A DNA stretch of 64,000 nt. Source: a virus. The notes beneath the pieces were generated by a model that was not told where the DNA came from, ran no database searches, and saw only the letters and a list, made by a program, of their open reading frames with translations. How positions within the stretch are numbered: position 1 is the first letter of the stretch; each line of letters starts with the position of its first letter. Location: positions 1-64,000 of the IMG/VR virus record IMGVR_UViG_3300036715_001290; one strand, 5' to 3'. Below are positions 1 to 64,000 of the stretch, one piece after another. The translations under genes were made by a program, and so were the position numbers.

Positions 1-25
1 TTATAAAAATTAAACGGTTATAGAA

Positions 26-499
26 TTGAAAAAACAAAAACGTAAAATTGTTAAAATGTCAGGTGCTCAAGCAGATAGATTATTGAATGCTAAAAAATCT
101 CAAGATCTAAAATGTAAATGTGGTACCGTTGTTCCACATACTAGTACCGATGCTGTTTCTGTCACTTGTTCAAAATGTACAAGTGCTTTAGTTCCATTTG
201 AATTACCTTCAAAGAAAGCAAAAGTTGAGAAAAAAGTAGGATATCCACGTGGGTGGAAATTAATGCAGCAATTTGTTTACAAAGATGGTACTGTTTATAG
301 ATTTGGTGTTGAATCTCCAAAATTAAAAGGTACTTTACCGGTAACCGATGTTGATGCAATTAAAGAAACTCAACGTAAAAATCGTGAAGCAAATAAAATT
401 AAAAAAGAAGCACGATTGTTAAAAAGATATAACAAAGCTAAAAAAGAAAAGAAAATTTCAAAAAAGAAAGCAAAGGCAAAATTAAATGTTACTGAATAA
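26..499 (+). CDS. Hypothetical basic protein with putative Zn ribbon
   Basis: 157-aa ORF; CKC...CSKC cysteine pairs; Lys-rich C-terminus. Confidence 0.6.
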   Translation: MKKQKRKIVKMSGAQADRLLNAKKSQDLKCKCGTVVPHTSTDAVSVTCSKCTSALVPFELPSKKAKVEKKVGYPRGWKLMQQFVYKDGTVYRFGVESPKLKGTLPVTDVDAIKETQRKNREANKIKKEARLLKRYNKAKKEKKISKKKAKAKLNVTE

Positions 500-1313
500 T
501 TCCAATGATTTAAGCGCTGTTAAACAAGCATTTCCTGTGATTGATGAAAAATTAAATTCTGCCGAAGATGCTGAAGTTGTTTCATCTGAAAATGTTATGG
601 CTTCGGATAAAATAGAAAGTGTAGATTATTCCAATGTTGGAAATGATCCTAGTATTACATTAGGACTTGATAGTGTTGGTAGAATTAATATTATAAAAGA
701 TAAAAATAAACTACGCCAAGTTTCACAAAAAGTTGAATCCGTTGAGTATGGTGAAAAAATTGCATTGTTACTTTTACAATCAATGAAAGAAAATCCATGT
801 ATCGGTTTATCAGCTCCACAAATTGGTATTTTTAGAAAGGTCTTTGTTGTAAACGTAAAAGAACCTGAGATTTTTATAAATCCTGAAATTATCGAAGCCT
901 CATATGAAACAGTTCCTTATGTAGAAGGCTGTATGTCAATTCCAAATAAATCAAGCAAAACCGTTCGTAGACTTTCAATAAAAGTTAAAGCAGATAATTT
1001 TGAAGGTGTACGTGAGTTTGGTATTAAAGATCCTGATTCTATTAAAAGCAAAAAGGCATTATATGCCGATTTGGATTTATTAGAATGTGTTGCTATTCAA
1101 CATGAATATGATCACTTGATGGGTATTCTAATGACTGATAGATCATATGCAGGTATTACTCATGTTCGTACTGAACCTAAAATTGGTAGGAATGAAAAAG
1201 TTGAATTTATTAATGATAATAATGAAAAAATCATTGATAAATATAAAAATGCAGATAAGCATTTCAAAAATGGTTATAGACTTTCAGTAAAAGAAAATAA
1301 GGAAAATAAATGA
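486..1313 (+). CDS. def: Peptide deformylase (phage-encoded)
   Basis: All three PDF motifs: IGLSAPQIG, EGCMS, QHEYDHLMG; true start may be downstream of 486. Confidence 0.95.
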   Translation: MLLNNSNDLSAVKQAFPVIDEKLNSAEDAEVVSSENVMASDKIESVDYSNVGNDPSITLGLDSVGRINIIKDKNKLRQVSQKVESVEYGEKIALLLLQSMKENPCIGLSAPQIGIFRKVFVVNVKEPEIFINPEIIEASYETVPYVEGCMSIPNKSSKTVRRLSIKVKADNFEGVREFGIKDPDSIKSKKALYADLDLLECVAIQHEYDHLMGILMTDRSYAGITHVRTEPKIGRNEKVEFINDNNEKIIDKYKNADKHFKNGYRLSVKENKENK

Positions 1314-1636
1314 AAACTATTTTAATTAGACATGGTGAATTTGCACCTGAATTAGTCTATATAAATATTGATTTAGATGAACCTAAACTTTTAGCATGGC
1401 TTAATGAAAATTATGGTCATTCTAAAGATGATCGTCGTGATAAGATGTTTGATACAAAAAGAAAACTAATACCAAGACCTGAAGTTGAAAGTGAATTAAA
1501 TTCAATTTTAACGGCTGGTGTTGCAACACGTGTATTTTTATATAATAATGATGTTGGTGCTCGTGTTTGGACATGCGAAGATCTTAAAGATCTTATTTTC
1601 AAATTTTATGGAAGAGTTGGTCATTATGGTAACTAA
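1310..1636 (+). CDS. Hypothetical protein
   Basis: 108-aa ORF, AAGGA upstream, 4-nt overlap with def. Confidence 0.6.
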   Translation: MKTILIRHGEFAPELVYINIDLDEPKLLAWLNENYGHSKDDRRDKMFDTKRKLIPRPEVESELNSILTAGVATRVFLYNNDVGARVWTCEDLKDLIFKFYGRVGHYGN

Positions 1637-1967
1637 AGTAAAGATTAAAGAAATTGAGACTAAAGTTTTATCAAAAATCAAAGTGTATTGTTTATCATTT
1701 TGGAAATTTGTAAAACTTTATAGCTTAATAATATTATCTATTGTCTTTGGTTATTTAGTGCACACTGTTAGAACAACAGTTCAACATAAAGTCTTTGAAT
1801 TTAAGACAGGTGATAGTATTAGTATTATGGTTGATGATAAAGGTCAATTAAATATAATTGATTTTAAAGCAAATTCGGTTACTATATTTGATGATTCATC
1901 AACTACAATTATTAACGGTCAAATACAAGCGCAAATGCAACGTTCATATTTGAATAAAATAAAATGA
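1626..1967 (+). CDS. Membrane-anchored hypothetical protein
   Basis: Likely start ATG 1626 inside track ORF 1518..1967; hydrophobic segment LYSLIILSIVFGYLV. Confidence 0.6.
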   Translation: MVTKVKIKEIETKVLSKIKVYCLSFWKFVKLYSLIILSIVFGYLVHTVRTTVQHKVFEFKTGDSISIMVDDKGQLNIIDFKANSVTIFDDSSTTIINGQIQAQMQRSYLNKIK

Positions 1968-2476
1968 AATTAACACATTTATATATGTCACTGTTATTTT
2001 TTATAACAGTGACTATGTTTATTACTGATATAGTTAGAATAAATAATATAGAAGCAGAAGTTGTAAAAATTCATAATATACAAACAAAGCAAAATATTAT
2101 TTCACCTGAAGTGCAGGTTTATTTAAGTACTGTAAAATATTCTAAAGAATATAATGTACCAACGAAATATGCACTAAGAATGTTATATCATGAATCAACA
2201 TATCGTGGCCCAATAGATAAAGATTATAATGCAAATTTAATTTCAAATCAAAATGCATTAGGAGCTGCACAAGTAATGTTAAGTACGGCAAATTCAATGT
2301 CGGATAGTGTATTAACATATGACCAAGTGTTATATGATATAGACCTTAACATAAAAGTGTCAATGAAATATTTAAGTACATTATATGCAAAATATCATAG
2401 ATGGGATATTGCATTTGGTGTATACAATACTGGGCATAAAGTGGTTAATGATTATGCCAAATCAATTACAAAATAA
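1964..2476 (+). CDS. Lytic transglycosylase (SLT domain) with N-terminal membrane anchor
   Basis: Catalytic HES motif, GAAQVM, YNTG; N-terminal hydrophobic helix. Confidence 0.85.
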   Translation: MKLTHLYMSLLFFITVTMFITDIVRINNIEAEVVKIHNIQTKQNIISPEVQVYLSTVKYSKEYNVPTKYALRMLYHESTYRGPIDKDYNANLISNQNALGAAQVMLSTANSMSDSVLTYDQVLYDIDLNIKVSMKYLSTLYAKYHRWDIAFGVYNTGHKVVNDYAKSITK

Positions 2477-2488
2477 AGAGGTTATTAA

Positions 2489-3262
2489 ATGAAAGAATTA
2501 ACACCAGAACAAGTTCAAGCAAATTATGATAGATTAATCGAATGGATTAAAGATTCATCTAAACATGGATTTTCACAAGATCGTATTGATAAACTATTAA
2601 AATTATATGGTGAATTTGAAGAGAGAATTACTATGATGCCGGCATCAGGTAAAGAACATTTTCATTCATGTTTTGTTGGTGGTTATGTTCATCATGTTTT
2701 GAATGTTATCAGATGTGCAGAAGAATTGCATGAATTGTGGATTCGTATGGGTCAATTTGAGAATTATGAATATTCAGAATTAATGTTCGTTGCATTAAAT
2801 CATGATATTGGTAAATTGGGAGATTTAGATAATGAATTATATGTTCCAGTAACTGAAGATTGGAAACGCAAACGTGGTGAAATGTATGATACAAATACAA
2901 CTATTAAAAATGTAATGCCACATCAAGATAGAGCTTTATGGTTCTTACAAGAATATGATATTCGTATTACTGAAAATGAATTTATCGGAATTAGACTTCA
3001 TGATGGTTTATATAATAAAGGTAATGAAGAATATTTAGTTTCTTGGTATGATTCTAAACAAATCAAAAATAACTTACCATATATAATTCATCAAGCCGAT
3101 ATGATGGCTATGCGTATTGAATACCAAGATTGGAAATTTGGTGAAAAGAATATAAAGGTTCTTAAATCAGGAAAACAGTCGGCACAAGCAAAAGCAGTTG
3201 ATGTTTTCAAAGAATTTACTTTAGGTGACATGTCAGCAATATTAAATAAAAAGAAGTCATAA
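2489..3262 (+). CDS. HD-domain phosphohydrolase (YhaM-like)
   Basis: PAS..HFH...GGYVHH, HDIGK, RLHDG and HQAD motifs; GAGG RBS. Confidence 0.85.
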   Translation: MKELTPEQVQANYDRLIEWIKDSSKHGFSQDRIDKLLKLYGEFEERITMMPASGKEHFHSCFVGGYVHHVLNVIRCAEELHELWIRMGQFENYEYSELMFVALNHDIGKLGDLDNELYVPVTEDWKRKRGEMYDTNTTIKNVMPHQDRALWFLQEYDIRITENEFIGIRLHDGLYNKGNEEYLVSWYDSKQIKNNLPYIIHQADMMAMRIEYQDWKFGEKNIKVLKSGKQSAQAKAVDVFKEFTLGDMSAILNKKKS

Positions 3263-3263
3263 T

Positions 3264-3569
3264 ATGGAAATACATATTGAATTATATAATACAATAGTTA
3301 CTATATATGCATTAGTTGCAACATATGTTGCTATTAATACTTATAGAAAACTAACAGTTATGGAATCTATATTAATTTCATTTGAACATTATAAAAGTTT
3401 AATGATATTACGATTTAATGATGCACTTAAGAAAATTAAGGATATTGATATTCGTGGTTCATTTGAAGCCGATGATGAAATTGGATGGACTTATAAATTT
3501 ATAACAAATGAAATTAAAGAGTTACACGAAAACGTTGTTAACTATTTTACTAATAAACCTACGGAATAA
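3264..3569 (+). CDS. Hypothetical membrane protein
   Basis: 101 aa with N-terminal hydrophobic helix; tightly coupled to neighbours. Confidence 0.55.
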   Translation: MEIHIELYNTIVTIYALVATYVAINTYRKLTVMESILISFEHYKSLMILRFNDALKKIKDIDIRGSFEADDEIGWTYKFITNEIKELHENVVNYFTNKPTE

Positions 3570-3571
3570 AT

Positions 3572-4315
3572 ATGTTAACTCAATTGAGTAAAATTAAAAA
3601 GAAAAAGGGTAAGGTGTATTTTACACCTGATACTGAAGCTGCAGTGTTAGAATATATTGCTGAACCTGATGTGTTAAAACGAAGTATTATCTATAAAGAT
3701 CGTATTGAGTTTGCATTGGATAAAATGGCAGAAAGTATTATTAATACTAAAAAGTTTTCATATATTAATGAATCATTTTATGATATTAAGCATGAATTAG
3801 TTGCTCATATTTTATTAAACATAAGTAAAATATCTCCAGAAAAAGGTAGGGCATTTTCATACTTTACACGTTCTATGATTAATTATTTAATATTATGGAA
3901 TAGGCGATGTGAAAGACGAATGAAAAATGAAATGTCAATGTCAGGTAATGATGATTCTGAAAATAGTTTTGCATTGGACATAAAAGATGAATCATATGAT
4001 ATTGATGAAAAAAATGATGATATATCAACATTCATACAACAGTTTATAATTTATCTTAAAGAAAATTCATATGAAATATGTAAAGGTAGAAAAAAATACC
4101 AAAATATATTATCAGCAATAATACACCTATTGGAAAATAAGGGAATGGACATCATTTCAAAGAAATCAATATTTGTATACATCCGCGAAATGACAGATGA
4201 CACATCTCAAAACATCAACAGAATATTAAACGTAATGAAAAAAATATACCTAAATGCATATTCTTCATATAAAGAACATGGTTATTTAGATATGTCAAAA
4301 AAATATTATAATTAA
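3572..4315 (+). CDS. Late-transcription sigma factor (T4 gp55-like)
   Basis: Region-2-like segment KISPEKGRAFSYFTRSMINYL resembles the gp55 AFAYFT motif; precedes the structural region. Confidence 0.7.
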   Translation: MLTQLSKIKKKKGKVYFTPDTEAAVLEYIAEPDVLKRSIIYKDRIEFALDKMAESIINTKKFSYINESFYDIKHELVAHILLNISKISPEKGRAFSYFTRSMINYLILWNRRCERRMKNEMSMSGNDDSENSFALDIKDESYDIDEKNDDISTFIQQFIIYLKENSYEICKGRKKYQNILSAIIHLLENKGMDIISKKSIFVYIREMTDDTSQNINRILNVMKKIYLNAYSSYKEHGYLDMSKKYYN

Positions 4316-4334
4316 TCATTATACTCCTACAAGC

Positions 4335-4366
4335 AGGCGGTTATCGTAAGGTACCCGCCTTTTTTA
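4335..4366 (+). terminator. Rho-independent terminator
   Basis: AGGCGG...CCGCCT stem followed by a T-tract. Confidence 0.85.
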
Positions 4367-4386
4367 TTTATTTTTAGTACTTTCTT

Positions 4387-4395
4387 ATATTTATA
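4387..4395 (+). promoter_or_regulatory. Putative late promoter ATATTTATA
   Basis: Recurrent intergenic motif, 35 nt before ATG 4431. Confidence 0.6.
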
Positions 4396-4430
4396 TAGAC
4401 AAGGTTATAATATAACAATTCAAGGAAAGT

Positions 4431-4868
4431 ATGGATAAAGATACTACAATATTTGGTGAGATATCACTATCAAATATTTATGCAGATATTTATAATAGTT
4501 CTAAAAATAAATCAAGTCAAATAGACTTCTTTTTAGAAAAATTAAATAGTCTAATTAAACAACCACAAGATGCTATGATTATTGTACCTTTAATTAAAGA
4601 ATATTTTGAGGTTGCGGTTGCTAATGATGGAAATATGGTTAAATTAGCAGCTATTATACAACGTATGATAAGTGCTATAAAAATAGGCGGAGGTGGTGAA
4701 ACAGGTGCATTCACTGAAGATGAAAGACAAAGTTTAATTAAAGATATTAATGCCCAACGTGCATTAGCAAAATCAGTAGATACAAATGTTAGTAATAGAT
4801 TAACAACATTAATTGATAAAGCGGATGCCGCTATAAAAGATTTAGAAGGTGAAAATGTAAATGTTTGA
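4431..4868 (+). CDS. Hypothetical helical protein
   Basis: 145-aa ORF, AAGGA RBS, first gene after the late motif. Confidence 0.65.
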   Translation: MDKDTTIFGEISLSNIYADIYNSSKNKSSQIDFFLEKLNSLIKQPQDAMIIVPLIKEYFEVAVANDGNMVKLAAIIQRMISAIKIGGGGETGAFTEDERQSLIKDINAQRALAKSVDTNVSNRLTTLIDKADAAIKDLEGENVNV

Positions 4869-5928
4869 AAATAACAATGAATTAATAAGTAGTTCAACAT
4901 TATCAAGTAAGTTACCACAGAATCAAAATGGTATTAAATCAAACATTGCAGAAGTAACTGATATTATATTAGATGAAAATCATGTACTTTATACGGGTCC
5001 AAATGACATTGGTAAGGCCGTTATAAATATACTTGATGGAAATCCTAATCCTGAAGGTGTATTAGCAACACCTGGGACTAAAAATATTTTTGTAATACCA
5101 ATTATTGGTGAATTGGTAAAATTTTATTATATTTTAGATAAAGTATATTATGAAGCCCCTATTAGTTATATTGGAGATGTATTTGAAAATACAAGTAATA
5201 AGTTAGTTACTGGTGATAAAGTAACATCATCATCTACCAACATTTCAAACTTCAAATCAAGTGGCCCTAAACCAACGGTCGCACCATCATCAACACCAAC
5301 AACGGATAATAAGCTAAATAAGCTAAATAAATCTAAACAGGTTGATATGGTCCCTGGAATGTTAATGATTCAAAGTAGGTTTGGAAGTGCTATGATATTT
5401 TCATACGATAAAGATGCAAGATATCAAAACATAACAATTACTAATAATGCATTGAACAATGATAATAGTATATTTATATGTGAGCAAAATGTCGAATTTA
5501 ATGCATCAACAAATGGTAAACAGTATTATTATAATAATTTATCAGAACCTGTTTTTAAGGGTAAACAAATAATATTAAATTCAGATAGAATAATATTAAA
5601 TTCAAATCAAAATGAAATTTCAATATTTTCAAAACGTAGTTTATATGGTAGTGCTAATGAAAAAATAATATTTGAATGTGGTGATAATATAATACTTTCT
5701 ACAGCAAAATCAATTTCATTGAAAGCAAATAAAATTACCATTGGAGATGGTGCAACAATCCCAGCAGTTTTAGGAACAAAATTAACACAATTAATTTCTA
5801 AGATAATACAAGAAATGACTAAACTTACATTTGGTGCACCTGGGACACCACCTGTTAATTTACCTTCAATATTAGCATTGAATAGTGAAGTAACTGGAAT
5901 ATTAAGTAATAATGTAAAAATAATATAA
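4861..5928 (+). CDS. Baseplate hub/spike protein (gp5-like, no lysozyme domain)
   Basis: N-terminal OB-like AEVTDI...PIIGELV; beta-strand repeats; C-terminal PAVLG spike-like motif; close to gp25/gp6. Confidence 0.6.
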   Translation: MFENNNELISSSTLSSKLPQNQNGIKSNIAEVTDIILDENHVLYTGPNDIGKAVINILDGNPNPEGVLATPGTKNIFVIPIIGELVKFYYILDKVYYEAPISYIGDVFENTSNKLVTGDKVTSSSTNISNFKSSGPKPTVAPSSTPTTDNKLNKLNKSKQVDMVPGMLMIQSRFGSAMIFSYDKDARYQNITITNNALNNDNSIFICEQNVEFNASTNGKQYYYNNLSEPVFKGKQIILNSDRIILNSNQNEISIFSKRSLYGSANEKIIFECGDNIILSTAKSISLKANKITIGDGATIPAVLGTKLTQLISKIIQEMTKLTFGAPGTPPVNLPSILALNSEVTGILSNNVKII

Positions 5929-5933
5929 TTCAT

Positions 5934-5942
5934 ATATTTATT
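5934..5942 (+). promoter_or_regulatory. Putative late promoter ATATTTATT
   Basis: Motif about 19 nt upstream of ATG 5961. Confidence 0.45.
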
Positions 5943-5960
5943 ATAAAAAGGTTAAGAAAA

Positions 5961-6320
5961 ATGGATGAAGCAAGATTTATAAAAATACTAAGAACTGTTG
6001 TTAGACAAGAGTTAGAAATAGCATTTAAGAAATTAGAAGAAAATAATATTCTTTCTGATGATAAAGATGATGTATTAAAACTTATTAATAATAACGTTCC
6101 AAGAGTTGGTCAAAAACAACAAAAAAAAGTACAAGAATCACAACGCCCTAAAATACAATTTAAGAATCCAGTATTGAATGATATCATGAATAATACTATA
6201 GATGATATTCCTGAAGGTGATACCGCTCCTAATGCATTAGATGCGATATCAGTAACAGATAAAAAATATGGTACATTTTTAGATAATGTTTTCAACAAAG
6301 ATTATTCAGGTCAAATTTAA
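5961..6320 (+). CDS. Hypothetical virion-associated protein
   Basis: 119-aa ORF in the structural operon. Confidence 0.6.
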   Translation: MDEARFIKILRTVVRQELEIAFKKLEENNILSDDKDDVLKLINNNVPRVGQKQQKKVQESQRPKIQFKNPVLNDIMNNTIDDIPEGDTAPNALDAISVTDKKYGTFLDNVFNKDYSGQI

Positions 6321-6323
6321 TAA

Positions 6324-6686
6324 ATGATAAGTAACCCATTAAGTATTAAATATCCTATAGAACCATCAAAAAAAGATGGATCTTTTAGTTTAAATTATAC
6401 AACGCTTGAACATATAAAAACAAAAATAAGAATATTGTTTTCATGTGAAGAAAATGAAAGATATTTCAATCTTACTGGTATGTCATTAACAAAGTATTTA
6501 TTTGAACAAAATGATGAAACTAGCAATAAGAAAATAAAAAAAGATATTATTGATAGCCTACGGACTTACATTCCAGAAATAACGGTTACTAATGTTACAA
6601 TAGAAAAAATAACGGATCATGATACTCAAGTTTCAATAAACTTTATGTATTTTGGTACATCAGCAGTAGTTAAAATTAAAGTTTAA
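6324..6686 (+). CDS. Baseplate wedge subunit (gp25/GPW-like)
   Basis: Size, ENERYF and YIPEITV patterns; directly upstream of the gp6-like gene. Confidence 0.8.
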   Translation: MISNPLSIKYPIEPSKKDGSFSLNYTTLEHIKTKIRILFSCEENERYFNLTGMSLTKYLFEQNDETSNKKIKKDIIDSLRTYIPEITVTNVTIEKITDHDTQVSINFMYFGTSAVVKIKV

Positions 6687-6691
6687 GGTAT

Positions 6692-8572
6692 ATGATAACT
6701 AAAGACATAAATAAAAACGTAAAATATATTAATAGAAATTTTGAAGATGTTAGAAATGCATTAATTGAATTTCTTAAAGTATATTTTCCAAATGAATTTA
6801 CATCAATTTCAAATGAATCAGTTGAAATGATAATAGTAGAATTATTATCATATATAACCGATTTAACTGGATTTTATCAAAATGTAAAATTTACAGAATC
6901 ATTATTCTTTTCGGCAACCGATAGGACTAATATTATAAATCAAGCACAAAGTCTTTTTGGATATAGACCAAAAGTAAGTGCACAATCACATGCACAATTT
7001 ATGTTATATCAATTAATACCTGCTACAACAGAAATGCCTCAAAAACCAGATTGGAATTATTCGTTAATATTATCGGATTTACAAATAGGTGCAGATGGTA
7101 GCGATACGACATTTATTCCTAATGATGGTATAATTGATTTTTCAAATACATTAACAGATGGAACTGTAATATCGGAATATTCAAAAGGTAATGATGGAAG
7201 TGTATTGTTTTATTTATTAGAAAAACCAATAGCTGGAAAATCGGGTAGTATTGAAACATATACTTATGATGTAGGTAATGCTCAAAAGTTTTTAACTATA
7301 ACAATACCTGATGATAATGTTTTAGAAATTATTGATGTTGTAGGTAGTGATGGTACAGTTTGGTATGAAGTACCATATTTAGCATATAATAAAATAGTGG
7401 ATGATATTCCTGTAAAAAATGATTTAAGATATGCGCATGCGCAACATAATACACCTTATATATTAAACTATAAAAATGTAGATACTAGATTTATATCACG
7501 ATTAGTTGATAATAAATTAATGATACAATTTGGTAGTGGTGTTACACAATTATCAGATATTGATATATTACCTAGCCCAAAATATATTGGTACCGCAACA
7601 TTTAATAAAAATATAGACCCAAGAAATTTTCTATTAAATAGAAGTTATGGTTTAAGTCCAAGTAATGTTACATTAACAATTAGATATCTAAAAGGCTACA
7701 CCGGAAATACAAATTTTGCGGCTGATAGTTTGAATAAGATAAAGAATGTTAATTTTATAAGTAATGGTGCTAATTTAATTGGTAGTGATTTACAAACATT
7801 TAATTATATTAAATCAACATTAACAGTAAACAATATAACAGCCGCAACTGGTGGAAGAGGACCTGAATCATTATATGAAATTAAGGAAAATGCAATTGCA
7901 TCATATCCTACACAAAATCGTTGTGTAACTACACCTGATTATGAAATAAGAATTTTATCATTACATCCTAAATATGGTTCAGTTGCAAAAGTAAAAGTTG
8001 TTAATAATTCAAACTTAATAGCAACTACAAATTCACCTGATGAAACATTGAATAAATTATCAGTTTCTTCATTGAGTGCATTTTGTTTAGGATATGATGA
8101 AAATAACAATTTGGTACCATTATCAGATTTAATAAAAGGTAATATAAAAACATACTTAGATGAATATCGTATGGCTACTGATACTATAGAAATAAGAGAT
8201 GCGTATGTTATTAATATAGGTGTTAATTTTAGTGTATCAATATTTGATGATATTATTGATAAAAAGGAAGTTCTATTAAAATGTATTACTGCATTAAAAG
8301 ATTATTTTGATATTTCAAAATGGACAATTGGTCAACCAATTATTATTCATGAAATTTATAATCTATTAGCAGTTATCCCAGGTGTAAGATCTATAGTTGA
8401 TATTGAGATAGTAAATAAATCAAGTATTGGTGGTTCACCATATTCAAATGTCTATTACCCAGATATAATGTCAAAGGCAAATGTAAATGGTGTAATTTAT
8501 ACGGCACTTGACCCATCTATTTTTGAAGTCAAATTACCAGACAATGATATTGTTGGTACAATTGTTAATTAA
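6692..8572 (+). CDS. Baseplate wedge protein (gp6/baseplate J-like)
   Basis: NRNFEDVRNAL N-terminus, GYRPK, IQFGSG, ATGGRGPES...QNRCVT..DY motifs. Confidence 0.9.
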   Translation: MITKDINKNVKYINRNFEDVRNALIEFLKVYFPNEFTSISNESVEMIIVELLSYITDLTGFYQNVKFTESLFFSATDRTNIINQAQSLFGYRPKVSAQSHAQFMLYQLIPATTEMPQKPDWNYSLILSDLQIGADGSDTTFIPNDGIIDFSNTLTDGTVISEYSKGNDGSVLFYLLEKPIAGKSGSIETYTYDVGNAQKFLTITIPDDNVLEIIDVVGSDGTVWYEVPYLAYNKIVDDIPVKNDLRYAHAQHNTPYILNYKNVDTRFISRLVDNKLMIQFGSGVTQLSDIDILPSPKYIGTATFNKNIDPRNFLLNRSYGLSPSNVTLTIRYLKGYTGNTNFAADSLNKIKNVNFISNGANLIGSDLQTFNYIKSTLTVNNITAATGGRGPESLYEIKENAIASYPTQNRCVTTPDYEIRILSLHPKYGSVAKVKVVNNSNLIATTNSPDETLNKLSVSSLSAFCLGYDENNNLVPLSDLIKGNIKTYLDEYRMATDTIEIRDAYVINIGVNFSVSIFDDIIDKKEVLLKCITALKDYFDISKWTIGQPIIIHEIYNLLAVIPGVRSIVDIEIVNKSSIGGSPYSNVYYPDIMSKANVNGVIYTALDPSIFEVKLPDNDIVGTIVN

Positions 8573-8580
8573 GGAACACA

Positions 8581-9714
8581 ATGCAAATTATTTTTTATGT
8601 AGATAAAGATACTACTTTATATCATAGTCAATCATATGATAATAAAAATACAGGTGAAGATGAAATTTTAGAATTAACTAAAAGAAATATAAATATAGAA
8701 CCTGTAATATCAAGGTCATTAGTATATTTTGATTTAGATAGATTATTTACAGCGTTAGGTAGAATGCCAGATAAGGTTGAATTGTCCCTACCTATTTGTA
8801 TAGCAGGTGATCGCATTAAAGGTTTAACTTTAGAATGCTTCCCAGTTAAACATTATTGGAGTGAAGGTTTTGGTAAATTCACAGAAACAAAAATAAATAC
8901 AAATGATTCAAATTGGTTATATTCCACTGATAATGTTGCTTGGGATGTTGCTGGAGGAGATGTAGCAAGTGTTAATCCAAAGACTTGTACAATTATCGAA
9001 AAGGTTAAAGGTAGATTAAATGAATCTACAATGTTAGAGGATCCAAAATTTGATATTACCGAATTTGTTCAATCATATTATATAAGTGGTTCATCAGATC
9101 TAAAATATGGATTTTTAGTTAAGTTTCAAGATGCCGTAGAATCAAATGATTCTGATTATGGAACTTTATGTTTTTATTCAAAACAATCAAATACAATATA
9201 TAGACCAAAATTAAATATCTATTTTGATGATTATGTACGAGCTTTAGAGATTACCGATGAGGACACTATTCTATCATTAGTTACCGATGATAATTATGTA
9301 CCATCAAATATTAATACATCTATATATGAGTTATCAGGTAATGTATTATTAAGTAATATTTTTATTTTTTATAAAAATTTATCTAAAGAATATTCCGCTA
9401 ATGATGTTGTTGCAATACGACTTAATAGTAGACCAAAATGGCAAAGAGATTCATATAATTTATTTTTGGCCGATACACCTGTGTTGTATTTACCAACTGA
9501 ATCTTTTTATGGTATATTTGATGCAGTAACCGATGAACAAATTATAGGTTTTTCGGAATATACAAAAATATCATCTGACATTGATGGTAATTATTTTAAC
9601 ATTTGGATGGACTCTTTAGTACCACAAAGAATGTATAAAATAAAAATAAAATTAACATATGGAAATAATTTACATATATTTGATAATAACAATACATTTA
9701 TGGTTACTGACTAA
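8581..9714 (+). CDS. DNRLRE/CBM96-like domain virion protein
   Basis: DTTLY..NTG..EILEL..SRSLVYFD..WSEG..FDIT..GFLVK..FYSK..RPKL pattern. Confidence 0.7.
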   Translation: MQIIFYVDKDTTLYHSQSYDNKNTGEDEILELTKRNINIEPVISRSLVYFDLDRLFTALGRMPDKVELSLPICIAGDRIKGLTLECFPVKHYWSEGFGKFTETKINTNDSNWLYSTDNVAWDVAGGDVASVNPKTCTIIEKVKGRLNESTMLEDPKFDITEFVQSYYISGSSDLKYGFLVKFQDAVESNDSDYGTLCFYSKQSNTIYRPKLNIYFDDYVRALEITDEDTILSLVTDDNYVPSNINTSIYELSGNVLLSNIFIFYKNLSKEYSANDVVAIRLNSRPKWQRDSYNLFLADTPVLYLPTESFYGIFDAVTDEQIIGFSEYTKISSDIDGNYFNIWMDSLVPQRMYKIKIKLTYGNNLHIFDNNNTFMVTD

Positions 9715-11597
9715 TGGGATTTGACCTTGATAAAATTAAAGATGGGACATATTTAACTCGCAGTGCAAATTTAGAACCTATTTTCTTAAATGATTCTAAA
9801 CTTGATGCATCCGATATGTTATATGTGCATGCAGGAAACAACCCACCTTTTACATTAACACATATAGATGATATAGCGGAAGTTGTTAATACTGAATTAC
9901 CTAATGATATTGAAGAAGTAAAAAAGGAAGATTATAAAAATTTATATTTAACAGGCGCAAATCTTCAAGTTAACTTAGAAGAAATTAAAGATAATATTGT
10001 ACAATATAAACAATCATTTAATAATGAAATGCATAATGTTGGATTTGCATTAAATAAACCTAATACTTTTTATTACTTAAATGCAGCATTGAAATATATT
10101 TATAATTCATTACCAACACAAAGCGCAGGTATATTACCGGATCCAACGGCTTCAGCCGTAATACCAACTTGGGTTATAACACACTATTCAAATGATGAAA
10201 TAATAAATTTTACAAGATCCAATGAAATTAACATTTCCGATAATATTAAACTTATACAAAAAACAGATGCTATAACATATATAAGAGATTTATTAAATAA
10301 AATATATTCATTACCTAGACCATTTTGCAATGGTGATGATAATATGTTTAATTATATATTTGATTATACTATTGAGAATAGTAATTATATTTTACGTAAT
10401 CTTAATAATAACAACAATCTTTCATTATTTCAATATACTGGAAGTAGTGAAACTGGTTTTAATTTTTTACCTATTTCTAGAAATGCTAGTATTAATTATG
10501 ATTTACCAACATATTTTTATATAAATGTTGTAGGGCAAATACTTAATAACTCAAATGTATTGTTAAGTACAAATGCATTAAATCTAAATATAAATTTCAA
10601 ATCATACAATTTAGATTTATTTACATTAGGATATTATAATATAGGTAATTATTATACTGATGATATGTTAAAAGCATTCAATTATGGTTATGTAAAATAT
10701 TATGGTGGAAATTATGTAAATGTTACATATGATGGTATTGATGATTTTATTTCATCTTTAGATGATGAAAGTGAAGTTGTTGTTTTAGATTATCTAAATC
10801 ATTTATTGTCAATTTTTAAAGCAATGTCTAATAGGTTATTTAAGAATTTAACAAATAAAATATATCTTAACTCTACATTTGAAAGCTATTTCTTTGGTAA
10901 TGATAATTATATAGATATTGTATGGGCACCCGAAGTAAGATATACTCGTGGTATTTATTGGAGCTCAAGCAAAACTGTACGTCCGCTATTGGCACCGGTG
11001 TTAGTATTAAATGATGGTATAATAGAAACTACAAATTATATTAAAATGAACACTAATATAATGAACACTCATTATAATGGTAGTAATTTAAGTAATTATT
11101 TTTATAACATTCCTGGGATTGGAATAGATTCTGCATTATTTAATAGGGATACTAAATTTAATGGGTCATTTGAAACTTGTGATGAAGATACAGGTTATGA
11201 TTGTTTAGCTTTACAGGTAAAACAAGAATCTATGAATAGTGATAGATTACATACAATAATAGAATATATAGGTTCTCATGAAGGTACGTTTATAGTACGT
11301 GCCACAGGTAATGGTTCATTGGATGAAAATGGTTATAGGTCCAATAATGGAACTTGTTATTATAGTAATAAAGGATATGTACCATTTTTTGGAATAAGAC
11401 CTACTGATGAAATAAAGGATTTTGCTTATTATGATTTATTAGAAAACTTTCTAAATAAATATAAAATACGTTCAAAGGATGAAGCATTTTCATGGTTATT
11501 AGATACTCGTAATGAGTCATCAAATTTTTATAATATTAATTTAGGTACTACATATTATATGTCAAGTACTTCAGGAATAATAGCAAATAGCAAATGA
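9714..11597 (+). CDS. Hypothetical virion protein (partial paralog of next gene)
   Basis: 627-aa N/Y-rich ORF; shares LPxPFCNGD with 11594..15502. Confidence 0.65.
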   Translation: MGFDLDKIKDGTYLTRSANLEPIFLNDSKLDASDMLYVHAGNNPPFTLTHIDDIAEVVNTELPNDIEEVKKEDYKNLYLTGANLQVNLEEIKDNIVQYKQSFNNEMHNVGFALNKPNTFYYLNAALKYIYNSLPTQSAGILPDPTASAVIPTWVITHYSNDEIINFTRSNEINISDNIKLIQKTDAITYIRDLLNKIYSLPRPFCNGDDNMFNYIFDYTIENSNYILRNLNNNNNLSLFQYTGSSETGFNFLPISRNASINYDLPTYFYINVVGQILNNSNVLLSTNALNLNINFKSYNLDLFTLGYYNIGNYYTDDMLKAFNYGYVKYYGGNYVNVTYDGIDDFISSLDDESEVVVLDYLNHLLSIFKAMSNRLFKNLTNKIYLNSTFESYFFGNDNYIDIVWAPEVRYTRGIYWSSSKTVRPLLAPVLVLNDGIIETTNYIKMNTNIMNTHYNGSNLSNYFYNIPGIGIDSALFNRDTKFNGSFETCDEDTGYDCLALQVKQESMNSDRLHTIIEYIGSHEGTFIVRATGNGSLDENGYRSNNGTCYYSNKGYVPFFGIRPTDEIKDFAYYDLLENFLNKYKIRSKDEAFSWLLDTRNESSNFYNINLGTTYYMSSTSGIIANSK

Positions 11598-14500
11598 TAA
11601 CAGAAACAACTGAAATAATAGCTGACAAATTCAGTATAGATGATTCTGATTTTAATACGGAATTTGAAGTTGAACATATATTACATGAAAAAGATGTAAA
11701 ATATATTTATGTAACATCAAGTCAATATTTGAATGATAAATATAATTATGATGAAGTGTCAGGTGCCGTTGCTAATTTATTAAATAATCAAAAGGATATT
11801 TATTCAGAAAATAAAACAACAAATTTTGAAATATTGCGTGATACTAGAAGTGATATAATAGACTTTAATATGTCATTACCAAACAATCCATTGGGATTAG
11901 TTGAAACATATAATCTCATTCCATCAAAAACAAATATTAGCCCATTTAATTATACTTCATCATTAATTAATACTATGCGGTATGCAGGTACATTATCAAA
12001 TGAATCAAAACAAATAGCAGAATATATAAATAATAGTTCAAGATTTGAAAGTGCATTTAATCTAAATACATCACAATCAATGTCAGATTTTACTGGTAAT
12101 TTAATTTCAAATATATTAACGTTACCATATCCATTTTGTAATGGTGATGCTGAAGTTGCTGCAAAATTATTTAGACCATTCTTTATACCATATTCTGATA
12201 GTGAATTAAATGATCTAAAGGAAGATGATAGATATTTTTTAATAAAATTTATTAATGAAAGATATCTTAAAGATCCATATATGAAATCAATACCAACAAA
12301 TTTAAAGACAGTATTACATTTCGATACTTATGGTATATTATCATCTTCATCTAAGCGTTCTAATCATAGAGATGGTTTTCCTCCAATTAATTATATTACA
12401 CCAACTACACAATCAAGTAATATTTCATTTGCAAATATGACTAAAGATAGTATGTGGATTACTTGGACTAGAGGTAATGGTCATGACCATTATATTTTGT
12501 TAAATACTATAAATGAATTTACTGACCCTATAAATGGTACGGATCCTATAGCAGATTCTCATTATAAAGGTTCAGGACAGCAATTAATATATGATGAATA
12601 TTTTCCTCAAGATGGTGCTTTTAAAGTAACCGGATTAACTGAAGGTACAGAATATTATTGTAGAATATATGATAGATTAGGAAGTGGCACTGACACTGGA
12701 TATAATCTAGATACAATGACACTAAATCCTAATGGAGTTATATTAAAAAATACATCACTAATTACAACACCACCAACAAAACAAGCATCAAATTTGAATT
12801 TTACAAATTTAACATCTGATAGTGTTACTATAAATTGGTCTCGTGGTGATGGTGAAAAATGTATGGTTATATTTGGTGTCCAAGAACTATATGACCCACA
12901 AGATGGAGCTACTAATTTTAATTTTAGTAATGTATTTAATTACGATACCGCAAATGGATTTGATAATGGTCAATTTGTATACATTGGTACTGGAACGACG
13001 GTAACGGTAACAAATTTAATGCCAAATAAAATATATCAATGTAGAGTTTATGAATTTAATGATAATGGAAATCCCTCAAATGGTAAATATTTAAGAACAT
13101 TAACAAATGATAATAATAAAAATGTTACATTATCACCACCTATTATTGTACCTATTAACGTACCAACTATTCAGGCATCCGATATCATCGCAAATGTTTC
13201 ATCAAATGGTAGAGTACAATTATCATGGACTCGCGGTAATGGTAATGGTTGTGTTGTAATTCTATCAACATTTTTTAACGGTGGTGTATGGTTAAATGGT
13301 AATACTGATGAAGTTGATTCATATCCAATAATAGCAGATTCTTCAATAAGTAGTAATGTTTCTGAAATAGTATACTCAGGTAATGAAAACACTGTTATAT
13401 TATCAAAAGTAATTGATGGTATGAATTATTATTGTTTAGTATTAGAATATAATACAAATGGTACTGAAGTTAAAACATTAAAAACATTAAATAATAATTC
13501 ATCAAATACTAATCATTTTGTAGGTGTTAATAATACAAATCAAAGCTTATATCCAAAGACACAATCATATAATATAATGACAGGTTCATCAGGTTCTGAT
13601 TATGTTGATATTATTTGGGATAGAGGTGATGGTAATAGATGTATATTATTAATAAGTGATATAAACAATCCACAATGCCCGTTAGACGGTAATTATATTG
13701 TACCTAATTCAATATACACATCAGGTACACAGGTTGTTTATAATGATTATCATCGTCTAACAATTGGTGGTGATAATAATAAAGCAAAAGTTACCGTGAC
13801 AGGTTTAAAAGAAAATGTAAGATATTATGTTAAGGCTGTTGAATATTATGGAGCTCCGGATATTGAATGTTTTTATTTAACAAATATTGGATTTTCTAAT
13901 CCAATTAATTTTACATTAGTGTCTAGTGTAAAGGTACCTGAAATTCAAATAAGTAATATTGCATTTAATACAATGAATATTGATAAGATGAATATTACGT
14001 GGAATAAAGGTCATGGTGAAAAGCGATTGATAATAATGAGCAAATCCAATACTATAAATGATCCTAAAGATGGTGAAGATATTATTGGAAATTCAACATT
14101 TGGTAATAATAATCAACAAGTAATTTATAATGGTTTAGGTGAAACCGTAAGTGTTAATGGTTTAATAAATGGCACTACTTATTATGTTAAAGGATATGAA
14201 TTTAATGGTTCAGGAGCAAATACCAAGTATTTATTAGAAAATGCGATTGATAATCCAAAAAGTACTACATTCATATCAGGTGTAAATCCACCAAATGAAC
14301 AAGCAAGCGGTTTAACATTTACTGATATAACAGATCATGCAATGACGGTACATTGGGAACGTGGTAATGGTGAAAAATGTTTAGTTGTTATTAATAAGAA
14401 TAATAAATTTGATACTCCTCCACTTAATGGAACGGATCCTGTTAAATTTAATAATGTTTCATCTAAATATGATAAAAATTTAACACAACAATTTATATAT

Positions 14501-15502
14501 GGTGGAACTGGAACATCCGTTAAAGTAACAGGTTTGGCATCAGGTACTGAATATTACTTTAAAGTTTATGAATATAATGGTAATGACCAATTTACAAAAT
14601 ATTTGGTAAATGATAGTAATGATAATCCTAATTCTGAAAAAACAACAGGAATATTAATATCAACAGCAAATGGATATGATTATACATTAGAGTATACAGG
14701 ATTAGTATCTTTAAGTAATCCATTGATTTTTATAGATAATGATACAACACCTATAACACTTGGTGACTATCTAAGATCATGGTATCCTTATAATCAAATA
14801 TTACAAATGTATGATTCAAATAGTACATATATGCCTATATTTGGTACAAATGGAAGATACAATTATCACACCACTTCATCGGTGCATGTTGAAGATTATG
14901 GACTATTTATAAAGGATTATTATAATACATATTATAGTGAAATAATTAAAAATGATACTAATATTTTATTGGACATTTTCAAGTATATTGCATCGCTTTC
15001 TATAAAATATAGAACATATGATATTACTGCATTAAAGTCATTTTATGAAACATCTAATTATTATTTAATACCACATCAAACTGATGATACTTTATTATTA
15101 GAATATTCTAAAACTGGTGATGTTTTAATACCTAATCAACCAAATACATATACATATATTGGTGAAAATATTTATGTAAATAATGTTACAAATAAAATGA
15201 TATTATGGCATGGTGATATTTATATAAACAAACAATATGTTGAAAGTACTAATGCTAATGTATTATATAATGAATATATTGATGGTTACATACAAGTTGA
15301 TAGAAATCTATTAAATTATAATACATTTATGGACGAGTCAATGAAAAATGATGTACATGATAAAATCAATACATCATTAAATGTACCATATAAATTATAT
15401 AATAAATTTCAAGTTTTTGATTTTTGTATAGATAGTAATAATACAAAATCAATTACATTTGGAATGAAGTATAATTCAACTATTAAATTTTTGGATAAAT
15501 AA
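11594..15502 (+). CDS. Large virion protein with six fibronectin type III-like repeats
   Basis: Six units of P.xQ.S....W.RG.G....V.GL....YY...YE. Confidence 0.8.
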   Translation: MITETTEIIADKFSIDDSDFNTEFEVEHILHEKDVKYIYVTSSQYLNDKYNYDEVSGAVANLLNNQKDIYSENKTTNFEILRDTRSDIIDFNMSLPNNPLGLVETYNLIPSKTNISPFNYTSSLINTMRYAGTLSNESKQIAEYINNSSRFESAFNLNTSQSMSDFTGNLISNILTLPYPFCNGDAEVAAKLFRPFFIPYSDSELNDLKEDDRYFLIKFINERYLKDPYMKSIPTNLKTVLHFDTYGILSSSSKRSNHRDGFPPINYITPTTQSSNISFANMTKDSMWITWTRGNGHDHYILLNTINEFTDPINGTDPIADSHYKGSGQQLIYDEYFPQDGAFKVTGLTEGTEYYCRIYDRLGSGTDTGYNLDTMTLNPNGVILKNTSLITTPPTKQASNLNFTNLTSDSVTINWSRGDGEKCMVIFGVQELYDPQDGATNFNFSNVFNYDTANGFDNGQFVYIGTGTTVTVTNLMPNKIYQCRVYEFNDNGNPSNGKYLRTLTNDNNKNVTLSPPIIVPINVPTIQASDIIANVSSNGRVQLSWTRGNGNGCVVILSTFFNGGVWLNGNTDEVDSYPIIADSSISSNVSEIVYSGNENTVILSKVIDGMNYYCLVLEYNTNGTEVKTLKTLNNNSSNTNHFVGVNNTNQSLYPKTQSYNIMTGSSGSDYVDIIWDRGDGNRCILLISDINNPQCPLDGNYIVPNSIYTSGTQVVYNDYHRLTIGGDNNKAKVTVTGLKENVRYYVKAVEYYGAPDIECFYLTNIGFSNPINFTLVSSVKVPEIQISNIAFNTMNIDKMNITWNKGHGEKRLIIMSKSNTINDPKDGEDIIGNSTFGNNNQQVIYNGLGETVSVNGLINGTTYYVKGYEFNGSGANTKYLLENAIDNPKSTTFISGVNPPNEQASGLTFTDITDHAMTVHWERGNGEKCLVVINKNNKFDTPPLNGTDPVKFNNVSSKYDKNLTQQFIYGGTGTSVKVTGLASGTEYYFKVYEYNGNDQFTKYLVNDSNDNPNSEKTTGILISTANGYDYTLEYTGLVSLSNPLIFIDNDTTPITLGDYLRSWYPYNQILQMYDSNSTYMPIFGTNGRYNYHTTSSVHVEDYGLFIKDYYNTYYSEIIKNDTNILLDIFKYIASLSIKYRTYDITALKSFYETSNYYLIPHQTDDTLLLEYSKTGDVLIPNQPNTYTYIGENIYVNNVTNKMILWHGDIYINKQYVESTNANVLYNEYIDGYIQVDRNLLNYNTFMDESMKNDVHDKINTSLNVPYKLYNKFQVFDFCIDSNNTKSITFGMKYNSTIKFLDK
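12401..14647 (+). repeat. Six tandem FN3-like protein repeats (about 125 aa each)
   Basis: Units begin PTTQSS, PTKQAS, PTIQAS, PKTQSY, PEIQIS, PNEQAS; cores WTRGNG, WSRGDG, WTRGNG, WDRGDG, WNKGHG, WERGNG. Confidence 0.85.
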
Positions 15503-16953
15503 TGGCTAACATGACTGAGACATATTCTATAACAAATAAATTACATTATACTATTGTATTTTTAGATGCAGGTATATATGAAGGTTTTATTGATTATACG
15601 AGTGCACCTTTCAAAGATTTTATAACATTAACTATTCTAAATGATAAATCAGTAGACATTATAGCCGATATTCCATTATTATTTGATAACTTAAATATAT
15701 TTGATGAAGGTCAATGTAATGTACAATTTCAATTATTTGGTACATATGAATATGAATTACCAGTATATGATAAAGATGGAAATGTTACATATGTGCATAC
15801 ATTATTAAATGCACAAAATTTGAAAGTAAAACAAATTTCAAATTCAAAAGTTGAATTGGTTATAAATTCTGATTATGAAATAAATGATATTATAGTAAAT
15901 GCATTAAAAACAGAATTTAATTCATATGTTTATAATAACGGTAGTTTTTATCTAATATTAAATGCAAAGAAAACGAATACATCATCCACAACAGTAGGTA
16001 TAGTTAATAACATATCACTTCTATTAAAATTAGAATCTGAATATGACCAACGTGTAAATACTTCATGTGAAATTTATAAAGCATTAAGTGCAGTAACATC
16101 ATTAGATATAAACTATTATATAAAATATGATCCTCCTGTTATTACTGATACTAGATTAGCATTAACACCACAAACAAGTGTCGGTAGTTCGATTATTGAT
16201 GTCAATAATAATTATAATTATAATCAATTGACATCAGGTTCAAAATATGATATAGAAACATATTTTAATATAAACGACTCAAAATACGTCCATGATGCCG
16301 TTGGTAATATTGACTATTCTAATTTATCAAATTTTTCATTTTTTGGTTCTGCTGAAAGTAGAATTAAAATATTCATGAATAAAATAATATCATTGGAATA
16401 TTTATCATCCATACCAACATCATCGGTTAACTATTCTGCATCTTTGGATGAAATAAGTTCACTAAAATCAAAATTTGATGCATATGAAAGATATTTATAT
16501 TTTGAAATTGATGAACAAGTTAATAATGAATATACTATACAACCATATCCAAAAGATGGTTCAACATTATTACCATTATTATCAACCAATATAATAGTTA
16601 AAAATTGGTTAAGCGGATCATTAAATGTTGCTATAAATTATGATAATGATAATATGAATAGATTGATTTATGGTATACCAACACAAATTTATGATGACTC
16701 TAATAATATATCACTTGTTAAATTAATAGATATGTGTGGCCATTATTATGATCATATGTATAATACGGTAAAATATTTTGATTTATATAACTTTGATAAT
16801 AGATTAAATAGTGGTAATGATCCAAATAATATTAATTTACTTTTATATAATTTTGGATTTAATCCAACTCCAAAAATAGATTCAAATGATACTACATTAT
16901 ATGATAGTATTAAAGAACAACAAATTGAAACGGTATTAAATACCTTAGGATAA
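15502..16953 (+). CDS. Baseplate structural protein (N-terminal part of a gp7/tail-I-like unit)
   Basis: 483 aa; synteny; FFGSAESRI and MCGHYYD motifs. Confidence 0.55.
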   Translation: MANMTETYSITNKLHYTIVFLDAGIYEGFIDYTSAPFKDFITLTILNDKSVDIIADIPLLFDNLNIFDEGQCNVQFQLFGTYEYELPVYDKDGNVTYVHTLLNAQNLKVKQISNSKVELVINSDYEINDIIVNALKTEFNSYVYNNGSFYLILNAKKTNTSSTTVGIVNNISLLLKLESEYDQRVNTSCEIYKALSAVTSLDINYYIKYDPPVITDTRLALTPQTSVGSSIIDVNNNYNYNQLTSGSKYDIETYFNINDSKYVHDAVGNIDYSNLSNFSFFGSAESRIKIFMNKIISLEYLSSIPTSSVNYSASLDEISSLKSKFDAYERYLYFEIDEQVNNEYTIQPYPKDGSTLLPLLSTNIIVKNWLSGSLNVAINYDNDNMNRLIYGIPTQIYDDSNNISLVKLIDMCGHYYDHMYNTVKYFDLYNFDNRLNSGNDPNNINLLLYNFGFNPTPKIDSNDTTLYDSIKEQQIETVLNTLG

Positions 16954-16954
16954 T

Positions 16955-18949
16955 ATGAATTATTTATCACAATCATTTAGAAACTCTGATTTAGAAATTA
17001 AGAATCGTATTCTTAATAATCTTTTATATATGTACAAATCTAAAGGTACTATAAATTCATTACGAATGTTAATGGCTTGTTATGGTGTACCTGAACATAT
17101 GTTAAAGATTAGAGAGTTTGGTAATTCACATGCCGCTATTAAAAATTTTAGTAGAGAAAAAGTAACATATTATAAACATTATTTATACGGTCAAAATACA
17201 TCACAAAATATTGATTTTTATTTATCAGGTATAACGGATGTACATCAGTATACTATGTTATTCAAACCTGAATTAATGGAACATGGTGATATATTTACAT
17301 ATACTAATAGTGACGGTGATTTAATGTATACATTATCATGTCATAAAGAAAATGGTAATTATATATCATTCAAAAATACCATAACTGATGTAGATACATC
17401 AACAACAGTACAAAAGATATCATCACATATAAAATGGTATGAAGGTATTACTATTTTAATTGAAATAAATCAACCTGAAGATGGTAATGTTAATTTTTCG
17501 TATAGATATTTAGACCAACTTACACAAGATGTTGAATATATATCCGATAGTGGTGTAATTGCTAGTTCAGGTGGAAATGGTTTAATGGATGGTGCACATG
17601 TTATTATAAATTTATCACCACATTATGGTTTAGCAGAATTACGGTTATTTGCAGGTATATGTAATTTTGAAACACTAAATAAACATATAATGTTTCAAGA
17701 TTCTATATTATGTGAAGGTTATTTTAATAAAGATACGACTGCATTATTGGATAGATATTCATTAGATAAACCACAAGATTTACATTTAACTTCATCTATA
17801 TTTAATGATTCTACAAACAGTGATTATGCAGGTGAAGTTGCAATTGCAAATAATTTTACATCATCAATGTCATATCCTTATGGTTATCAATTAAAACCAT
17901 ATACCGCATTTATTGATTATCCTAATACATCTATTGCACAATTATCATCGGATAATATTCAAATAGTAAGTACAAATAATGATATAAATACATTAACACA
18001 ATTATCATATGATTCAAGTATTACTGATTTTTCAAATTCAATTACATCACTACCATATTTAGGTATATACCTATCACCAACTGATTTTATAAATGAAAAT
18101 ATAATAAAGAATTTGGCAATATCAAATTATGATGATTTACTTGCAGATCCCGCCGATTATTATTCTGATTCATATTATGCTCTAGATGAAATAAGAAAAC
18201 TATATATAAATAATTTTAATACAATTGATATTAAAGAATTTATTGATTATATTAATAATTTAGATCCTACAATGTATAGTGCATTAACTCAATTTATACC
18301 GTCAAGAGTTATTCCATTATTTGGTTTATTATTTGAACAATCTATGGTTGAACGAACAAAACCTAAACATATTAAACCAACTGCTCAATTATTAGATAAT
18401 TTTGTTGTTTTAGATACTAAACCTAAAAATAATATAGGTTATAATATAAATGATTCGTTTGGTTTAATTAGGACATCTATAAATGTACAAAGTGCATCAT
18501 ATAATGATATATCTAATATGTTACCTATAGGATTAAATATAAATTCATCATTTGATGTTGGAAATGATGTAAAAACAACAATAAAAATAAATGAAATTAA
18601 TAATACACAATATTTATTTATAAATGGTTTTATAAGCAATGTACTATCAGCAAGTATTGATGATACTCAATATTTTTCAACTTCTGCTGATTTTATGAAT
18701 ATTGGGTCAATGTATGTTGATATTGATACAAATGCAATAATATTTAATGATATTAGAAGATATGCAGAAAATCAAACATATACAACATCATATCCAAGTA
18801 AACATATTATAAGTAATAATTTTTACTTAGAAGGTGACAAACGAATGAGATTTACAGGATGCTTAAATGATGCATCAACGTCATATAATGGACAAAGTCC
18901 TATCATTGTAAATGATACATATGATACACAATTACCATTAATAAATTAA
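16955..18949 (+). CDS. Baseplate wedge protein (gp7/P2 tail protein I-like)
   Basis: NNLLYMYKSKGTINSLRMLMACYG carries the KGT motif; AGGA RBS. Confidence 0.65.
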   Translation: MNYLSQSFRNSDLEIKNRILNNLLYMYKSKGTINSLRMLMACYGVPEHMLKIREFGNSHAAIKNFSREKVTYYKHYLYGQNTSQNIDFYLSGITDVHQYTMLFKPELMEHGDIFTYTNSDGDLMYTLSCHKENGNYISFKNTITDVDTSTTVQKISSHIKWYEGITILIEINQPEDGNVNFSYRYLDQLTQDVEYISDSGVIASSGGNGLMDGAHVIINLSPHYGLAELRLFAGICNFETLNKHIMFQDSILCEGYFNKDTTALLDRYSLDKPQDLHLTSSIFNDSTNSDYAGEVAIANNFTSSMSYPYGYQLKPYTAFIDYPNTSIAQLSSDNIQIVSTNNDINTLTQLSYDSSITDFSNSITSLPYLGIYLSPTDFINENIIKNLAISNYDDLLADPADYYSDSYYALDEIRKLYINNFNTIDIKEFIDYINNLDPTMYSALTQFIPSRVIPLFGLLFEQSMVERTKPKHIKPTAQLLDNFVVLDTKPKNNIGYNINDSFGLIRTSINVQSASYNDISNMLPIGLNINSSFDVGNDVKTTIKINEINNTQYLFINGFISNVLSASIDDTQYFSTSADFMNIGSMYVDIDTNAIIFNDIRRYAENQTYTTSYPSKHIISNNFYLEGDKRMRFTGCLNDASTSYNGQSPIIVNDTYDTQLPLIN

Positions 18950-18972
18950 AAACATAATAAGGAAATTACATT

Positions 18973-19593
18973 ATGGGCTATATAGCAAATGATACATTAA
19001 CAATAGATGCTATCCTAACACGAAGAGGTCGTGAGTTGCTTTCACAAAGTAACTTTAAAATAACAAAATTTTCAGTTAGTGATGATGAAGTTGATTATAG
19101 ATTATATAATAATACATCAAATTCAGGTTCATCACATTATGCAGATGCTATAACAAGTATGCCTGTATTACAAGCAATTACCGATGAAACAAAATTAATG
19201 AAATATAAATTAGTTAATGCAAATAAAGGACAATATAAACAAGCTATCGTTTCTATAGGTGCAACAACTATAAGAGTTCCTGCAATTACAACATCTCATC
19301 CTACACCTTGGGCATTGCTTGAAGTTGTACCAAGTACATCAAATGGTAATAATGATACATACACAATGCAAATTTCAGATGATACTTATTTAGGATTATA
19401 TGATAATGAAGGTAATTTGAGTGGTAAATCATCAACAGGACCATCATTCATGTTAAGAGGTAAAACTCTACCAGCAGGTCAATCTTCAGTAACGGTTCAA
19501 GGAACAATAACTGGAAATGATGACGGTGGTGTAATTAATTTTTCAATTTTAGTATATGATAAATCATCACAAGCTGGTGATATTTTAGTTTAA
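18973..19593 (+). CDS. Baseplate/tail-associated structural protein
   Basis: DAILTRRGRELL...ITKFSVSDDEVDY, like tail-collar/fibre-attachment N-termini. Confidence 0.6.
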   Translation: MGYIANDTLTIDAILTRRGRELLSQSNFKITKFSVSDDEVDYRLYNNTSNSGSSHYADAITSMPVLQAITDETKLMKYKLVNANKGQYKQAIVSIGATTIRVPAITTSHPTPWALLEVVPSTSNGNNDTYTMQISDDTYLGLYDNEGNLSGKSSTGPSFMLRGKTLPAGQSSVTVQGTITGNDDGGVINFSILVYDKSSQAGDILV

Positions 19594-19610
19594 CACGGAG
19601 AAATATATAA

Positions 19611-20717
19611 ATGACAAATCCTAATATAAATAGTAATGGTACTTTACCATCACCTTTACCAGTAGTAAGATCAACAAACTTTAAAACATTGGATCCTGAT
19701 ACTGATGTTATTTACGGTACACCAACTAAAACATCATATGCTTTATGGGCAGCCGGTTCATTAGGTTTAATAAATACATTTACCGTAATTACAGGATCAT
19801 CTGAACATTATAGAAATATAACAATAACAGGTTCAACAAATTCATATGAATATTCAATTGCATTTGGACATGTTAATGGTAGTGGTTCAAATAATGCAGA
19901 AACGGCAAGTGGAATTTATTTCACAAAAACGGTTTATGACCAATTTAGAAATTTATTGCTAAGTTCACCAACATCATTATTTAATGATGGTGATAGTCCA
20001 ATGACATCAGTTTTATTCATTTCAATAAATAGAAATAATATTAAACAACGCCTTGACCCAGGTAATTGGGAATTACATTTATCTGGACTTATAACAGGTT
20101 CAGGTGCAGCTGGTAGTAAAACTATTAGTTTGATTGATAACAGTGGTGATTATACAAATACAAATAATGCATATGCATCACAATATCAAATAGTATCAGG
20201 TTCGAACGGTGTTGCATTTAATTCAGGTGGTTATGTTTATGGTTTAGTTTATCCTGATTATGGAATTATAGCATTAAATGCTAGCAAATTATTTTATTCT
20301 GCATCTGCAGATTGGCAAGCAGAAACAATTGCATCAAGCGGTAGTTCAAATACAAGTTGGTTGAACTTAGGAATTGCTGGACCTACTAGTGTTATTAAAG
20401 CATATAGTATGGATATGTTTTGTACTGCATCTTTAAGTGGTTCTTACTTTTCAGGTAGAAGTTTAGATACTGTTAACTCTCAATATTATTTCATTCGTAT
20501 AATGAATAAAGATTTTAACTATAGTGTTAATCCTTCATTCTTCACTGCATCTGGTGATTTATTATACAATGATTTTAATAGTGATCCTCATGTGTTTATG
20601 ACAAGTGTAGGATTGTATGATGATAATAATGAATTGTTAGCAATTGCAAAATTATCAAAACCAATCGAAAAAACATTCACAAAAGAAGCTACATTACAAA
20701 TTAGACTGGATTATTAA
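19611..20717 (+). CDS. Baseplate/tail-collar structural protein
   Basis: C-terminal SVGLYDDNNELLAIAKLSKPIEK (tail-collar-fibre-like). Confidence 0.65.
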   Translation: MTNPNINSNGTLPSPLPVVRSTNFKTLDPDTDVIYGTPTKTSYALWAAGSLGLINTFTVITGSSEHYRNITITGSTNSYEYSIAFGHVNGSGSNNAETASGIYFTKTVYDQFRNLLLSSPTSLFNDGDSPMTSVLFISINRNNIKQRLDPGNWELHLSGLITGSGAAGSKTISLIDNSGDYTNTNNAYASQYQIVSGSNGVAFNSGGYVYGLVYPDYGIIALNASKLFYSASADWQAETIASSGSSNTSWLNLGIAGPTSVIKAYSMDMFCTASLSGSYFSGRSLDTVNSQYYFIRIMNKDFNYSVNPSFFTASGDLLYNDFNSDPHVFMTSVGLYDDNNELLAIAKLSKPIEKTFTKEATLQIRLDY

Positions 20718-22006
20718 TGATCTATAAATCTTTCGTTGGTGCTGATAAAATTGAAAATTATCAGCACTACGGATATAAAAGTCAACAATTTGTTTATACT
20801 GACTTTTTAATTACTGGAAGTGGTATGTATACCATATATGCGACACTACATCCTGAATTATCTATGTCAAATTTCAATCCTAATAATCCTAATTTCATTT
20901 CAAAAGCAATGTATAATAAAATTGCTACACAATATGAAATGAATGAATTGTTTACAAATCCAATTATTTCTGATATAGTATTACCACCTAATGATTCATC
21001 AATTGTTGGTTATAGAATGATATCTTTATCTCATGATGTAATTGGTGATGGTATAAAACCAGAATCAATAAGATTAACTATAAATGTTTCAGGTTCAGGA
21101 CTTGAGCCTTATGATGGCGGTGTAATACATTTATTTGATGATGGTAATAATAACATATACACTATGGATGCATTCAAAATATTATATGAAAGTGATTTTT
21201 ATAATAGTGTTAGTGAATGGATTCCATTAGATAAACAAAAATCATCAATTTCTTTAGATTCAAATAATGGTGCATTACGATTAAATGTTAACGCAACCGG
21301 TTCTACAAATCAAGGATTAAAAATACCAGATGAATTTATTGCTAACCTAAATACTTCATCATCGATGATACTTTCATTTGAATGCATGGCAACTGGTGAT
21401 TTTGTTGGTAAACAAATTAATAGTAATATTGGTTCTCCGGTATTATTAAGTGGTATGACAACCGCATCATTAGATAATATGTGGCAACGAAATGTATACT
21501 ATTTTAATAGTGGTTCAGCTGCATATTCATTTAATCTAAACTTCAGCGGTTCAACAATAAACAATGGTACATTTAGTATTAAAGATGTTACAATGTATTA
21601 TGCAAATGGTACTGCATCAGCCGATAGTATTTATGTAGGTAATGTTTCATATGAAAGTGGAATGATATGTTTATATGATAAAGTTGGACAAATACCTTAT
21701 GGTGATTATTTTGATAAATATAATAGTATTGTAGATTTTAAGTCTACTGTATTATGTTCTGAAAATAATTATATTATAAACATTCACCCAGGTGAGTTTA
21801 ATAAGTCAAACAATCCAACATCGGCAACATTTGATAATGAAACTGGAATATCGGATGATACATTTAATAATGAATATCCAACATTTATATCATGTATAGG
21901 ATTATATAATGATGTAAACGAATTATTGGCAATTGCAAAAGTTCCATACCCACTAGAAAAAAGTAAAAAGTTTCATACTACATTTGTGGTAAAATTAAAT
22001 TATTAA
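20717..22006 (+). CDS. Paralogous baseplate/tail-collar protein with inserted carbohydrate-binding-like domain
   Basis: C-terminal CIGLYNDVNELLAIAKVPYPLEK; central beta-sandwich-like insert. Confidence 0.6.
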   Translation: MIYKSFVGADKIENYQHYGYKSQQFVYTDFLITGSGMYTIYATLHPELSMSNFNPNNPNFISKAMYNKIATQYEMNELFTNPIISDIVLPPNDSSIVGYRMISLSHDVIGDGIKPESIRLTINVSGSGLEPYDGGVIHLFDDGNNNIYTMDAFKILYESDFYNSVSEWIPLDKQKSSISLDSNNGALRLNVNATGSTNQGLKIPDEFIANLNTSSSMILSFECMATGDFVGKQINSNIGSPVLLSGMTTASLDNMWQRNVYYFNSGSAAYSFNLNFSGSTINNGTFSIKDVTMYYANGTASADSIYVGNVSYESGMICLYDKVGQIPYGDYFDKYNSIVDFKSTVLCSENNYIINIHPGEFNKSNNPTSATFDNETGISDDTFNNEYPTFISCIGLYNDVNELLAIAKVPYPLEKSKKFHTTFVVKLNY

Positions 22007-22015
22007 AGGTTATAT

Positions 22016-22528
22016 ATGAAAACTAGGTCCGCAAAAAATAAAGGACGTCGTTTACAAGTGTTTGTACAAAACACACTAAGAGAAATATATTGTAATGAAA
22101 CAACTGAATTAATAGAAGAAGATATTGCATCTAATATTATGTCAGAAAATGGTGTTGATGTTAAATTAACTCCTGCCGCAAAAAAATATATTCCTATGGA
22201 TATTGAATGTAAGAATGTTGAAAACTTAAATATTTTTACAGCAATGGAACAGGCTACCGCAAATTGTAAAAATAACAGAATACCTGTTGTTATATTTAGT
22301 AGAAATAGATTTCCTGAGTTTATATGTTTTCCATATAATAAAATTTATGTATTAAATGAGAATGTAATACATAAAGAAATTAAGTCAGGAAATATCTGGT
22401 TACATGTACATAAAGATACTGATAGTTTTAGTTTTACAATGAAAAATAATATATATTATATTATGAATTATAAAAGCTTTTTAAAGAGGTTTTGTTCAAA
22501 TCCATATAAAATTACAGTCCAACAATAA
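22016..22528 (+). CDS. PD-(D/E)xK nuclease / Holliday junction resolvase-like
   Basis: SAKNKGRRLQ N-terminus, GVDV, IECKN. Confidence 0.75.
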   Translation: MKTRSAKNKGRRLQVFVQNTLREIYCNETTELIEEDIASNIMSENGVDVKLTPAAKKYIPMDIECKNVENLNIFTAMEQATANCKNNRIPVVIFSRNRFPEFICFPYNKIYVLNENVIHKEIKSGNIWLHVHKDTDSFSFTMKNNIYYIMNYKSFLKRFCSNPYKITVQQ

Positions 22529-22680
22529 AAAGCATCTGGTCATCATCTGAGAGTGCCATTTATGCATTGATTTGGGATAGTTGTGGTTAATTTTAACAGA
22601 ACCTGAAAAATTATGATTTTTGTGAATATAATTTGTGAATATTACAATATATTTATTTTTAACAAATAATAGGTTATAAA

Positions 22681-22935
22681 ATGTACATACATACCACTCC
22701 AGTGTGGATAGAAAAATCAATAGGTATTGAACCCATAGCAGTTAATTATGATGGTGATATTATTGAATTTTTAGTACCTCATACATTTATATTAAATGAT
22801 AATCATATTTATGAATTAAAATATTATTTTAATTATGATAGATTGGAAATTTCTGCATTAATGAATGTTACGGATAATATATATTTGAAAATTACAATGC
22901 GTTCTAGAACGTTCAATTCAAGTGATTCGGAATAG
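22681..22935 (+). CDS. Hypothetical protein
   Basis: 84-aa ORF with AGGT RBS and an ATATTTATT motif at 22649. Confidence 0.5.
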   Translation: MYIHTTPVWIEKSIGIEPIAVNYDGDIIEFLVPHTFILNDNHIYELKYYFNYDRLEISALMNVTDNIYLKITMRSRTFNSSDSE

Positions 22936-22940
22936 TTTTT

Positions 22941-23915
22941 ATGTATGAAGTTCAATCACTCCTTGAAGCCGCTATAAATCAAAAAGGCATTCTTAAAGGA
23001 AATGAAGTTATGTTTTGGTGTCCAAAATGTAATAAGTCATTTTCTAATAAAAAGATGTCTATAAATATAAATCCAAAATCTCCAAAATATGGACATTGGC
23101 ATTGTTGGGTTTGTGAAAATGATAGCGGTACTCGTGGTAAACGAATTAAAACTTTTTTTGATTTATATAAAGTAGATCCTACATATTATCATAAGTTAGA
23201 TTATGATTATGTACAAAATAATGGTTCACCAAAAATACCAGATCATAGACAACGATTAGTAGTAAATTTACCTGCCGAATTTATATCACTTAAGAATCCA
23301 ACAAAAGGTGATACATATAAAATAGCTATGGCATATTTGAAAAAACGTAATATTACATATTCTGATATAATAAAATATAATTTAGGATATTGTGATGTAG
23401 GCCCATTTGCAAATATGATTATTATTCCATCATATGATTCATTTGGTAAATTGAATTATTTTGCTGGTAGATCATTAGAAAAATACACTCGCTTCAAATA
23501 CAAATATCCTGAGATTGATAAAAGTTCAATAGTATTTAATGAACTATTTATAAATTGGGATGAACCTGTGGTTTTGGTTGAAGGACCATTTGATTTTTTA
23601 GCAACTAAAATAAATACTATTGCATTATTAGGTAAAAGTATTTGTGATGATATGAAAGAACTGTTGGCTGAAAAACGTATAAAGGAAATATATTTATGTT
23701 TAGATTCGGATGCAATGAAAACTGCAATAAAGCATACTGAGTACTTTATTAAAAGAGGTATAAAAGTATACTTTATTGAACTTGATAAAAAGGATCCAAG
23801 TGAATTAGGATTTAATAAAATGAAAGAATATTTATTATCAGCAACACCGGTTGGTGTAAATGATTTTAGGAAAATGTTAATGCTCAAACTAAAGGCAACA
23901 AATAAGGTTAATTAA
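22941..23915 (+). CDS. DNA primase (Zn finger + TOPRIM)
   Basis: CPKC...HCWVC; YFAGR; VEGPFD; LDSDA; KDPSE. Confidence 0.9.
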   Translation: MYEVQSLLEAAINQKGILKGNEVMFWCPKCNKSFSNKKMSININPKSPKYGHWHCWVCENDSGTRGKRIKTFFDLYKVDPTYYHKLDYDYVQNNGSPKIPDHRQRLVVNLPAEFISLKNPTKGDTYKIAMAYLKKRNITYSDIIKYNLGYCDVGPFANMIIIPSYDSFGKLNYFAGRSLEKYTRFKYKYPEIDKSSIVFNELFINWDEPVVLVEGPFDFLATKINTIALLGKSICDDMKELLAEKRIKEIYLCLDSDAMKTAIKHTEYFIKRGIKVYFIELDKKDPSELGFNKMKEYLLSATPVGVNDFRKMLMLKLKATNKVN

Positions 23916-26900
23916 TGGATTATATTAAATTAAATATAAAAAGAGATGTTAAAAAAATAATTCATCTTGCTGATATTCATATAAGACAATATAAAAGATA
24001 TGAAGAATATGAAGAAGTATTCAAGGAAATGCATAATGAAGTTAAAAAACATTATGATGAAAATACATTAATTGCCGTACTTGGAGATGTTGTTCATTCT
24101 AAAAATGAACTATCACCTGAGTTAGTTGAATTAACTGCTTATTTTCTAAAATCATTATCAGATATAGGTCCTACAATATTAGTTGCAGGAAATCACGATG
24201 CAAACCTTAATAATAAAAATAGAATAGATTCATTAACACCAATTGTTAATTTAATAAGTAATGATAATTTATTTTATTTAAGATCATCTGGACTATACAC
24301 GGTTGGTAATTTATGTTTTTCGGTTATGTCAGTTTTTGATGAAATGACTCATTATATAAAAGCTAAAGATATTGATGACAAATATGTAAAGATTGCATGT
24401 TATCATGGTCCTCTTAATGGTGTAAAGAATGATTCTAATTATACACTATCAGGTAAGATGACTAATATGTTTTTTACAGGATATGATTCGGTATTATTAG
24501 GAGATATACATAATAGACAAATAGTATCAAAAAAACCACTGATAGTTTACCCTGGTAGTTTATTATGCCAAAATTATGGTGAACATCCAACGGATCATGG
24601 ATTTGCTGTACATGATATTGATACTATGACATGTACATTTGTTGATGTTAAAAATGATTATAGTTATTATACAATAGATGTTGATGATTCTTTAGTTATA
24701 CCAAAAGTTAATATACAATCAAAACATCCAAGAATACGTGTTAGATTTAAAGATGTTAAGTTAGAATTGATTGCTGGAACTTTAGATGTTATAAAAAGAA
24801 CATATCATCCATCGGAATTAATATATGTTAAAAATAATACGGTAGCAAATAATTCAGTTTTTAGTAAAAATCAAATATCTGATATTTCAAATATTAAAAA
24901 TGTTGAAGTACAAAATAAATTTATACAACGTTTTCTAGATAAAAAATATAAATTATCTAAAGATATCGTTCAAGGCATATTGGATGTAAATCAAGAGACA
25001 AATGCTAATGTAAAGTTAGAAACATTCTTTAACACATCAATGTGGAATCTTTTAGAATTTCGTTGGTCAAACATGTTTTCTTTTGGTGAAGATAATTATA
25101 TTAACTTTACTGATATGAATGGTGTTTATGGTTTATTTGGTGCTAATGCTACAGGTAAAAGTAGTTTTAGTGAATCATTAGCTTTTGCATTATTTGATAA
25201 AACATCAAAAGAATCTAAAATGATTAATTTATTAAATGTTAGAAAACAATCTTTCAAATGTTCAATAACGTTGGAACATTGTGGTAAAAAATATTTAATA
25301 AGAAGGGTTGGTACAAAAAATAAAAAAGGTACCGCCTTAAAATATGAAATTGATTTTTTTGAATATGAAGGTGATAAATTAGTATCATTAAATGGTGAAG
25401 ATAAATGGGGTACCAATAGAAATATAAGATATATAATTGGTGACTTAGATGATTTCTTATTATCATCATATAGTGTACAAAATGATAATCTAGGATTTGT
25501 TAATAAATCAAATTCAGAAAGAAAAGATATATTATTAAAATTCTTAGGATTAAAAATATTTGACTTATTATTTGATATTGCAAATGTAAAGTTAAAAGAA
25601 TATAATGTATTATTACGTGACATTGATATTGATGCAATTTTAGATGATAAGTTAAAATTAGAAAAGCAAATAAGTATCATACAAAATGATATAGATAAAG
25701 CAAATGAATCTAGTATAAATGTACAACAACAAATAATAGATACTAAAGATAATATACTTAATACCCATAAAACTCTTATACAAATTAATGAAAATGAAAA
25801 TGTTATTGATACTATGCAAATTACAAATGATTTGGAAGCATCAAAGTCAAAATTAAGTTCATTGGAAATTCAATTAAAAGATAATGAAATTAAGATATTA
25901 AAATATAAAGAAGCATATGATATTGCTCAGGATGCTTTAGTTGATAAAGACATTATAATTAAAAAATATCAAGAATATTTAATTGATGAATCACAGTACA
26001 AATCGCTTAAAAAACAGCTTGATATTAATAAGATTGATTTAGATAAATTAGAAAAAGAAGTTGCAACCGTTCATGAACTAGAATATGATCCAAATTGTGA
26101 ATTTTGCCAAAAGAATTTTGGTTATCATTTTGATTCCGTTACATCAAATTATAAGTCACGTAAAGAACGTTATAACGATATGCAAAATGAATGTAATGAC
26201 GCATACACTCGTATGATTAGTCATGATAATATAGTTGACCAATACGGTACCGTTAATTCTATAATAGATAAAGTCCCAAGAATAACAAAGGAAATTTCAT
26301 TACTTAATGATTCAATTGCAGCTACTAAAGCAGCTATAATAAAACATGAAAAACAAATAATAGATTGGACAAATACTTTATCAGAATCAAAAGCAATTGC
26401 GGCAGCACAACTAAATAATAAGAATGCAAATGATAAAATAAAAATATTAGAAAATAGATTAAAAGATGAAGAGTCTAGACTAAATGTATTAAAGACTAAA
26501 GTCATGGATAGTCTAATGAAAATGAATCAAGTATCATCAAAAATAGATGATTATTCTAAAGATATTGATAAACATGCAAATATGGCCTTTAACAAAGAAT
26601 GTCAATCAATGTATTGTGATATTGTTAAAAGAGATGGTATACCTTATGAAATAATTTTAGATATCTTACCTCAAGTCGAAGTTGAAGTTAATAATATATT
26701 ATCACAGATTGTTGATTTTTCTTTACTTATATTACCTGATGAAAATAAAAACATCAATATTTATATAGTATACGATACGGAGCGCTATTGGAATCTTGAT
26801 CTTGGTAGTGGAATGGAAAAGTTTATTTCATCATTAGCATTAAGAATTGCATTAACAAATCTATCAAATTTACCAAGACCTAACTTCTTAATAATTGATG

Positions 26901-27100
26901 AAGGTTGGGGTAATCTTGATAGTGAAAATATAGGTTCAATACAAAGGTTATTTGATTATCTTAGAAGCAAATATAAGTTTATATTAGTTATAAGTCATAT
27001 TGATTCGATAAAAGATTCCGTAGATAGTATAATAGATATTAAATTAAAGGATACTTTTAGTAAAATAGAATATGGCAACACTAGCACAACAATTACTTAA
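23915..27100 (+). CDS. Fused SbcD-SbcC (Mre11-Rad50, gp47-gp46) recombination nuclease
   Basis: ADIH, GDVVH, GNHD, GDIH metallophosphoesterase; Walker A GANATGKSS; Zn hook CEFC; GSGMEK signature; IIDEGWGNLD; VISH. Confidence 0.93.
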   Translation: MDYIKLNIKRDVKKIIHLADIHIRQYKRYEEYEEVFKEMHNEVKKHYDENTLIAVLGDVVHSKNELSPELVELTAYFLKSLSDIGPTILVAGNHDANLNNKNRIDSLTPIVNLISNDNLFYLRSSGLYTVGNLCFSVMSVFDEMTHYIKAKDIDDKYVKIACYHGPLNGVKNDSNYTLSGKMTNMFFTGYDSVLLGDIHNRQIVSKKPLIVYPGSLLCQNYGEHPTDHGFAVHDIDTMTCTFVDVKNDYSYYTIDVDDSLVIPKVNIQSKHPRIRVRFKDVKLELIAGTLDVIKRTYHPSELIYVKNNTVANNSVFSKNQISDISNIKNVEVQNKFIQRFLDKKYKLSKDIVQGILDVNQETNANVKLETFFNTSMWNLLEFRWSNMFSFGEDNYINFTDMNGVYGLFGANATGKSSFSESLAFALFDKTSKESKMINLLNVRKQSFKCSITLEHCGKKYLIRRVGTKNKKGTALKYEIDFFEYEGDKLVSLNGEDKWGTNRNIRYIIGDLDDFLLSSYSVQNDNLGFVNKSNSERKDILLKFLGLKIFDLLFDIANVKLKEYNVLLRDIDIDAILDDKLKLEKQISIIQNDIDKANESSINVQQQIIDTKDNILNTHKTLIQINENENVIDTMQITNDLEASKSKLSSLEIQLKDNEIKILKYKEAYDIAQDALVDKDIIIKKYQEYLIDESQYKSLKKQLDINKIDLDKLEKEVATVHELEYDPNCEFCQKNFGYHFDSVTSNYKSRKERYNDMQNECNDAYTRMISHDNIVDQYGTVNSIIDKVPRITKEISLLNDSIAATKAAIIKHEKQIIDWTNTLSESKAIAAAQLNNKNANDKIKILENRLKDEESRLNVLKTKVMDSLMKMNQVSSKIDDYSKDIDKHANMAFNKECQSMYCDIVKRDGIPYEIILDILPQVEVEVNNILSQIVDFSLLILPDENKNINIYIVYDTERYWNLDLGSGMEKFISSLALRIALTNLSNLPRPNFLIIDEGWGNLDSENIGSIQRLFDYLRSKYKFILVISHIDSIKDSVDSIIDIKLKDTFSKIEYGNTSTTIT

Positions 27101-29516
27101 AAATAAATTAGTTGAAAATTTACACTTAATTGATGCAGTAGAATCTAATGCATTTGTAATTTCTGGCCTACCTGCGGAATGTTCGTATGGTAGGCATTCT
27201 TTTTTATTATACACTAATGATGATAGTGTAAATGGTAAAATACAAATACAATTAGAAATATTAGATTCGTTACAAAATAGAGTCGATTATAGTTATGAAA
27301 ATTATAAAGAATCTAATAAAATATTAGTTACTGTTATTATTGATGAACCACTTGAAAATGGTAATGCAACTATGACTTTAATTTTTAAGAATAAAAACGG
27401 TGATACGTTAAAACAATATCATTATTTTAATATAAACAAATCAACACAAAATACATCAACACTTCGATTTGCAACAAATCCAATAATAAATGCAAACGTT
27501 ATTAAAAAATATGTACAAGGATATGATTATAATAGATTTTCACAATCATTAAATGTAACAAATTCATATACAGAATTAATTGATAATGCCCCAGAACGTC
27601 GTATGATTAAATATAAGGCCGATGTTTATAACACTGATTATACATATATAAACCTCTTATTACCTGATAATTTAACAAGTAGTCAACAAACTTTAGTTGG
27701 TGCAAAAGTGACTATACCTGATAGTGCTTTTTCATATTTAGGTTCAAATTATATAACATCTTCATTTACAGCAACTATACAATCATATGTTTCAGCAGGC
27801 CCATCAAATTATTATAAATTTAAGTTAAATGCAATACCAAAATCATACAATAATACAGATGGATTATATTATAATGTTACCGCATCTACACACACTACAT
27901 TTATAGAATATTTTAATAAATCAACAGATATAATAAATACTATAAATTCATATTATAATAATTATGTAAGAATAACTGCTGATAATCTAAAATTACTATC
28001 AGGTAAAATTGATTCAATTGATGTTTATAAAAAATCATATATGAATGATCATAATTCATTTGAATTTGTCTATTCATTTGATACTTCAAAATTTAACATA
28101 TTACAATATACATATAATACACTATCATATGATGCAGGTAATTTTTCAAACTATTTTTCAGGATCTTTATTTGATACATCAAAATTTAATAATATTTGGA
28201 GATTAGGTTATAATCAAGTAATTGATTCTACATCATTAATAAACACAACATTAAATAATGATTATTTTTCAAATGCATTGTGTATAAATAATAGTGATAA
28301 CTTATTTTTATCAGGTTCAACATTTCTTATGTTAAACAATAACATAGAATTAGTTCCACATTCTAATTATGAAATTATTTATGATTTTGCTGCTGATTAT
28401 TCATCAACCACATCTAACACATCATTTAATTGGAATGTTAGTATTAATAATCAAAGTTATAATAGATTATATAATGATATTGCAACACCAATTATTAAAA
28501 CAATGATAAAAATAAATGAATCAATAAAGTTTAATTCTGAAAATAATACATCCTTATCATTAGGATTTTGGGGTCATATTGATAACTTTACTAGTTCATC
28601 AATGTCATTAAGATTAGGTAATATAAAGATTCGTAGAATTGATGCATATTCTGGATTTAATAATACTAATTATATTTTTGATGTACCTATAAGTAATACA
28701 AATATAGATGCAACTATTTTTAAGTTAAAGTATAAAAACACAATAGGATATTCTTCATTTGAAAGTGATACATTATTACCTCTAGTAAATAATAATTTAA
28801 ATGATACATATTTAGTTTCAAATGCATCACATGTTGCAAATAGAGGAAGTATACATTATACATCATCAGGAACAACAGATTATTATATTAATATAAATGA
28901 TTATACACTAATATATTCCGGTTCATATAATATGAATTATTATTTACCTGAATATGCATATTATGGTAAAGAATATTATATAAAATCATTAGGGCCTGGG
29001 AAAATAACAATGACACTTGGTACTGCATCTGCTAATTTTTTTGAAGATGAATCAGGTTTTGATACAGCCGGTCCAGATATTTTCCCAGGTGAAAATTATA
29101 CATTTAAGTTTATAAAAAACAATAATAATAATGCTTGGGTTGTAACTAATAAATTTTTAATGACAAGTAGTTATGCTAATATGTTTGGAATTGGTACATC
29201 TAATACAAACAGTACATTACAATTAAGTGGTTCATTTGGTGTATCCGTATTAAAAACAACAAATAATATAGCATTAGGAATTGACCATTATTTTGTACTA
29301 TGTGACACATCAGCAAATAATATATTAGTAAATCTACCATATGCACAAGACTGTTTTGGTAGGATTTATGTAATTAAAAAAATATCAGGATCATATACGG
29401 TAACAATATCTGGAGTTTTAGGTCAATTAATTGACAATTCCAGTTCACAAACAATAACATCGGCATATACATCAATAAGTATTATTTCAGATGGTGCAAA
29501 CTGGTGGATAACATAG
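27072..29516 (+). CDS. Virion/fibre-associated protein with C-terminal fibre-tip-like domains
   Basis: 814 aa; C-terminal NLP...GRIYVIKK...ISDGANW domain shared with 50556..52103. Confidence 0.6.
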   Translation: MATLAQQLLKNKLVENLHLIDAVESNAFVISGLPAECSYGRHSFLLYTNDDSVNGKIQIQLEILDSLQNRVDYSYENYKESNKILVTVIIDEPLENGNATMTLIFKNKNGDTLKQYHYFNINKSTQNTSTLRFATNPIINANVIKKYVQGYDYNRFSQSLNVTNSYTELIDNAPERRMIKYKADVYNTDYTYINLLLPDNLTSSQQTLVGAKVTIPDSAFSYLGSNYITSSFTATIQSYVSAGPSNYYKFKLNAIPKSYNNTDGLYYNVTASTHTTFIEYFNKSTDIINTINSYYNNYVRITADNLKLLSGKIDSIDVYKKSYMNDHNSFEFVYSFDTSKFNILQYTYNTLSYDAGNFSNYFSGSLFDTSKFNNIWRLGYNQVIDSTSLINTTLNNDYFSNALCINNSDNLFLSGSTFLMLNNNIELVPHSNYEIIYDFAADYSSTTSNTSFNWNVSINNQSYNRLYNDIATPIIKTMIKINESIKFNSENNTSLSLGFWGHIDNFTSSSMSLRLGNIKIRRIDAYSGFNNTNYIFDVPISNTNIDATIFKLKYKNTIGYSSFESDTLLPLVNNNLNDTYLVSNASHVANRGSIHYTSSGTTDYYININDYTLIYSGSYNMNYYLPEYAYYGKEYYIKSLGPGKITMTLGTASANFFEDESGFDTAGPDIFPGENYTFKFIKNNNNNAWVVTNKFLMTSSYANMFGIGTSNTNSTLQLSGSFGVSVLKTTNNIALGIDHYFVLCDTSANNILVNLPYAQDCFGRIYVIKKISGSYTVTISGVLGQLIDNSSSQTITSAYTSISIISDGANWWIT

Positions 29517-29526
29517 GAGATATAAT

Positions 29527-30742
29527 ATGTCATATATAGAAGATATAAGAATATCATCTGCAAATTCAATGTCAACAGATGCTTTTGGTAGATTTAGAGT
29601 ATCAGAAGCGCATACTTTATTTGATAGCAAAAACTTAAATGAATCCGGATCTTTATTTTGGGATTCATTAACAACCGGTGGGGGGAAGTATACTATATTC
29701 TACATCATCTAATGAAACGGTGTTATAAGTATCAAATGGTAATGTTGGTAGATCTGTTAATCAAACAAAACGTAGATTTAATTATTGCCCAGGGAAAAGT
29801 CAATTATTTATGCTAACTGGTATTTTAGGTACTAGTTCATCAGGTATAATAAAGCGTATATGTGGATATGATGATAATAATGGAATATATTTTATGACAT
29901 CAGGATCTCAATTTTATGTTGGTTTAAGAAATAATATATCAGGAGCAGTTATTGATACCGTTATACCACAATCATCATTTAATATTGATATAATGGATGG
30001 TTCTGGACCAAGTAAAGTAATATTAGATTTAACTAAAAATCAAATATTTCATTTTGATTATCAGTGGTTGGGTGTAGGTCGTGTACGAATGGGCATAAAT
30101 TATAGAGGTGATAATATATGCATGCATGAATTTTATAATGCAAATGAAACATGTGGTGTTTATATTGGTACACCTAACTTACCAATTAGATATGAAATTA
30201 TAAATTCAGGATCTGGTCAAGCTAGCTATATTAGACAAATATGTTCTACCGTTATAACTGACACCGGTCAAGAAGTTAATGGACAAATGGGATCTAATGG
30301 ATGTAATGTTGGAATTTCAGTTACGACCGGACAAAAGATTGGTGTTGTTGGTATACGATTAAAATCAACATATATAGACACTACGGTTGTACCTAATATA
30401 TTATCATTATTAGGCACTAGTACAAATAGGAATTATAGATGGTTTGTTAGTATTAATCCTAGTATATCAACATCAGGTTCTTTAATTTGGCAAGATGGTA
30501 CCGTACGTCCAGTAGAATATGCTACTAGTAGTGCTAGTGTACCTGCAACTATTACAAATGAAGGTGTTGTATTATATCAAGGTTATGTATCAAATTCAAA
30601 TCCAAGTATTACATTTCCTACAAATACTACATTATTAATAGGTACCGATATTAATAATAAACCTGATGAACTTTGGTTATGTACTGATAATTTTGAAGGT
30701 GCAAATACCTTTTATGGTGCAATAAATTGGATATCTATGTAA
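29527..30742 (+). pseudogene. Disrupted ~404-aa virion protein gene (extra G in G6 run plus in-frame TAA)
   Basis: DAFGRFRVSE N-part (29527..) continues in the +1 frame as GGGSILYSTSSNETVL*VSNGNVGRSVNQTKRRFNYCPGKSQL into 29810..30742; G6 at 29680-29685, TAA at 29726-29728. Confidence 0.75.
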
Positions 30743-30756
30743 TTTCAAATTGTTTT

Positions 30757-30765
30757 ATATTTATA
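30757..30765 (+). promoter_or_regulatory. Putative late promoter ATATTTATA
   Basis: 30 nt upstream of ATG 30796 (lysis genes). Confidence 0.6.
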
Positions 30766-30795
30766 ATAAAATCATTAATTAAATGGAGTTATATT

Positions 30796-31089
30796 ATGTT
30801 TGGATTCGTTTCTGAGTTTTTAAAGAAAGAAAATGCAAAAAAATTAGCAACTATGCTAATCGTATCCGTTCTTTCTATGATATTTATTGTTTATAATTTT
30901 GTAGAATTTTCTACATTTCTTATAACGTTCGTTAAAGCAATTGCAGGTATTATGATATTTTGGTGGGTAGATGAATACTTACTAAAAGGTGTTGATACAA
31001 TTCAAGAAATATTAAAAGGAAATATTGCATATGCGTTATTCTTATTTTCTATCGCTGCTATTATTGTTGGCGCTATTGTCGCTGGGTAA
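30796..31089 (+). CDS. Putative holin (3 TM, DUF350-like C-terminus)
   Basis: GGAG RBS before ATG 30796; three hydrophobic helices; EILKGNIAYAL; overlaps the endolysin. Confidence 0.65.
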   Translation: MFGFVSEFLKKENAKKLATMLIVSVLSMIFIVYNFVEFSTFLITFVKAIAGIMIFWWVDEYLLKGVDTIQEILKGNIAYALFLFSIAAIIVGAIVAG

Positions 31090-31585
31090 TATCCCACAAA
31101 AAAGCACAACACCACATGTAGATACTGCATTAACATATGTAGGAACTATGGAAGCAACTGGTCATAATGACGGTCCAGTAGTTGAAAAATTCTTACATAG
31201 TGTAGGACGCCATAAAGGAGATTCTTGGTGTGCCGCATTTGCTTCATATTGCATGCAAGCAGCTCACGTAAAAGCACCTACATTAAAAAGTGGTATGGCT
31301 CAAGCATATTTTAATAAAAAATCAATTAAAACAAATGATGTATTAATTGGTAAAAAGAAAATAACTAAAGGTTATTTAGTTATTTGGAAACATGGTAATA
31401 CAATGTCAGGTCATATTGGTATAGTTACTGGTGATTGGACAAATAAAAGTGGCCCAACAGTTGAAGGAAATACATCAGGACCAACAGGCAGTCAATGGGA
31501 CGGTGGTGGTGTATACAAAAAGATTAGATATTTACAACCAGCAAATGCATTCAGAATTATAGGATTCTCGGAGGTTACTTATTAA
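31031..31585 (+). CDS. CHAP-family endolysin with N-terminal signal/SAR helix
   Basis: WCAAF (Cys), SGHIGIV (His), TVEGNT; hydrophobic N-terminus FLSLLLLLALLSLG. Confidence 0.85.
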   Translation: MRYSYFLSLLLLLALLSLGNIPQKSTTPHVDTALTYVGTMEATGHNDGPVVEKFLHSVGRHKGDSWCAAFASYCMQAAHVKAPTLKSGMAQAYFNKKSIKTNDVLIGKKKITKGYLVIWKHGNTMSGHIGIVTGDWTNKSGPTVEGNTSGPTGSQWDGGGVYKKIRYLQPANAFRIIGFSEVTY

Positions 31586-33380
31586 ACACAAGAAATATGT
31601 TGATGCTATAGTTAAAAGAATTATAGCATCAAATGAATATAAATTAATTCTAGAATCTACCAAAAAAGATTATGTTGTTACATACCCAGGTAGATTTCAA
31701 CCGTTTCATAAAGGTCATTATGAAACATATAAATACTTATGTAATAAATTTGGTTCTAATAATGTATATATATGTACATCAAATTCAACTAACGGTAATA
31801 ATTCCATATTAAATTTTGCTCAAAAAAAGGCAATAATACAATCATATGGTATACCTGCATCACATATTATTCAATGTAGAGTTCCATTACAACCAACCGA
31901 ATTATTAAATAAATTTCCAAAAAGTGTATCATTAATTATTGGTACTGGTGATAAAGATATGAATCGCCTTGCTGGAAAATACTTTAAGCCATTTAAGAAT
32001 ACTGATGATATGTTACCGTTTGAAAAAGCAGGATATATGATAAGTATACCAACTGTTAAAATAAGTGCAACTGATGTTCGTGATGGTATAAAATCTGGAA
32101 AAATTACATTAAAGAATATAAGCCAATATATGAATCCTAATATAACACAACAAACTTATGATTTACTTAAAGGTAAATTATCAGAAGGTGGTGGTTATGG
32201 TCATATGCAACATATTTATGAAGATGCAAATTTAACATTTGGTGATATTAAAAAAATAATTGATTTAGGTTTAGGTGGTAAATTAAAATCCGTTACTGAA
32301 AAAACTGACGGTCAAAATTTAATGATTACTGTTGTTAATAATGAAGTAAGAGCGGCTCGTAATAAATCACATATTAAAAATTTTGCAAAAGATTCATTAT
32401 CTATTGATGGTTTATTTAAGATGTTTGCCGGCCGCGGTGATATATCAAATGCATTTTCATTTGCTATGAATGATATGGCGGCCGCATTAAATGCATTAAG
32501 TAAAGCAGAAAAAGAAGATATCTTTAAAAATGGAAAAAGATTTTTATCATTTGAAGTAATATATCCAAAAACAACAAATGTTATTCCTTATGGAATGAGT
32601 ATGTTAGTTTTTCATGGTATATATGAATATAATAAAGATGGTGATAGAATTTCAGAAGTTAAAACAGGTGCAGGAAAATTATATAAATTAATTCAAAATG
32701 CAAACGCACATGTACAAAATACATTCACAATTAAACCAAAAGCTGACATTCATTTGAATGCTATAGAAAATGGACAAAATCTTAAAAAGGATTTATATAA
32801 ACAATTATCAGCGATACAAGGTAAATGTGGAGCAAAGGATAGTGATAAACTATCAAAGTATTTTGAATTTAATTGGAGACATTATATTACATCATTAAAT
32901 ATAAACGATGATAAAGTAAATGAGATTTTATTAAATCGTTGGTTATATGATGATAAATCAACATCATTAAATGATATTAAGAAAATGGTTGATGAAAAAC
33001 AATTTTCAGATATTAAGGCAACGGAAGGTGCTAAAGTCAAAACATTAAATAATACGTTTGTTGAACCAATACGTAATATGACTATGAATCTTGGTATTGC
33101 AATACTTAGTAATATGAAAAGTGTATTGACCGTTAACCCAAGTAAGGCAATTCAATCACTACAAGATGAAATAACAAGTACTATAGCGGCTATAAAGGCA
33201 TCTAAAGATGATAGCCTTATAAATAAGCTTGATATTGAATTAACAAAATTAAGAGGTGTAGGTAACATCGTATTACCAACCGAAGGAATTGTATTTACAT
33301 ATAAAGGCAATATTTATAAATTAACAGGAAGTTTCAACCCAATAAATCAAATATTAGGTATGTTGAAATATGCAAGATAA
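31581..33380 (+). CDS. Cytidyltransferase-like (HxGH) domain fused to a ligase-fold nucleotidyltransferase; probable ATT start
   Basis: Frame open from 31563; YPGRFQPFHKGH lies upstream of track start 31959; GDKD, ISATDVR; then HMQHIYED, TEKTDG, EGIVF, YKLTG. Confidence 0.85.
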   Translation: MKHKKYVDAIVKRIIASNEYKLILESTKKDYVVTYPGRFQPFHKGHYETYKYLCNKFGSNNVYICTSNSTNGNNSILNFAQKKAIIQSYGIPASHIIQCRVPLQPTELLNKFPKSVSLIIGTGDKDMNRLAGKYFKPFKNTDDMLPFEKAGYMISIPTVKISATDVRDGIKSGKITLKNISQYMNPNITQQTYDLLKGKLSEGGGYGHMQHIYEDANLTFGDIKKIIDLGLGGKLKSVTEKTDGQNLMITVVNNEVRAARNKSHIKNFAKDSLSIDGLFKMFAGRGDISNAFSFAMNDMAAALNALSKAEKEDIFKNGKRFLSFEVIYPKTTNVIPYGMSMLVFHGIYEYNKDGDRISEVKTGAGKLYKLIQNANAHVQNTFTIKPKADIHLNAIENGQNLKKDLYKQLSAIQGKCGAKDSDKLSKYFEFNWRHYITSLNINDDKVNEILLNRWLYDDKSTSLNDIKKMVDEKQFSDIKATEGAKVKTLNNTFVEPIRNMTMNLGIAILSNMKSVLTVNPSKAIQSLQDEITSTIAAIKASKDDSLINKLDIELTKLRGVGNIVLPTEGIVFTYKGNIYKLTGSFNPINQILGMLKYAR

Positions 33381-33401
33381 TAAAAATAACATGAGGTTAC
33401 A

Positions 33402-34166
33402 ATGGATGTTAAATCCAATGCAATAAATAAAGATTTCGTTGCAAGACGAAATAAAAAAGCACCATCACCATTAGATATTAATTATAGTAATCTTAAAGAT
33501 GCTATTAATGGTAAATTATCTGAAGATATAACAGTTGGTGGTTATACGGGTATTCGCAAGCACTATAAAACTGGCGAAATGATTCAATTTAGAGATAAAG
33601 AATATGAAGAATGGTTTAATCCAAATTCAAATACAAAATATATTAATATAGCACCTGGGTATACAATAAATGACGGTGTATACACTGATAGATTTGCCGA
33701 TAATAAAATGTTCGAAACCTGTCCAGTTTGTAAAAAAACTATAAGAAAACAATTTGATTATAAAATGTTTACAAAAACAGGAATGTGTTTAGATTGTAAA
33801 GTACATGAAGAAAACCAAATAAAAGAATCAGGTGGTTTTGAAAAATATGTACAAAATAAAATATTAAATAATAAACTTTCATATATGAAAGATACAAAAG
33901 GTCAAGTAGAAACGCTTATAAGTGGATTGAATAAAAAAATGACATATGTCAATGAAGACGGTTCAATTGATACTTGGGATAATGGTTCATATGATTCACA
34001 AAAGGCATTTTTAGAGTTACAATTAGCTGATATTGAAAAACTTATAATAGGTTTGGAAAAAACATTATCAGGTGAAATAACCGAAGATGAATTAATGTTA
34101 ATATATGATGAAGTAAAAGCAAATGGTGCACCTGAAACTGCTAGCACTGAGGAAGTAAAAGAGTAA
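33402..34166 (+). CDS. Zn-finger hypothetical protein coupled to terminase large subunit
   Basis: CPVC...CLDC; TAATG overlap with terL; small-terminase role possible but unproven. Confidence 0.6.
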   Translation: MDVKSNAINKDFVARRNKKAPSPLDINYSNLKDAINGKLSEDITVGGYTGIRKHYKTGEMIQFRDKEYEEWFNPNSNTKYINIAPGYTINDGVYTDRFADNKMFETCPVCKKTIRKQFDYKMFTKTGMCLDCKVHEENQIKESGGFEKYVQNKILNNKLSYMKDTKGQVETLISGLNKKMTYVNEDGSIDTWDNGSYDSQKAFLELQLADIEKLIIGLEKTLSGEITEDELMLIYDEVKANGAPETASTEEVKE

Positions 34167-35782
34167 TGGAACTCGATGACATTGTAGTTAAAAAACCTAC
34201 AATAAAAGAATTAATGGCTGAAGAATTTACACGATGTGGATTGGATTCAAAGTACTTTATTAAAAAATATTGTACAATAGTTCATCCTCAACGTGGTAAA
34301 ATTTTATTTGAAACATATCCTTATCAAGATGATTTACTTGATATATTTGAATCTAAACATAGAACGATTATATTAAAAGGTAGACAATTAGGTATATCAA
34401 CATTATCAGCAGGTTTTATTTTATGGCGTATGATTTTTAATGATGATTATAATGTTGTTATTGTTGCTACAAAACAAAAAGTAGCAAAAAATCTTGTTAA
34501 GAAGGTAAAGATTATGAATGATCTTTTACCATCTTGGATGCGAAGTGAATGTATAGAAAATAACATGTTAAGTGTTGTTTTATCAAATGGTTCGCGTATT
34601 ATTGCAGAAACAACGGCAGAAGACGTAGGTCGTTCTGAAGCTGCATCATTGGTTGTTATTGATGAATGTGCTCACATTAAACGTATGAGTGATATTTGGA
34701 CAGCATTACAACCTACACTTTCAACAGGTGGTGATTGTATTGCTTTAAGTTCACCTAATGGATATGGTAACTGGTTTCATAAAACATGGTGTGATGCTGA
34801 AGAAGGACGTAATAGTTTTCAAACTGTAGAACTTCCTTGGAGTGTTCATCCTGAACGTACTCAAAAATGGAGAGATGAACAGGAAATTGAACTTGGTCCA
34901 AGAAGAGCTGCACAAGAATGTGATGCTAAGTTCTTGTCATCAGGTAATACTGTTATTGCTCCTGATATTTTAGAATGGTATCAAAACAATACAGTAAAAC
35001 AACCTATTCGTAAAATTACACCAACTGTTAGTTATAGCTCAGATCTTAAAGATACTATTTGGATTTGGAAAGATCCTGATTTTGATGCAAAGTATATTAT
35101 AAGTGGTGACGTTGCTCGTGGTGATGGTGATGATTATAGTACATTTCATATTATAGATACAAAAACATATGAACAAGTTGCTGAATTTGAAGGTAAATTA
35201 CCACCAAATAATTTCGGTGATTTAATATTAGAATATGCTGTAAAATATAATGATGCATATGTTATTGTTGAAAATGCAAACATTGGTATGGGTACATGTC
35301 AACGTTTAATTGATAGAGGATGTAGGAATCTTCATTATACAAAAGAATCTGATAAAAGAGGATTTGTTAATGAAAAGACAAAATTTTCATCGGCTATTAA
35401 AAAGAGTGATGTACCTGGGTTTACAATGTCATTAGCTACACGCCCATTAGTTATAAGTCAAATGGAAGAAATTATAAGATTAAAGCAAATTATAATAAAT
35501 TCACAAAGAACAATAACCCAATTACGTACATTTGTATACTTAAATAATAAACCACAAGCTGCATATGGTTATAATGATGATATTGTTATGGCATTATGTA
35601 TTGCTATTTTTGGTAGGGATGTTGCATTAATTAATATATCACGAAATGATTCAATGGTTACCGCAATGTTAGGTGCTATACATGTTAGCAGGTCAGAACA
35701 AAATACACATGGTAATATAATAACCAATCCTTGGCAATATGGAACTGGTAGACAAGCAATAAATTTAACGGAGTTTTTATAA
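34166..35782 (+). CDS. terL: Terminase large subunit (gp17-like)
   Basis: YPYQ, KGRQLGIST Walker A, VIDECAH Walker B, SSPNG, DVARGDGDDYS, DDIVMA. Confidence 0.96.
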   Translation: MELDDIVVKKPTIKELMAEEFTRCGLDSKYFIKKYCTIVHPQRGKILFETYPYQDDLLDIFESKHRTIILKGRQLGISTLSAGFILWRMIFNDDYNVVIVATKQKVAKNLVKKVKIMNDLLPSWMRSECIENNMLSVVLSNGSRIIAETTAEDVGRSEAASLVVIDECAHIKRMSDIWTALQPTLSTGGDCIALSSPNGYGNWFHKTWCDAEEGRNSFQTVELPWSVHPERTQKWRDEQEIELGPRRAAQECDAKFLSSGNTVIAPDILEWYQNNTVKQPIRKITPTVSYSSDLKDTIWIWKDPDFDAKYIISGDVARGDGDDYSTFHIIDTKTYEQVAEFEGKLPPNNFGDLILEYAVKYNDAYVIVENANIGMGTCQRLIDRGCRNLHYTKESDKRGFVNEKTKFSSAIKKSDVPGFTMSLATRPLVISQMEEIIRLKQIIINSQRTITQLRTFVYLNNKPQAAYGYNDDIVMALCIAIFGRDVALINISRNDSMVTAMLGAIHVSRSEQNTHGNIITNPWQYGTGRQAINLTEFL

Positions 35783-35783
35783 A

Positions 35784-36281
35784 ATGAAATTATTGGAAGT
35801 ATCATTAATACAAAAGGCAGAACAATTTGCTAGAGAAGTACATACTGGACAGTTTAGAAAATCATCGATGAAACCTTACATTGTTCATCCATTATTAGTT
35901 TATAAACTAACAAAACATTTTGGTTTTGGTAAGAATGAACAAATAATTGCATTATTACATGATACATATGAAGATGGTGCAGATCCAAAAGCAATTGCCG
36001 ATTATATTGGTAAAACATTTGGTAGTAATATATTGTCTATTGTTTTACTATTATCACATGATAAATCGGTTGAATATAATACCTATTTATTAGCATTAGC
36101 AAAAAAATCACCATTTGCATTGAATGTTAAATTATGTGATATGATTGCAAATTTATCAGATGCACCAACACAAAGTCAATATAATAAATATAAGTCAGGA
36201 TTCATGAATTTGAAATCTAACAATATTTATATACAGGACAACTTACTAAAGACATTAAACAAGATTTTCAAATTAGGATAA
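35784..36281 (+). CDS. RelA/SpoT-family HD hydrolase (small alarmone hydrolase/MESH1-like)
   Basis: HTGQFRK, PYIVHP, ALLHDTYED, VKLCDMIANL. Confidence 0.88.
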   Translation: MKLLEVSLIQKAEQFAREVHTGQFRKSSMKPYIVHPLLVYKLTKHFGFGKNEQIIALLHDTYEDGADPKAIADYIGKTFGSNILSIVLLLSHDKSVEYNTYLLALAKKSPFALNVKLCDMIANLSDAPTQSQYNKYKSGFMNLKSNNIYIQDNLLKTLNKIFKLG

Positions 36282-36284
36282 TAC

Positions 36285-38090
36285 ATGAGTGTATTCAGCT
36301 CTATAAATAAACTTTTCAGTACCGACCTTATTATACGAAACTATAAGGGCGTAAACATGAAACCTATGGATGTTTACAACCCTAAAGTAGTTGGTAATAT
36401 GGCTAATAACTATATGGGTTCAAGATATCAAAATCTTTACTCAACATTAGCTATGGTTAATTCACAAAACCAAGGTATGCCAATTCATACTATGAGACTT
36501 ATGATGTTTAGAGATTATGAATTAATGGACCAAGATCCAATACTTCACTCTGCATTAGACTTATATTCTGAAGAATGTGCAATACGTAATGAATTTGGTG
36601 AAATAGTAAAAATAAAATGTGAAGATGAAGAAATTAATGAAGTACTTCATAATTTATTTTATAATGTATTAAATGTTAATTTTAATCTTAGATCATGGGT
36701 AAGATCATTTGTTAAGTATGGTGATTTCTTTATGAAATTAAACATAGTCGATAAATTAGGAATAGTTGATACCGTAACAATGTCACCATATGACGTAACT
36801 CGAGTTGAAGAAGTTAATAAATCAACTGGTAAAATAGATACTAAATATGCTATTGAAGGTTATAAATTCCGTGGTGAATTACAACCATATGAAATGGCTC
36901 ATTTTAGATTACAAAGTGATATTAACTTTTTACCTTATGGTAAATCCGCAATTGAAGGAGCACGTCGTGTTTGGAAACAATTAAACCTTGCTGAAGATGC
37001 AATGTTAATTCATCGTATTATTAGAGCTCCACAAAAAAGAGTATTTAGTATTGAGGTTGGTAACTTAAATGCAAATGAAGTTGACCCATACATGAAGAAC
37101 ATGATTAATAGTATGAAAAAAGTACCATTAATCGATGAACAAACTGGTGATTATAACTTAAAATATAATATACAAAATATTACTGAAGATTTTTATCTTC
37201 CTGTTAGAAATGGTGAAAGTGGTAATAAAATTGATACACTTGAAGCATTAGGTAATGAAACTATTGAAGATATTGAATATTTTAAGAATAAAATGTTTGC
37301 GGCATTACGTATACCTAAAGCATGGTTAGGTTTTGAAGAATCCGTTGGTTCTAAATCATTGCTTTCGGCTGAAGATGTTCGATTTGCTAGAACTATTGAA
37401 AATATGCAAGCAGTTATTGTTGGTGAATTAACAAAAATAGCAAAAATACATTTATTTGCTCAAGGATATAATGAAGATGATTTAGAATCATTTACCATTA
37501 GCTTAAATAGCCCATCTATAGTATATGAACAAGAAAAATTAGAATTATGGAAAGGCCGAATTGAATTAGCCGATAGTATACGTGCAGGTAAAATGTTATC
37601 TGAAAAATGGATATATGAAAACATATATCAAATGACATCTAATGAAATAGAATCACAAAAAGAAGAAGTACTTAATGATGCTCATAGAGATCATAGACTT
37701 ACTCAAATTGTTGAACAAGGAAATGATCCTAATGTTTCAGGTGAACATGCAACAGATACAACATCGAGAATAGTAAATAAACCCGATGATGTACAATACG
37801 CAGGTCCTACAGGCCGTGGGGGCGGTGTAGCATCACCTCAACTTAATCAAGGTGGAAAACCACAACCAGAAGGTGCACCCGTACAAAGAGGTTCTAATTA
37901 TGGTACTGATAAATCTACATTTGGTAGAGATGCATTAGGAAAGAATAAAGCTCCTGCAGGATTAGATAAATCTACAGGTTTAGACTTTAAAAACAATTCA
38001 CCTTTAGCTACTGAAGATGAATTTACCGAATTACACTTGACAGAAGAAGATGAAATTAAATTTGATGATAAAATGATAGATTTAATATGA
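36285..38090 (+). CDS. Portal vertex protein (gp20-like)
   Basis: YELMD, EDAMLIHRIIRAPQKRVFSIEVGN, EDFYLP, DIEYF..K..ALRIP. Confidence 0.96.
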   Translation: MSVFSSINKLFSTDLIIRNYKGVNMKPMDVYNPKVVGNMANNYMGSRYQNLYSTLAMVNSQNQGMPIHTMRLMMFRDYELMDQDPILHSALDLYSEECAIRNEFGEIVKIKCEDEEINEVLHNLFYNVLNVNFNLRSWVRSFVKYGDFFMKLNIVDKLGIVDTVTMSPYDVTRVEEVNKSTGKIDTKYAIEGYKFRGELQPYEMAHFRLQSDINFLPYGKSAIEGARRVWKQLNLAEDAMLIHRIIRAPQKRVFSIEVGNLNANEVDPYMKNMINSMKKVPLIDEQTGDYNLKYNIQNITEDFYLPVRNGESGNKIDTLEALGNETIEDIEYFKNKMFAALRIPKAWLGFEESVGSKSLLSAEDVRFARTIENMQAVIVGELTKIAKIHLFAQGYNEDDLESFTISLNSPSIVYEQEKLELWKGRIELADSIRAGKMLSEKWIYENIYQMTSNEIESQKEEVLNDAHRDHRLTQIVEQGNDPNVSGEHATDTTSRIVNKPDDVQYAGPTGRGGGVASPQLNQGGKPQPEGAPVQRGSNYGTDKSTFGRDALGKNKAPAGLDKSTGLDFKNNSPLATEDEFTELHLTEEDEIKFDDKMIDLI

Positions 38091-38148
38091 AAAATGATTG
38101 TTTTCTTAAATCTGTAATAATTATATTAAAAAAACGTTTGGAGATGTC

Positions 38149-39045
38149 TTGGTGAAAATCAAACACAATAAGTTAAAAAATACATACATATTATTTGAAT
38201 TACTTTCTCGTCAAATTGCGACCGATGCATTAAATGATATGCCGACGTCAAATGCAATTAATATTATAAAGAAACATTATTCAAAATCATCAGAATTGTT
38301 AAAAGAATATAATTTATACAAAAAATTATTAGAAACAAATTTTTCTGCCGAATCAAAAGCGCAAACTTATATTGATTTTGTTCTAAATGAAAGAAAGAAG
38401 CTAAATGCAGAATTACTTAGAACTGAAAAATACAATGTAGTAAATGAGATATCTAAACAATATGATATTAAAACACTATTTAATTCAAAAATAAGCAATT
38501 ATAAAGAATGTGCATCAATATATAAATTATTTGAATATGGTTGTTTAACCGAAGCTATACAAAATACTGAAGAATTAGTTGATTCTAGAGATAATATATT
38601 AAGTATAATAACAAATAAAAAAATTACAACTGAGACTTCAAACGTTGTTAATGAATTTATGTCACAAAGTAAAGACTTACGTGCATTATCATATAATATT
38701 TTGGTTGATAAATTCAATTCAAAATATGGCAAATCTTTAAACAAATCACAATGTGAAATACTTCGTACTTATTTATATAATGCTACCGATAGTATAGCAT
38801 TAAAAGAATACATTAATAAAAAAACCGAATCATATATTTTTAACATTAAAAAATTGTTAGAAATGCATGATGATAAAGTATTAAAAGCTAAACTGAGTGT
38901 TGTTTTGGAATCATTAGAAAAAATAACAAAACAACCAAAAATTAAAGAATCATATATTGTAGCTTTAATGGAAACATCCAATTTAATTGTTGAAATGAAA
39001 AAATCTCTTAAATTAAAACAAGTGGAAGTTGCCAATGATACCTAA
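38149..39045 (+). CDS. Head morphogenesis protein (hypothetical)
   Basis: 298 aa, GGAG RBS, helical; lies between portal and protease. Confidence 0.65.
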   Translation: MVKIKHNKLKNTYILFELLSRQIATDALNDMPTSNAINIIKKHYSKSSELLKEYNLYKKLLETNFSAESKAQTYIDFVLNERKKLNAELLRTEKYNVVNEISKQYDIKTLFNSKISNYKECASIYKLFEYGCLTEAIQNTEELVDSRDNILSIITNKKITTETSNVVNEFMSQSKDLRALSYNILVDKFNSKYGKSLNKSQCEILRTYLYNATDSIALKEYINKKTESYIFNIKKLLEMHDDKVLKAKLSVVLESLEKITKQPKIKESYIVALMETSNLIVEMKKSLKLKQVEVANDT

Positions 39046-39208
39046 AAAAAATAAATCTTTAAAACGTCATGTTAAAACGTGTATAAAAGATCTACTTGAT
39101 GAAATGACTTCATCAGGAGCAGTTGGAGCATATTCTACTCCGTTTTTCATAAAACCAGATAAGACTAAAAAGAATAACATAGTACGTAGACGTATGACGG
39201 GTAAGTAA
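39035..39208 (+). CDS. Small head protein, 57 aa (not in ORF track)
   Basis: MIPKKNKSLKRHVKTCIKDLLDEMTSSGAVGAYSTPFF...; overlaps both neighbours; L-x-E site. Confidence 0.65.
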   Translation: MIPKKNKSLKRHVKTCIKDLLDEMTSSGAVGAYSTPFFIKPDKTKKNNIVRRRMTGK

Positions 39209-39534
39209 TGGCTGAGGAAATTACAATTGATGAAAAAATAAGCAAGATGTATACAAACAGTAAATGTTCATATTGCGTTCTAAAATTAAATTTCAAAAAA
39301 TATAATCCGGATAATCCATTTTTTGATATAACCTTTAATAAGGGAGTAGATGGTCATCCAAAAACACAAATTTGTCAGTTTCCAGAAGGCGTTAAAACAA
39401 TTAATGATAGAGAAGCATACTTAAAAAAATTTAAGGATATGTTATATATTGAATTAATAGATTTATCAATTAAATATGATAATGAATTAAAGGAAAGATT
39501 AAAAGGAATAGAAACAAAATGTCTAACACAATAA
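39208..39534 (+). CDS. Hypothetical protein
   Basis: 108 aa, translationally coupled (TAATG). Confidence 0.6.
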   Translation: MAEEITIDEKISKMYTNSKCSYCVLKLNFKKYNPDNPFFDITFNKGVDGHPKTQICQFPEGVKTINDREAYLKKFKDMLYIELIDLSIKYDNELKERLKGIETKCLTQ

Positions 39535-39872
39535 AAATGATGAGCTTGCTTAAAGAAGCTCCAGAACGTAAAGCACCACTATTAAAGACAAGTTCTAATA
39601 TAAATTTTAAGAAACCTGAAGCTAATTGGTTATATGCCGATTGGATATCTGAAAAGAAACCAAACATGGGATTTAGTGTTGTAAAAGTTGGTGATAAAAC
39701 TATTTGTATAGCAGGTTCTGATTCAGGTAATAAAAAAGGTACAAGAGAAGATTATATTCATGACCAAAGTAGACGTCCAATTGGTATAGGTGTAACATTG
39801 GATTCTGCTAAAATAACAAATTTACACCCATTAGCACAATATGGTACATTACCATTGTTTGTATATAAATAA
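39519..39872 (+). CDS. Putative capsid internal protein
   Basis: N-terminal MMSLLKEA protease-type site; head cluster. Confidence 0.55.
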   Translation: MSNTIKMMSLLKEAPERKAPLLKTSSNINFKKPEANWLYADWISEKKPNMGFSVVKVGDKTICIAGSDSGNKKGTREDYIHDQSRRPIGIGVTLDSAKITNLHPLAQYGTLPLFVYK

Positions 39873-39883
39873 GAAAGTATATA

Positions 39884-40222
39884 ATGAAAATAATGAAATT
39901 ACTTGAAGCTAGCCCTATTGCTTTAACAGATGAGCAAAAAAATAAAATTAAAGCATTTGTAGATAAATTAAAAAAATATGGTGCAACAAAAGTAAAATAT
40001 GAAAAAGAATACCATGTAGTTATATGTGATTCATATAATGTATATTTTGGTAATAGTACATTTCGTCAACATGTATGTTCATGTTTTTCTAAAGAAGATG
40101 CAAACTATATAGCAGATGTCATAAATAAAAAATCAGCAGCCGCAAAGGAACCATCTTTAAAAGATAAAGCAACTATTAAATTAGATGATAGATTAACCTT
40201 TGATATGCATGATTTTGTATAA
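39884..40222 (+). CDS. Putative capsid internal protein
   Basis: N-terminus MKIMKLLEAS. Confidence 0.55.
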   Translation: MKIMKLLEASPIALTDEQKNKIKAFVDKLKKYGATKVKYEKEYHVVICDSYNVYFGNSTFRQHVCSCFSKEDANYIADVINKKSAAAKEPSLKDKATIKLDDRLTFDMHDFV

Positions 40223-40230
40223 GGAATATA

Positions 40231-40866
40231 ATGGGTAATATAATTAAATATGATGCGGAACATCCTTTAATAGAAACAATAGGAACTATAACATATAAAG
40301 GCGATACTAAATTATTAACAGAATCAATGAGTACTGATGAACCTATATATGTAGATACATTATTGCAAATGGCTGATACTGAAAATGGTAATGGTAGGGA
40401 ATATCCTTATAATATTCTTAAACCATCAATAGATCGTTATGCAGCAAGATTTATTCCTAAAAGATCTTATGGTGAATTAGACCATCCTGATAGTGCAGAG
40501 CCTCCAGCATTACAACGTGCTTCTCATAGAATTGTAAAGATTTGGTGGGAAAATAAAATTGAATGTTACGGTCGTCTAAAGATTCTTAACACTCCCCTTG
40601 GAAAAATAGTAAAAATAATATTAGCCGAAGGAGGTGAAGTCGCAGTTTCCTCAAGAGGTGTAGGTTCTGTAGAAGAGTTAGGCTCTGGACTATATCGGGT
40701 TATGGATGATTTTGAAATGATATGTTGGGATATTGTTTCAAATCCATCAACAAAAGGTGCATGGGTACACGTGGTGAATGAAAATCAAAAAATTAATACA
40801 AATATCAATAAACAAAATACAAAGATTGATAATATCATTGGTGATATTTTATCATCATTAAATTAG
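40231..40866 (+). CDS. Prohead core protease (gp21-like)
   Basis: NGNGREY, GELDHP, SHRI, VSSRGVGS, WDIVSNPST. Confidence 0.95.
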   Translation: MGNIIKYDAEHPLIETIGTITYKGDTKLLTESMSTDEPIYVDTLLQMADTENGNGREYPYNILKPSIDRYAARFIPKRSYGELDHPDSAEPPALQRASHRIVKIWWENKIECYGRLKILNTPLGKIVKIILAEGGEVAVSSRGVGSVEELGSGLYRVMDDFEMICWDIVSNPSTKGAWVHVVNENQKINTNINKQNTKIDNIIGDILSSLN

Positions 40867-40872
40867 GATTAT

Positions 40873-41331
40873 ATGAAATTAATAAATTTAATAAATGAAG
40901 ATTTGAAAGTTACATTAGATATTCCTAAAAATGATCCAAATTACTGGAATGGTAAAGGATTTTCAAATTATAGTACATCCGGAATTGAAACTATTGCAAA
41001 AGGCTTACATAATTATATAAATAAATTTTATAAAAAATATGCAGACAAAGATTTGGTTACTGACTTTAATGATATGCAATTAATGTTAAATGAAAAGGAT
41101 GATGTGATTAAAATAAAATTTGGCGTACAAATGTCATATAATATATTTAATCATGATGTACCATTACCGGTTAAAATATTTGTTAAATTATTAACTAAAC
41201 AAAATATACCATTTATTATTAAAAACGGTGAACATAAAAATTGGCGTGGTAAAGTAATTACCGAAAAATCAATTGATTTTATTACAATTAAAACTGACGA
41301 TTTCTTAAAAATTAAGACATCAAATTTATAA
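40873..41331 (+). CDS. Putative capsid internal protein
   Basis: N-terminus MKLINLINED. Confidence 0.55.
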   Translation: MKLINLINEDLKVTLDIPKNDPNYWNGKGFSNYSTSGIETIAKGLHNYINKFYKKYADKDLVTDFNDMQLMLNEKDDVIKIKFGVQMSYNIFNHDVPLPVKIFVKLLTKQNIPFIIKNGEHKNWRGKVITEKSIDFITIKTDDFLKIKTSNL

Positions 41332-41352
41332 TAACAAACAAAAGAGGTTCTA

Positions 41353-41568
41353 ATGGGTGCACATAATTATTCAAATGCCGGAGTTTTAGTAAAAAATGGC
41401 AATGTTGAAAAAGCACTATCTATATTCAAAAAAAGAATTAAAAATTGTGGTATCATGAACGAGTTAAAAGAAAGAACTCATTATATAAAACCATCGGCTA
41501 AAAAAAGAGCCGCTAAATTAACTATATTAAATAGAATTTCAAAAGAGAAAAAGACAGAAACACAATAA
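41353..41568 (+). CDS. rpsU: Ribosomal protein bS21 (phage-encoded)
   Basis: VLVKNGNVEKALSIFKKR...GIMNELKERTHYIKPSAKKR; 71 aa. Confidence 0.9.
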   Translation: MGAHNYSNAGVLVKNGNVEKALSIFKKRIKNCGIMNELKERTHYIKPSAKKRAAKLTILNRISKEKKTETQ

Positions 41569-41603
41569 TTATTAATTATTGATAAACTATAAAGGATTTT
41601 TAA

Positions 41604-42152
41604 TTGATGAATGATAATATAATACAACCAACTGGTGATGATTGGAGCAAATGGGGTACATATGTTATAAATCAATTAAAGGAAAATCAAGAGTCTGTAA
41701 AGGATGTATCTAGTAAAATAAATGCAATTCATACTGATTTAGTTGATAGATTATCCGATAGTATTTCTCTAACTGAAAAGGACGTTGCTTCATCAATTCG
41801 TAACTTGGAAGAAAAAGTTGCAAAAATGATTGGTGAAATTGACTTTAAAATTAATACATCATTACAAAACATTCAAAATAAAAATGATAGAATGGTTGAT
41901 GAATTAAAACTTGAAGTTAAATCATTAAAAACGTTTGAAATGAGAGAAATGAACTCAACCATTAATAAGTTAACTGAACGTGTTAGTGGAATAGAATTAA
42001 GTTTAACAAAAGATATTAATAGCATTGATAAAGATGTTAATGGTCAAAAGAATTTTACTTTAGGTAAATCCGCTATTTGGGGTGCCATAATTACAATATC
42101 ATTAACATTATTAATGTCAGCTATAAATTTATTTGTTAAATTTGCAAAATAA
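41604..42152 (+). CDS. Coiled-coil protein with C-terminal transmembrane helix
   Basis: Heptad-rich body; AIWGAIITISLTLLMSAINLFV tail. Confidence 0.6.
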   Translation: MMNDNIIQPTGDDWSKWGTYVINQLKENQESVKDVSSKINAIHTDLVDRLSDSISLTEKDVASSIRNLEEKVAKMIGEIDFKINTSLQNIQNKNDRMVDELKLEVKSLKTFEMREMNSTINKLTERVSGIELSLTKDINSIDKDVNGQKNFTLGKSAIWGAIITISLTLLMSAINLFVKFAK

Positions 42153-42187
42153 ATATATAGAATAAATAGAATAAATAATTATTCTAT

Positions 42188-42196
42188 ATATTTATA
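42188..42196 (+). promoter_or_regulatory. Putative late promoter for the scaffold-capsid operon
   Basis: ATATTTATA followed by a ~135-nt structured leader. Confidence 0.55.
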
Positions 42197-42333
42197 TAGA
42201 TACGAATCAAATCGAAAAATACATCATATATATGATGTCATACCAAAAATTAACTGCATTAAACTTCTAATAAGTTTAAAGATTAAATTCATTGTATTAA
42301 CATTATACAATTTTATTGAATTTAGGAGACCCT

Positions 42334-43440
42334 ATGAAAAACACGCTATTAAGAGATGCTATTGCTGATGCAAAGTTAGTGAAGAAACTAGCAATTGACC
42401 AAGCAAGAGAACGTCTTAACGAAGAATTAACTGGTAAAGTTAGAAAAATCGTATCTAAAAATTTGAATGAAGATGAAGATCTTGATTCTGAATTAAATAA
42501 AGATGATTTGGATGAAGCTTTTGAACCAGATGAAGATGACAATCTTGATGAAAATCTTAACGAAGATGACAATCTTGATGAAAATCTTAACGAAGGTGAC
42601 GAGCCTGACGAAGATAATCTTGATGAAGATTTAGATACAACAGATGATGACGAAGATGATCTTGATGATCTTGACGGAACATTTGATGATGAAAACGACA
42701 AGTTAGATGAAGGTACCGAACCTGATGCTGATGATGATATTACTGAAGGTGAAGATCATACTGAACCTGATGCTGATGATATTGATGAAGCATTGTTACC
42801 TGAAGATGAAGACTTTAGCGATCTTAACATCCCAGATGAAGATGAAACTAAAGATGATACTGATATTATGGCTGAACTTGATGCACTTGACCAAGACAAT
42901 GACGGAGACGTCGATGATGTAGATTCAACATTAGTTCCAGAATCTTCAGATGGTACTGGTGATGTAACGGCAGCTGCTGGTGATACTGAACCTGATGCAG
43001 ATGATCTTAAATCTAAATTAGAAGCTGTTGACAAACAACTTCAAGCAACGGTTAAAGAAAATATTAAATTGAAAAAAGCCCTTAAAATTCACGAGAATGC
43101 GGTAACGTATTTAAAGAAAGAATATGCTAAGGTTAACTTATTCAATAGCAAGCTTTATTACACAACCAAAGTATTAAAAGCTATTGGTCTTGATGAAGCA
43201 CAAAAACGTAATGTAATTGCAATGTATGATCGCGCTAATTCACTTCGTGAAGTTCGTTTGATACATGATACTGTTGTAAAGACATTAAACAAAATCAAAA
43301 CAAAAAATCTTTCAAAGATTGCTGAAAGCGCAGGCTCAAGTCGTTCAGTGAAAGTTGTTAATGGAAAGAAACGCGAAGTAATATTCGAAGATAAAAACCT
43401 TAACAGAATGAATCAATTAGCATTCAATGGTAAAAAATAA
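42334..43440 (+). CDS. Prohead core scaffold protein (gp22-like)
   Basis: Very acidic centre with many L-x-E sites, coiled-coil C-terminus, directly upstream of MCP; AGGAG RBS before ATG 42334. Confidence 0.85.
   Translation: MKNTLLRDAIADAKLVKKLAIDQARERLNEELTGKVRKIVSKNLNEDEDLDSELNKDDLDEAFEPDEDDNLDENLNEDDNLDENLNEGDEPDEDNLDEDLDTTDDDEDDLDDLDGTFDDENDKLDEGTEPDADDDITEGEDHTEPDADDIDEALLPEDEDFSDLNIPDEDETKDDTDIMAELDALDQDNDGDVDDVDSTLVPESSDGTGDVTAAAGDTEPDADDLKSKLEAVDKQLQATVKENIKLKKALKIHENAVTYLKKEYAKVNLFNSKLYYTTKVLKAIGLDEAQKRNVIAMYDRANSLREVRLIHDTVVKTLNKIKTKNLSKIAESAGSSRSVKVVNGKKREVIFEDKNLNRMNQLAFNGKK
42532..42595 (+). repeat. Perfect 30-bp tandem duplication (EDDNLDENLN x2)
   Basis: GAAGATGACAATCTTGATGAAAATCTTAAC repeated exactly twice. 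Confidence 0.9.
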
Positions 43441-43467
43441 TTAATTAAAATCACTTAGGAGTGAAAT

Positions 43468-45138
43468 ATGAAAAAAATAAAATATCAAAACTTGTTTGAA
43501 GGCCCAAGCTACGAAGAAAAGTTAGCTGTGTCTACTAAAGGACTTGTTGCGAAATGGCAAAAAACTGGACTTTTACGTGGTCTTAAGACTCAACGTGAAG
43601 TCTCTGCTATGAGCTTAGTTCTTGAAAATCAAGCAAAACAATTGGTTAAGGAATCTTCTTTAGTCAATGGCCCTGGTACTGAAGAGTGGAGTGGTATTGC
43701 ACTTCCATTAGTAAGACGTCTTATTGCTGATATCGCAGCACAAGAGTTCGTTTCAGTACAACCTATGGCTCAACCTAGCGGTCTTGTATTCTTCTTAGAC
43801 TTCAAGTACGGTAGCGGTGCTCAATTAGGCTTTACTCAAAACGCATCAATTTATGGTGGTGATAAAAATGCAGATGGTACTACAGGTTTATTCGGTCGTA
43901 CTAACTCAGCAACTGGTGGTCTTTACGGTGCTGGTCATTTTGCATATTCAATTAACAACTTCCAATCGGCTAGCTTAACAGCAACTGTAACAACTGGTAG
44001 TTGGATTGATGTTAACTTGTCAACTGCTTTAAGCGCATCAGCTGCTGTAAGTAACATTAAGAAATTAGCTGTTACCGCAGGTCCTGAAATTGACGTTTAT
44101 GCAGCACGTGCATTTAACCTTTCATCAGCAAACGCAACTAACGCGGCATTAGTATTCTATCACGACTATACAACTGTTAGTCAAAGTGGTGCTAATTATG
44201 TTGTAACATTTGTAGCCGACGCAACAGCAGCAACTGCTTTAGCAGCAGGTACAAACGCTTTAACACATGCATCTGCTTCAGCAGCATCAGCATGGACATT
44301 GGATTACGTAAAACAAACCACAGCTGATAACCGTGGTGATTTCGAAGATATTTCAGTTTCAGGTTCTTTTGTTGCTCTTGACATCCCTGAAGTTGACATT
44401 ATGATTAAATCTGAGACTGTAGTTGCTAAGACTCGTAAGATGAAGGCAGTATGGACTCAAGAAACCGTTCAAGATCTTCAAGCTTACCAAGCTGTTGATG
44501 CAGAAATGGAATTAACAAACATTCTTAATGAACACCTTGCTCAAGAAATTGACTTGGAAATCTTAGAAATGTTAATCCAAGCTGCTCCAACAATAGACTA
44601 TTGGTCAGCAAGAATCGGTTATGAGTACAATGCAGGTACAAAAACATTACAAAATAATGGTACCAATGCAATGGCTTATACACAACAAACATGGTTCCAA
44701 ACATTAGGTACAAAGATTACCAAGATGAGTAGCCGTATACATCAAAAAACATTACGTGGTGGTGCAAACTTCCTTGTATGTTCACCTGATGTTGCAACCA
44801 TCTTAGAATCTATCCCTGGTTATGCAACCGATGCAGCTGGTGATGAAAAAGAATTTGCTATGGGTATATCTCGTTCAAGTTCATTCAAATCACGCATCAA
44901 GATTTATAAGAACCCTTATTTCACAAATAACGTAATGTTACTTGGTTATAAAGGTACCAGTTTCTTCGAAAGTGGAGCTGCTTATTTACCTTACGTGCCT
45001 TTGATGAGCACACCTGTTATCTATGATCCTGTTACATTTACTCCACGTAAAGGTATCATGACAAGATATGCAAAGAAGGTTCTTCGTCCTGAGTTCTTCG
45101 GCTTAATTGGCGTAGAAGGTATCGACGTTGTATTCTAA
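43468..45138 (+). CDS. Major capsid protein (gp23-like)
   Basis: LENQ, PLVRR, VQPM..PSGLVF, AKTRKMKAVW, EID.EIL, YLPYVPL, FTPRKGIMTRY; highly biased codon usage. Confidence 0.97.
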   Translation: MKKIKYQNLFEGPSYEEKLAVSTKGLVAKWQKTGLLRGLKTQREVSAMSLVLENQAKQLVKESSLVNGPGTEEWSGIALPLVRRLIADIAAQEFVSVQPMAQPSGLVFFLDFKYGSGAQLGFTQNASIYGGDKNADGTTGLFGRTNSATGGLYGAGHFAYSINNFQSASLTATVTTGSWIDVNLSTALSASAAVSNIKKLAVTAGPEIDVYAARAFNLSSANATNAALVFYHDYTTVSQSGANYVVTFVADATAATALAAGTNALTHASASAASAWTLDYVKQTTADNRGDFEDISVSGSFVALDIPEVDIMIKSETVVAKTRKMKAVWTQETVQDLQAYQAVDAEMELTNILNEHLAQEIDLEILEMLIQAAPTIDYWSARIGYEYNAGTKTLQNNGTNAMAYTQQTWFQTLGTKITKMSSRIHQKTLRGGANFLVCSPDVATILESIPGYATDAAGDEKEFAMGISRSSSFKSRIKIYKNPYFTNNVMLLGYKGTSFFESGAAYLPYVPLMSTPVIYDPVTFTPRKGIMTRYAKKVLRPEFFGLIGVEGIDVVF

Positions 45139-45159
45139 AATTTGTTGAAAGATAAATTT

Positions 45160-45192
45160 AATGGCTCAGATTAATCGTCTGGGCCATTTTTA
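45160..45192 (+). terminator. Rho-independent terminator after MCP
   Basis: AATGGCTCAGA/TCTGGGCCATT stem plus T-tract. Confidence 0.85.
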
Positions 45193-45225
45193 TTTCAACT
45201 AACTTGTAATAAATCCACATATGAT

Positions 45226-45234
45226 ATATTTATA
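45226..45234 (+). promoter_or_regulatory. Putative late promoter ATATTTATA
   Basis: 17 nt before ATG 45252. Confidence 0.6.
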
Positions 45235-45251
45235 ATAAAAAAGGATTACAT

Positions 45252-45524
45252 ATGACAACTGCCGATTTACTTAAAGAGAATTTTGTTCATAATGATTGGC
45301 CTAGTGCTGTTTATGAAATGATTACTCCTTCAGATTCAACCGTATTTATTGCACCAACTCGAGAAGTTTTTGTTGGTACTGCTGGACAATTAGTAGTACG
45401 TCGACTTGATGGTGTTATAGTAACAATCCCATCATCTATTATTACAGATGGTACAAGTTTACCTATTAGATGTGATATGATTATGGCCGCAACAACTGCA
45501 CAAAATATTTTGGTATTATATTAA
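45252..45524 (+). CDS. Head spike base protein (RcGTA Rcc01079-like)
   Basis: ITPSD...TREVFVGTAGQLVV...G..LPIR......TTAQNILVLY pattern; 90 aa; follows MCP. Confidence 0.75.
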   Translation: MTTADLLKENFVHNDWPSAVYEMITPSDSTVFIAPTREVFVGTAGQLVVRRLDGVIVTIPSSIITDGTSLPIRCDMIMAATTAQNILVLY

Positions 45525-45675
45525 TATGAGATTACGTTTAAGATGTTGACTTCGTGTTAATATGAATAAAATTAAATATAGATTTTTTAGACCTATATTA
45601 AGATTATTACATGATGCAACAAATATGATAAAAATATAATGGTTATAATATAAAAAATTAAATTAGGAATTAAAA

Positions 45676-47106
45676 ATGCCATATAGTATATACTCTAAAT
45701 ACATTGTTAACGGTGAAGGACAACCAGTAACAGGTTCTACAATTAAATTAGTCCCACAGGCTTTAACATATCCAACAGGTGCTATATCATTGGTTGATGA
45801 TCATTTGGTACACCCAGGTCACTATTATACAACCTCGGCTCCAGATGGTGAATATCAATTATGGATTAATGATGTATTATATGAAGAACATATATGGCAT
45901 GGTGAAAATAGAATAACACAAATATCAAATAAATTCAGTCCTGATTTAACATCATTTGTAGGTGGTATTAATAATATTGCTAATGGTCCATCATCATTTG
46001 CATTTGGTGGTGATGCAACTAGTGGCGGTATTAATGAAGCTAGCGGTTTATGTTCAACAACGTTTGGTGATAGTAATTTAGCAAGTGGTCAATTTTCATT
46101 TGCATTAGGAGTTAGTAATATATCTAGTGGTATTGCTAGTTTTGCATTAGGATTAGGTTCTATATCAAGTGGTAATTATTCATTTGCATTTGGCCCAGGC
46201 ACAATATCAAGCGGTTCATCGTCTATAGCAATTGGTAATTCCTCCGAGTCTCATGGTGATTTTTCTGTAGCTATAGGTCAAGGAAATTATGCAATAGGTG
46301 CATATAGTTTTTCGGCAGGTACATCTACATTTGCATCTGGAAGCGCTTCAACTGCATTTGGTAATAGTTCATATGCAACGGGTGATACTAGTTTTGTTTG
46401 TGGTGATTCAACAAATGCAAAAGGACATTGTTCATTTGCTGGAGGTAGTTCATCAAATACAAATGCTGATAATTGTTTTTCGTTTGGTGATAGTAATAAT
46501 GCAAATGGAATTAGTAGTGTAACAATGGGTACAAATAATAGCACTTATGGTATTAGTTCAGTTGCATTAAATAGTGGTAATAATGCAATAGGGGATATGT
46601 CAGTTGCTTTAGGTAACGGTACATCTGCTAATGGTGTATGTTCTATATCAAAAGGTGACAACTCAAGTACAATAATGTTTGGACAAGAAACTACATCAGA
46701 TGGTTCAAATGTAGGTCAATCAAGTACAGTCGATGTATCAGGTGAAATAGGTGGAAGTTTAATAAACAATACATATAAACTTCAATTAAATAGAACGGTT
46801 AATCAAACATTAACACCAACCGATATTCCATTACAAGGTGGAAAAACATATTTATTCGAAGCTCTTATAAGTACATTTTCAATAGACCCAGGCACTCAAT
46901 ATGCATATAAATTAACATGGGCTTGTACAAGTAGCACAATATTAGGAAGTGTAATTACTACACCTATTTATGCACCAGATAATAATCATATACCTGTTAT
47001 AAGTTTAGCTGGTAATAAACTTATTATAACATGCCCTAAAAAGACTACTGATATTGAAGGTTTGAAGTCATATGCACATTTAACTTTCACGGAATTAACA
47101 CATTAA
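45676..47106 (+). CDS. Fibre protein with YadA-head-like 14-aa repeats
   Basis: ASGxxSxAxG repeats; N-terminal ~80-aa domain shared with 47155. Confidence 0.8.
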   Translation: MPYSIYSKYIVNGEGQPVTGSTIKLVPQALTYPTGAISLVDDHLVHPGHYYTTSAPDGEYQLWINDVLYEEHIWHGENRITQISNKFSPDLTSFVGGINNIANGPSSFAFGGDATSGGINEASGLCSTTFGDSNLASGQFSFALGVSNISSGIASFALGLGSISSGNYSFAFGPGTISSGSSSIAIGNSSESHGDFSVAIGQGNYAIGAYSFSAGTSTFASGSASTAFGNSSYATGDTSFVCGDSTNAKGHCSFAGGSSSNTNADNCFSFGDSNNANGISSVTMGTNNSTYGISSVALNSGNNAIGDMSVALGNGTSANGVCSISKGDNSSTIMFGQETTSDGSNVGQSSTVDVSGEIGGSLINNTYKLQLNRTVNQTLTPTDIPLQGGKTYLFEALISTFSIDPGTQYAYKLTWACTSSTILGSVITTPIYAPDNNHIPVISLAGNKLIITCPKKTTDIEGLKSYAHLTFTELTH

Positions 47107-47154
47107 TAAATTATCTTATAATTATTTATAAAAGCAAACAAGGATTAAAAATAA

Positions 47155-50100
47155 ATGTCTGATAGCATATTTTCAAAGTATTTTCTAAACAGTGCAGGTG
47201 AACCTGTGCCTAATTTAACAGTCAAACTAGTTCCACAAGCAAACGTAGGATTTGTAGGATCTATAACGTTAATAGAAGATCAATCGCGCCCAGGTTATTA
47301 TTACACAACATCTGCACCAACAGGTGAATATAGATTATATGTTAATAATGTACAATATGAACAACATATATGGCATGGTGATGATAAATTAACAAAAGTT
47401 GCAAGTTATTTTGATACTGATAATAATGCTATAATAATAAACAATGTTAATTTACTAAATTATAGTAGTTCAGGTTATACTAATGTTGTTAGTAAAAATG
47501 GATTTTTATATAATACATCAACCGAAAAGTATTTAGTACCTCCTACAAACATACCATTAACATATTTATCAGCTTCACAAGCAATATCAAGTGGTAGTTT
47601 GCAAACTGATTTAACATATTTTATTACTGATAGAAATGTATATTTGACCGCAAATTCAACATCATCATTTTCTGATTTTGGTTATTATTTATATCAACAT
47701 GGTCAAAAATCATGGGCTGCTCAAAAATTAACAGGTTCTAAATTTGATAATTGTACTGTTTATCAAAGTGGAAGTAATGCTAATGTAAATTCTGTTTATG
47801 TTGGTACCGCTAGCTTATTTAGTGGTAGCGTAGCATCGGTATTTTCTACACCATATTATATAAATAATAAACGATGGATAGAATATTTCCATGATGATTA
47901 TAAAATAAATTATGTTCCTGATAATAGTACTATAGCAACTATAGAAGCTATAGCTAATAATATTAATAAACATCAATCAAATTTTACTTCATATGCAGTT
48001 AATGATCATATTGTTTTACAATCATCAACTGAAGGAACATTACATAATGGTTCTTTAACACATGTCACAAAAACATCCGCATCATTATGTACAAATCCAA
48101 CATTTACATCATCGGCGACAACAATTACTCGTATGAATCATGGTACAAGTGTACCTAATTTTGGTAGATTATTTGAATGTAAATATAATTTTACATTAGA
48201 TAATTTGTATTCATTATATGATCCATTATATGATAATATGGTTGAACAAGATTTTAATTTTCAAAATACACCATCAAATATTCCTATAAGATATAAATCA
48301 TATACACATTCAGAAGCGAAATATACTTTTGAAGGTGATGTTAGAAATTATTTTAGAGTAAATGAAATAACTCGTGCGCATAACTTCAAACCTGATATAT
48401 ATAGAAAAGTTGTTATCAGCAATATTGTTTATTTTAATGGTGAAACATTAATAACAGTTAATGAAGATGCAACGCTAGCATTAGGTGGTACCGATGATGT
48501 AACTAATGGTGGTGAACTTTTAACATTAAATCCTAATGGAAATACTATATTAAATTTTAACTGGGATAATACTAATGTTACAAATAATAAAATTGTAAAC
48601 GCCGTTGTTAAAACAAATTTTATTGATAGTCAAAGTTACATTAAAAATAATAATATTTTTGGTGGAATATTTGGAAATAATATATTATTCTCAAAATCAA
48701 ACATTGAGAAATTAAATACTATTGATGCAAATATACAAAATAATATATTTCAAGTTGGTTCAGGTTTATATAATCTTACTATAAGTGGTGGAAATAAACG
48801 TTCACATAATTATGTAAATTCAATAATATCAAATAATAATTTTATTTCATATAGTAAGTTGTCAAATTTATCATTAACAAATGGTGAATGGATAATTTAT
48901 AATACCTTTTATAATACATCATATACAAATTCAAACTTAAATGGTAATACAAACATATTAAATAATGTTTTTGTATATACTAAACTTGATAAATTTGATA
49001 TGTCAGATCGTTCTACGATTGTTAATAATGATATTAATCATTGTATATTTTATAATACATCATTATCATATGATTCATTTATAAGTACCAATTTATTTAA
49101 TAAAACAACATTTCTAAATAATAAAACCTCACATTGTTTTATTATAGATAATATAATACATTATTTATTATGGAAAAATGATAATTCCGATGATATTAAA
49201 TGGAGAGATCTTCAAACATATGGTGCAGGTTTAGGTTTATATGAAGGTGGATGTGGTCAATTATTATCTACATTTCAAAAGAAAAGTCAAGGATTAACTA
49301 TAGGAACATCTATACAATTTAATAGTAGGTTGAATCCTATAGTTGGTAGCATATCATTTGATTATAAAATGAATGATGTATACATGTATGATACATCAAT
49401 ATATGCATGTGGTAATACAGGTTCCATTATATTAACAGAAAATACAGGTACATCTTGGACTACACAATCTGGAATTTCAACGGCTAATTTTAATAGTTTA
49501 GCAGTATTAGGTGGTGATAGTAAAATTTATGTTGTTGGTGATAGTAACACAATAATGACATCAACCGATCATACTAATTGGAATAATGTTGGTATACCAG
49601 ATGTTAACAGTTACCCAAGTAAATTAAATAAAATAAAATTTATAAATAAAGGTACTGGTTTTATAGTAGGTGATGGTGTTATATATAAAACAATAAATAC
49701 AGGTTCTACTTGGATTGCAAAATCATGGCCATATCAAATAGTTAACTATAACCCAAGACCACCATTTAAAGAATTAAAAAGTGTATATTTCTTAAATGAT
49801 AATGTTGGTTGGGCATGTGGTGTTGAAGGTATAATAGTTAAAACAATTGATGGTGGTGAAACATGGACGTCTCAAACATCAGGTACTACAAAAACAATAA
49901 ATGATATAGTTTTTTATGATAGTTCACATGGTGTTGCCATTTGTAATGATGGTATGGTATTAACGACATCATATGGTGGAAATAATTGGTCTTCACAAAC
50001 ACTAACACCAGTTAGTAATTTAACAAGTCTTAGTCGCAATGTTGATGGATTTTATATCATTACTGGTGATAATGGAAATGTATATGTTTCTGAAGATGGA

Positions 50101-50547
50101 ATATCGTGGACATCATATATTGCTTCTATTTTTTCATTATATGGAGTGTATACATCAATAACAGATGCTTCGGTAGCTGTAGCAGTTGGTGATCATGGTA
50201 CTGTATTAATAAACACTGATGGTGGTGTTAATTGGTCTAGTTTATTTAGTAAACCAAATGAAATAATAATTGCACAAATAAGAAATAAATGTGCAATTGA
50301 TACTGTTATAATTGCTAAAGATTCTGATATACCTGAAAACTTAACGGGATATCCAACAATATCAATAGGTACATCAGATGATGATCAATTATATTTACAA
50401 ACTCAATTATATTCAAATCTATCGGATACTATAATAAACATACCATGGGTATTTAATGATGATTGTAAAACAATTAAAATAAAAATAGATGGTGGTACTA
50501 TTAACAGTGGTGGATTGTTAGTAACATTAAAAGGTATATACAAATAA
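47155..50547 (+). CDS. Large fibre/spike protein with beta-helix and BNR/Ycf48-like propeller
   Basis: Shared N-domain; Asn-ladder region; Asp-box repeats KTIDGGETW, VSEDGISW, NTDGGVNW. Confidence 0.75.
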   Translation: MSDSIFSKYFLNSAGEPVPNLTVKLVPQANVGFVGSITLIEDQSRPGYYYTTSAPTGEYRLYVNNVQYEQHIWHGDDKLTKVASYFDTDNNAIIINNVNLLNYSSSGYTNVVSKNGFLYNTSTEKYLVPPTNIPLTYLSASQAISSGSLQTDLTYFITDRNVYLTANSTSSFSDFGYYLYQHGQKSWAAQKLTGSKFDNCTVYQSGSNANVNSVYVGTASLFSGSVASVFSTPYYINNKRWIEYFHDDYKINYVPDNSTIATIEAIANNINKHQSNFTSYAVNDHIVLQSSTEGTLHNGSLTHVTKTSASLCTNPTFTSSATTITRMNHGTSVPNFGRLFECKYNFTLDNLYSLYDPLYDNMVEQDFNFQNTPSNIPIRYKSYTHSEAKYTFEGDVRNYFRVNEITRAHNFKPDIYRKVVISNIVYFNGETLITVNEDATLALGGTDDVTNGGELLTLNPNGNTILNFNWDNTNVTNNKIVNAVVKTNFIDSQSYIKNNNIFGGIFGNNILFSKSNIEKLNTIDANIQNNIFQVGSGLYNLTISGGNKRSHNYVNSIISNNNFISYSKLSNLSLTNGEWIIYNTFYNTSYTNSNLNGNTNILNNVFVYTKLDKFDMSDRSTIVNNDINHCIFYNTSLSYDSFISTNLFNKTTFLNNKTSHCFIIDNIIHYLLWKNDNSDDIKWRDLQTYGAGLGLYEGGCGQLLSTFQKKSQGLTIGTSIQFNSRLNPIVGSISFDYKMNDVYMYDTSIYACGNTGSIILTENTGTSWTTQSGISTANFNSLAVLGGDSKIYVVGDSNTIMTSTDHTNWNNVGIPDVNSYPSKLNKIKFINKGTGFIVGDGVIYKTINTGSTWIAKSWPYQIVNYNPRPPFKELKSVYFLNDNVGWACGVEGIIVKTIDGGETWTSQTSGTTKTINDIVFYDSSHGVAICNDGMVLTTSYGGNNWSSQTLTPVSNLTSLSRNVDGFYIITGDNGNVYVSEDGISWTSYIASIFSLYGVYTSITDASVAVAVGDHGTVLINTDGGVNWSSLFSKPNEIIIAQIRNKCAIDTVIIAKDSDIPENLTGYPTISIGTSDDDQLYLQTQLYSNLSDTIINIPWVFNDDCKTIKIKIDGGTINSGGLLVTLKGIYK

Positions 50548-50555
50548 GGATTATA

Positions 50556-52103
50556 ATGAATAAATATTTTACTAAACAATATAAAAATACATTAGGTGAA
50601 CTGGTATTAGAAATAGCTAATATATCATCACTAAGAATAACATCGGGTGTTGATGCAATTGCAACTGGAACTGGTTCTGCTGCATTTGGATTATCCGTTT
50701 TATCATCAGGTACAGGAAGTTTTACATCAGGTCGTTTTAATACTGCTTCTGGTGATTTTTCATTTTCATCCGGTGAAGGTAATTTTGCATCTGGATTATA
50801 TTCAGTTGCTATGGGTAAAAATTCTAGAGCATCAGGTTCAAATTCAATTGCAATTGGTATAAATGCAACATCAAGTGGAGTATTTGGTGTCGCTATAGGT
50901 TCTAATGTAATAGCAGGTTCTTCAGCATTTGTTATGGGTATACAATCAATAGCAAGTGGTTATTATAGTATGGTTTATGGTATTAATTGTACATCAACAG
51001 GCACAGCTGCATTATCAATGGGTTCTGTATGTACGGCAAGTGGAAATAATAGTACATCTATAGGTATGTATAATGTTGCATCCGCTGATTATGCTCAGGC
51101 TTTTGGTAAGTATACTTTAGCAAGTGGTACTAATTCAACAACATTTGGTTATTTAACAACCGCAAGTGGCCAATATTCATTAGCTGCAGGTTTAAGTAGT
51201 ATAGCTTCAGGTTTAGGTTCAATTTCTATTGGTAATGGAAATATATCATCTGGAAATTATTCATTTGCAATAGGTACGGCTTGTGTTGCAACTGGTGGTA
51301 CGAGCGTTGCTATGGGTGTTAGTGCTATAGCATCTGGACTCAATTCCGTTGCTATTGGAAAAGAAGCAATTGCTAGTTCAACATCAGCAATTGCTTTAGG
51401 ATATTCAACAACCGCTAGCGCACAGGCCGCATTTGCTGTTGGTCAAGTTTGTGTTGCAAGTGGAATATATTCAATATCAATGGGATATGGTAATATTGCT
51501 AGTGGAAATTATGCTTTTGCAGCCGGTCAAAATAATACTGCTAGTGGGGCATATTCATATACATTTGGATTATATAATACGGCAAGTGGACAAAGTTCAA
51601 CGGCAATTGGTACATATTTAACAGCAAGTTCATATAATACATTTGTTATTGGTTATAATAACGTTGGTGGTGGAAATAATACAGTTTGGGTTGGTACTGA
51701 TTCATTATTTGAAATTGGTAATGGTTATGGTGGTCAAAAATCTAATGCAATGACTGTACTTAAAAATGGTAATGTTGGTATTGGTACAACTGCATCACAT
51801 TCAACTTTACATTTAAGTGGTTCCAAAGCAGAATCAATTGCTACATTAACTGGTACCGCAACAATAACCGCATTACATAGTAATATTATTGCTAGTTCAG
51901 GTGGAGGCCGTGTTGATTTAACATTACCAACAGCTGTTGGAATTGATGGTAGAATTTATAATGTAAAACGTGTTGGTGCAAATAACGTATATGTTTCAGC
52001 ATCCGCAGGACAAACTATTGATGGTACATCTGTACAAACATTATCAAGTGATTATACTAGAATTAAACTTATAGCAAGTGGTTCAAACTGGTATTTATTT
52101 TAA
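50556..52103 (+). CDS. Fibre protein with YadA-head-like repeats and C-terminal tip domain
   Basis: Over 20 ASGxxSxAxG repeats; DSLFEIGNG..SNAMTVLKNGNVGIGT; C-domain shared with 27072..29516. Confidence 0.8.
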   Translation: MNKYFTKQYKNTLGELVLEIANISSLRITSGVDAIATGTGSAAFGLSVLSSGTGSFTSGRFNTASGDFSFSSGEGNFASGLYSVAMGKNSRASGSNSIAIGINATSSGVFGVAIGSNVIAGSSAFVMGIQSIASGYYSMVYGINCTSTGTAALSMGSVCTASGNNSTSIGMYNVASADYAQAFGKYTLASGTNSTTFGYLTTASGQYSLAAGLSSIASGLGSISIGNGNISSGNYSFAIGTACVATGGTSVAMGVSAIASGLNSVAIGKEAIASSTSAIALGYSTTASAQAAFAVGQVCVASGIYSISMGYGNIASGNYAFAAGQNNTASGAYSYTFGLYNTASGQSSTAIGTYLTASSYNTFVIGYNNVGGGNNTVWVGTDSLFEIGNGYGGQKSNAMTVLKNGNVGIGTTASHSTLHLSGSKAESIATLTGTATITALHSNIIASSGGGRVDLTLPTAVGIDGRIYNVKRVGANNVYVSASAGQTIDGTSVQTLSSDYTRIKLIASGSNWYLF

Positions 52104-52134
52104 TTAGTTAATATTTATTAAAAAGAGGTAAACG

Positions 52135-52449
52135 ATGATTCTTACTAAAGCTATAGAATTTAATAATTCAAATGTTATATTAAATGTACATAATATTCAG
52201 AACATAAACATATCTGAAGATGGTGATGCTAGATTTTTTGTTATGGGATATGTTGATGAAACATCATTTAATAATAAAAAGGATGCATTTTTTGAAGATG
52301 TATTAAGTTGTAAAATAAATATAGAAAACCCAATAATGCAACAACTATATGATTTTTTACAAACAAATGATAAATATAAATTGGTTATAGAAACACCTGA
52401 AGTTCCTGTTGATGTTATAACACCTACAGATCCTCCAGTAAATAACTAA
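52135..52449 (+). CDS. Small fibre-associated/chaperone-like protein
   Basis: 104 aa after the fibre gene; GAGG RBS; ATATTTATT at 52111. Confidence 0.5.
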   Translation: MILTKAIEFNNSNVILNVHNIQNINISEDGDARFFVMGYVDETSFNNKKDAFFEDVLSCKINIENPIMQQLYDFLQTNDKYKLVIETPEVPVDVITPTDPPVNN

Positions 52450-52458
52450 GGATATATA

Positions 52459-52695
52459 ATGTTAAGTAAAGATACTATAATAAAAATTGCACATGAATGT
52501 GGAGTTGACCTTGATAAAGTTGGATATGACCAATTTGTTTTAGGATTAAAATCCGAAACTGAACATAAAAATATAGCTGATTTAATTACAAGTGATAAGT
52601 TAACACGATATGTAATTTATGGTATGATAGCGGCTGCACATTTTAAAGAAGATCCTAATTATTATCATAAATTATTAGCCGCAGGTTTATCATGA
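52459..52695 (+). CDS. DUF5661-like protein
   Basis: GLKSETEH...IAAAHFKEDPNYYHKL. Confidence 0.7.
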   Translation: MLSKDTIIKIAHECGVDLDKVGYDQFVLGLKSETEHKNIADLITSDKLTRYVIYGMIAAAHFKEDPNYYHKLLAAGLS

Positions 52696-52960
52696 AAATG
52701 ATTGATTTATTAAATGAAATGCCTCATTTTATTTCACAAGGTAAAGGTATTGATTTAAGAATTGAAAAATATGATATATCGGATGAAGAAAAACGTAAGA
52801 TATTAATTGCATTTCAAAAAAATAATTTATATGGTTTTTCTGAAAAAACAATGTTTGGTATATTGTTAAACCTTTAGGTATGTTTAGAATTAATTCATCA
52901 AGAATACCACGTGGTGGTGTACAACTTCCTGATTATTGGGAAGCTTGGGTTCGTGTTTAA
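52692..52960 (+). pseudogene. Frameshifted ~89-aa putative internal protein
   Basis: MKMIDLLNEM start; adding one A at A6 (52843-52848) reads on as NNVWYIVKPLGMFRINSSRIPRGGVQLPDYWEAWVRV to TAA 52960 and fills the gap to the next gene. Confidence 0.6.
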
Positions 52961-52984
52961 TAAAAAATTAAAAGAAAATAAATA

Positions 52985-54139
52985 ATGTCAACAATATGGA
53001 CTGATACTTTAATTGATGTACCAAATAATACATCATTTGGATTTTATGATAATGATTCTGCTTTTGTTAATGATGCAAAAGCTAGCTCTAAATGGGTTGC
53101 AAGAAGATTAGGATATCCTATTTTGGATGTTGAATTAGACTGTACTATTTTATATTCTATATTTGAGGAATCTGTTAGTGAATATGGTAGATTAGTTAAT
53201 TCATATAACATTAGAGATAATATGTTAAGTGCATATGGGTCTCAAATAACAACAAGCAGTTTACAAGGTAAGAGAATAAAAAATCCACAAGGCCGATTAA
53301 TAACACTTTCAAATGAATATGGAAGTATGGTTGGTGTTGGTGGTGATGTAACATATTATTCCGGTTCATTAATTGCAAAAACAGGTCAACAAACATATGA
53401 TCTAAATCAATGGGCAACTGATAATGATATTAATTCAAATATTATAATAAAACAAATATTTAATAATCCTAAACCTGCATCAACACAATATTATGATCCT
53501 GAAAGTACATTATCTTCAGATTCAACAGGTATTGCGACATTTGGTGCATCTTATGGATATAACACCGCTTTAGGTGCAGGTACAATGTTTATGTTAAGAC
53601 CTGTTTTTGAAGATTTGTTAAGAATGCAAATGATTGAAATTGCTAATGATGTTCGTAAAAGTGGATATGGATTTACTTTAATAAACAATCAATTATCAAT
53701 ATTCCCAGTACCTTTGTATGATTTTAGACTTTGGTTTAGATATGTAAAAGCAAATGATGCTGAATCATTAGTTGATGAGTCGGTTGATAATCCAATTACG
53801 GATGCTTCAAATATTCCATTTAATAATTTAGTTTATTCATCAATAAATGATGGTGGTAAACAATGGATAAGAAATTACTTTTTAGCATTATCTAAAATAA
53901 CATTAGGTGGTTCAATTCGTGGTAAATATGCAAATATTCCAATATCAAATGAAAAAGAAATTCAATTTGGTAATACTTTACTTGAAGAAGGTAAAGATGA
54001 AAAGAAAACTCTTATTGATGAATTACGTGAAATGTTAGAAAAAAATACTAAACCTGAATTATTAAAAGCTAAAGTTGAAGAAGAGGAAGCATTAAATAAA
54101 ATATTAAAAGGATACCCAATGGGTATTTATATAGGTTAA
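52985..54139 (+). CDS. Neck protein (gp13-like)
   Basis: RRLGYPILDVEL; WIRNYFLALSKITLG..RGKY; PMGIYIG C-terminus. Confidence 0.9.
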   Translation: MSTIWTDTLIDVPNNTSFGFYDNDSAFVNDAKASSKWVARRLGYPILDVELDCTILYSIFEESVSEYGRLVNSYNIRDNMLSAYGSQITTSSLQGKRIKNPQGRLITLSNEYGSMVGVGGDVTYYSGSLIAKTGQQTYDLNQWATDNDINSNIIIKQIFNNPKPASTQYYDPESTLSSDSTGIATFGASYGYNTALGAGTMFMLRPVFEDLLRMQMIEIANDVRKSGYGFTLINNQLSIFPVPLYDFRLWFRYVKANDAESLVDESVDNPITDASNIPFNNLVYSSINDGGKQWIRNYFLALSKITLGGSIRGKYANIPISNEKEIQFGNTLLEEGKDEKKTLIDELREMLEKNTKPELLKAKVEEEEALNKILKGYPMGIYIG

Positions 54140-54141
54140 TA

Positions 54142-54594
54142 ATGTCACTATTCATACCACCAAGAGATTTTGAATTTTTCAAAGGTATTAATAAAGAATT
54201 GATAGGTAAAATAATTGATACTTATTTTACACTATATCAAGTAAATGTTGCTGTATCTGAAAATAATTTATATGGTGAAGATAAAAATAAAACATATTTC
54301 CCAGGTATAAAAATAAATGGTTTTATTAATAAACATGGTACTGATGCTGAAGAAACTGAATTGGGTACAAATGTAAAACAATTATTAGATTTAGGTGTAG
54401 CAATTGCTGATTTATTAGAACTTAAAGTATTACCTGAAGTTGGTGATATTGTAGAATGGAATAATAACTATTATGAAATTCATAATACAAATGAAAATCA
54501 CTTTATTGCAAATAGACCTGAATATAGTTACACTATGATGTTAAATTGTCACGTAACTAATGTTGGTTTTATCAATATAGGAACTCGTGAATAA
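54142..54594 (+). CDS. Neck/head-completion protein (gp14-like)
   Basis: NLYGED, PEVGDIV...YYEI; synteny. Confidence 0.8.
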   Translation: MSLFIPPRDFEFFKGINKELIGKIIDTYFTLYQVNVAVSENNLYGEDKNKTYFPGIKINGFINKHGTDAEETELGTNVKQLLDLGVAIADLLELKVLPEVGDIVEWNNNYYEIHNTNENHFIANRPEYSYTMMLNCHVTNVGFINIGTRE

Positions 54595-54602
54595 TTATAT
54601 AC

Positions 54603-54914
54603 ATGAAAACAACATTACGTGGTTGGATAACACCAACTGGACAATATTTAGAAGTTTTAAAGAATCATATAGATGATCTTAAAATTAAATTCCCAAAATT
54701 GGATGCTGAAAATGCAGTTGATTTTGGGTATGTACATATTGGTGTTGATGATCATGAATTATATTTAGAATTAATACCAGATATGCATAATAAGGTTATT
54801 AAGTTTTTCAAAAAAAATAATACAATGTTAAAGAATATAAAGTTTATAAACTTCCAATATTTTTCAAATATGAAGTATATTAAAACTAAAAGTATGAGTA
54901 TAGATGAATTATGA
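54603..54914 (+). CDS. Hypothetical protein
   Basis: 103 aa; GWITPTG motif. Confidence 0.55.
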   Translation: MKTTLRGWITPTGQYLEVLKNHIDDLKIKFPKLDAENAVDFGYVHIGVDDHELYLELIPDMHNKVIKFFKKNNTMLKNIKFINFQYFSNMKYIKTKSMSIDEL

Positions 54915-55624
54915 GTAATAGAATAGACCAAAAATTAACAGAAAAAGTACCTAATTACTCAATAACATTAGAAGATATTGATACTACTATTATAGAGTTT
55001 TTACAAAAAGTAATCAGACCTACATTTGAAGAAAACAATACTATAAACAATGTTCCTATTTTTATGGCATCACCTGAAAGATGGAAATCAATCCAACAAG
55101 ATGGTTTTATGCGAGATAAAAAAAATGGTAATATAATTTTACCTGCTATTGTAGTAAAACAAACATCAATATCTAAAAATCCAGATATCCAAGTTGATAG
55201 TATGGGTGGTTTATTACAAAAGATACGATTTTCAGTTATTAAAAAAACAAATAAATTTACACCTATATCAAAAAATGATAAAAGATTTGATAAAAAATAC
55301 GTGTATATTTATTTACCTGATTATGTTGATATTAATTATGAATTTATAATATGGACTGCTAAAGTTACTCATATGAATGCAATTTTAGAGAAATTTATAT
55401 TTTATGAGAAACGCTATTGGGGTGATGATAAAAATAAATTCTTAATGTCATATGATACTATGACAAATAATATAGAAATTAATAATGGTGATAACAGAAT
55501 CGTTAAAAATACATTTACAGGAACTGTAAAAGGTTACTTAATACCTAAAGAAATAAATAATCAATTAGCTATGAGTTTAGTCTCTAACGCTAAAGTTGTT
55601 ATAACCGCCGAAACCGAATTATGA
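54911..55624 (+). CDS. Tail terminator/sheath stabiliser (gp15-like)
   Basis: VPIFMASPERW, LPAI, PDYVDINYEFIIW, KGYL. Confidence 0.8.
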   Translation: MSNRIDQKLTEKVPNYSITLEDIDTTIIEFLQKVIRPTFEENNTINNVPIFMASPERWKSIQQDGFMRDKKNGNIILPAIVVKQTSISKNPDIQVDSMGGLLQKIRFSVIKKTNKFTPISKNDKRFDKKYVYIYLPDYVDINYEFIIWTAKVTHMNAILEKFIFYEKRYWGDDKNKFLMSYDTMTNNIEINNGDNRIVKNTFTGTVKGYLIPKEINNQLAMSLVSNAKVVITAETEL

Positions 55625-55759
55625 AATAAGAGGTTATAACCTTAATAATACAACGGCCGTATATTTCATCGGTCGACCAATACAATGCCTTTAGACATCA
55701 TCCAAAGGACGGTTTACGGCATTATAATGTCATATTTTCAATATCAAGGAGTCAAAATA

Positions 55760-56062
55760 ATGAGCCTAATTAATAATAGCACAAAAAACACAGAAAACAC
55801 AGAATTAAAAGAAAATGAAGTTAAAGTTGCAACCGAAATGGTTGATGACATCAAATTCTTAATTAATTCTGGTTTACAATTAGAAACTGAGTGGAAAGAT
55901 GCAAAATTAAAAGAATACCATATTTCATTAGACATATCAAACATAGAAGAAAAGTTACTGGCATCATATAAACGTCGTGATTTACTAGCAGAACAATTAT
56001 CTAAACAATTTGGTAATGGTAACTTAAACTTAGAAACTGGAATTTATACAAAATCTATATAA
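55760..56062 (+). CDS. Small coiled-coil protein
   Basis: AAGGAG RBS before ATG 55760 (track start 55685); FGNGNLNLETG C-terminus. Confidence 0.6.
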   Translation: MSLINNSTKNTENTELKENEVKVATEMVDDIKFLINSGLQLETEWKDAKLKEYHISLDISNIEEKLLASYKRRDLLAEQLSKQFGNGNLNLETGIYTKSI

Positions 56063-56090
56063 TCTTTATTTTACTAAAAATACATTTTTT

Positions 56091-56250
56091 TATCTGGGAT
56101 TCTATTACAACCTAAATGTAACAAATAATTAAATTTGTAACAATTTTTACGGAGTCAACTCTGAGAAGTATAAAAGTCCAAAAATGTCCTTTTATACTAG
56201 AATAGAATTGTGGTTGCGATTCGCAACCGAGTCCTCCGGACTCCCTGATA
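56091..56250. ncRNA. Candidate structured intergenic element
   Basis: Several inverted repeats, e.g. AGTATAAAAG/CTTTTATACT, GGTTGCGA/TCGCAACC, GAGTCC/GGACTC. Confidence 0.4.
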
Positions 56251-56332
56251 GAATATATATTTTTTTATATATAGCTTAATAATAAAGTGTAAATATATTT
56301 ACAGTATAATGATAATATCATACTATTAGATT

Positions 56333-56341
56333 ATATTTATA
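56333..56341 (+). promoter_or_regulatory. Putative late promoter ATATTTATA (sheath)
   Basis: 31 nt before ATG 56373; AGGAGG RBS follows. Confidence 0.6.
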
Positions 56342-56372
56342 ATAAAATTATTTAATTAAAGGAGGACTATAA

Positions 56373-58676
56373 ATGTCTGATAAACTAATGTCACCTGCTG
56401 TATTTACATCAGAGAATGATAAAACTTACTTACCTCAAGGTGTAGTTGATATTTCAACAGCATTTATAGGTACTACAAAATATGGTAAAGCATTTGTGCC
56501 AACCCAAGTTAAATCACCTCAAGAATTTGATAAATTATTCGCAGATGATAATATTTCATATACTGGTTATGCAGTAAAATCATATCTTAAAAATGCAGCT
56601 TCAGCCCTTGTTGTTAAAGTACTTGGTAATGAAACATCTTCATTAGCATGTTATACATTTGGTGGTGCCGCAAGTGCATCATTTGCTGCTACAAATCCTC
56701 AAGTTGTATTATTACCAACATATAATAGTTCAGCATCAGTAATGACAGGTTTATGTACTACATCATCAAATCAAACATGGGTTCTTACTTCAAGTGCAGG
56801 TAATGTAACCGTATCATTAGCAGATCCTACTTCACCAAATTACATTACAAAAGTATTTGGCCAATCACCTAATTCAAATTTTAACACACCACAAACAATA
56901 ACAGACCAATGGTATGTATATCAATTATACAATGTCGGTACTATAACAACAACTGGTAGTTTTAATTCAGGTACTTTAGGTATTAGTGCAGGATATACAA
57001 ATGCAACTACACCTTATATTACATCACAATTAAATAACGGTAATTCTATTCCATTATTTAAGTTCGGAACTATATTTGATGGTGATTCATCAAATACTTT
57101 AGTTAAAGTATCAATTTGTGATATTAAAAAACCAGCAAGTTCAACTGAATATGGTACATTTACTGTATTAGTACGTGATTTTACAGATACCGATCTTAAT
57201 CCAAATGTATTAGAATCCTTTACAGGTTGTACATTAGATCCTGAATCTATAAATTATGTTTGTGCTCGTATAGGTACACAAACTGAAACTATTAATAATG
57301 CAGGTAAAGTATTAATTGGCGGTGATTGGGAAAATAAATCTTCATATATTTATGTTATTCCTTCTCCACAATTAAAAGATGTACAAAATACAATTGTACC
57401 TTTTGGTCATTCTGCATATACATGGACTTTTATAAGTGGAAGTAACATGTCAAATGTACTTACATCAACATCTTCATTGTATACACAAATTCAAGGTACA
57501 TCTGATACATGGAATCCTCGTGTATATTTTGGTTTGAATTATAGTAATCCAGATGTTAACAATTTATCAGCTGCATTATTAACTAGTTCATTAGGTTCAA
57601 CCGTATATAATTTTAACTTAGATAACTATTCAGTTCATCCTAGTTCAAGTTATGCAACAGGTTCATTGTCAGGAAGTGGTGTTAATTCAGCATTCTTACA
57701 ATTTACAGTTGCATTCCAAGGTGGTTATGACGGTATGCCTTTTAATAGAGTTAGAAACACTGATGAAAATATTACTAGTGCAAATGCATTTGGTTATAAC
57801 TTAACTAATATGTCAAGCCCAGGTAGTACTCAATTCAAATTAGCATTGAATACTCTTCAAAATGCTGATGATTATGATATTAAAGAATATGTTCTCCCAG
57901 GTATTAATGACACAGATCATTTTGCTTTAACAACATATGCAAGAACAATATCATATTTAAGAGGTGGAGATTGTTTTGCTATAATTGACCCTTCAGGTTT
58001 ATCAGCATCTATAGATACTGCAATTGCAGCTACAACTTCAATTGATACAAACTATTCAGCAGGATATTATCCTTGGGTTAAAGTTATAGACCCATCAACA
58101 AGAAAACAACGTTGGTTACCAACCGCAGCTATTCTCCCAGGTGTGCTTGCATACAATGATAGAGTAGGTGGTGAATGGTGGGCACCAGCAGGTTATAATC
58201 GTGCAGGTATTGATAATGCTAAAGGTGTTAAAGATAGATTAACAAAAACAGACCGTGACGTATTATATAATAATAGATTAAATCCTATTATATATTCTAA
58301 AGGTAAGGTTGTTGTTTTTGGTCAAAAAACACAACAAAAGAAAGCATCACAATTAGATAGAATTAACATTAGACGTTTGCTTATAAAATTGAAAAAATTT
58401 GCAGCATCAACAAGTGTTTATTTAATGTTTGATCCTAACACAAAGGCTACGAGAGATTCATTCTTATCTATGGTTAATCCATTCTTAAGATCACTTGTTG
58501 AAAAACAAGGTTTATTTTCTTTCCAAGTTGTAATGGATGAAACAAACAATACACCTGATGTTATAGATAGAAATACTATCAAAGGTGCATTCTATATTAA
58601 ACCAACACCAGATTCTGAATATTTTGAGCTTGAGTTCAATATATTAGCAAATGGTGCTACATTTCCTAATCAATAA
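56373..58676 (+). CDS. Tail sheath protein (gp18-like)
   Basis: SPAVFTSEND, YYPWV, WWAPAGYNR, FGQKT, DRINIRRL, VVMDETNNTP. Confidence 0.97.
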   Translation: MSDKLMSPAVFTSENDKTYLPQGVVDISTAFIGTTKYGKAFVPTQVKSPQEFDKLFADDNISYTGYAVKSYLKNAASALVVKVLGNETSSLACYTFGGAASASFAATNPQVVLLPTYNSSASVMTGLCTTSSNQTWVLTSSAGNVTVSLADPTSPNYITKVFGQSPNSNFNTPQTITDQWYVYQLYNVGTITTTGSFNSGTLGISAGYTNATTPYITSQLNNGNSIPLFKFGTIFDGDSSNTLVKVSICDIKKPASSTEYGTFTVLVRDFTDTDLNPNVLESFTGCTLDPESINYVCARIGTQTETINNAGKVLIGGDWENKSSYIYVIPSPQLKDVQNTIVPFGHSAYTWTFISGSNMSNVLTSTSSLYTQIQGTSDTWNPRVYFGLNYSNPDVNNLSAALLTSSLGSTVYNFNLDNYSVHPSSSYATGSLSGSGVNSAFLQFTVAFQGGYDGMPFNRVRNTDENITSANAFGYNLTNMSSPGSTQFKLALNTLQNADDYDIKEYVLPGINDTDHFALTTYARTISYLRGGDCFAIIDPSGLSASIDTAIAATTSIDTNYSAGYYPWVKVIDPSTRKQRWLPTAAILPGVLAYNDRVGGEWWAPAGYNRAGIDNAKGVKDRLTKTDRDVLYNNRLNPIIYSKGKVVVFGQKTQQKKASQLDRINIRRLLIKLKKFAASTSVYLMFDPNTKATRDSFLSMVNPFLRSLVEKQGLFSFQVVMDETNNTPDVIDRNTIKGAFYIKPTPDSEYFELEFNILANGATFPNQ

Positions 58677-58699
58677 TTGAAAAAGATAAAATAAAAATG

Positions 58700-58742
58700 A
58701 TAAAATATGCTATAGTAAAAATATTATAGCATATTTTATTTA
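58700..58742. terminator. AT-rich 15-bp stem hairpin, probable bidirectional terminator
   Basis: ATAAAATATGCTATA / TATAGCATATTTTAT. Confidence 0.65.
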
Positions 58743-58758
58743 CTTTTTGTAATATCTT

Positions 58759-58767
58759 ATATTTATA
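58759..58767 (+). promoter_or_regulatory. Putative late promoter ATATTTATA (tube)
   Basis: 27 nt before ATG 58795. Confidence 0.6.
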
Positions 58768-58794
58768 ATAAAAAGAATATTAGGAGATAAATAA

Positions 58795-59286
58795 ATGGCA
58801 TTAGGAGTATCAATAGGCCAAGTAAATTTTCAAAATTACGAACCAAAAACTAAATTTCGTTTCATATTTTCGTTTGCTAATACTGGCATCCCTGAGTATA
58901 CTGTTAAAACAGGTGGTAGACCTAAGCTTAGTATGAGTGAGTATAAAGTAGACTATATTAATACTTATCGTTATTATGCAACAAAAGGAGAATGGGAACC
59001 TTTAGAAATAGTATTAATGGACCCTATTACACCAAGCGCAACCAGTGCGGTTATGGATTGGGTACGTTTATGTCAAGATTTTGAAGCTAAGATTGGTGGA
59101 TATAGTGATATTTATAAAAGAGATATTACATTATCAATGTTATCACCTGCTAATGAAGTAGTTGAAATTTGGACATTAACCGGTTGCTGGCCTAAAGCAA
59201 TGGACGGTGGTTCACTTGGATATGCAGATTTAGAAGGCGCTACAGTAGGTATTACATTACGTTTTGATAACGCAAAAACAGAATAA
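58795..59286 (+). CDS. Tail tube protein (gp19-like)
   Basis: EPKTKFRF, WEPL, VMDW, YKRDI, WTLTGCWP, TLRFD; follows sheath. Confidence 0.93.
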   Translation: MALGVSIGQVNFQNYEPKTKFRFIFSFANTGIPEYTVKTGGRPKLSMSEYKVDYINTYRYYATKGEWEPLEIVLMDPITPSATSAVMDWVRLCQDFEAKIGGYSDIYKRDITLSMLSPANEVVEIWTLTGCWPKAMDGGSLGYADLEGATVGITLRFDNAKTE

Positions 59287-59290
59287 AAAT

Positions 59291-59496
59291 AAGATGCCTG
59301 CAAGTTTAAGCCCTTCGGGGGTCGCTTGTAGGCGTTCTTTTAATAAAATGGGTTCATGTTTAAGCTCTTAGGAGTTACATGTTCCCGATATTTAAGAAAC
59401 AGGCTGGATAAAACCATTCGGGGATCCCCGCCTTATAGAGTTTATGACTCTATGACATTGTCGAGGAACCAATAGTACTTAGGTGCTGGAGGTTCC
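59291..59496 (+). ncRNA. Candidate ncRNA: array of bulged UU(C/A)G hairpins
   Basis: Five stem-loops, four with the same architecture; locally GC-rich; G-U pairs consistent with + strand. Confidence 0.55.
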
Positions 59497-59547
59497 CTAA
59501 CATGTTTAATTAGTTATTAATATACAAAAAATACAAAAGGAGTTATA

Positions 59548-60360
59548 ATGGCAGACACAATATTGCCTAATCCAACAAACACAGAGCAATCGGCATTTGA
59601 ATTAATAGATTTACCTTCAGGTGGATATTTTTATAAACCAGAATCACCTTTAGCTAGTGGTAAAATAAAATTAAGATACCCAACAACAAAACAAGAAGAT
59701 ATCTTATTATCTCAAAATTTATTACAACAAGGTATAGCTGTTGATGAATTTATTAAATCATTAATAATAGAATTGATTGATTATAATGAAATTTTATTAG
59801 CCGATGTACGCGGTTTAATGTATGCATCAAGAATTTTACTTTATGGTCCAAATTTTGATACTGAAATACAATGTCCATCATGTAAAAGAAAAACACCAAA
59901 ATCATTTGATTTATCATTAGTTGATTTCGTTGAAAAAGATTATGAAGGATTAGGTTTTCAACGTGGTGAGAATTTATTTTCATTTACAACATCAAATGGT
60001 ATTTCTATAAAATTTTCATTACCAACAAATGGTGATGAATTAAGAATTAAAGGATATGTAAATGCTATTGGTGGAGGTAGAAATAAAACAACTAATGAAT
60101 TATCACCATCCGTTAGATTATCATTTGCTATTAAAGAAATAATTGAACCTAATAGTAATGTTGTTATTAAAGGTCAACCTCAAATATATAAGTACTTAAC
60201 AAATACTTTTAGATCACAACAATCAAAAGAACTTCGTGATTATATTGAAAAAATATCACCTAACGTAAATATTAAAAGTACATTTGAATGTGATCATTGT
60301 ACGTATAGTGATGATAGGTTCTCAATACCTATAGACAAAAACTTTTTTTGGCCACAGTGA
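59548..60360 (+). CDS. Baseplate hub / tail assembly chaperone (gp26-like)
   Basis: IDLPSGG, EDILLS, SRILLYG, CPSC, CDHC, FFWP C-terminus. Confidence 0.85.
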   Translation: MADTILPNPTNTEQSAFELIDLPSGGYFYKPESPLASGKIKLRYPTTKQEDILLSQNLLQQGIAVDEFIKSLIIELIDYNEILLADVRGLMYASRILLYGPNFDTEIQCPSCKRKTPKSFDLSLVDFVEKDYEGLGFQRGENLFSFTTSNGISIKFSLPTNGDELRIKGYVNAIGGGRNKTTNELSPSVRLSFAIKEIIEPNSNVVIKGQPQIYKYLTNTFRSQQSKELRDYIEKISPNVNIKSTFECDHCTYSDDRFSIPIDKNFFWPQ

Positions 60361-60379
60361 GGGATATAAAGCCTCACTG
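60343..60379 (+). other. Putative programmed ribosomal frameshift signal (T7 run plus 8-bp hairpin)
   Basis: TTT TTT TGG, then CAGTGAGG/CCTCACTG stem 5 nt downstream. Confidence 0.65.
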
Positions 60380-60544
60380 ATGGACTTGATATTTACTCTT
60401 ATATATAATTCTAATGGTGGATTTACATTTAATGATGTATATAATATGCCAGTTTATATGAGAGATAATTTCCTTAGCCTTTTGAATAAACAAAAGGAAA
60501 AAGAAGAGGCAGCCATCGCCGCAGCTAAGGGAAAACAAAAATAA
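60350..60544 (+). CDS. gp51-like chaperone extension in the +1 frame (not in ORF track)
   Basis: GHSEGYKASLMDLIFTLIYNSNGGFTFNDVYNMPVYMRDNFL...; open from the T run to TAA 60544. Confidence 0.75.
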   Translation, partial: GHSEGYKASLMDLIFTLIYNSNGGFTFNDVYNMPVYMRDNFLSLLNKQKEKEEAAIAAAKGKQK

Positions 60545-60552
60545 TACTTAAT

Positions 60553-60586
60553 TAAAAGGCCACTCAGAAATGTTGTGGCCTTTAAT
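60553..60586 (+). terminator. Hairpin terminator
   Basis: AAAGGCCAC/GTGGCCTTT stem. Confidence 0.7.
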
Positions 60587-60610
60587 GTTTAAGACAATTG
60601 TCAATTCATA

Positions 60611-60619
60611 ATATTTATA
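60611..60619 (+). promoter_or_regulatory. Putative late promoter ATATTTATA
   Basis: 28 nt before ATG 60648. Confidence 0.55.
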
Positions 60620-60647
60620 AATAGACACATCAAACAAGGATATATAA

Positions 60648-60923
60648 ATGAAATTAACACAAGTTATACATAAAAGTCAATTAATAACTGAAGGATTATT
60701 GTCTAATTTTATTAGTAATCTTTTCTTTAAGGTTAATGGTAAAAGATTAGAAAAGGATTTAGCATCTTCCGATTTAGCATTGAAATATCCTGATGAAACT
60801 AAAAAGTTATTAGCATCAACAAAGAAATTACAAAGTGTTTTTGATACTTATAAAAATGAAATTGCAGCTGACCCAAAATTAGCAGAATTAGTAAGTAAGT
60901 TATCAAAAAAATGGGAAATATAA
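60648..60923 (+). CDS. Putative capsid internal protein
   Basis: N-terminus MKLTQVIHKSQLITEG. Confidence 0.55.
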   Translation: MKLTQVIHKSQLITEGLLSNFISNLFFKVNGKRLEKDLASSDLALKYPDETKKLLASTKKLQSVFDTYKNEIAADPKLAELVSKLSKKWEI

Positions 60924-60926
60924 TAA

Positions 60927-63203
60927 ATGGCCGCAACTACAGATCCACAAGAAATTAATGAGTTTGAAAAAAGCATAGGTGGGTTTACTGATACTTTAGT
61001 TAACTTAATGTCTGAACTTCATGATTCTTTTAATGAGGATACGTTTGAAGAGTTAGTTGAAACACAAAAAGAATTAGCTAATATGTTAAAAGAAGCAGGA
61101 CCTGCATTACATAGCCCAGGTGGTAAATCATCTAGTGCATTGGCAGTTGGTAGTATAGCAGAAATACAAATTGATATATTAAAAGCACAAAAAGAAATAG
61201 CAGATAAAATTGATTTATCAGGTATAGATAAATTCTTTGGTTTAATTGAAAAAATCCCAGGTGGTAAATTTTTACATAATCTTTTAGGATTAGATACTAT
61301 ATCAAATGATATAAAGAAAAATATAAGAGATGAATTTATAAATTCAATGAAAACTGTTAATGGTAAAGTACAAACCGATTTAGTTGGTGGTTTTAGCAAA
61401 GGTATATCAATAATAGGTTCAGGTATTAAAGGTGTTTTCAGTTCACTTATGTTAAATCCTTGGTTAATAGCTATAGGTGTATTAGGTGCCGCTTTTGTTT
61501 ATCTTGAAAAGAAACAAAGTGCTGCTAATGATTTCATGAAAACAACTGGACTTACATTAGGTAATATTAGTAGAACCCGTGGGGATGTTGAAGACTTAAC
61601 TATTAAATATGCAAAAATGGGTGTAAGTGGCGATGAAATATATGCATCAGCCGAAGGTTTATATAATGCATTTGGTAATATAAATTCGGCATCTAAAGAT
61701 ATGTTAGAATCTATGTTAACAATGAATGTACAATGGGGAATAACAACATCGGCAGCATCTTCATTTGCATCATCAATAAAATCATTTGGTAATATAGATG
61801 ATAAAAAAATTGGTGCATTAGGTCGTTCAATGGCAAAAGGTGTTGAGCTTATGGGTATGTCACCTGATGCCGTATTTAAGGATATGGAACAACATTCAGA
61901 AGCAATTGAAAAATATTTTTATAAATTTGGAACATCGGCAACAAAAGCAATGTTAGATATTTATAAAATGGGTGTTGGAATGGGACAAATGGAAAAATCT
62001 ATTAGTCATGTTCTAGATTTTGAACAATCAATTTCAGATGAAATGGAAGCATCGGCAATATTAAATCGTAATATTGATTTAGGTGCTGCACGTAGAGCCG
62101 CATTTGAAGGTGATACTGTAACCGCAATGAAAGAGATAACAAATCAATTAGGTAACCAATCCGATTTTAATAAATTAAACATATATCAAAGAGAAGCTTT
62201 AGCTAAAGCAACTGGAATGAGTGTTAAAGATATTAATGAAATGTACAAAAAACAGGATGCTATGAATAAAATGGATTCTGTTAAACGTGCACAATTGGAA
62301 GCTATTAATAAACAATTGGAAAATGCTAATAATTTAACAGGTGAAGAAGAATTAACCAATAAAAGAAATGAATTATCATTGGCATCATTAAAACATACAA
62401 TGGAAGGTTTATTAACTGTTATTGCTCAATTAATTGCACCTATAGCGGCTGGATTAGAATGGGTTATGAATGCATTCGATAGTATTACTGGTAGTGTTGG
62501 CGGTGCAACATCAATGTTAGGTGGTTTTGTTAGATCACTTAGTATACTTGGTGTTATAGCAGCTGCAACATTTGCAACTGTTTGGTTATATAGAAAAGCA
62601 GGTGGTGTATTTGGAATGTTATTTCCTAAAGGCTCTATAGAAGCACCTTTAGTTGAAACTGAAAGGGCAGTATCAGCTACACTCCCAGGTATAGGTAGAG
62701 CGATCGCAGGTTTTCTATCAGCATTAGCTAATCCTGAAATATGGTTAGGTATTGCTGCATTAGGTGCTATAATGGGAATATTAGTATTATCTGTTATTGG
62801 TTTAGCATATGCATTAAATTTAGCAGCACCTGGGTTTATAGCAATTGGTACTGCAATTCAATTATCATTAATTGGTTTGGGTGCATTCTTTGCGGAAATT
62901 ACAATTGAAAGAGCAGCTGCTCTTTGGGTTATGGTTCCTGCATTGTATGCATTAGCTGGTGCATTAGCTGCCGTTGGTGTTGCTAGCTTATTAATACCTA
63001 AAGATCTTATATCAAAAATATCAGTTAATCATGAAGTATCAAATAAACAAACTGAAACAAAAACCGAAGATTCTTTAGATACTAAAATTGGAAAGATATT
63101 AGATGAAAAATTTGATAAATTTCTAAATGCTTTAAATTCAATGGCGGTTAATATGGATGGACAAAAAGTCGGTCGTGTTATTGCCGCAGGTATTAAAAAA
63201 TAA
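60927..63203 (+). CDS. Tail tape measure protein
   Basis: 758-aa Ala/Gly-rich helical protein with hydrophobic segments; QREALAKATG; VNMDGQKVG C-terminus; follows the chaperones. Confidence 0.85.
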   Translation: MAATTDPQEINEFEKSIGGFTDTLVNLMSELHDSFNEDTFEELVETQKELANMLKEAGPALHSPGGKSSSALAVGSIAEIQIDILKAQKEIADKIDLSGIDKFFGLIEKIPGGKFLHNLLGLDTISNDIKKNIRDEFINSMKTVNGKVQTDLVGGFSKGISIIGSGIKGVFSSLMLNPWLIAIGVLGAAFVYLEKKQSAANDFMKTTGLTLGNISRTRGDVEDLTIKYAKMGVSGDEIYASAEGLYNAFGNINSASKDMLESMLTMNVQWGITTSAASSFASSIKSFGNIDDKKIGALGRSMAKGVELMGMSPDAVFKDMEQHSEAIEKYFYKFGTSATKAMLDIYKMGVGMGQMEKSISHVLDFEQSISDEMEASAILNRNIDLGAARRAAFEGDTVTAMKEITNQLGNQSDFNKLNIYQREALAKATGMSVKDINEMYKKQDAMNKMDSVKRAQLEAINKQLENANNLTGEEELTNKRNELSLASLKHTMEGLLTVIAQLIAPIAAGLEWVMNAFDSITGSVGGATSMLGGFVRSLSILGVIAAATFATVWLYRKAGGVFGMLFPKGSIEAPLVETERAVSATLPGIGRAIAGFLSALANPEIWLGIAALGAIMGILVLSVIGLAYALNLAAPGFIAIGTAIQLSLIGLGAFFAEITIERAAALWVMVPALYALAGALAAVGVASLLIPKDLISKISVNHEVSNKQTETKTEDSLDTKIGKILDEKFDKFLNALNSMAVNMDGQKVGRVIAAGIKK

Positions 63204-63210
63204 GGTATAA

Positions 63211-64000
63211 ATGAATACAGAATTAGGATATAAAAAAGTTACATTTAACTTAGGTAATAATGTTTCAAATTTATTATATAAACCTTATGTTATAACAAAT
63301 GTTGGTGTAACTAAACAAGGTTTTCAAATTTATCATGGTAGTGATTTATCAATTGATAAAGAAGTTAATAAAACTGCAGTTGATAAAGCTATGAAAATAT
63401 TATCAGGTGTTAGTTCAGCAACAGGAGCAGCATTATCATTATTAAATAGTAAATTCATATCAGGATTTATTCCTAATGGAGTATTATCAAATGGTGCATC
63501 ATTCTTAGGTGCATTAAATACAGCTACAAGTGTTGGTGGTGTTGCACTACGTGCAGGTAATAACCTAAAGAATATGAATTTAAGTAAAATGAATATTAGT
63601 AACGCTGCACAAAAATTGAATACTGCATTTGGTGCTATAGGTGGAGCTGTTACAAAAATTGGCGGATTATTAGGATATAATTTTAATCCACAATCATTTA
63701 GTTCATTACCAAGTAGTTTAGATGGTAGACCATCAGATGGATGGATAATATCTAATAACACTCCAGTATACATTTATTTGAAAGATAATAAAATATTATT
63801 TGCATCATCAGGTGGTGATACTGATAAAATGCCAAGTGATTTTTCACAGTTATTGTATACACCAAATAACACAATATATTACTATCCTATTGAATTAGCA
63901 TCATCAACAACATATGAAACTGATATTAATAATTATATTAATACGTTTTATGAATTGGCATATAGGAACAAATATAATCCATATCCTATAGCATCAACAT
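63211..64000 (+). CDS. Partial tail/baseplate protein running off the window end
   Basis: AAGG RBS, ATG 63211, frame appears open to the window edge. Confidence 0.6.
   Translation, partial: MNTELGYKKVTFNLGNNVSNLLYKPYVITNVGVTKQGFQIYHGSDLSIDKEVNKTAVDKAMKILSGVSSATGAALSLLNSKFISGFIPNGVLSNGASFLGALNTATSVGGVALRAGNNLKNMNLSKMNISNAAQKLNTAFGAIGGAVTKIGGLLGYNFNPQSFSSLPSSLDGRPSDGWIISNNTPVYIYLKDNKILFASSGGDTDKMPSDFSQLLYTPNNTIYYYPIELASSTTYETDINNYINTFYELAYRNKYNPYPIAST

Follow-up and report, generated by a model that had tools for sequence, protein, structure and literature searches.

The 261-nt gap between the tail tube gene and the baseplate hub gene of the phage (59287-59547) carried five hairpins on the + strand. 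Four of them belonged to units with a common descent, their folding was strongly biased to the + strand, the array was found nowhere else in the collections that we searched, and the gap lacked the late-promoter-like motif of this genome. We put the probability at roughly one half that this array was a lineage-specific cassette derived from the terminator of the tube gene, which would serve both as an attenuator of transcription and as a stabilizer of mRNA. The preliminary description of this region was partly confirmed, and the hairpins that it reported were real. If our main reading is true, the array provides a clear natural case in which a phage has made an attenuator out of copies of its own terminator, and the compensatory changes between the copies show that RNA pairing was maintained. 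Such a case would help to annotate late operons and would be a source of graded terminator or stabilizer parts; it would add no new principle. The more unusual point was the concentration of strain differences within 107 nt of the array in a near-clonal population.

The tube-hub gap and its hairpins

The window was the whole analyzed stretch of 64,000 nt, which represented the first 64 kb of a phage genome present as a single contig (140,489 bp, 28% GC) with nearly all genes on the + strand. Its 40 tRNA genes were all located at 109-128 kb, and the aragorn search of the genome for tRNA and tmRNA genes found none in the tube-hub gap. One of the tRNAs (L093, genome positions 111072-111143) had the anticodon CTA, corresponding to an amber suppressor, and was labelled tRNA-Pyl, while two further phage tRNA genes predicted by aragorn had odd anticodon loops. 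The late genes of the window were open under table 11.

The coordinates of the features are collected in Table 1. The gene upstream of the array had previously been taken for a tail tube gene, and its Pfam and PHROG matches supported this assignment. The downstream gene, on the other hand, had been called a chaperone. This label was a guess from position: the product matched the gp26-like hub family PF12322 and had no recognizable chaperone character. Moreover, the syntenic counterpart of this 270-aa gene in Flavobacterium phage immuto was annotated as a baseplate hub subunit, and the gene order of sheath, tube, hub, small ORF and long tape-measure-like gene was shared with phage immuto and Microcystis phage Mel-JY01. 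Another hairpin (60350-60386) straddled the end of the hub gene and was followed by a 54-aa ORF (60380-60544) and then by a terminator-like hairpin.

Table 1. Features in and around the tube-hub gap, in window positions, with folding energies of the predicted hairpins
Feature	Position	Strand	Properties
Late-promoter-like core	58759..58766	+	ATATTTAT (context TTATATTTATAA), 36 nt before the tube start codon
Tail tube gene	58795..59286	+	163 aa, gp19-like; PF06841, 32.6 bits (cut-off 28.2); phrog_4542 tail tube, 2.8e-29
H1	59293..59336 (unit 59288-59336)	+	-24.8 kcal/mol, z -4.2; -13.7 kcal/mol on the - strand
U-tract	59335..59341	+	UUCUUUU, directly 3' of the H1 stem; sole U-run of the array; read from the sequence
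H2, second unit	59350..59386 (unit from 59342)	+	-16.0 kcal/mol, z -3.7
H3, third and weakest unit	59401..59434 (unit from 59391)	+	-10.5 kcal/mol, z -0.8, no better than shuffles
H4	59433..59455	+	Simple 10-bp A/U-rich hairpin, 3-nt loop, outside the repeat family; -9.1 kcal/mol, z -4.2
H5	59465..59496	+	-16.9 kcal/mol, z -3.6; -10.8 kcal/mol on the - strand
Relic of late-promoter core	59514..59521	+	TTATTAAT, two mismatches, 34 nt before the hub ATG
Shine-Dalgarno of hub gene	59536..59542	+	AAAGGAG, unpaired in the MFE fold
Baseplate hub gene	59548..60360	+	270 aa, gp26-like; PF12322 T4_baseplate, 48 bits (cut-off 24.5); phrog_150 baseplate hub
Terminator-like hairpin after the hub region	60547..60593	+	GGCCAC...GUGGCC, then UUUAAUGUUU; -16.8 kcal/mol
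Contig L003 versus window	59310 G>A; one G lost in run 59317-59321; 59322 T>C; 59324 G>A
Contig L003 versus window, further	59335 T>C; 59381 G>A; 59402 G>A; 59416 A>C

The + strand of the gap was predicted to fold at -81.5 kcal/mol (z -5.0), and none of 200 shuffles was as stable; the corresponding values for the - strand were -59.4 kcal/mol and z -2.0. Per nucleotide, it was the strongest fold among all 62 intergenic stretches of at least 50 nt in the genome, and the other intergenic regions had single terminator-like hairpins and no arrays. All five hairpins were recovered by folding at the positions where they had been described, including the simple one beside H3 (H4). Their summed energy was -77 kcal/mol on the + strand versus -50 kcal/mol on the - strand. 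The + strand helices contained 11 G.U pairs; no single A.C mismatch was seen, as read by eye from the structures and not counted by a script. The resulting bias had a binomial p of ~0.001, which is valid only if the A.C count is indeed zero. G.U pairs without A.C mismatches explained the strand asymmetry, in agreement with what had been noticed before, and argued for an RNA-level element on the + strand.

It was also considered that the array might act at the DNA level, as a cruciform or an iteron-like site that would serve replication or packaging or be recognized by a DNA-binding protein. The repeats were direct and spaced by 54 and 49 nt (about five helical turns), the GC content of the array locus was given as 38-47% (0.38 for the gap versus 0.28 genome-wide), H3 contained a perfect 10-bp palindrome (GGGGATCCCC, 59420-59429), and the locus was a local hot spot of mutation or recombination. 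However, the G.U pairs made the fold strand-specific, unlike that of DNA cruciforms, and there was no GC-skew inflection at the array. Additionally, its site between co-oriented late genes, right after a stop codon, was typical of RNA elements, and we regard a DNA-level role as scarcely plausible.

H1, the reference copy of the repeat family (D1), had a 13-bp lower stem, a 5x3 internal loop (UUAAG / GUC) and a CCC-UUCG-GGG cap. H2 was built of a GGG/CCC base, a UU/UU internal loop, a 5-bp middle stem, the 5' bulge UUA and an AGCUC-UUAG-GAGUU cap. The AGGC/GCCU and GGAU/AUCC stems of H3 were combined with the 5' bulge AAAA and a CC(A)-UUCG-GGG cap, so that its upper stem was only CC/GG in the window haplotype. 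Finally, H5 had a GGAACC/GGUUCC stem, an AA/GA internal loop and a UAGUAC-UUAG-GUGCUG cap with two U.G pairs. The loops of all four units (H1, H2, H3 and H5) were of the C(UUMG)G type. The + strand of the 140-kb genome had only seven stems of at least 3 bp capped in this way, three of them in the tube-hub gap, and both UUCG and UUAG fall within the YNMG class of stable tetraloops (PMC2346598). The earlier view of an identical plan with a 4-nt 5' bulge therefore held for the loop type but not for the plan, as the internal loop was 5x3 in H1 and a symmetric 2x2 in H5. According to the MFE folds, pure 5' bulges were present only in H2 (3 nt) and H3.

Several known types of structured RNA sites were compared with these hairpins. 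In a T7-type RNase III site, an internal loop interrupts a coaxial helix of about two turns; H1 had ~17 bp with its 5x3 loop, and H2 (14 bp) and H5 (12 bp) were short. K-turns combine a 3-nt bulge with tandem sheared G.A pairs next to it on the 3' side, and the MS2 operator has one bulged A positioned two pairs beneath an ANYA loop. Reading of the sequence showed that the UUA bulge was followed by A-G opposite U-U in H2 or G-U-C in H1, so that the tandem G.A pairs of a K-turn were absent, and the UUCG and UUAG loops likewise lacked the MS2-type signature.

Descent of the units and uniqueness of the array

A repeat search aligned 59288-59318 in register with 59342-59372 (77% identity) and with 59391-59421 (61%). 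The 3' halves of H2 (59367-59386) and H5 (59478-59497) were 75% identical and paralogous. H1 and H2 matched at 24 of 31 positions, and the maximum in 500 dinucleotide shuffles was 22. The alignments show that a single module of ~50-64 nt was duplicated in tandem and that its copies have diverged; in this module, an AAUAARAUG-type linker precedes a bulged hairpin with a C(UUMG)G tetraloop as its cap. These identities and the shuffle test contradicted the earlier statement that structure was repeated while sequence was not. Tandem Repeats Finder (TRF) called no tandem repeat because the copies were too diverged.

Pairing in H1 and H2 was compared through a hand-made structural alignment of thirteen pairs. 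Six were unchanged, one changed from U.G to U-A and two became U.U. The remaining 4 of the 13 had changed on both sides, and all of them remained canonical (C-G to G-C twice, A-U to U-A, and C-G to U-A). Together with the G.U bias, these compensatory changes point to selection on the RNA fold of the + strand and support a role at the RNA level, the evidence being modest and drawn from paralogues only.

The UUAAG of the bulge was the same in H1 and H2. Moreover, identity between these two units was higher for unpaired linker, bulge and loop residues (15/17) than for paired residues (15/26; Fisher p 0.045), which is unlike a pure stability element and counts against the cassette. This pattern, with stems that covary around conserved unpaired residues, would rather be expected if the array was a discrete structured RNA or a multivalent protein-binding platform, with operator-like sites, carried by the mRNA itself or by a processed small RNA, to which an RNA-binding protein of the phage or the host would attach. 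Four sites of the same plan within 210 nt and the lack of an Rfam match would agree with it, and processed late intergenic small RNAs are known in phage LUZ7 (PMC9163698). The orf69-orf70 small RNAs of that virulent phage similarly come from a structured non-coding stretch of the late region; sequencing showed them to be <250 nt long, one apparently produced by processing and two with their own start site (PMC9163698). In contrast, our array had no promoter motif. The only U-tract terminator was at its 5' end, with none at the 3' end; the K-turn and MS2-type signatures were absent by reading; and the bulge varied between strains (G59310A, and an altered 3' side in contig L003). Additionally, the covariance model described below found no further site in the genome or in 405 kb of related loci and, thus, no visible targets for a sponge. 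We consider such a platform quite unlikely. The proposal of a new ncRNA acting as a decoy, sponge or antitoxin likewise found no direct support, given that the array lacked its own promoter, had no second copy in the genome and was not conserved in relatives.

The array was unique in every collection that was searched. A cmscan against Rfam 15 with E-values up to 10 gave no family within the gap. The covariance model (R1), built from six unit sequences, recovered only the four training units from the 140,489-bp genome, the next match having 13.9 bits (E 0.33), and gave 0 matches over 83 related loci (405 kb). H3 scored 39.2 bits with this model, being itself a training sequence. Likewise, blastn with a word size of 7 revealed no second copy of the unit in the genome, exact and degenerate unit patterns had 0 matches in IMG/VR, in JGI metagenome contigs and in the GTDB species genomes (185,579), and INPHARED contained no DNA match. 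For the tube protein, no relatives with >46% identity were present among 5.8 billion clusters or 1.84 billion representatives, and the contigs of the closest relatives were too short to span the gap.

Other identities were rejected. Dispersed palindromes of the REP/BIME type did not apply, as blastn and the covariance model found no other copy in the genome. CRISPR arrays consist of near-identical 28-37-nt repeats with unique spacers, and an RNA anti-CRISPR of one exact copy of a host repeat. The units here were only 61-77% identical and the two-unit pattern was absent from the 185,579 species genomes, which excluded both an array and a solitary repeat. Coding was rejected since the ORFs of the gap had only 21-39 aa and overlapped the stems, the 39-aa frame having no PHROG match (best E 0.22). 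The substitutions in the array were not adenine-specific, unlike those of a diversity-generating retroelement, and no gene for a reverse transcriptase was noticed in the vicinity.

Transcription of the tube and hub genes

The core ATATTTAT (TATATTTATA) was located 16-45 nt upstream of 17 + strand genes, including those for the sheath (56333) and the tube as well as the 91-aa/758-aa pair (60611). The motif TATATTTAT(A) was present at window positions 4387, 5934, 22649, 45226, 52111, 56333, 58759 and 60611 and at sites beyond the window, and many of the genes behind it were structural; it suggests a late promoter of the phage. Exact ATATTTAT cores also preceded the hub genes of Flavobacterium phage immuto and Microcystis phage Mel-JY01. 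Promoters of an early type (CTCTATTGACAT-N17-TATATT) were repeated at genome positions 108.4-108.8 kb and 136.8 kb, suggesting that the host may use promoters of the sigma-70 type rather than of the Bacteroidota type.

No exact late-promoter core was found in the tube-hub gap, and a promoter PWM derived from the sites before the 17 genes and applied to 59200-59547 gave no position with a score of at least 4, versus 14-23 at real sites. The sole one-mismatch core in the gap (ATATTTAA at 59388) was rejected, because this sequence occurred 31 times in the genome and never in promoter position. A sigma-70-like match at 59521-59549 was also rejected, as it overlapped the start codon, and reading of the gap revealed no early-type TTGACA-N17-TATATT promoter. 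The relic TTATTAAT in front of the hub gene may be a weak promoter, and this would count against read-through. Since the gap had no late promoter motif, transcription of the hub gene probably depends on polymerases that start at the tube promoter and read through, and the array probably sits inside this tube-to-hub transcript. The terminator-like hairpin after the hub region, with the next late-promoter core at 60611, was the probable end of the transcription unit. On the 3' side of the sheath gene (58691-58750), an A/U-rich 19-bp hairpin with a U-run was followed by the tube promoter motif. The sheath-tube junction is thus the usual terminator-promoter cassette, and the tube-hub gap has no such cassette.

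H1 started 7 nt past the tube stop codon and had a GC-rich stem. Its tail (TTCTTTTAATAAAATGGGTT) and that of a terminator-like hairpin near genome position 138.1 kb were 90% identical over 20 nt. The internal loop was the reason why a simple terminator scan missed H1, which otherwise looks like an ordinary intrinsic terminator of the tube gene. None of the hairpins H2-H5 had a U-tract; the sequence 3' of H2 was GAUAUUUAAG, that 3' of H5 was CUAACAUG, and H3 and H4 were alike in this respect. Simple tandem terminators, which the preliminary description had named as an explanation opposed to its own, were therefore right in part: the units go back to a terminator-like module, of which the U-tract survives in H1 alone.

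We folded the gap downstream of the tube gene in four relatives (Mel-JY01, immuto and the IMG/VR loci L051 and L058) and found one classical terminator with a long U-run in each. Among ~75 related loci, which were found with a four-sequence tube alignment and encoded tube proteins with 36-44% identity, this gap was typically 60-140 nt long, had a GC content of 0.13-0.25 and folded at -10 to -30 kcal/mol. Judged against these loci, H2-H5 are a lineage-specific addition, and the gap is thereby an outlier among relatives. That one terminator appears to do the job in all the 70-odd relatives examined is an argument against the cassette.

According to our main reading, the array would have arisen by tandem duplication of the terminator module of the tail tube gene. 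Late transcripts would originate from the promoter-like motif at 58759 and run through the tube gene, and most of them would end at H1 and its U-tract, yielding abundant tube mRNA with a very stable hairpin that would shield its 3' ends. A minority would read through H2-H5 into the promoterless gp26-like hub gene and end near 60590. In this read-through RNA, H2-H5, spaced by A/U-rich linkers, could act as further sites of pausing or weak termination and could block 3' exonucleases as well as, after cleavage in the linkers, 5'-end-dependent RNases. One promoter would thereby supply tube protein in quantity and hub protein, needed in few copies, at a low level. The part of the earlier proposal that saw an RNA platform setting the ratio of tube to downstream product may be retained, as it would fit the terminator-like H1, the motif-free gap and the position of the array in a probable read-through RNA. 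We give the cassette about even odds on the basis of the + strand fold, the pairing kept in the duplicates, the terminator identity of H1, the lack of promoter motifs in the gap before the hub gene and the precedents from other systems.

Such precedents were of three kinds. Hairpins of the form (X)nCUUCGG(Y)n are frequent in phage intergenic regions and stabilize the T4 gene 32 mRNA (PMC8948821, citing Tuerk 1988 PNAS 85:1364). The units of the array are similar to them in the short complementary arms around CUUCGG, in the position between genes of a T4-related tail module and in the proposed link to mRNA stability. H1 fits the pattern (X)2-8 CUUCGG (Y)2-8 (CCCUUCGGGG) with its CCC-UUCG-GGG cap. 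H3 fits it only in the L003 haplotype; in the window it has A before UUCG, and H2 and H5 carry CUUAGG. The T4 hairpins are single, while here four tandem paralogous units were found, two of them with UUAG, and each cap is separated from a longer lower stem by a bulge or an internal loop.

Leaky terminators balance gene expression in T7 and LUZ7, those of LUZ7 having been mapped by ONT-cappable-seq (PMC9163698). The array would resemble them as a hairpin behind a high-copy structural gene, from which read-through, suggested here by the sequence, would feed a lower-copy downstream gene. It differs from plain tandem terminators in the lack of U-tracts in H2-H5. Multiple hairpins are also known to protect the puf mRNA, and terminator hairpins stop 3' exonucleases (PMC7509114). 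Similar to Rhodobacter puf and to the REP/BIME elements in malEFG of E. coli (PMC7509114), the array would be a cluster of hairpins between a strongly and a weakly expressed cistron that serves as an RNase barrier. However, REP/BIME elements exist in hundreds of dispersed copies, whereas the unit of the array occurs only here, and the pattern search of species genomes did not connect it with a host repeat family.

Variation of the array within the population

The phage population was nearly clonal. Four contigs (L001, L004, L005 and L095) were identical to the window, L096 had 3 SNPs in 13,008 nt, all in the fibre gene, and L097 had 1 SNP in 12,576 nt. The exception was contig L003 (2,965 nt, corresponding to window positions 58168-61133), which had 8 differences, all located at 59310-59416 and confined to H1-H3, with none in the other ~2.8 kb. 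Divergence was therefore ~7.5% in these 107 nt of the array versus a background of ~0.02%, roughly a 300-fold difference. The contigs listed for the hot spot 59310-59416 were L003, L002 and L005. In another sample, two contigs ended and began exactly at 59380 and 59417, bracketing three of the variant sites, as expected for an unresolved assembly bubble.

The six transitions of L003 were all of one strand class on the + strand (G>A four times and T>C twice). Three of the four transitions in stems created A.C oppositions and one turned U.G into U-A, while A59416C produced the CCC-UUCG-GGG cap in H3, a form that exists only in this contig. The hairpins were weaker yet persisted (H1 -21.8, H2 -11.3 and H3 -7.7 kcal/mol), and this weakening of H1, H2 and H3 counts against the cassette. 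For the change from the window to L003, 70% of random mutant sets were at least as stable, suggesting that constraint on the exact stability was weak; the change from L003 to the window was better than 99.9% of random mutation sets. The polarity of the changes relative to the paralogous units was mixed, as read by eye from the alignments, and both haplotypes thus appeared to carry derived states.

These differences also bear on the possibility that the array was a by-product of replication slippage with little or no function, its copies decaying and only H1 being of importance. The 8 changes were tolerated between otherwise identical genomes, three of them creating A.C mismatches in stems. The array was present in one phage lineage only, H3 was already no better than shuffles, and H2-H5 had lost their U-tracts. 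On the other hand, all four two-sided changes between H1 and H2 kept pairing, the window haplotype had its G.U pairs with no A.C by eye, a bias that decay at the DNA level would not give, H2, H4 and H5 were strongly non-random (z -3.6 to -4.2), and the C(UUMG)G form was kept in all loops. A by-product is, in our view, an unlikely explanation.

The hot spot itself could be caused by local hypermutation of the hairpin DNA, by selection or by short-patch gene conversion among the units; the basis for the latter was a 13-mer (AAACCCTTCGGGG) that, by reading, H1 and H3 of L003 had in common. A further reading holds that the hairpins were fast-evolving and operator-like, with the bulge and the tetraloop read by a phage or host protein such as a translational repressor, an RNase adaptor or a defence sensor. 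The ~300-fold excess would then reflect targeted mutation or diversifying selection at this interface and not a mere lack of constraint. We regard this reading as very unlikely. If read-level data confirm the hot spot, it would be a tractable natural case of hairpin-associated mutation or of gene conversion between short paralogues in phages. The other SNPs of the population (48316, 49591 and 49598) all fell within a fibre-like gene (47155-50547, 1130 aa), which is where variation would be expected if the product binds the receptor.
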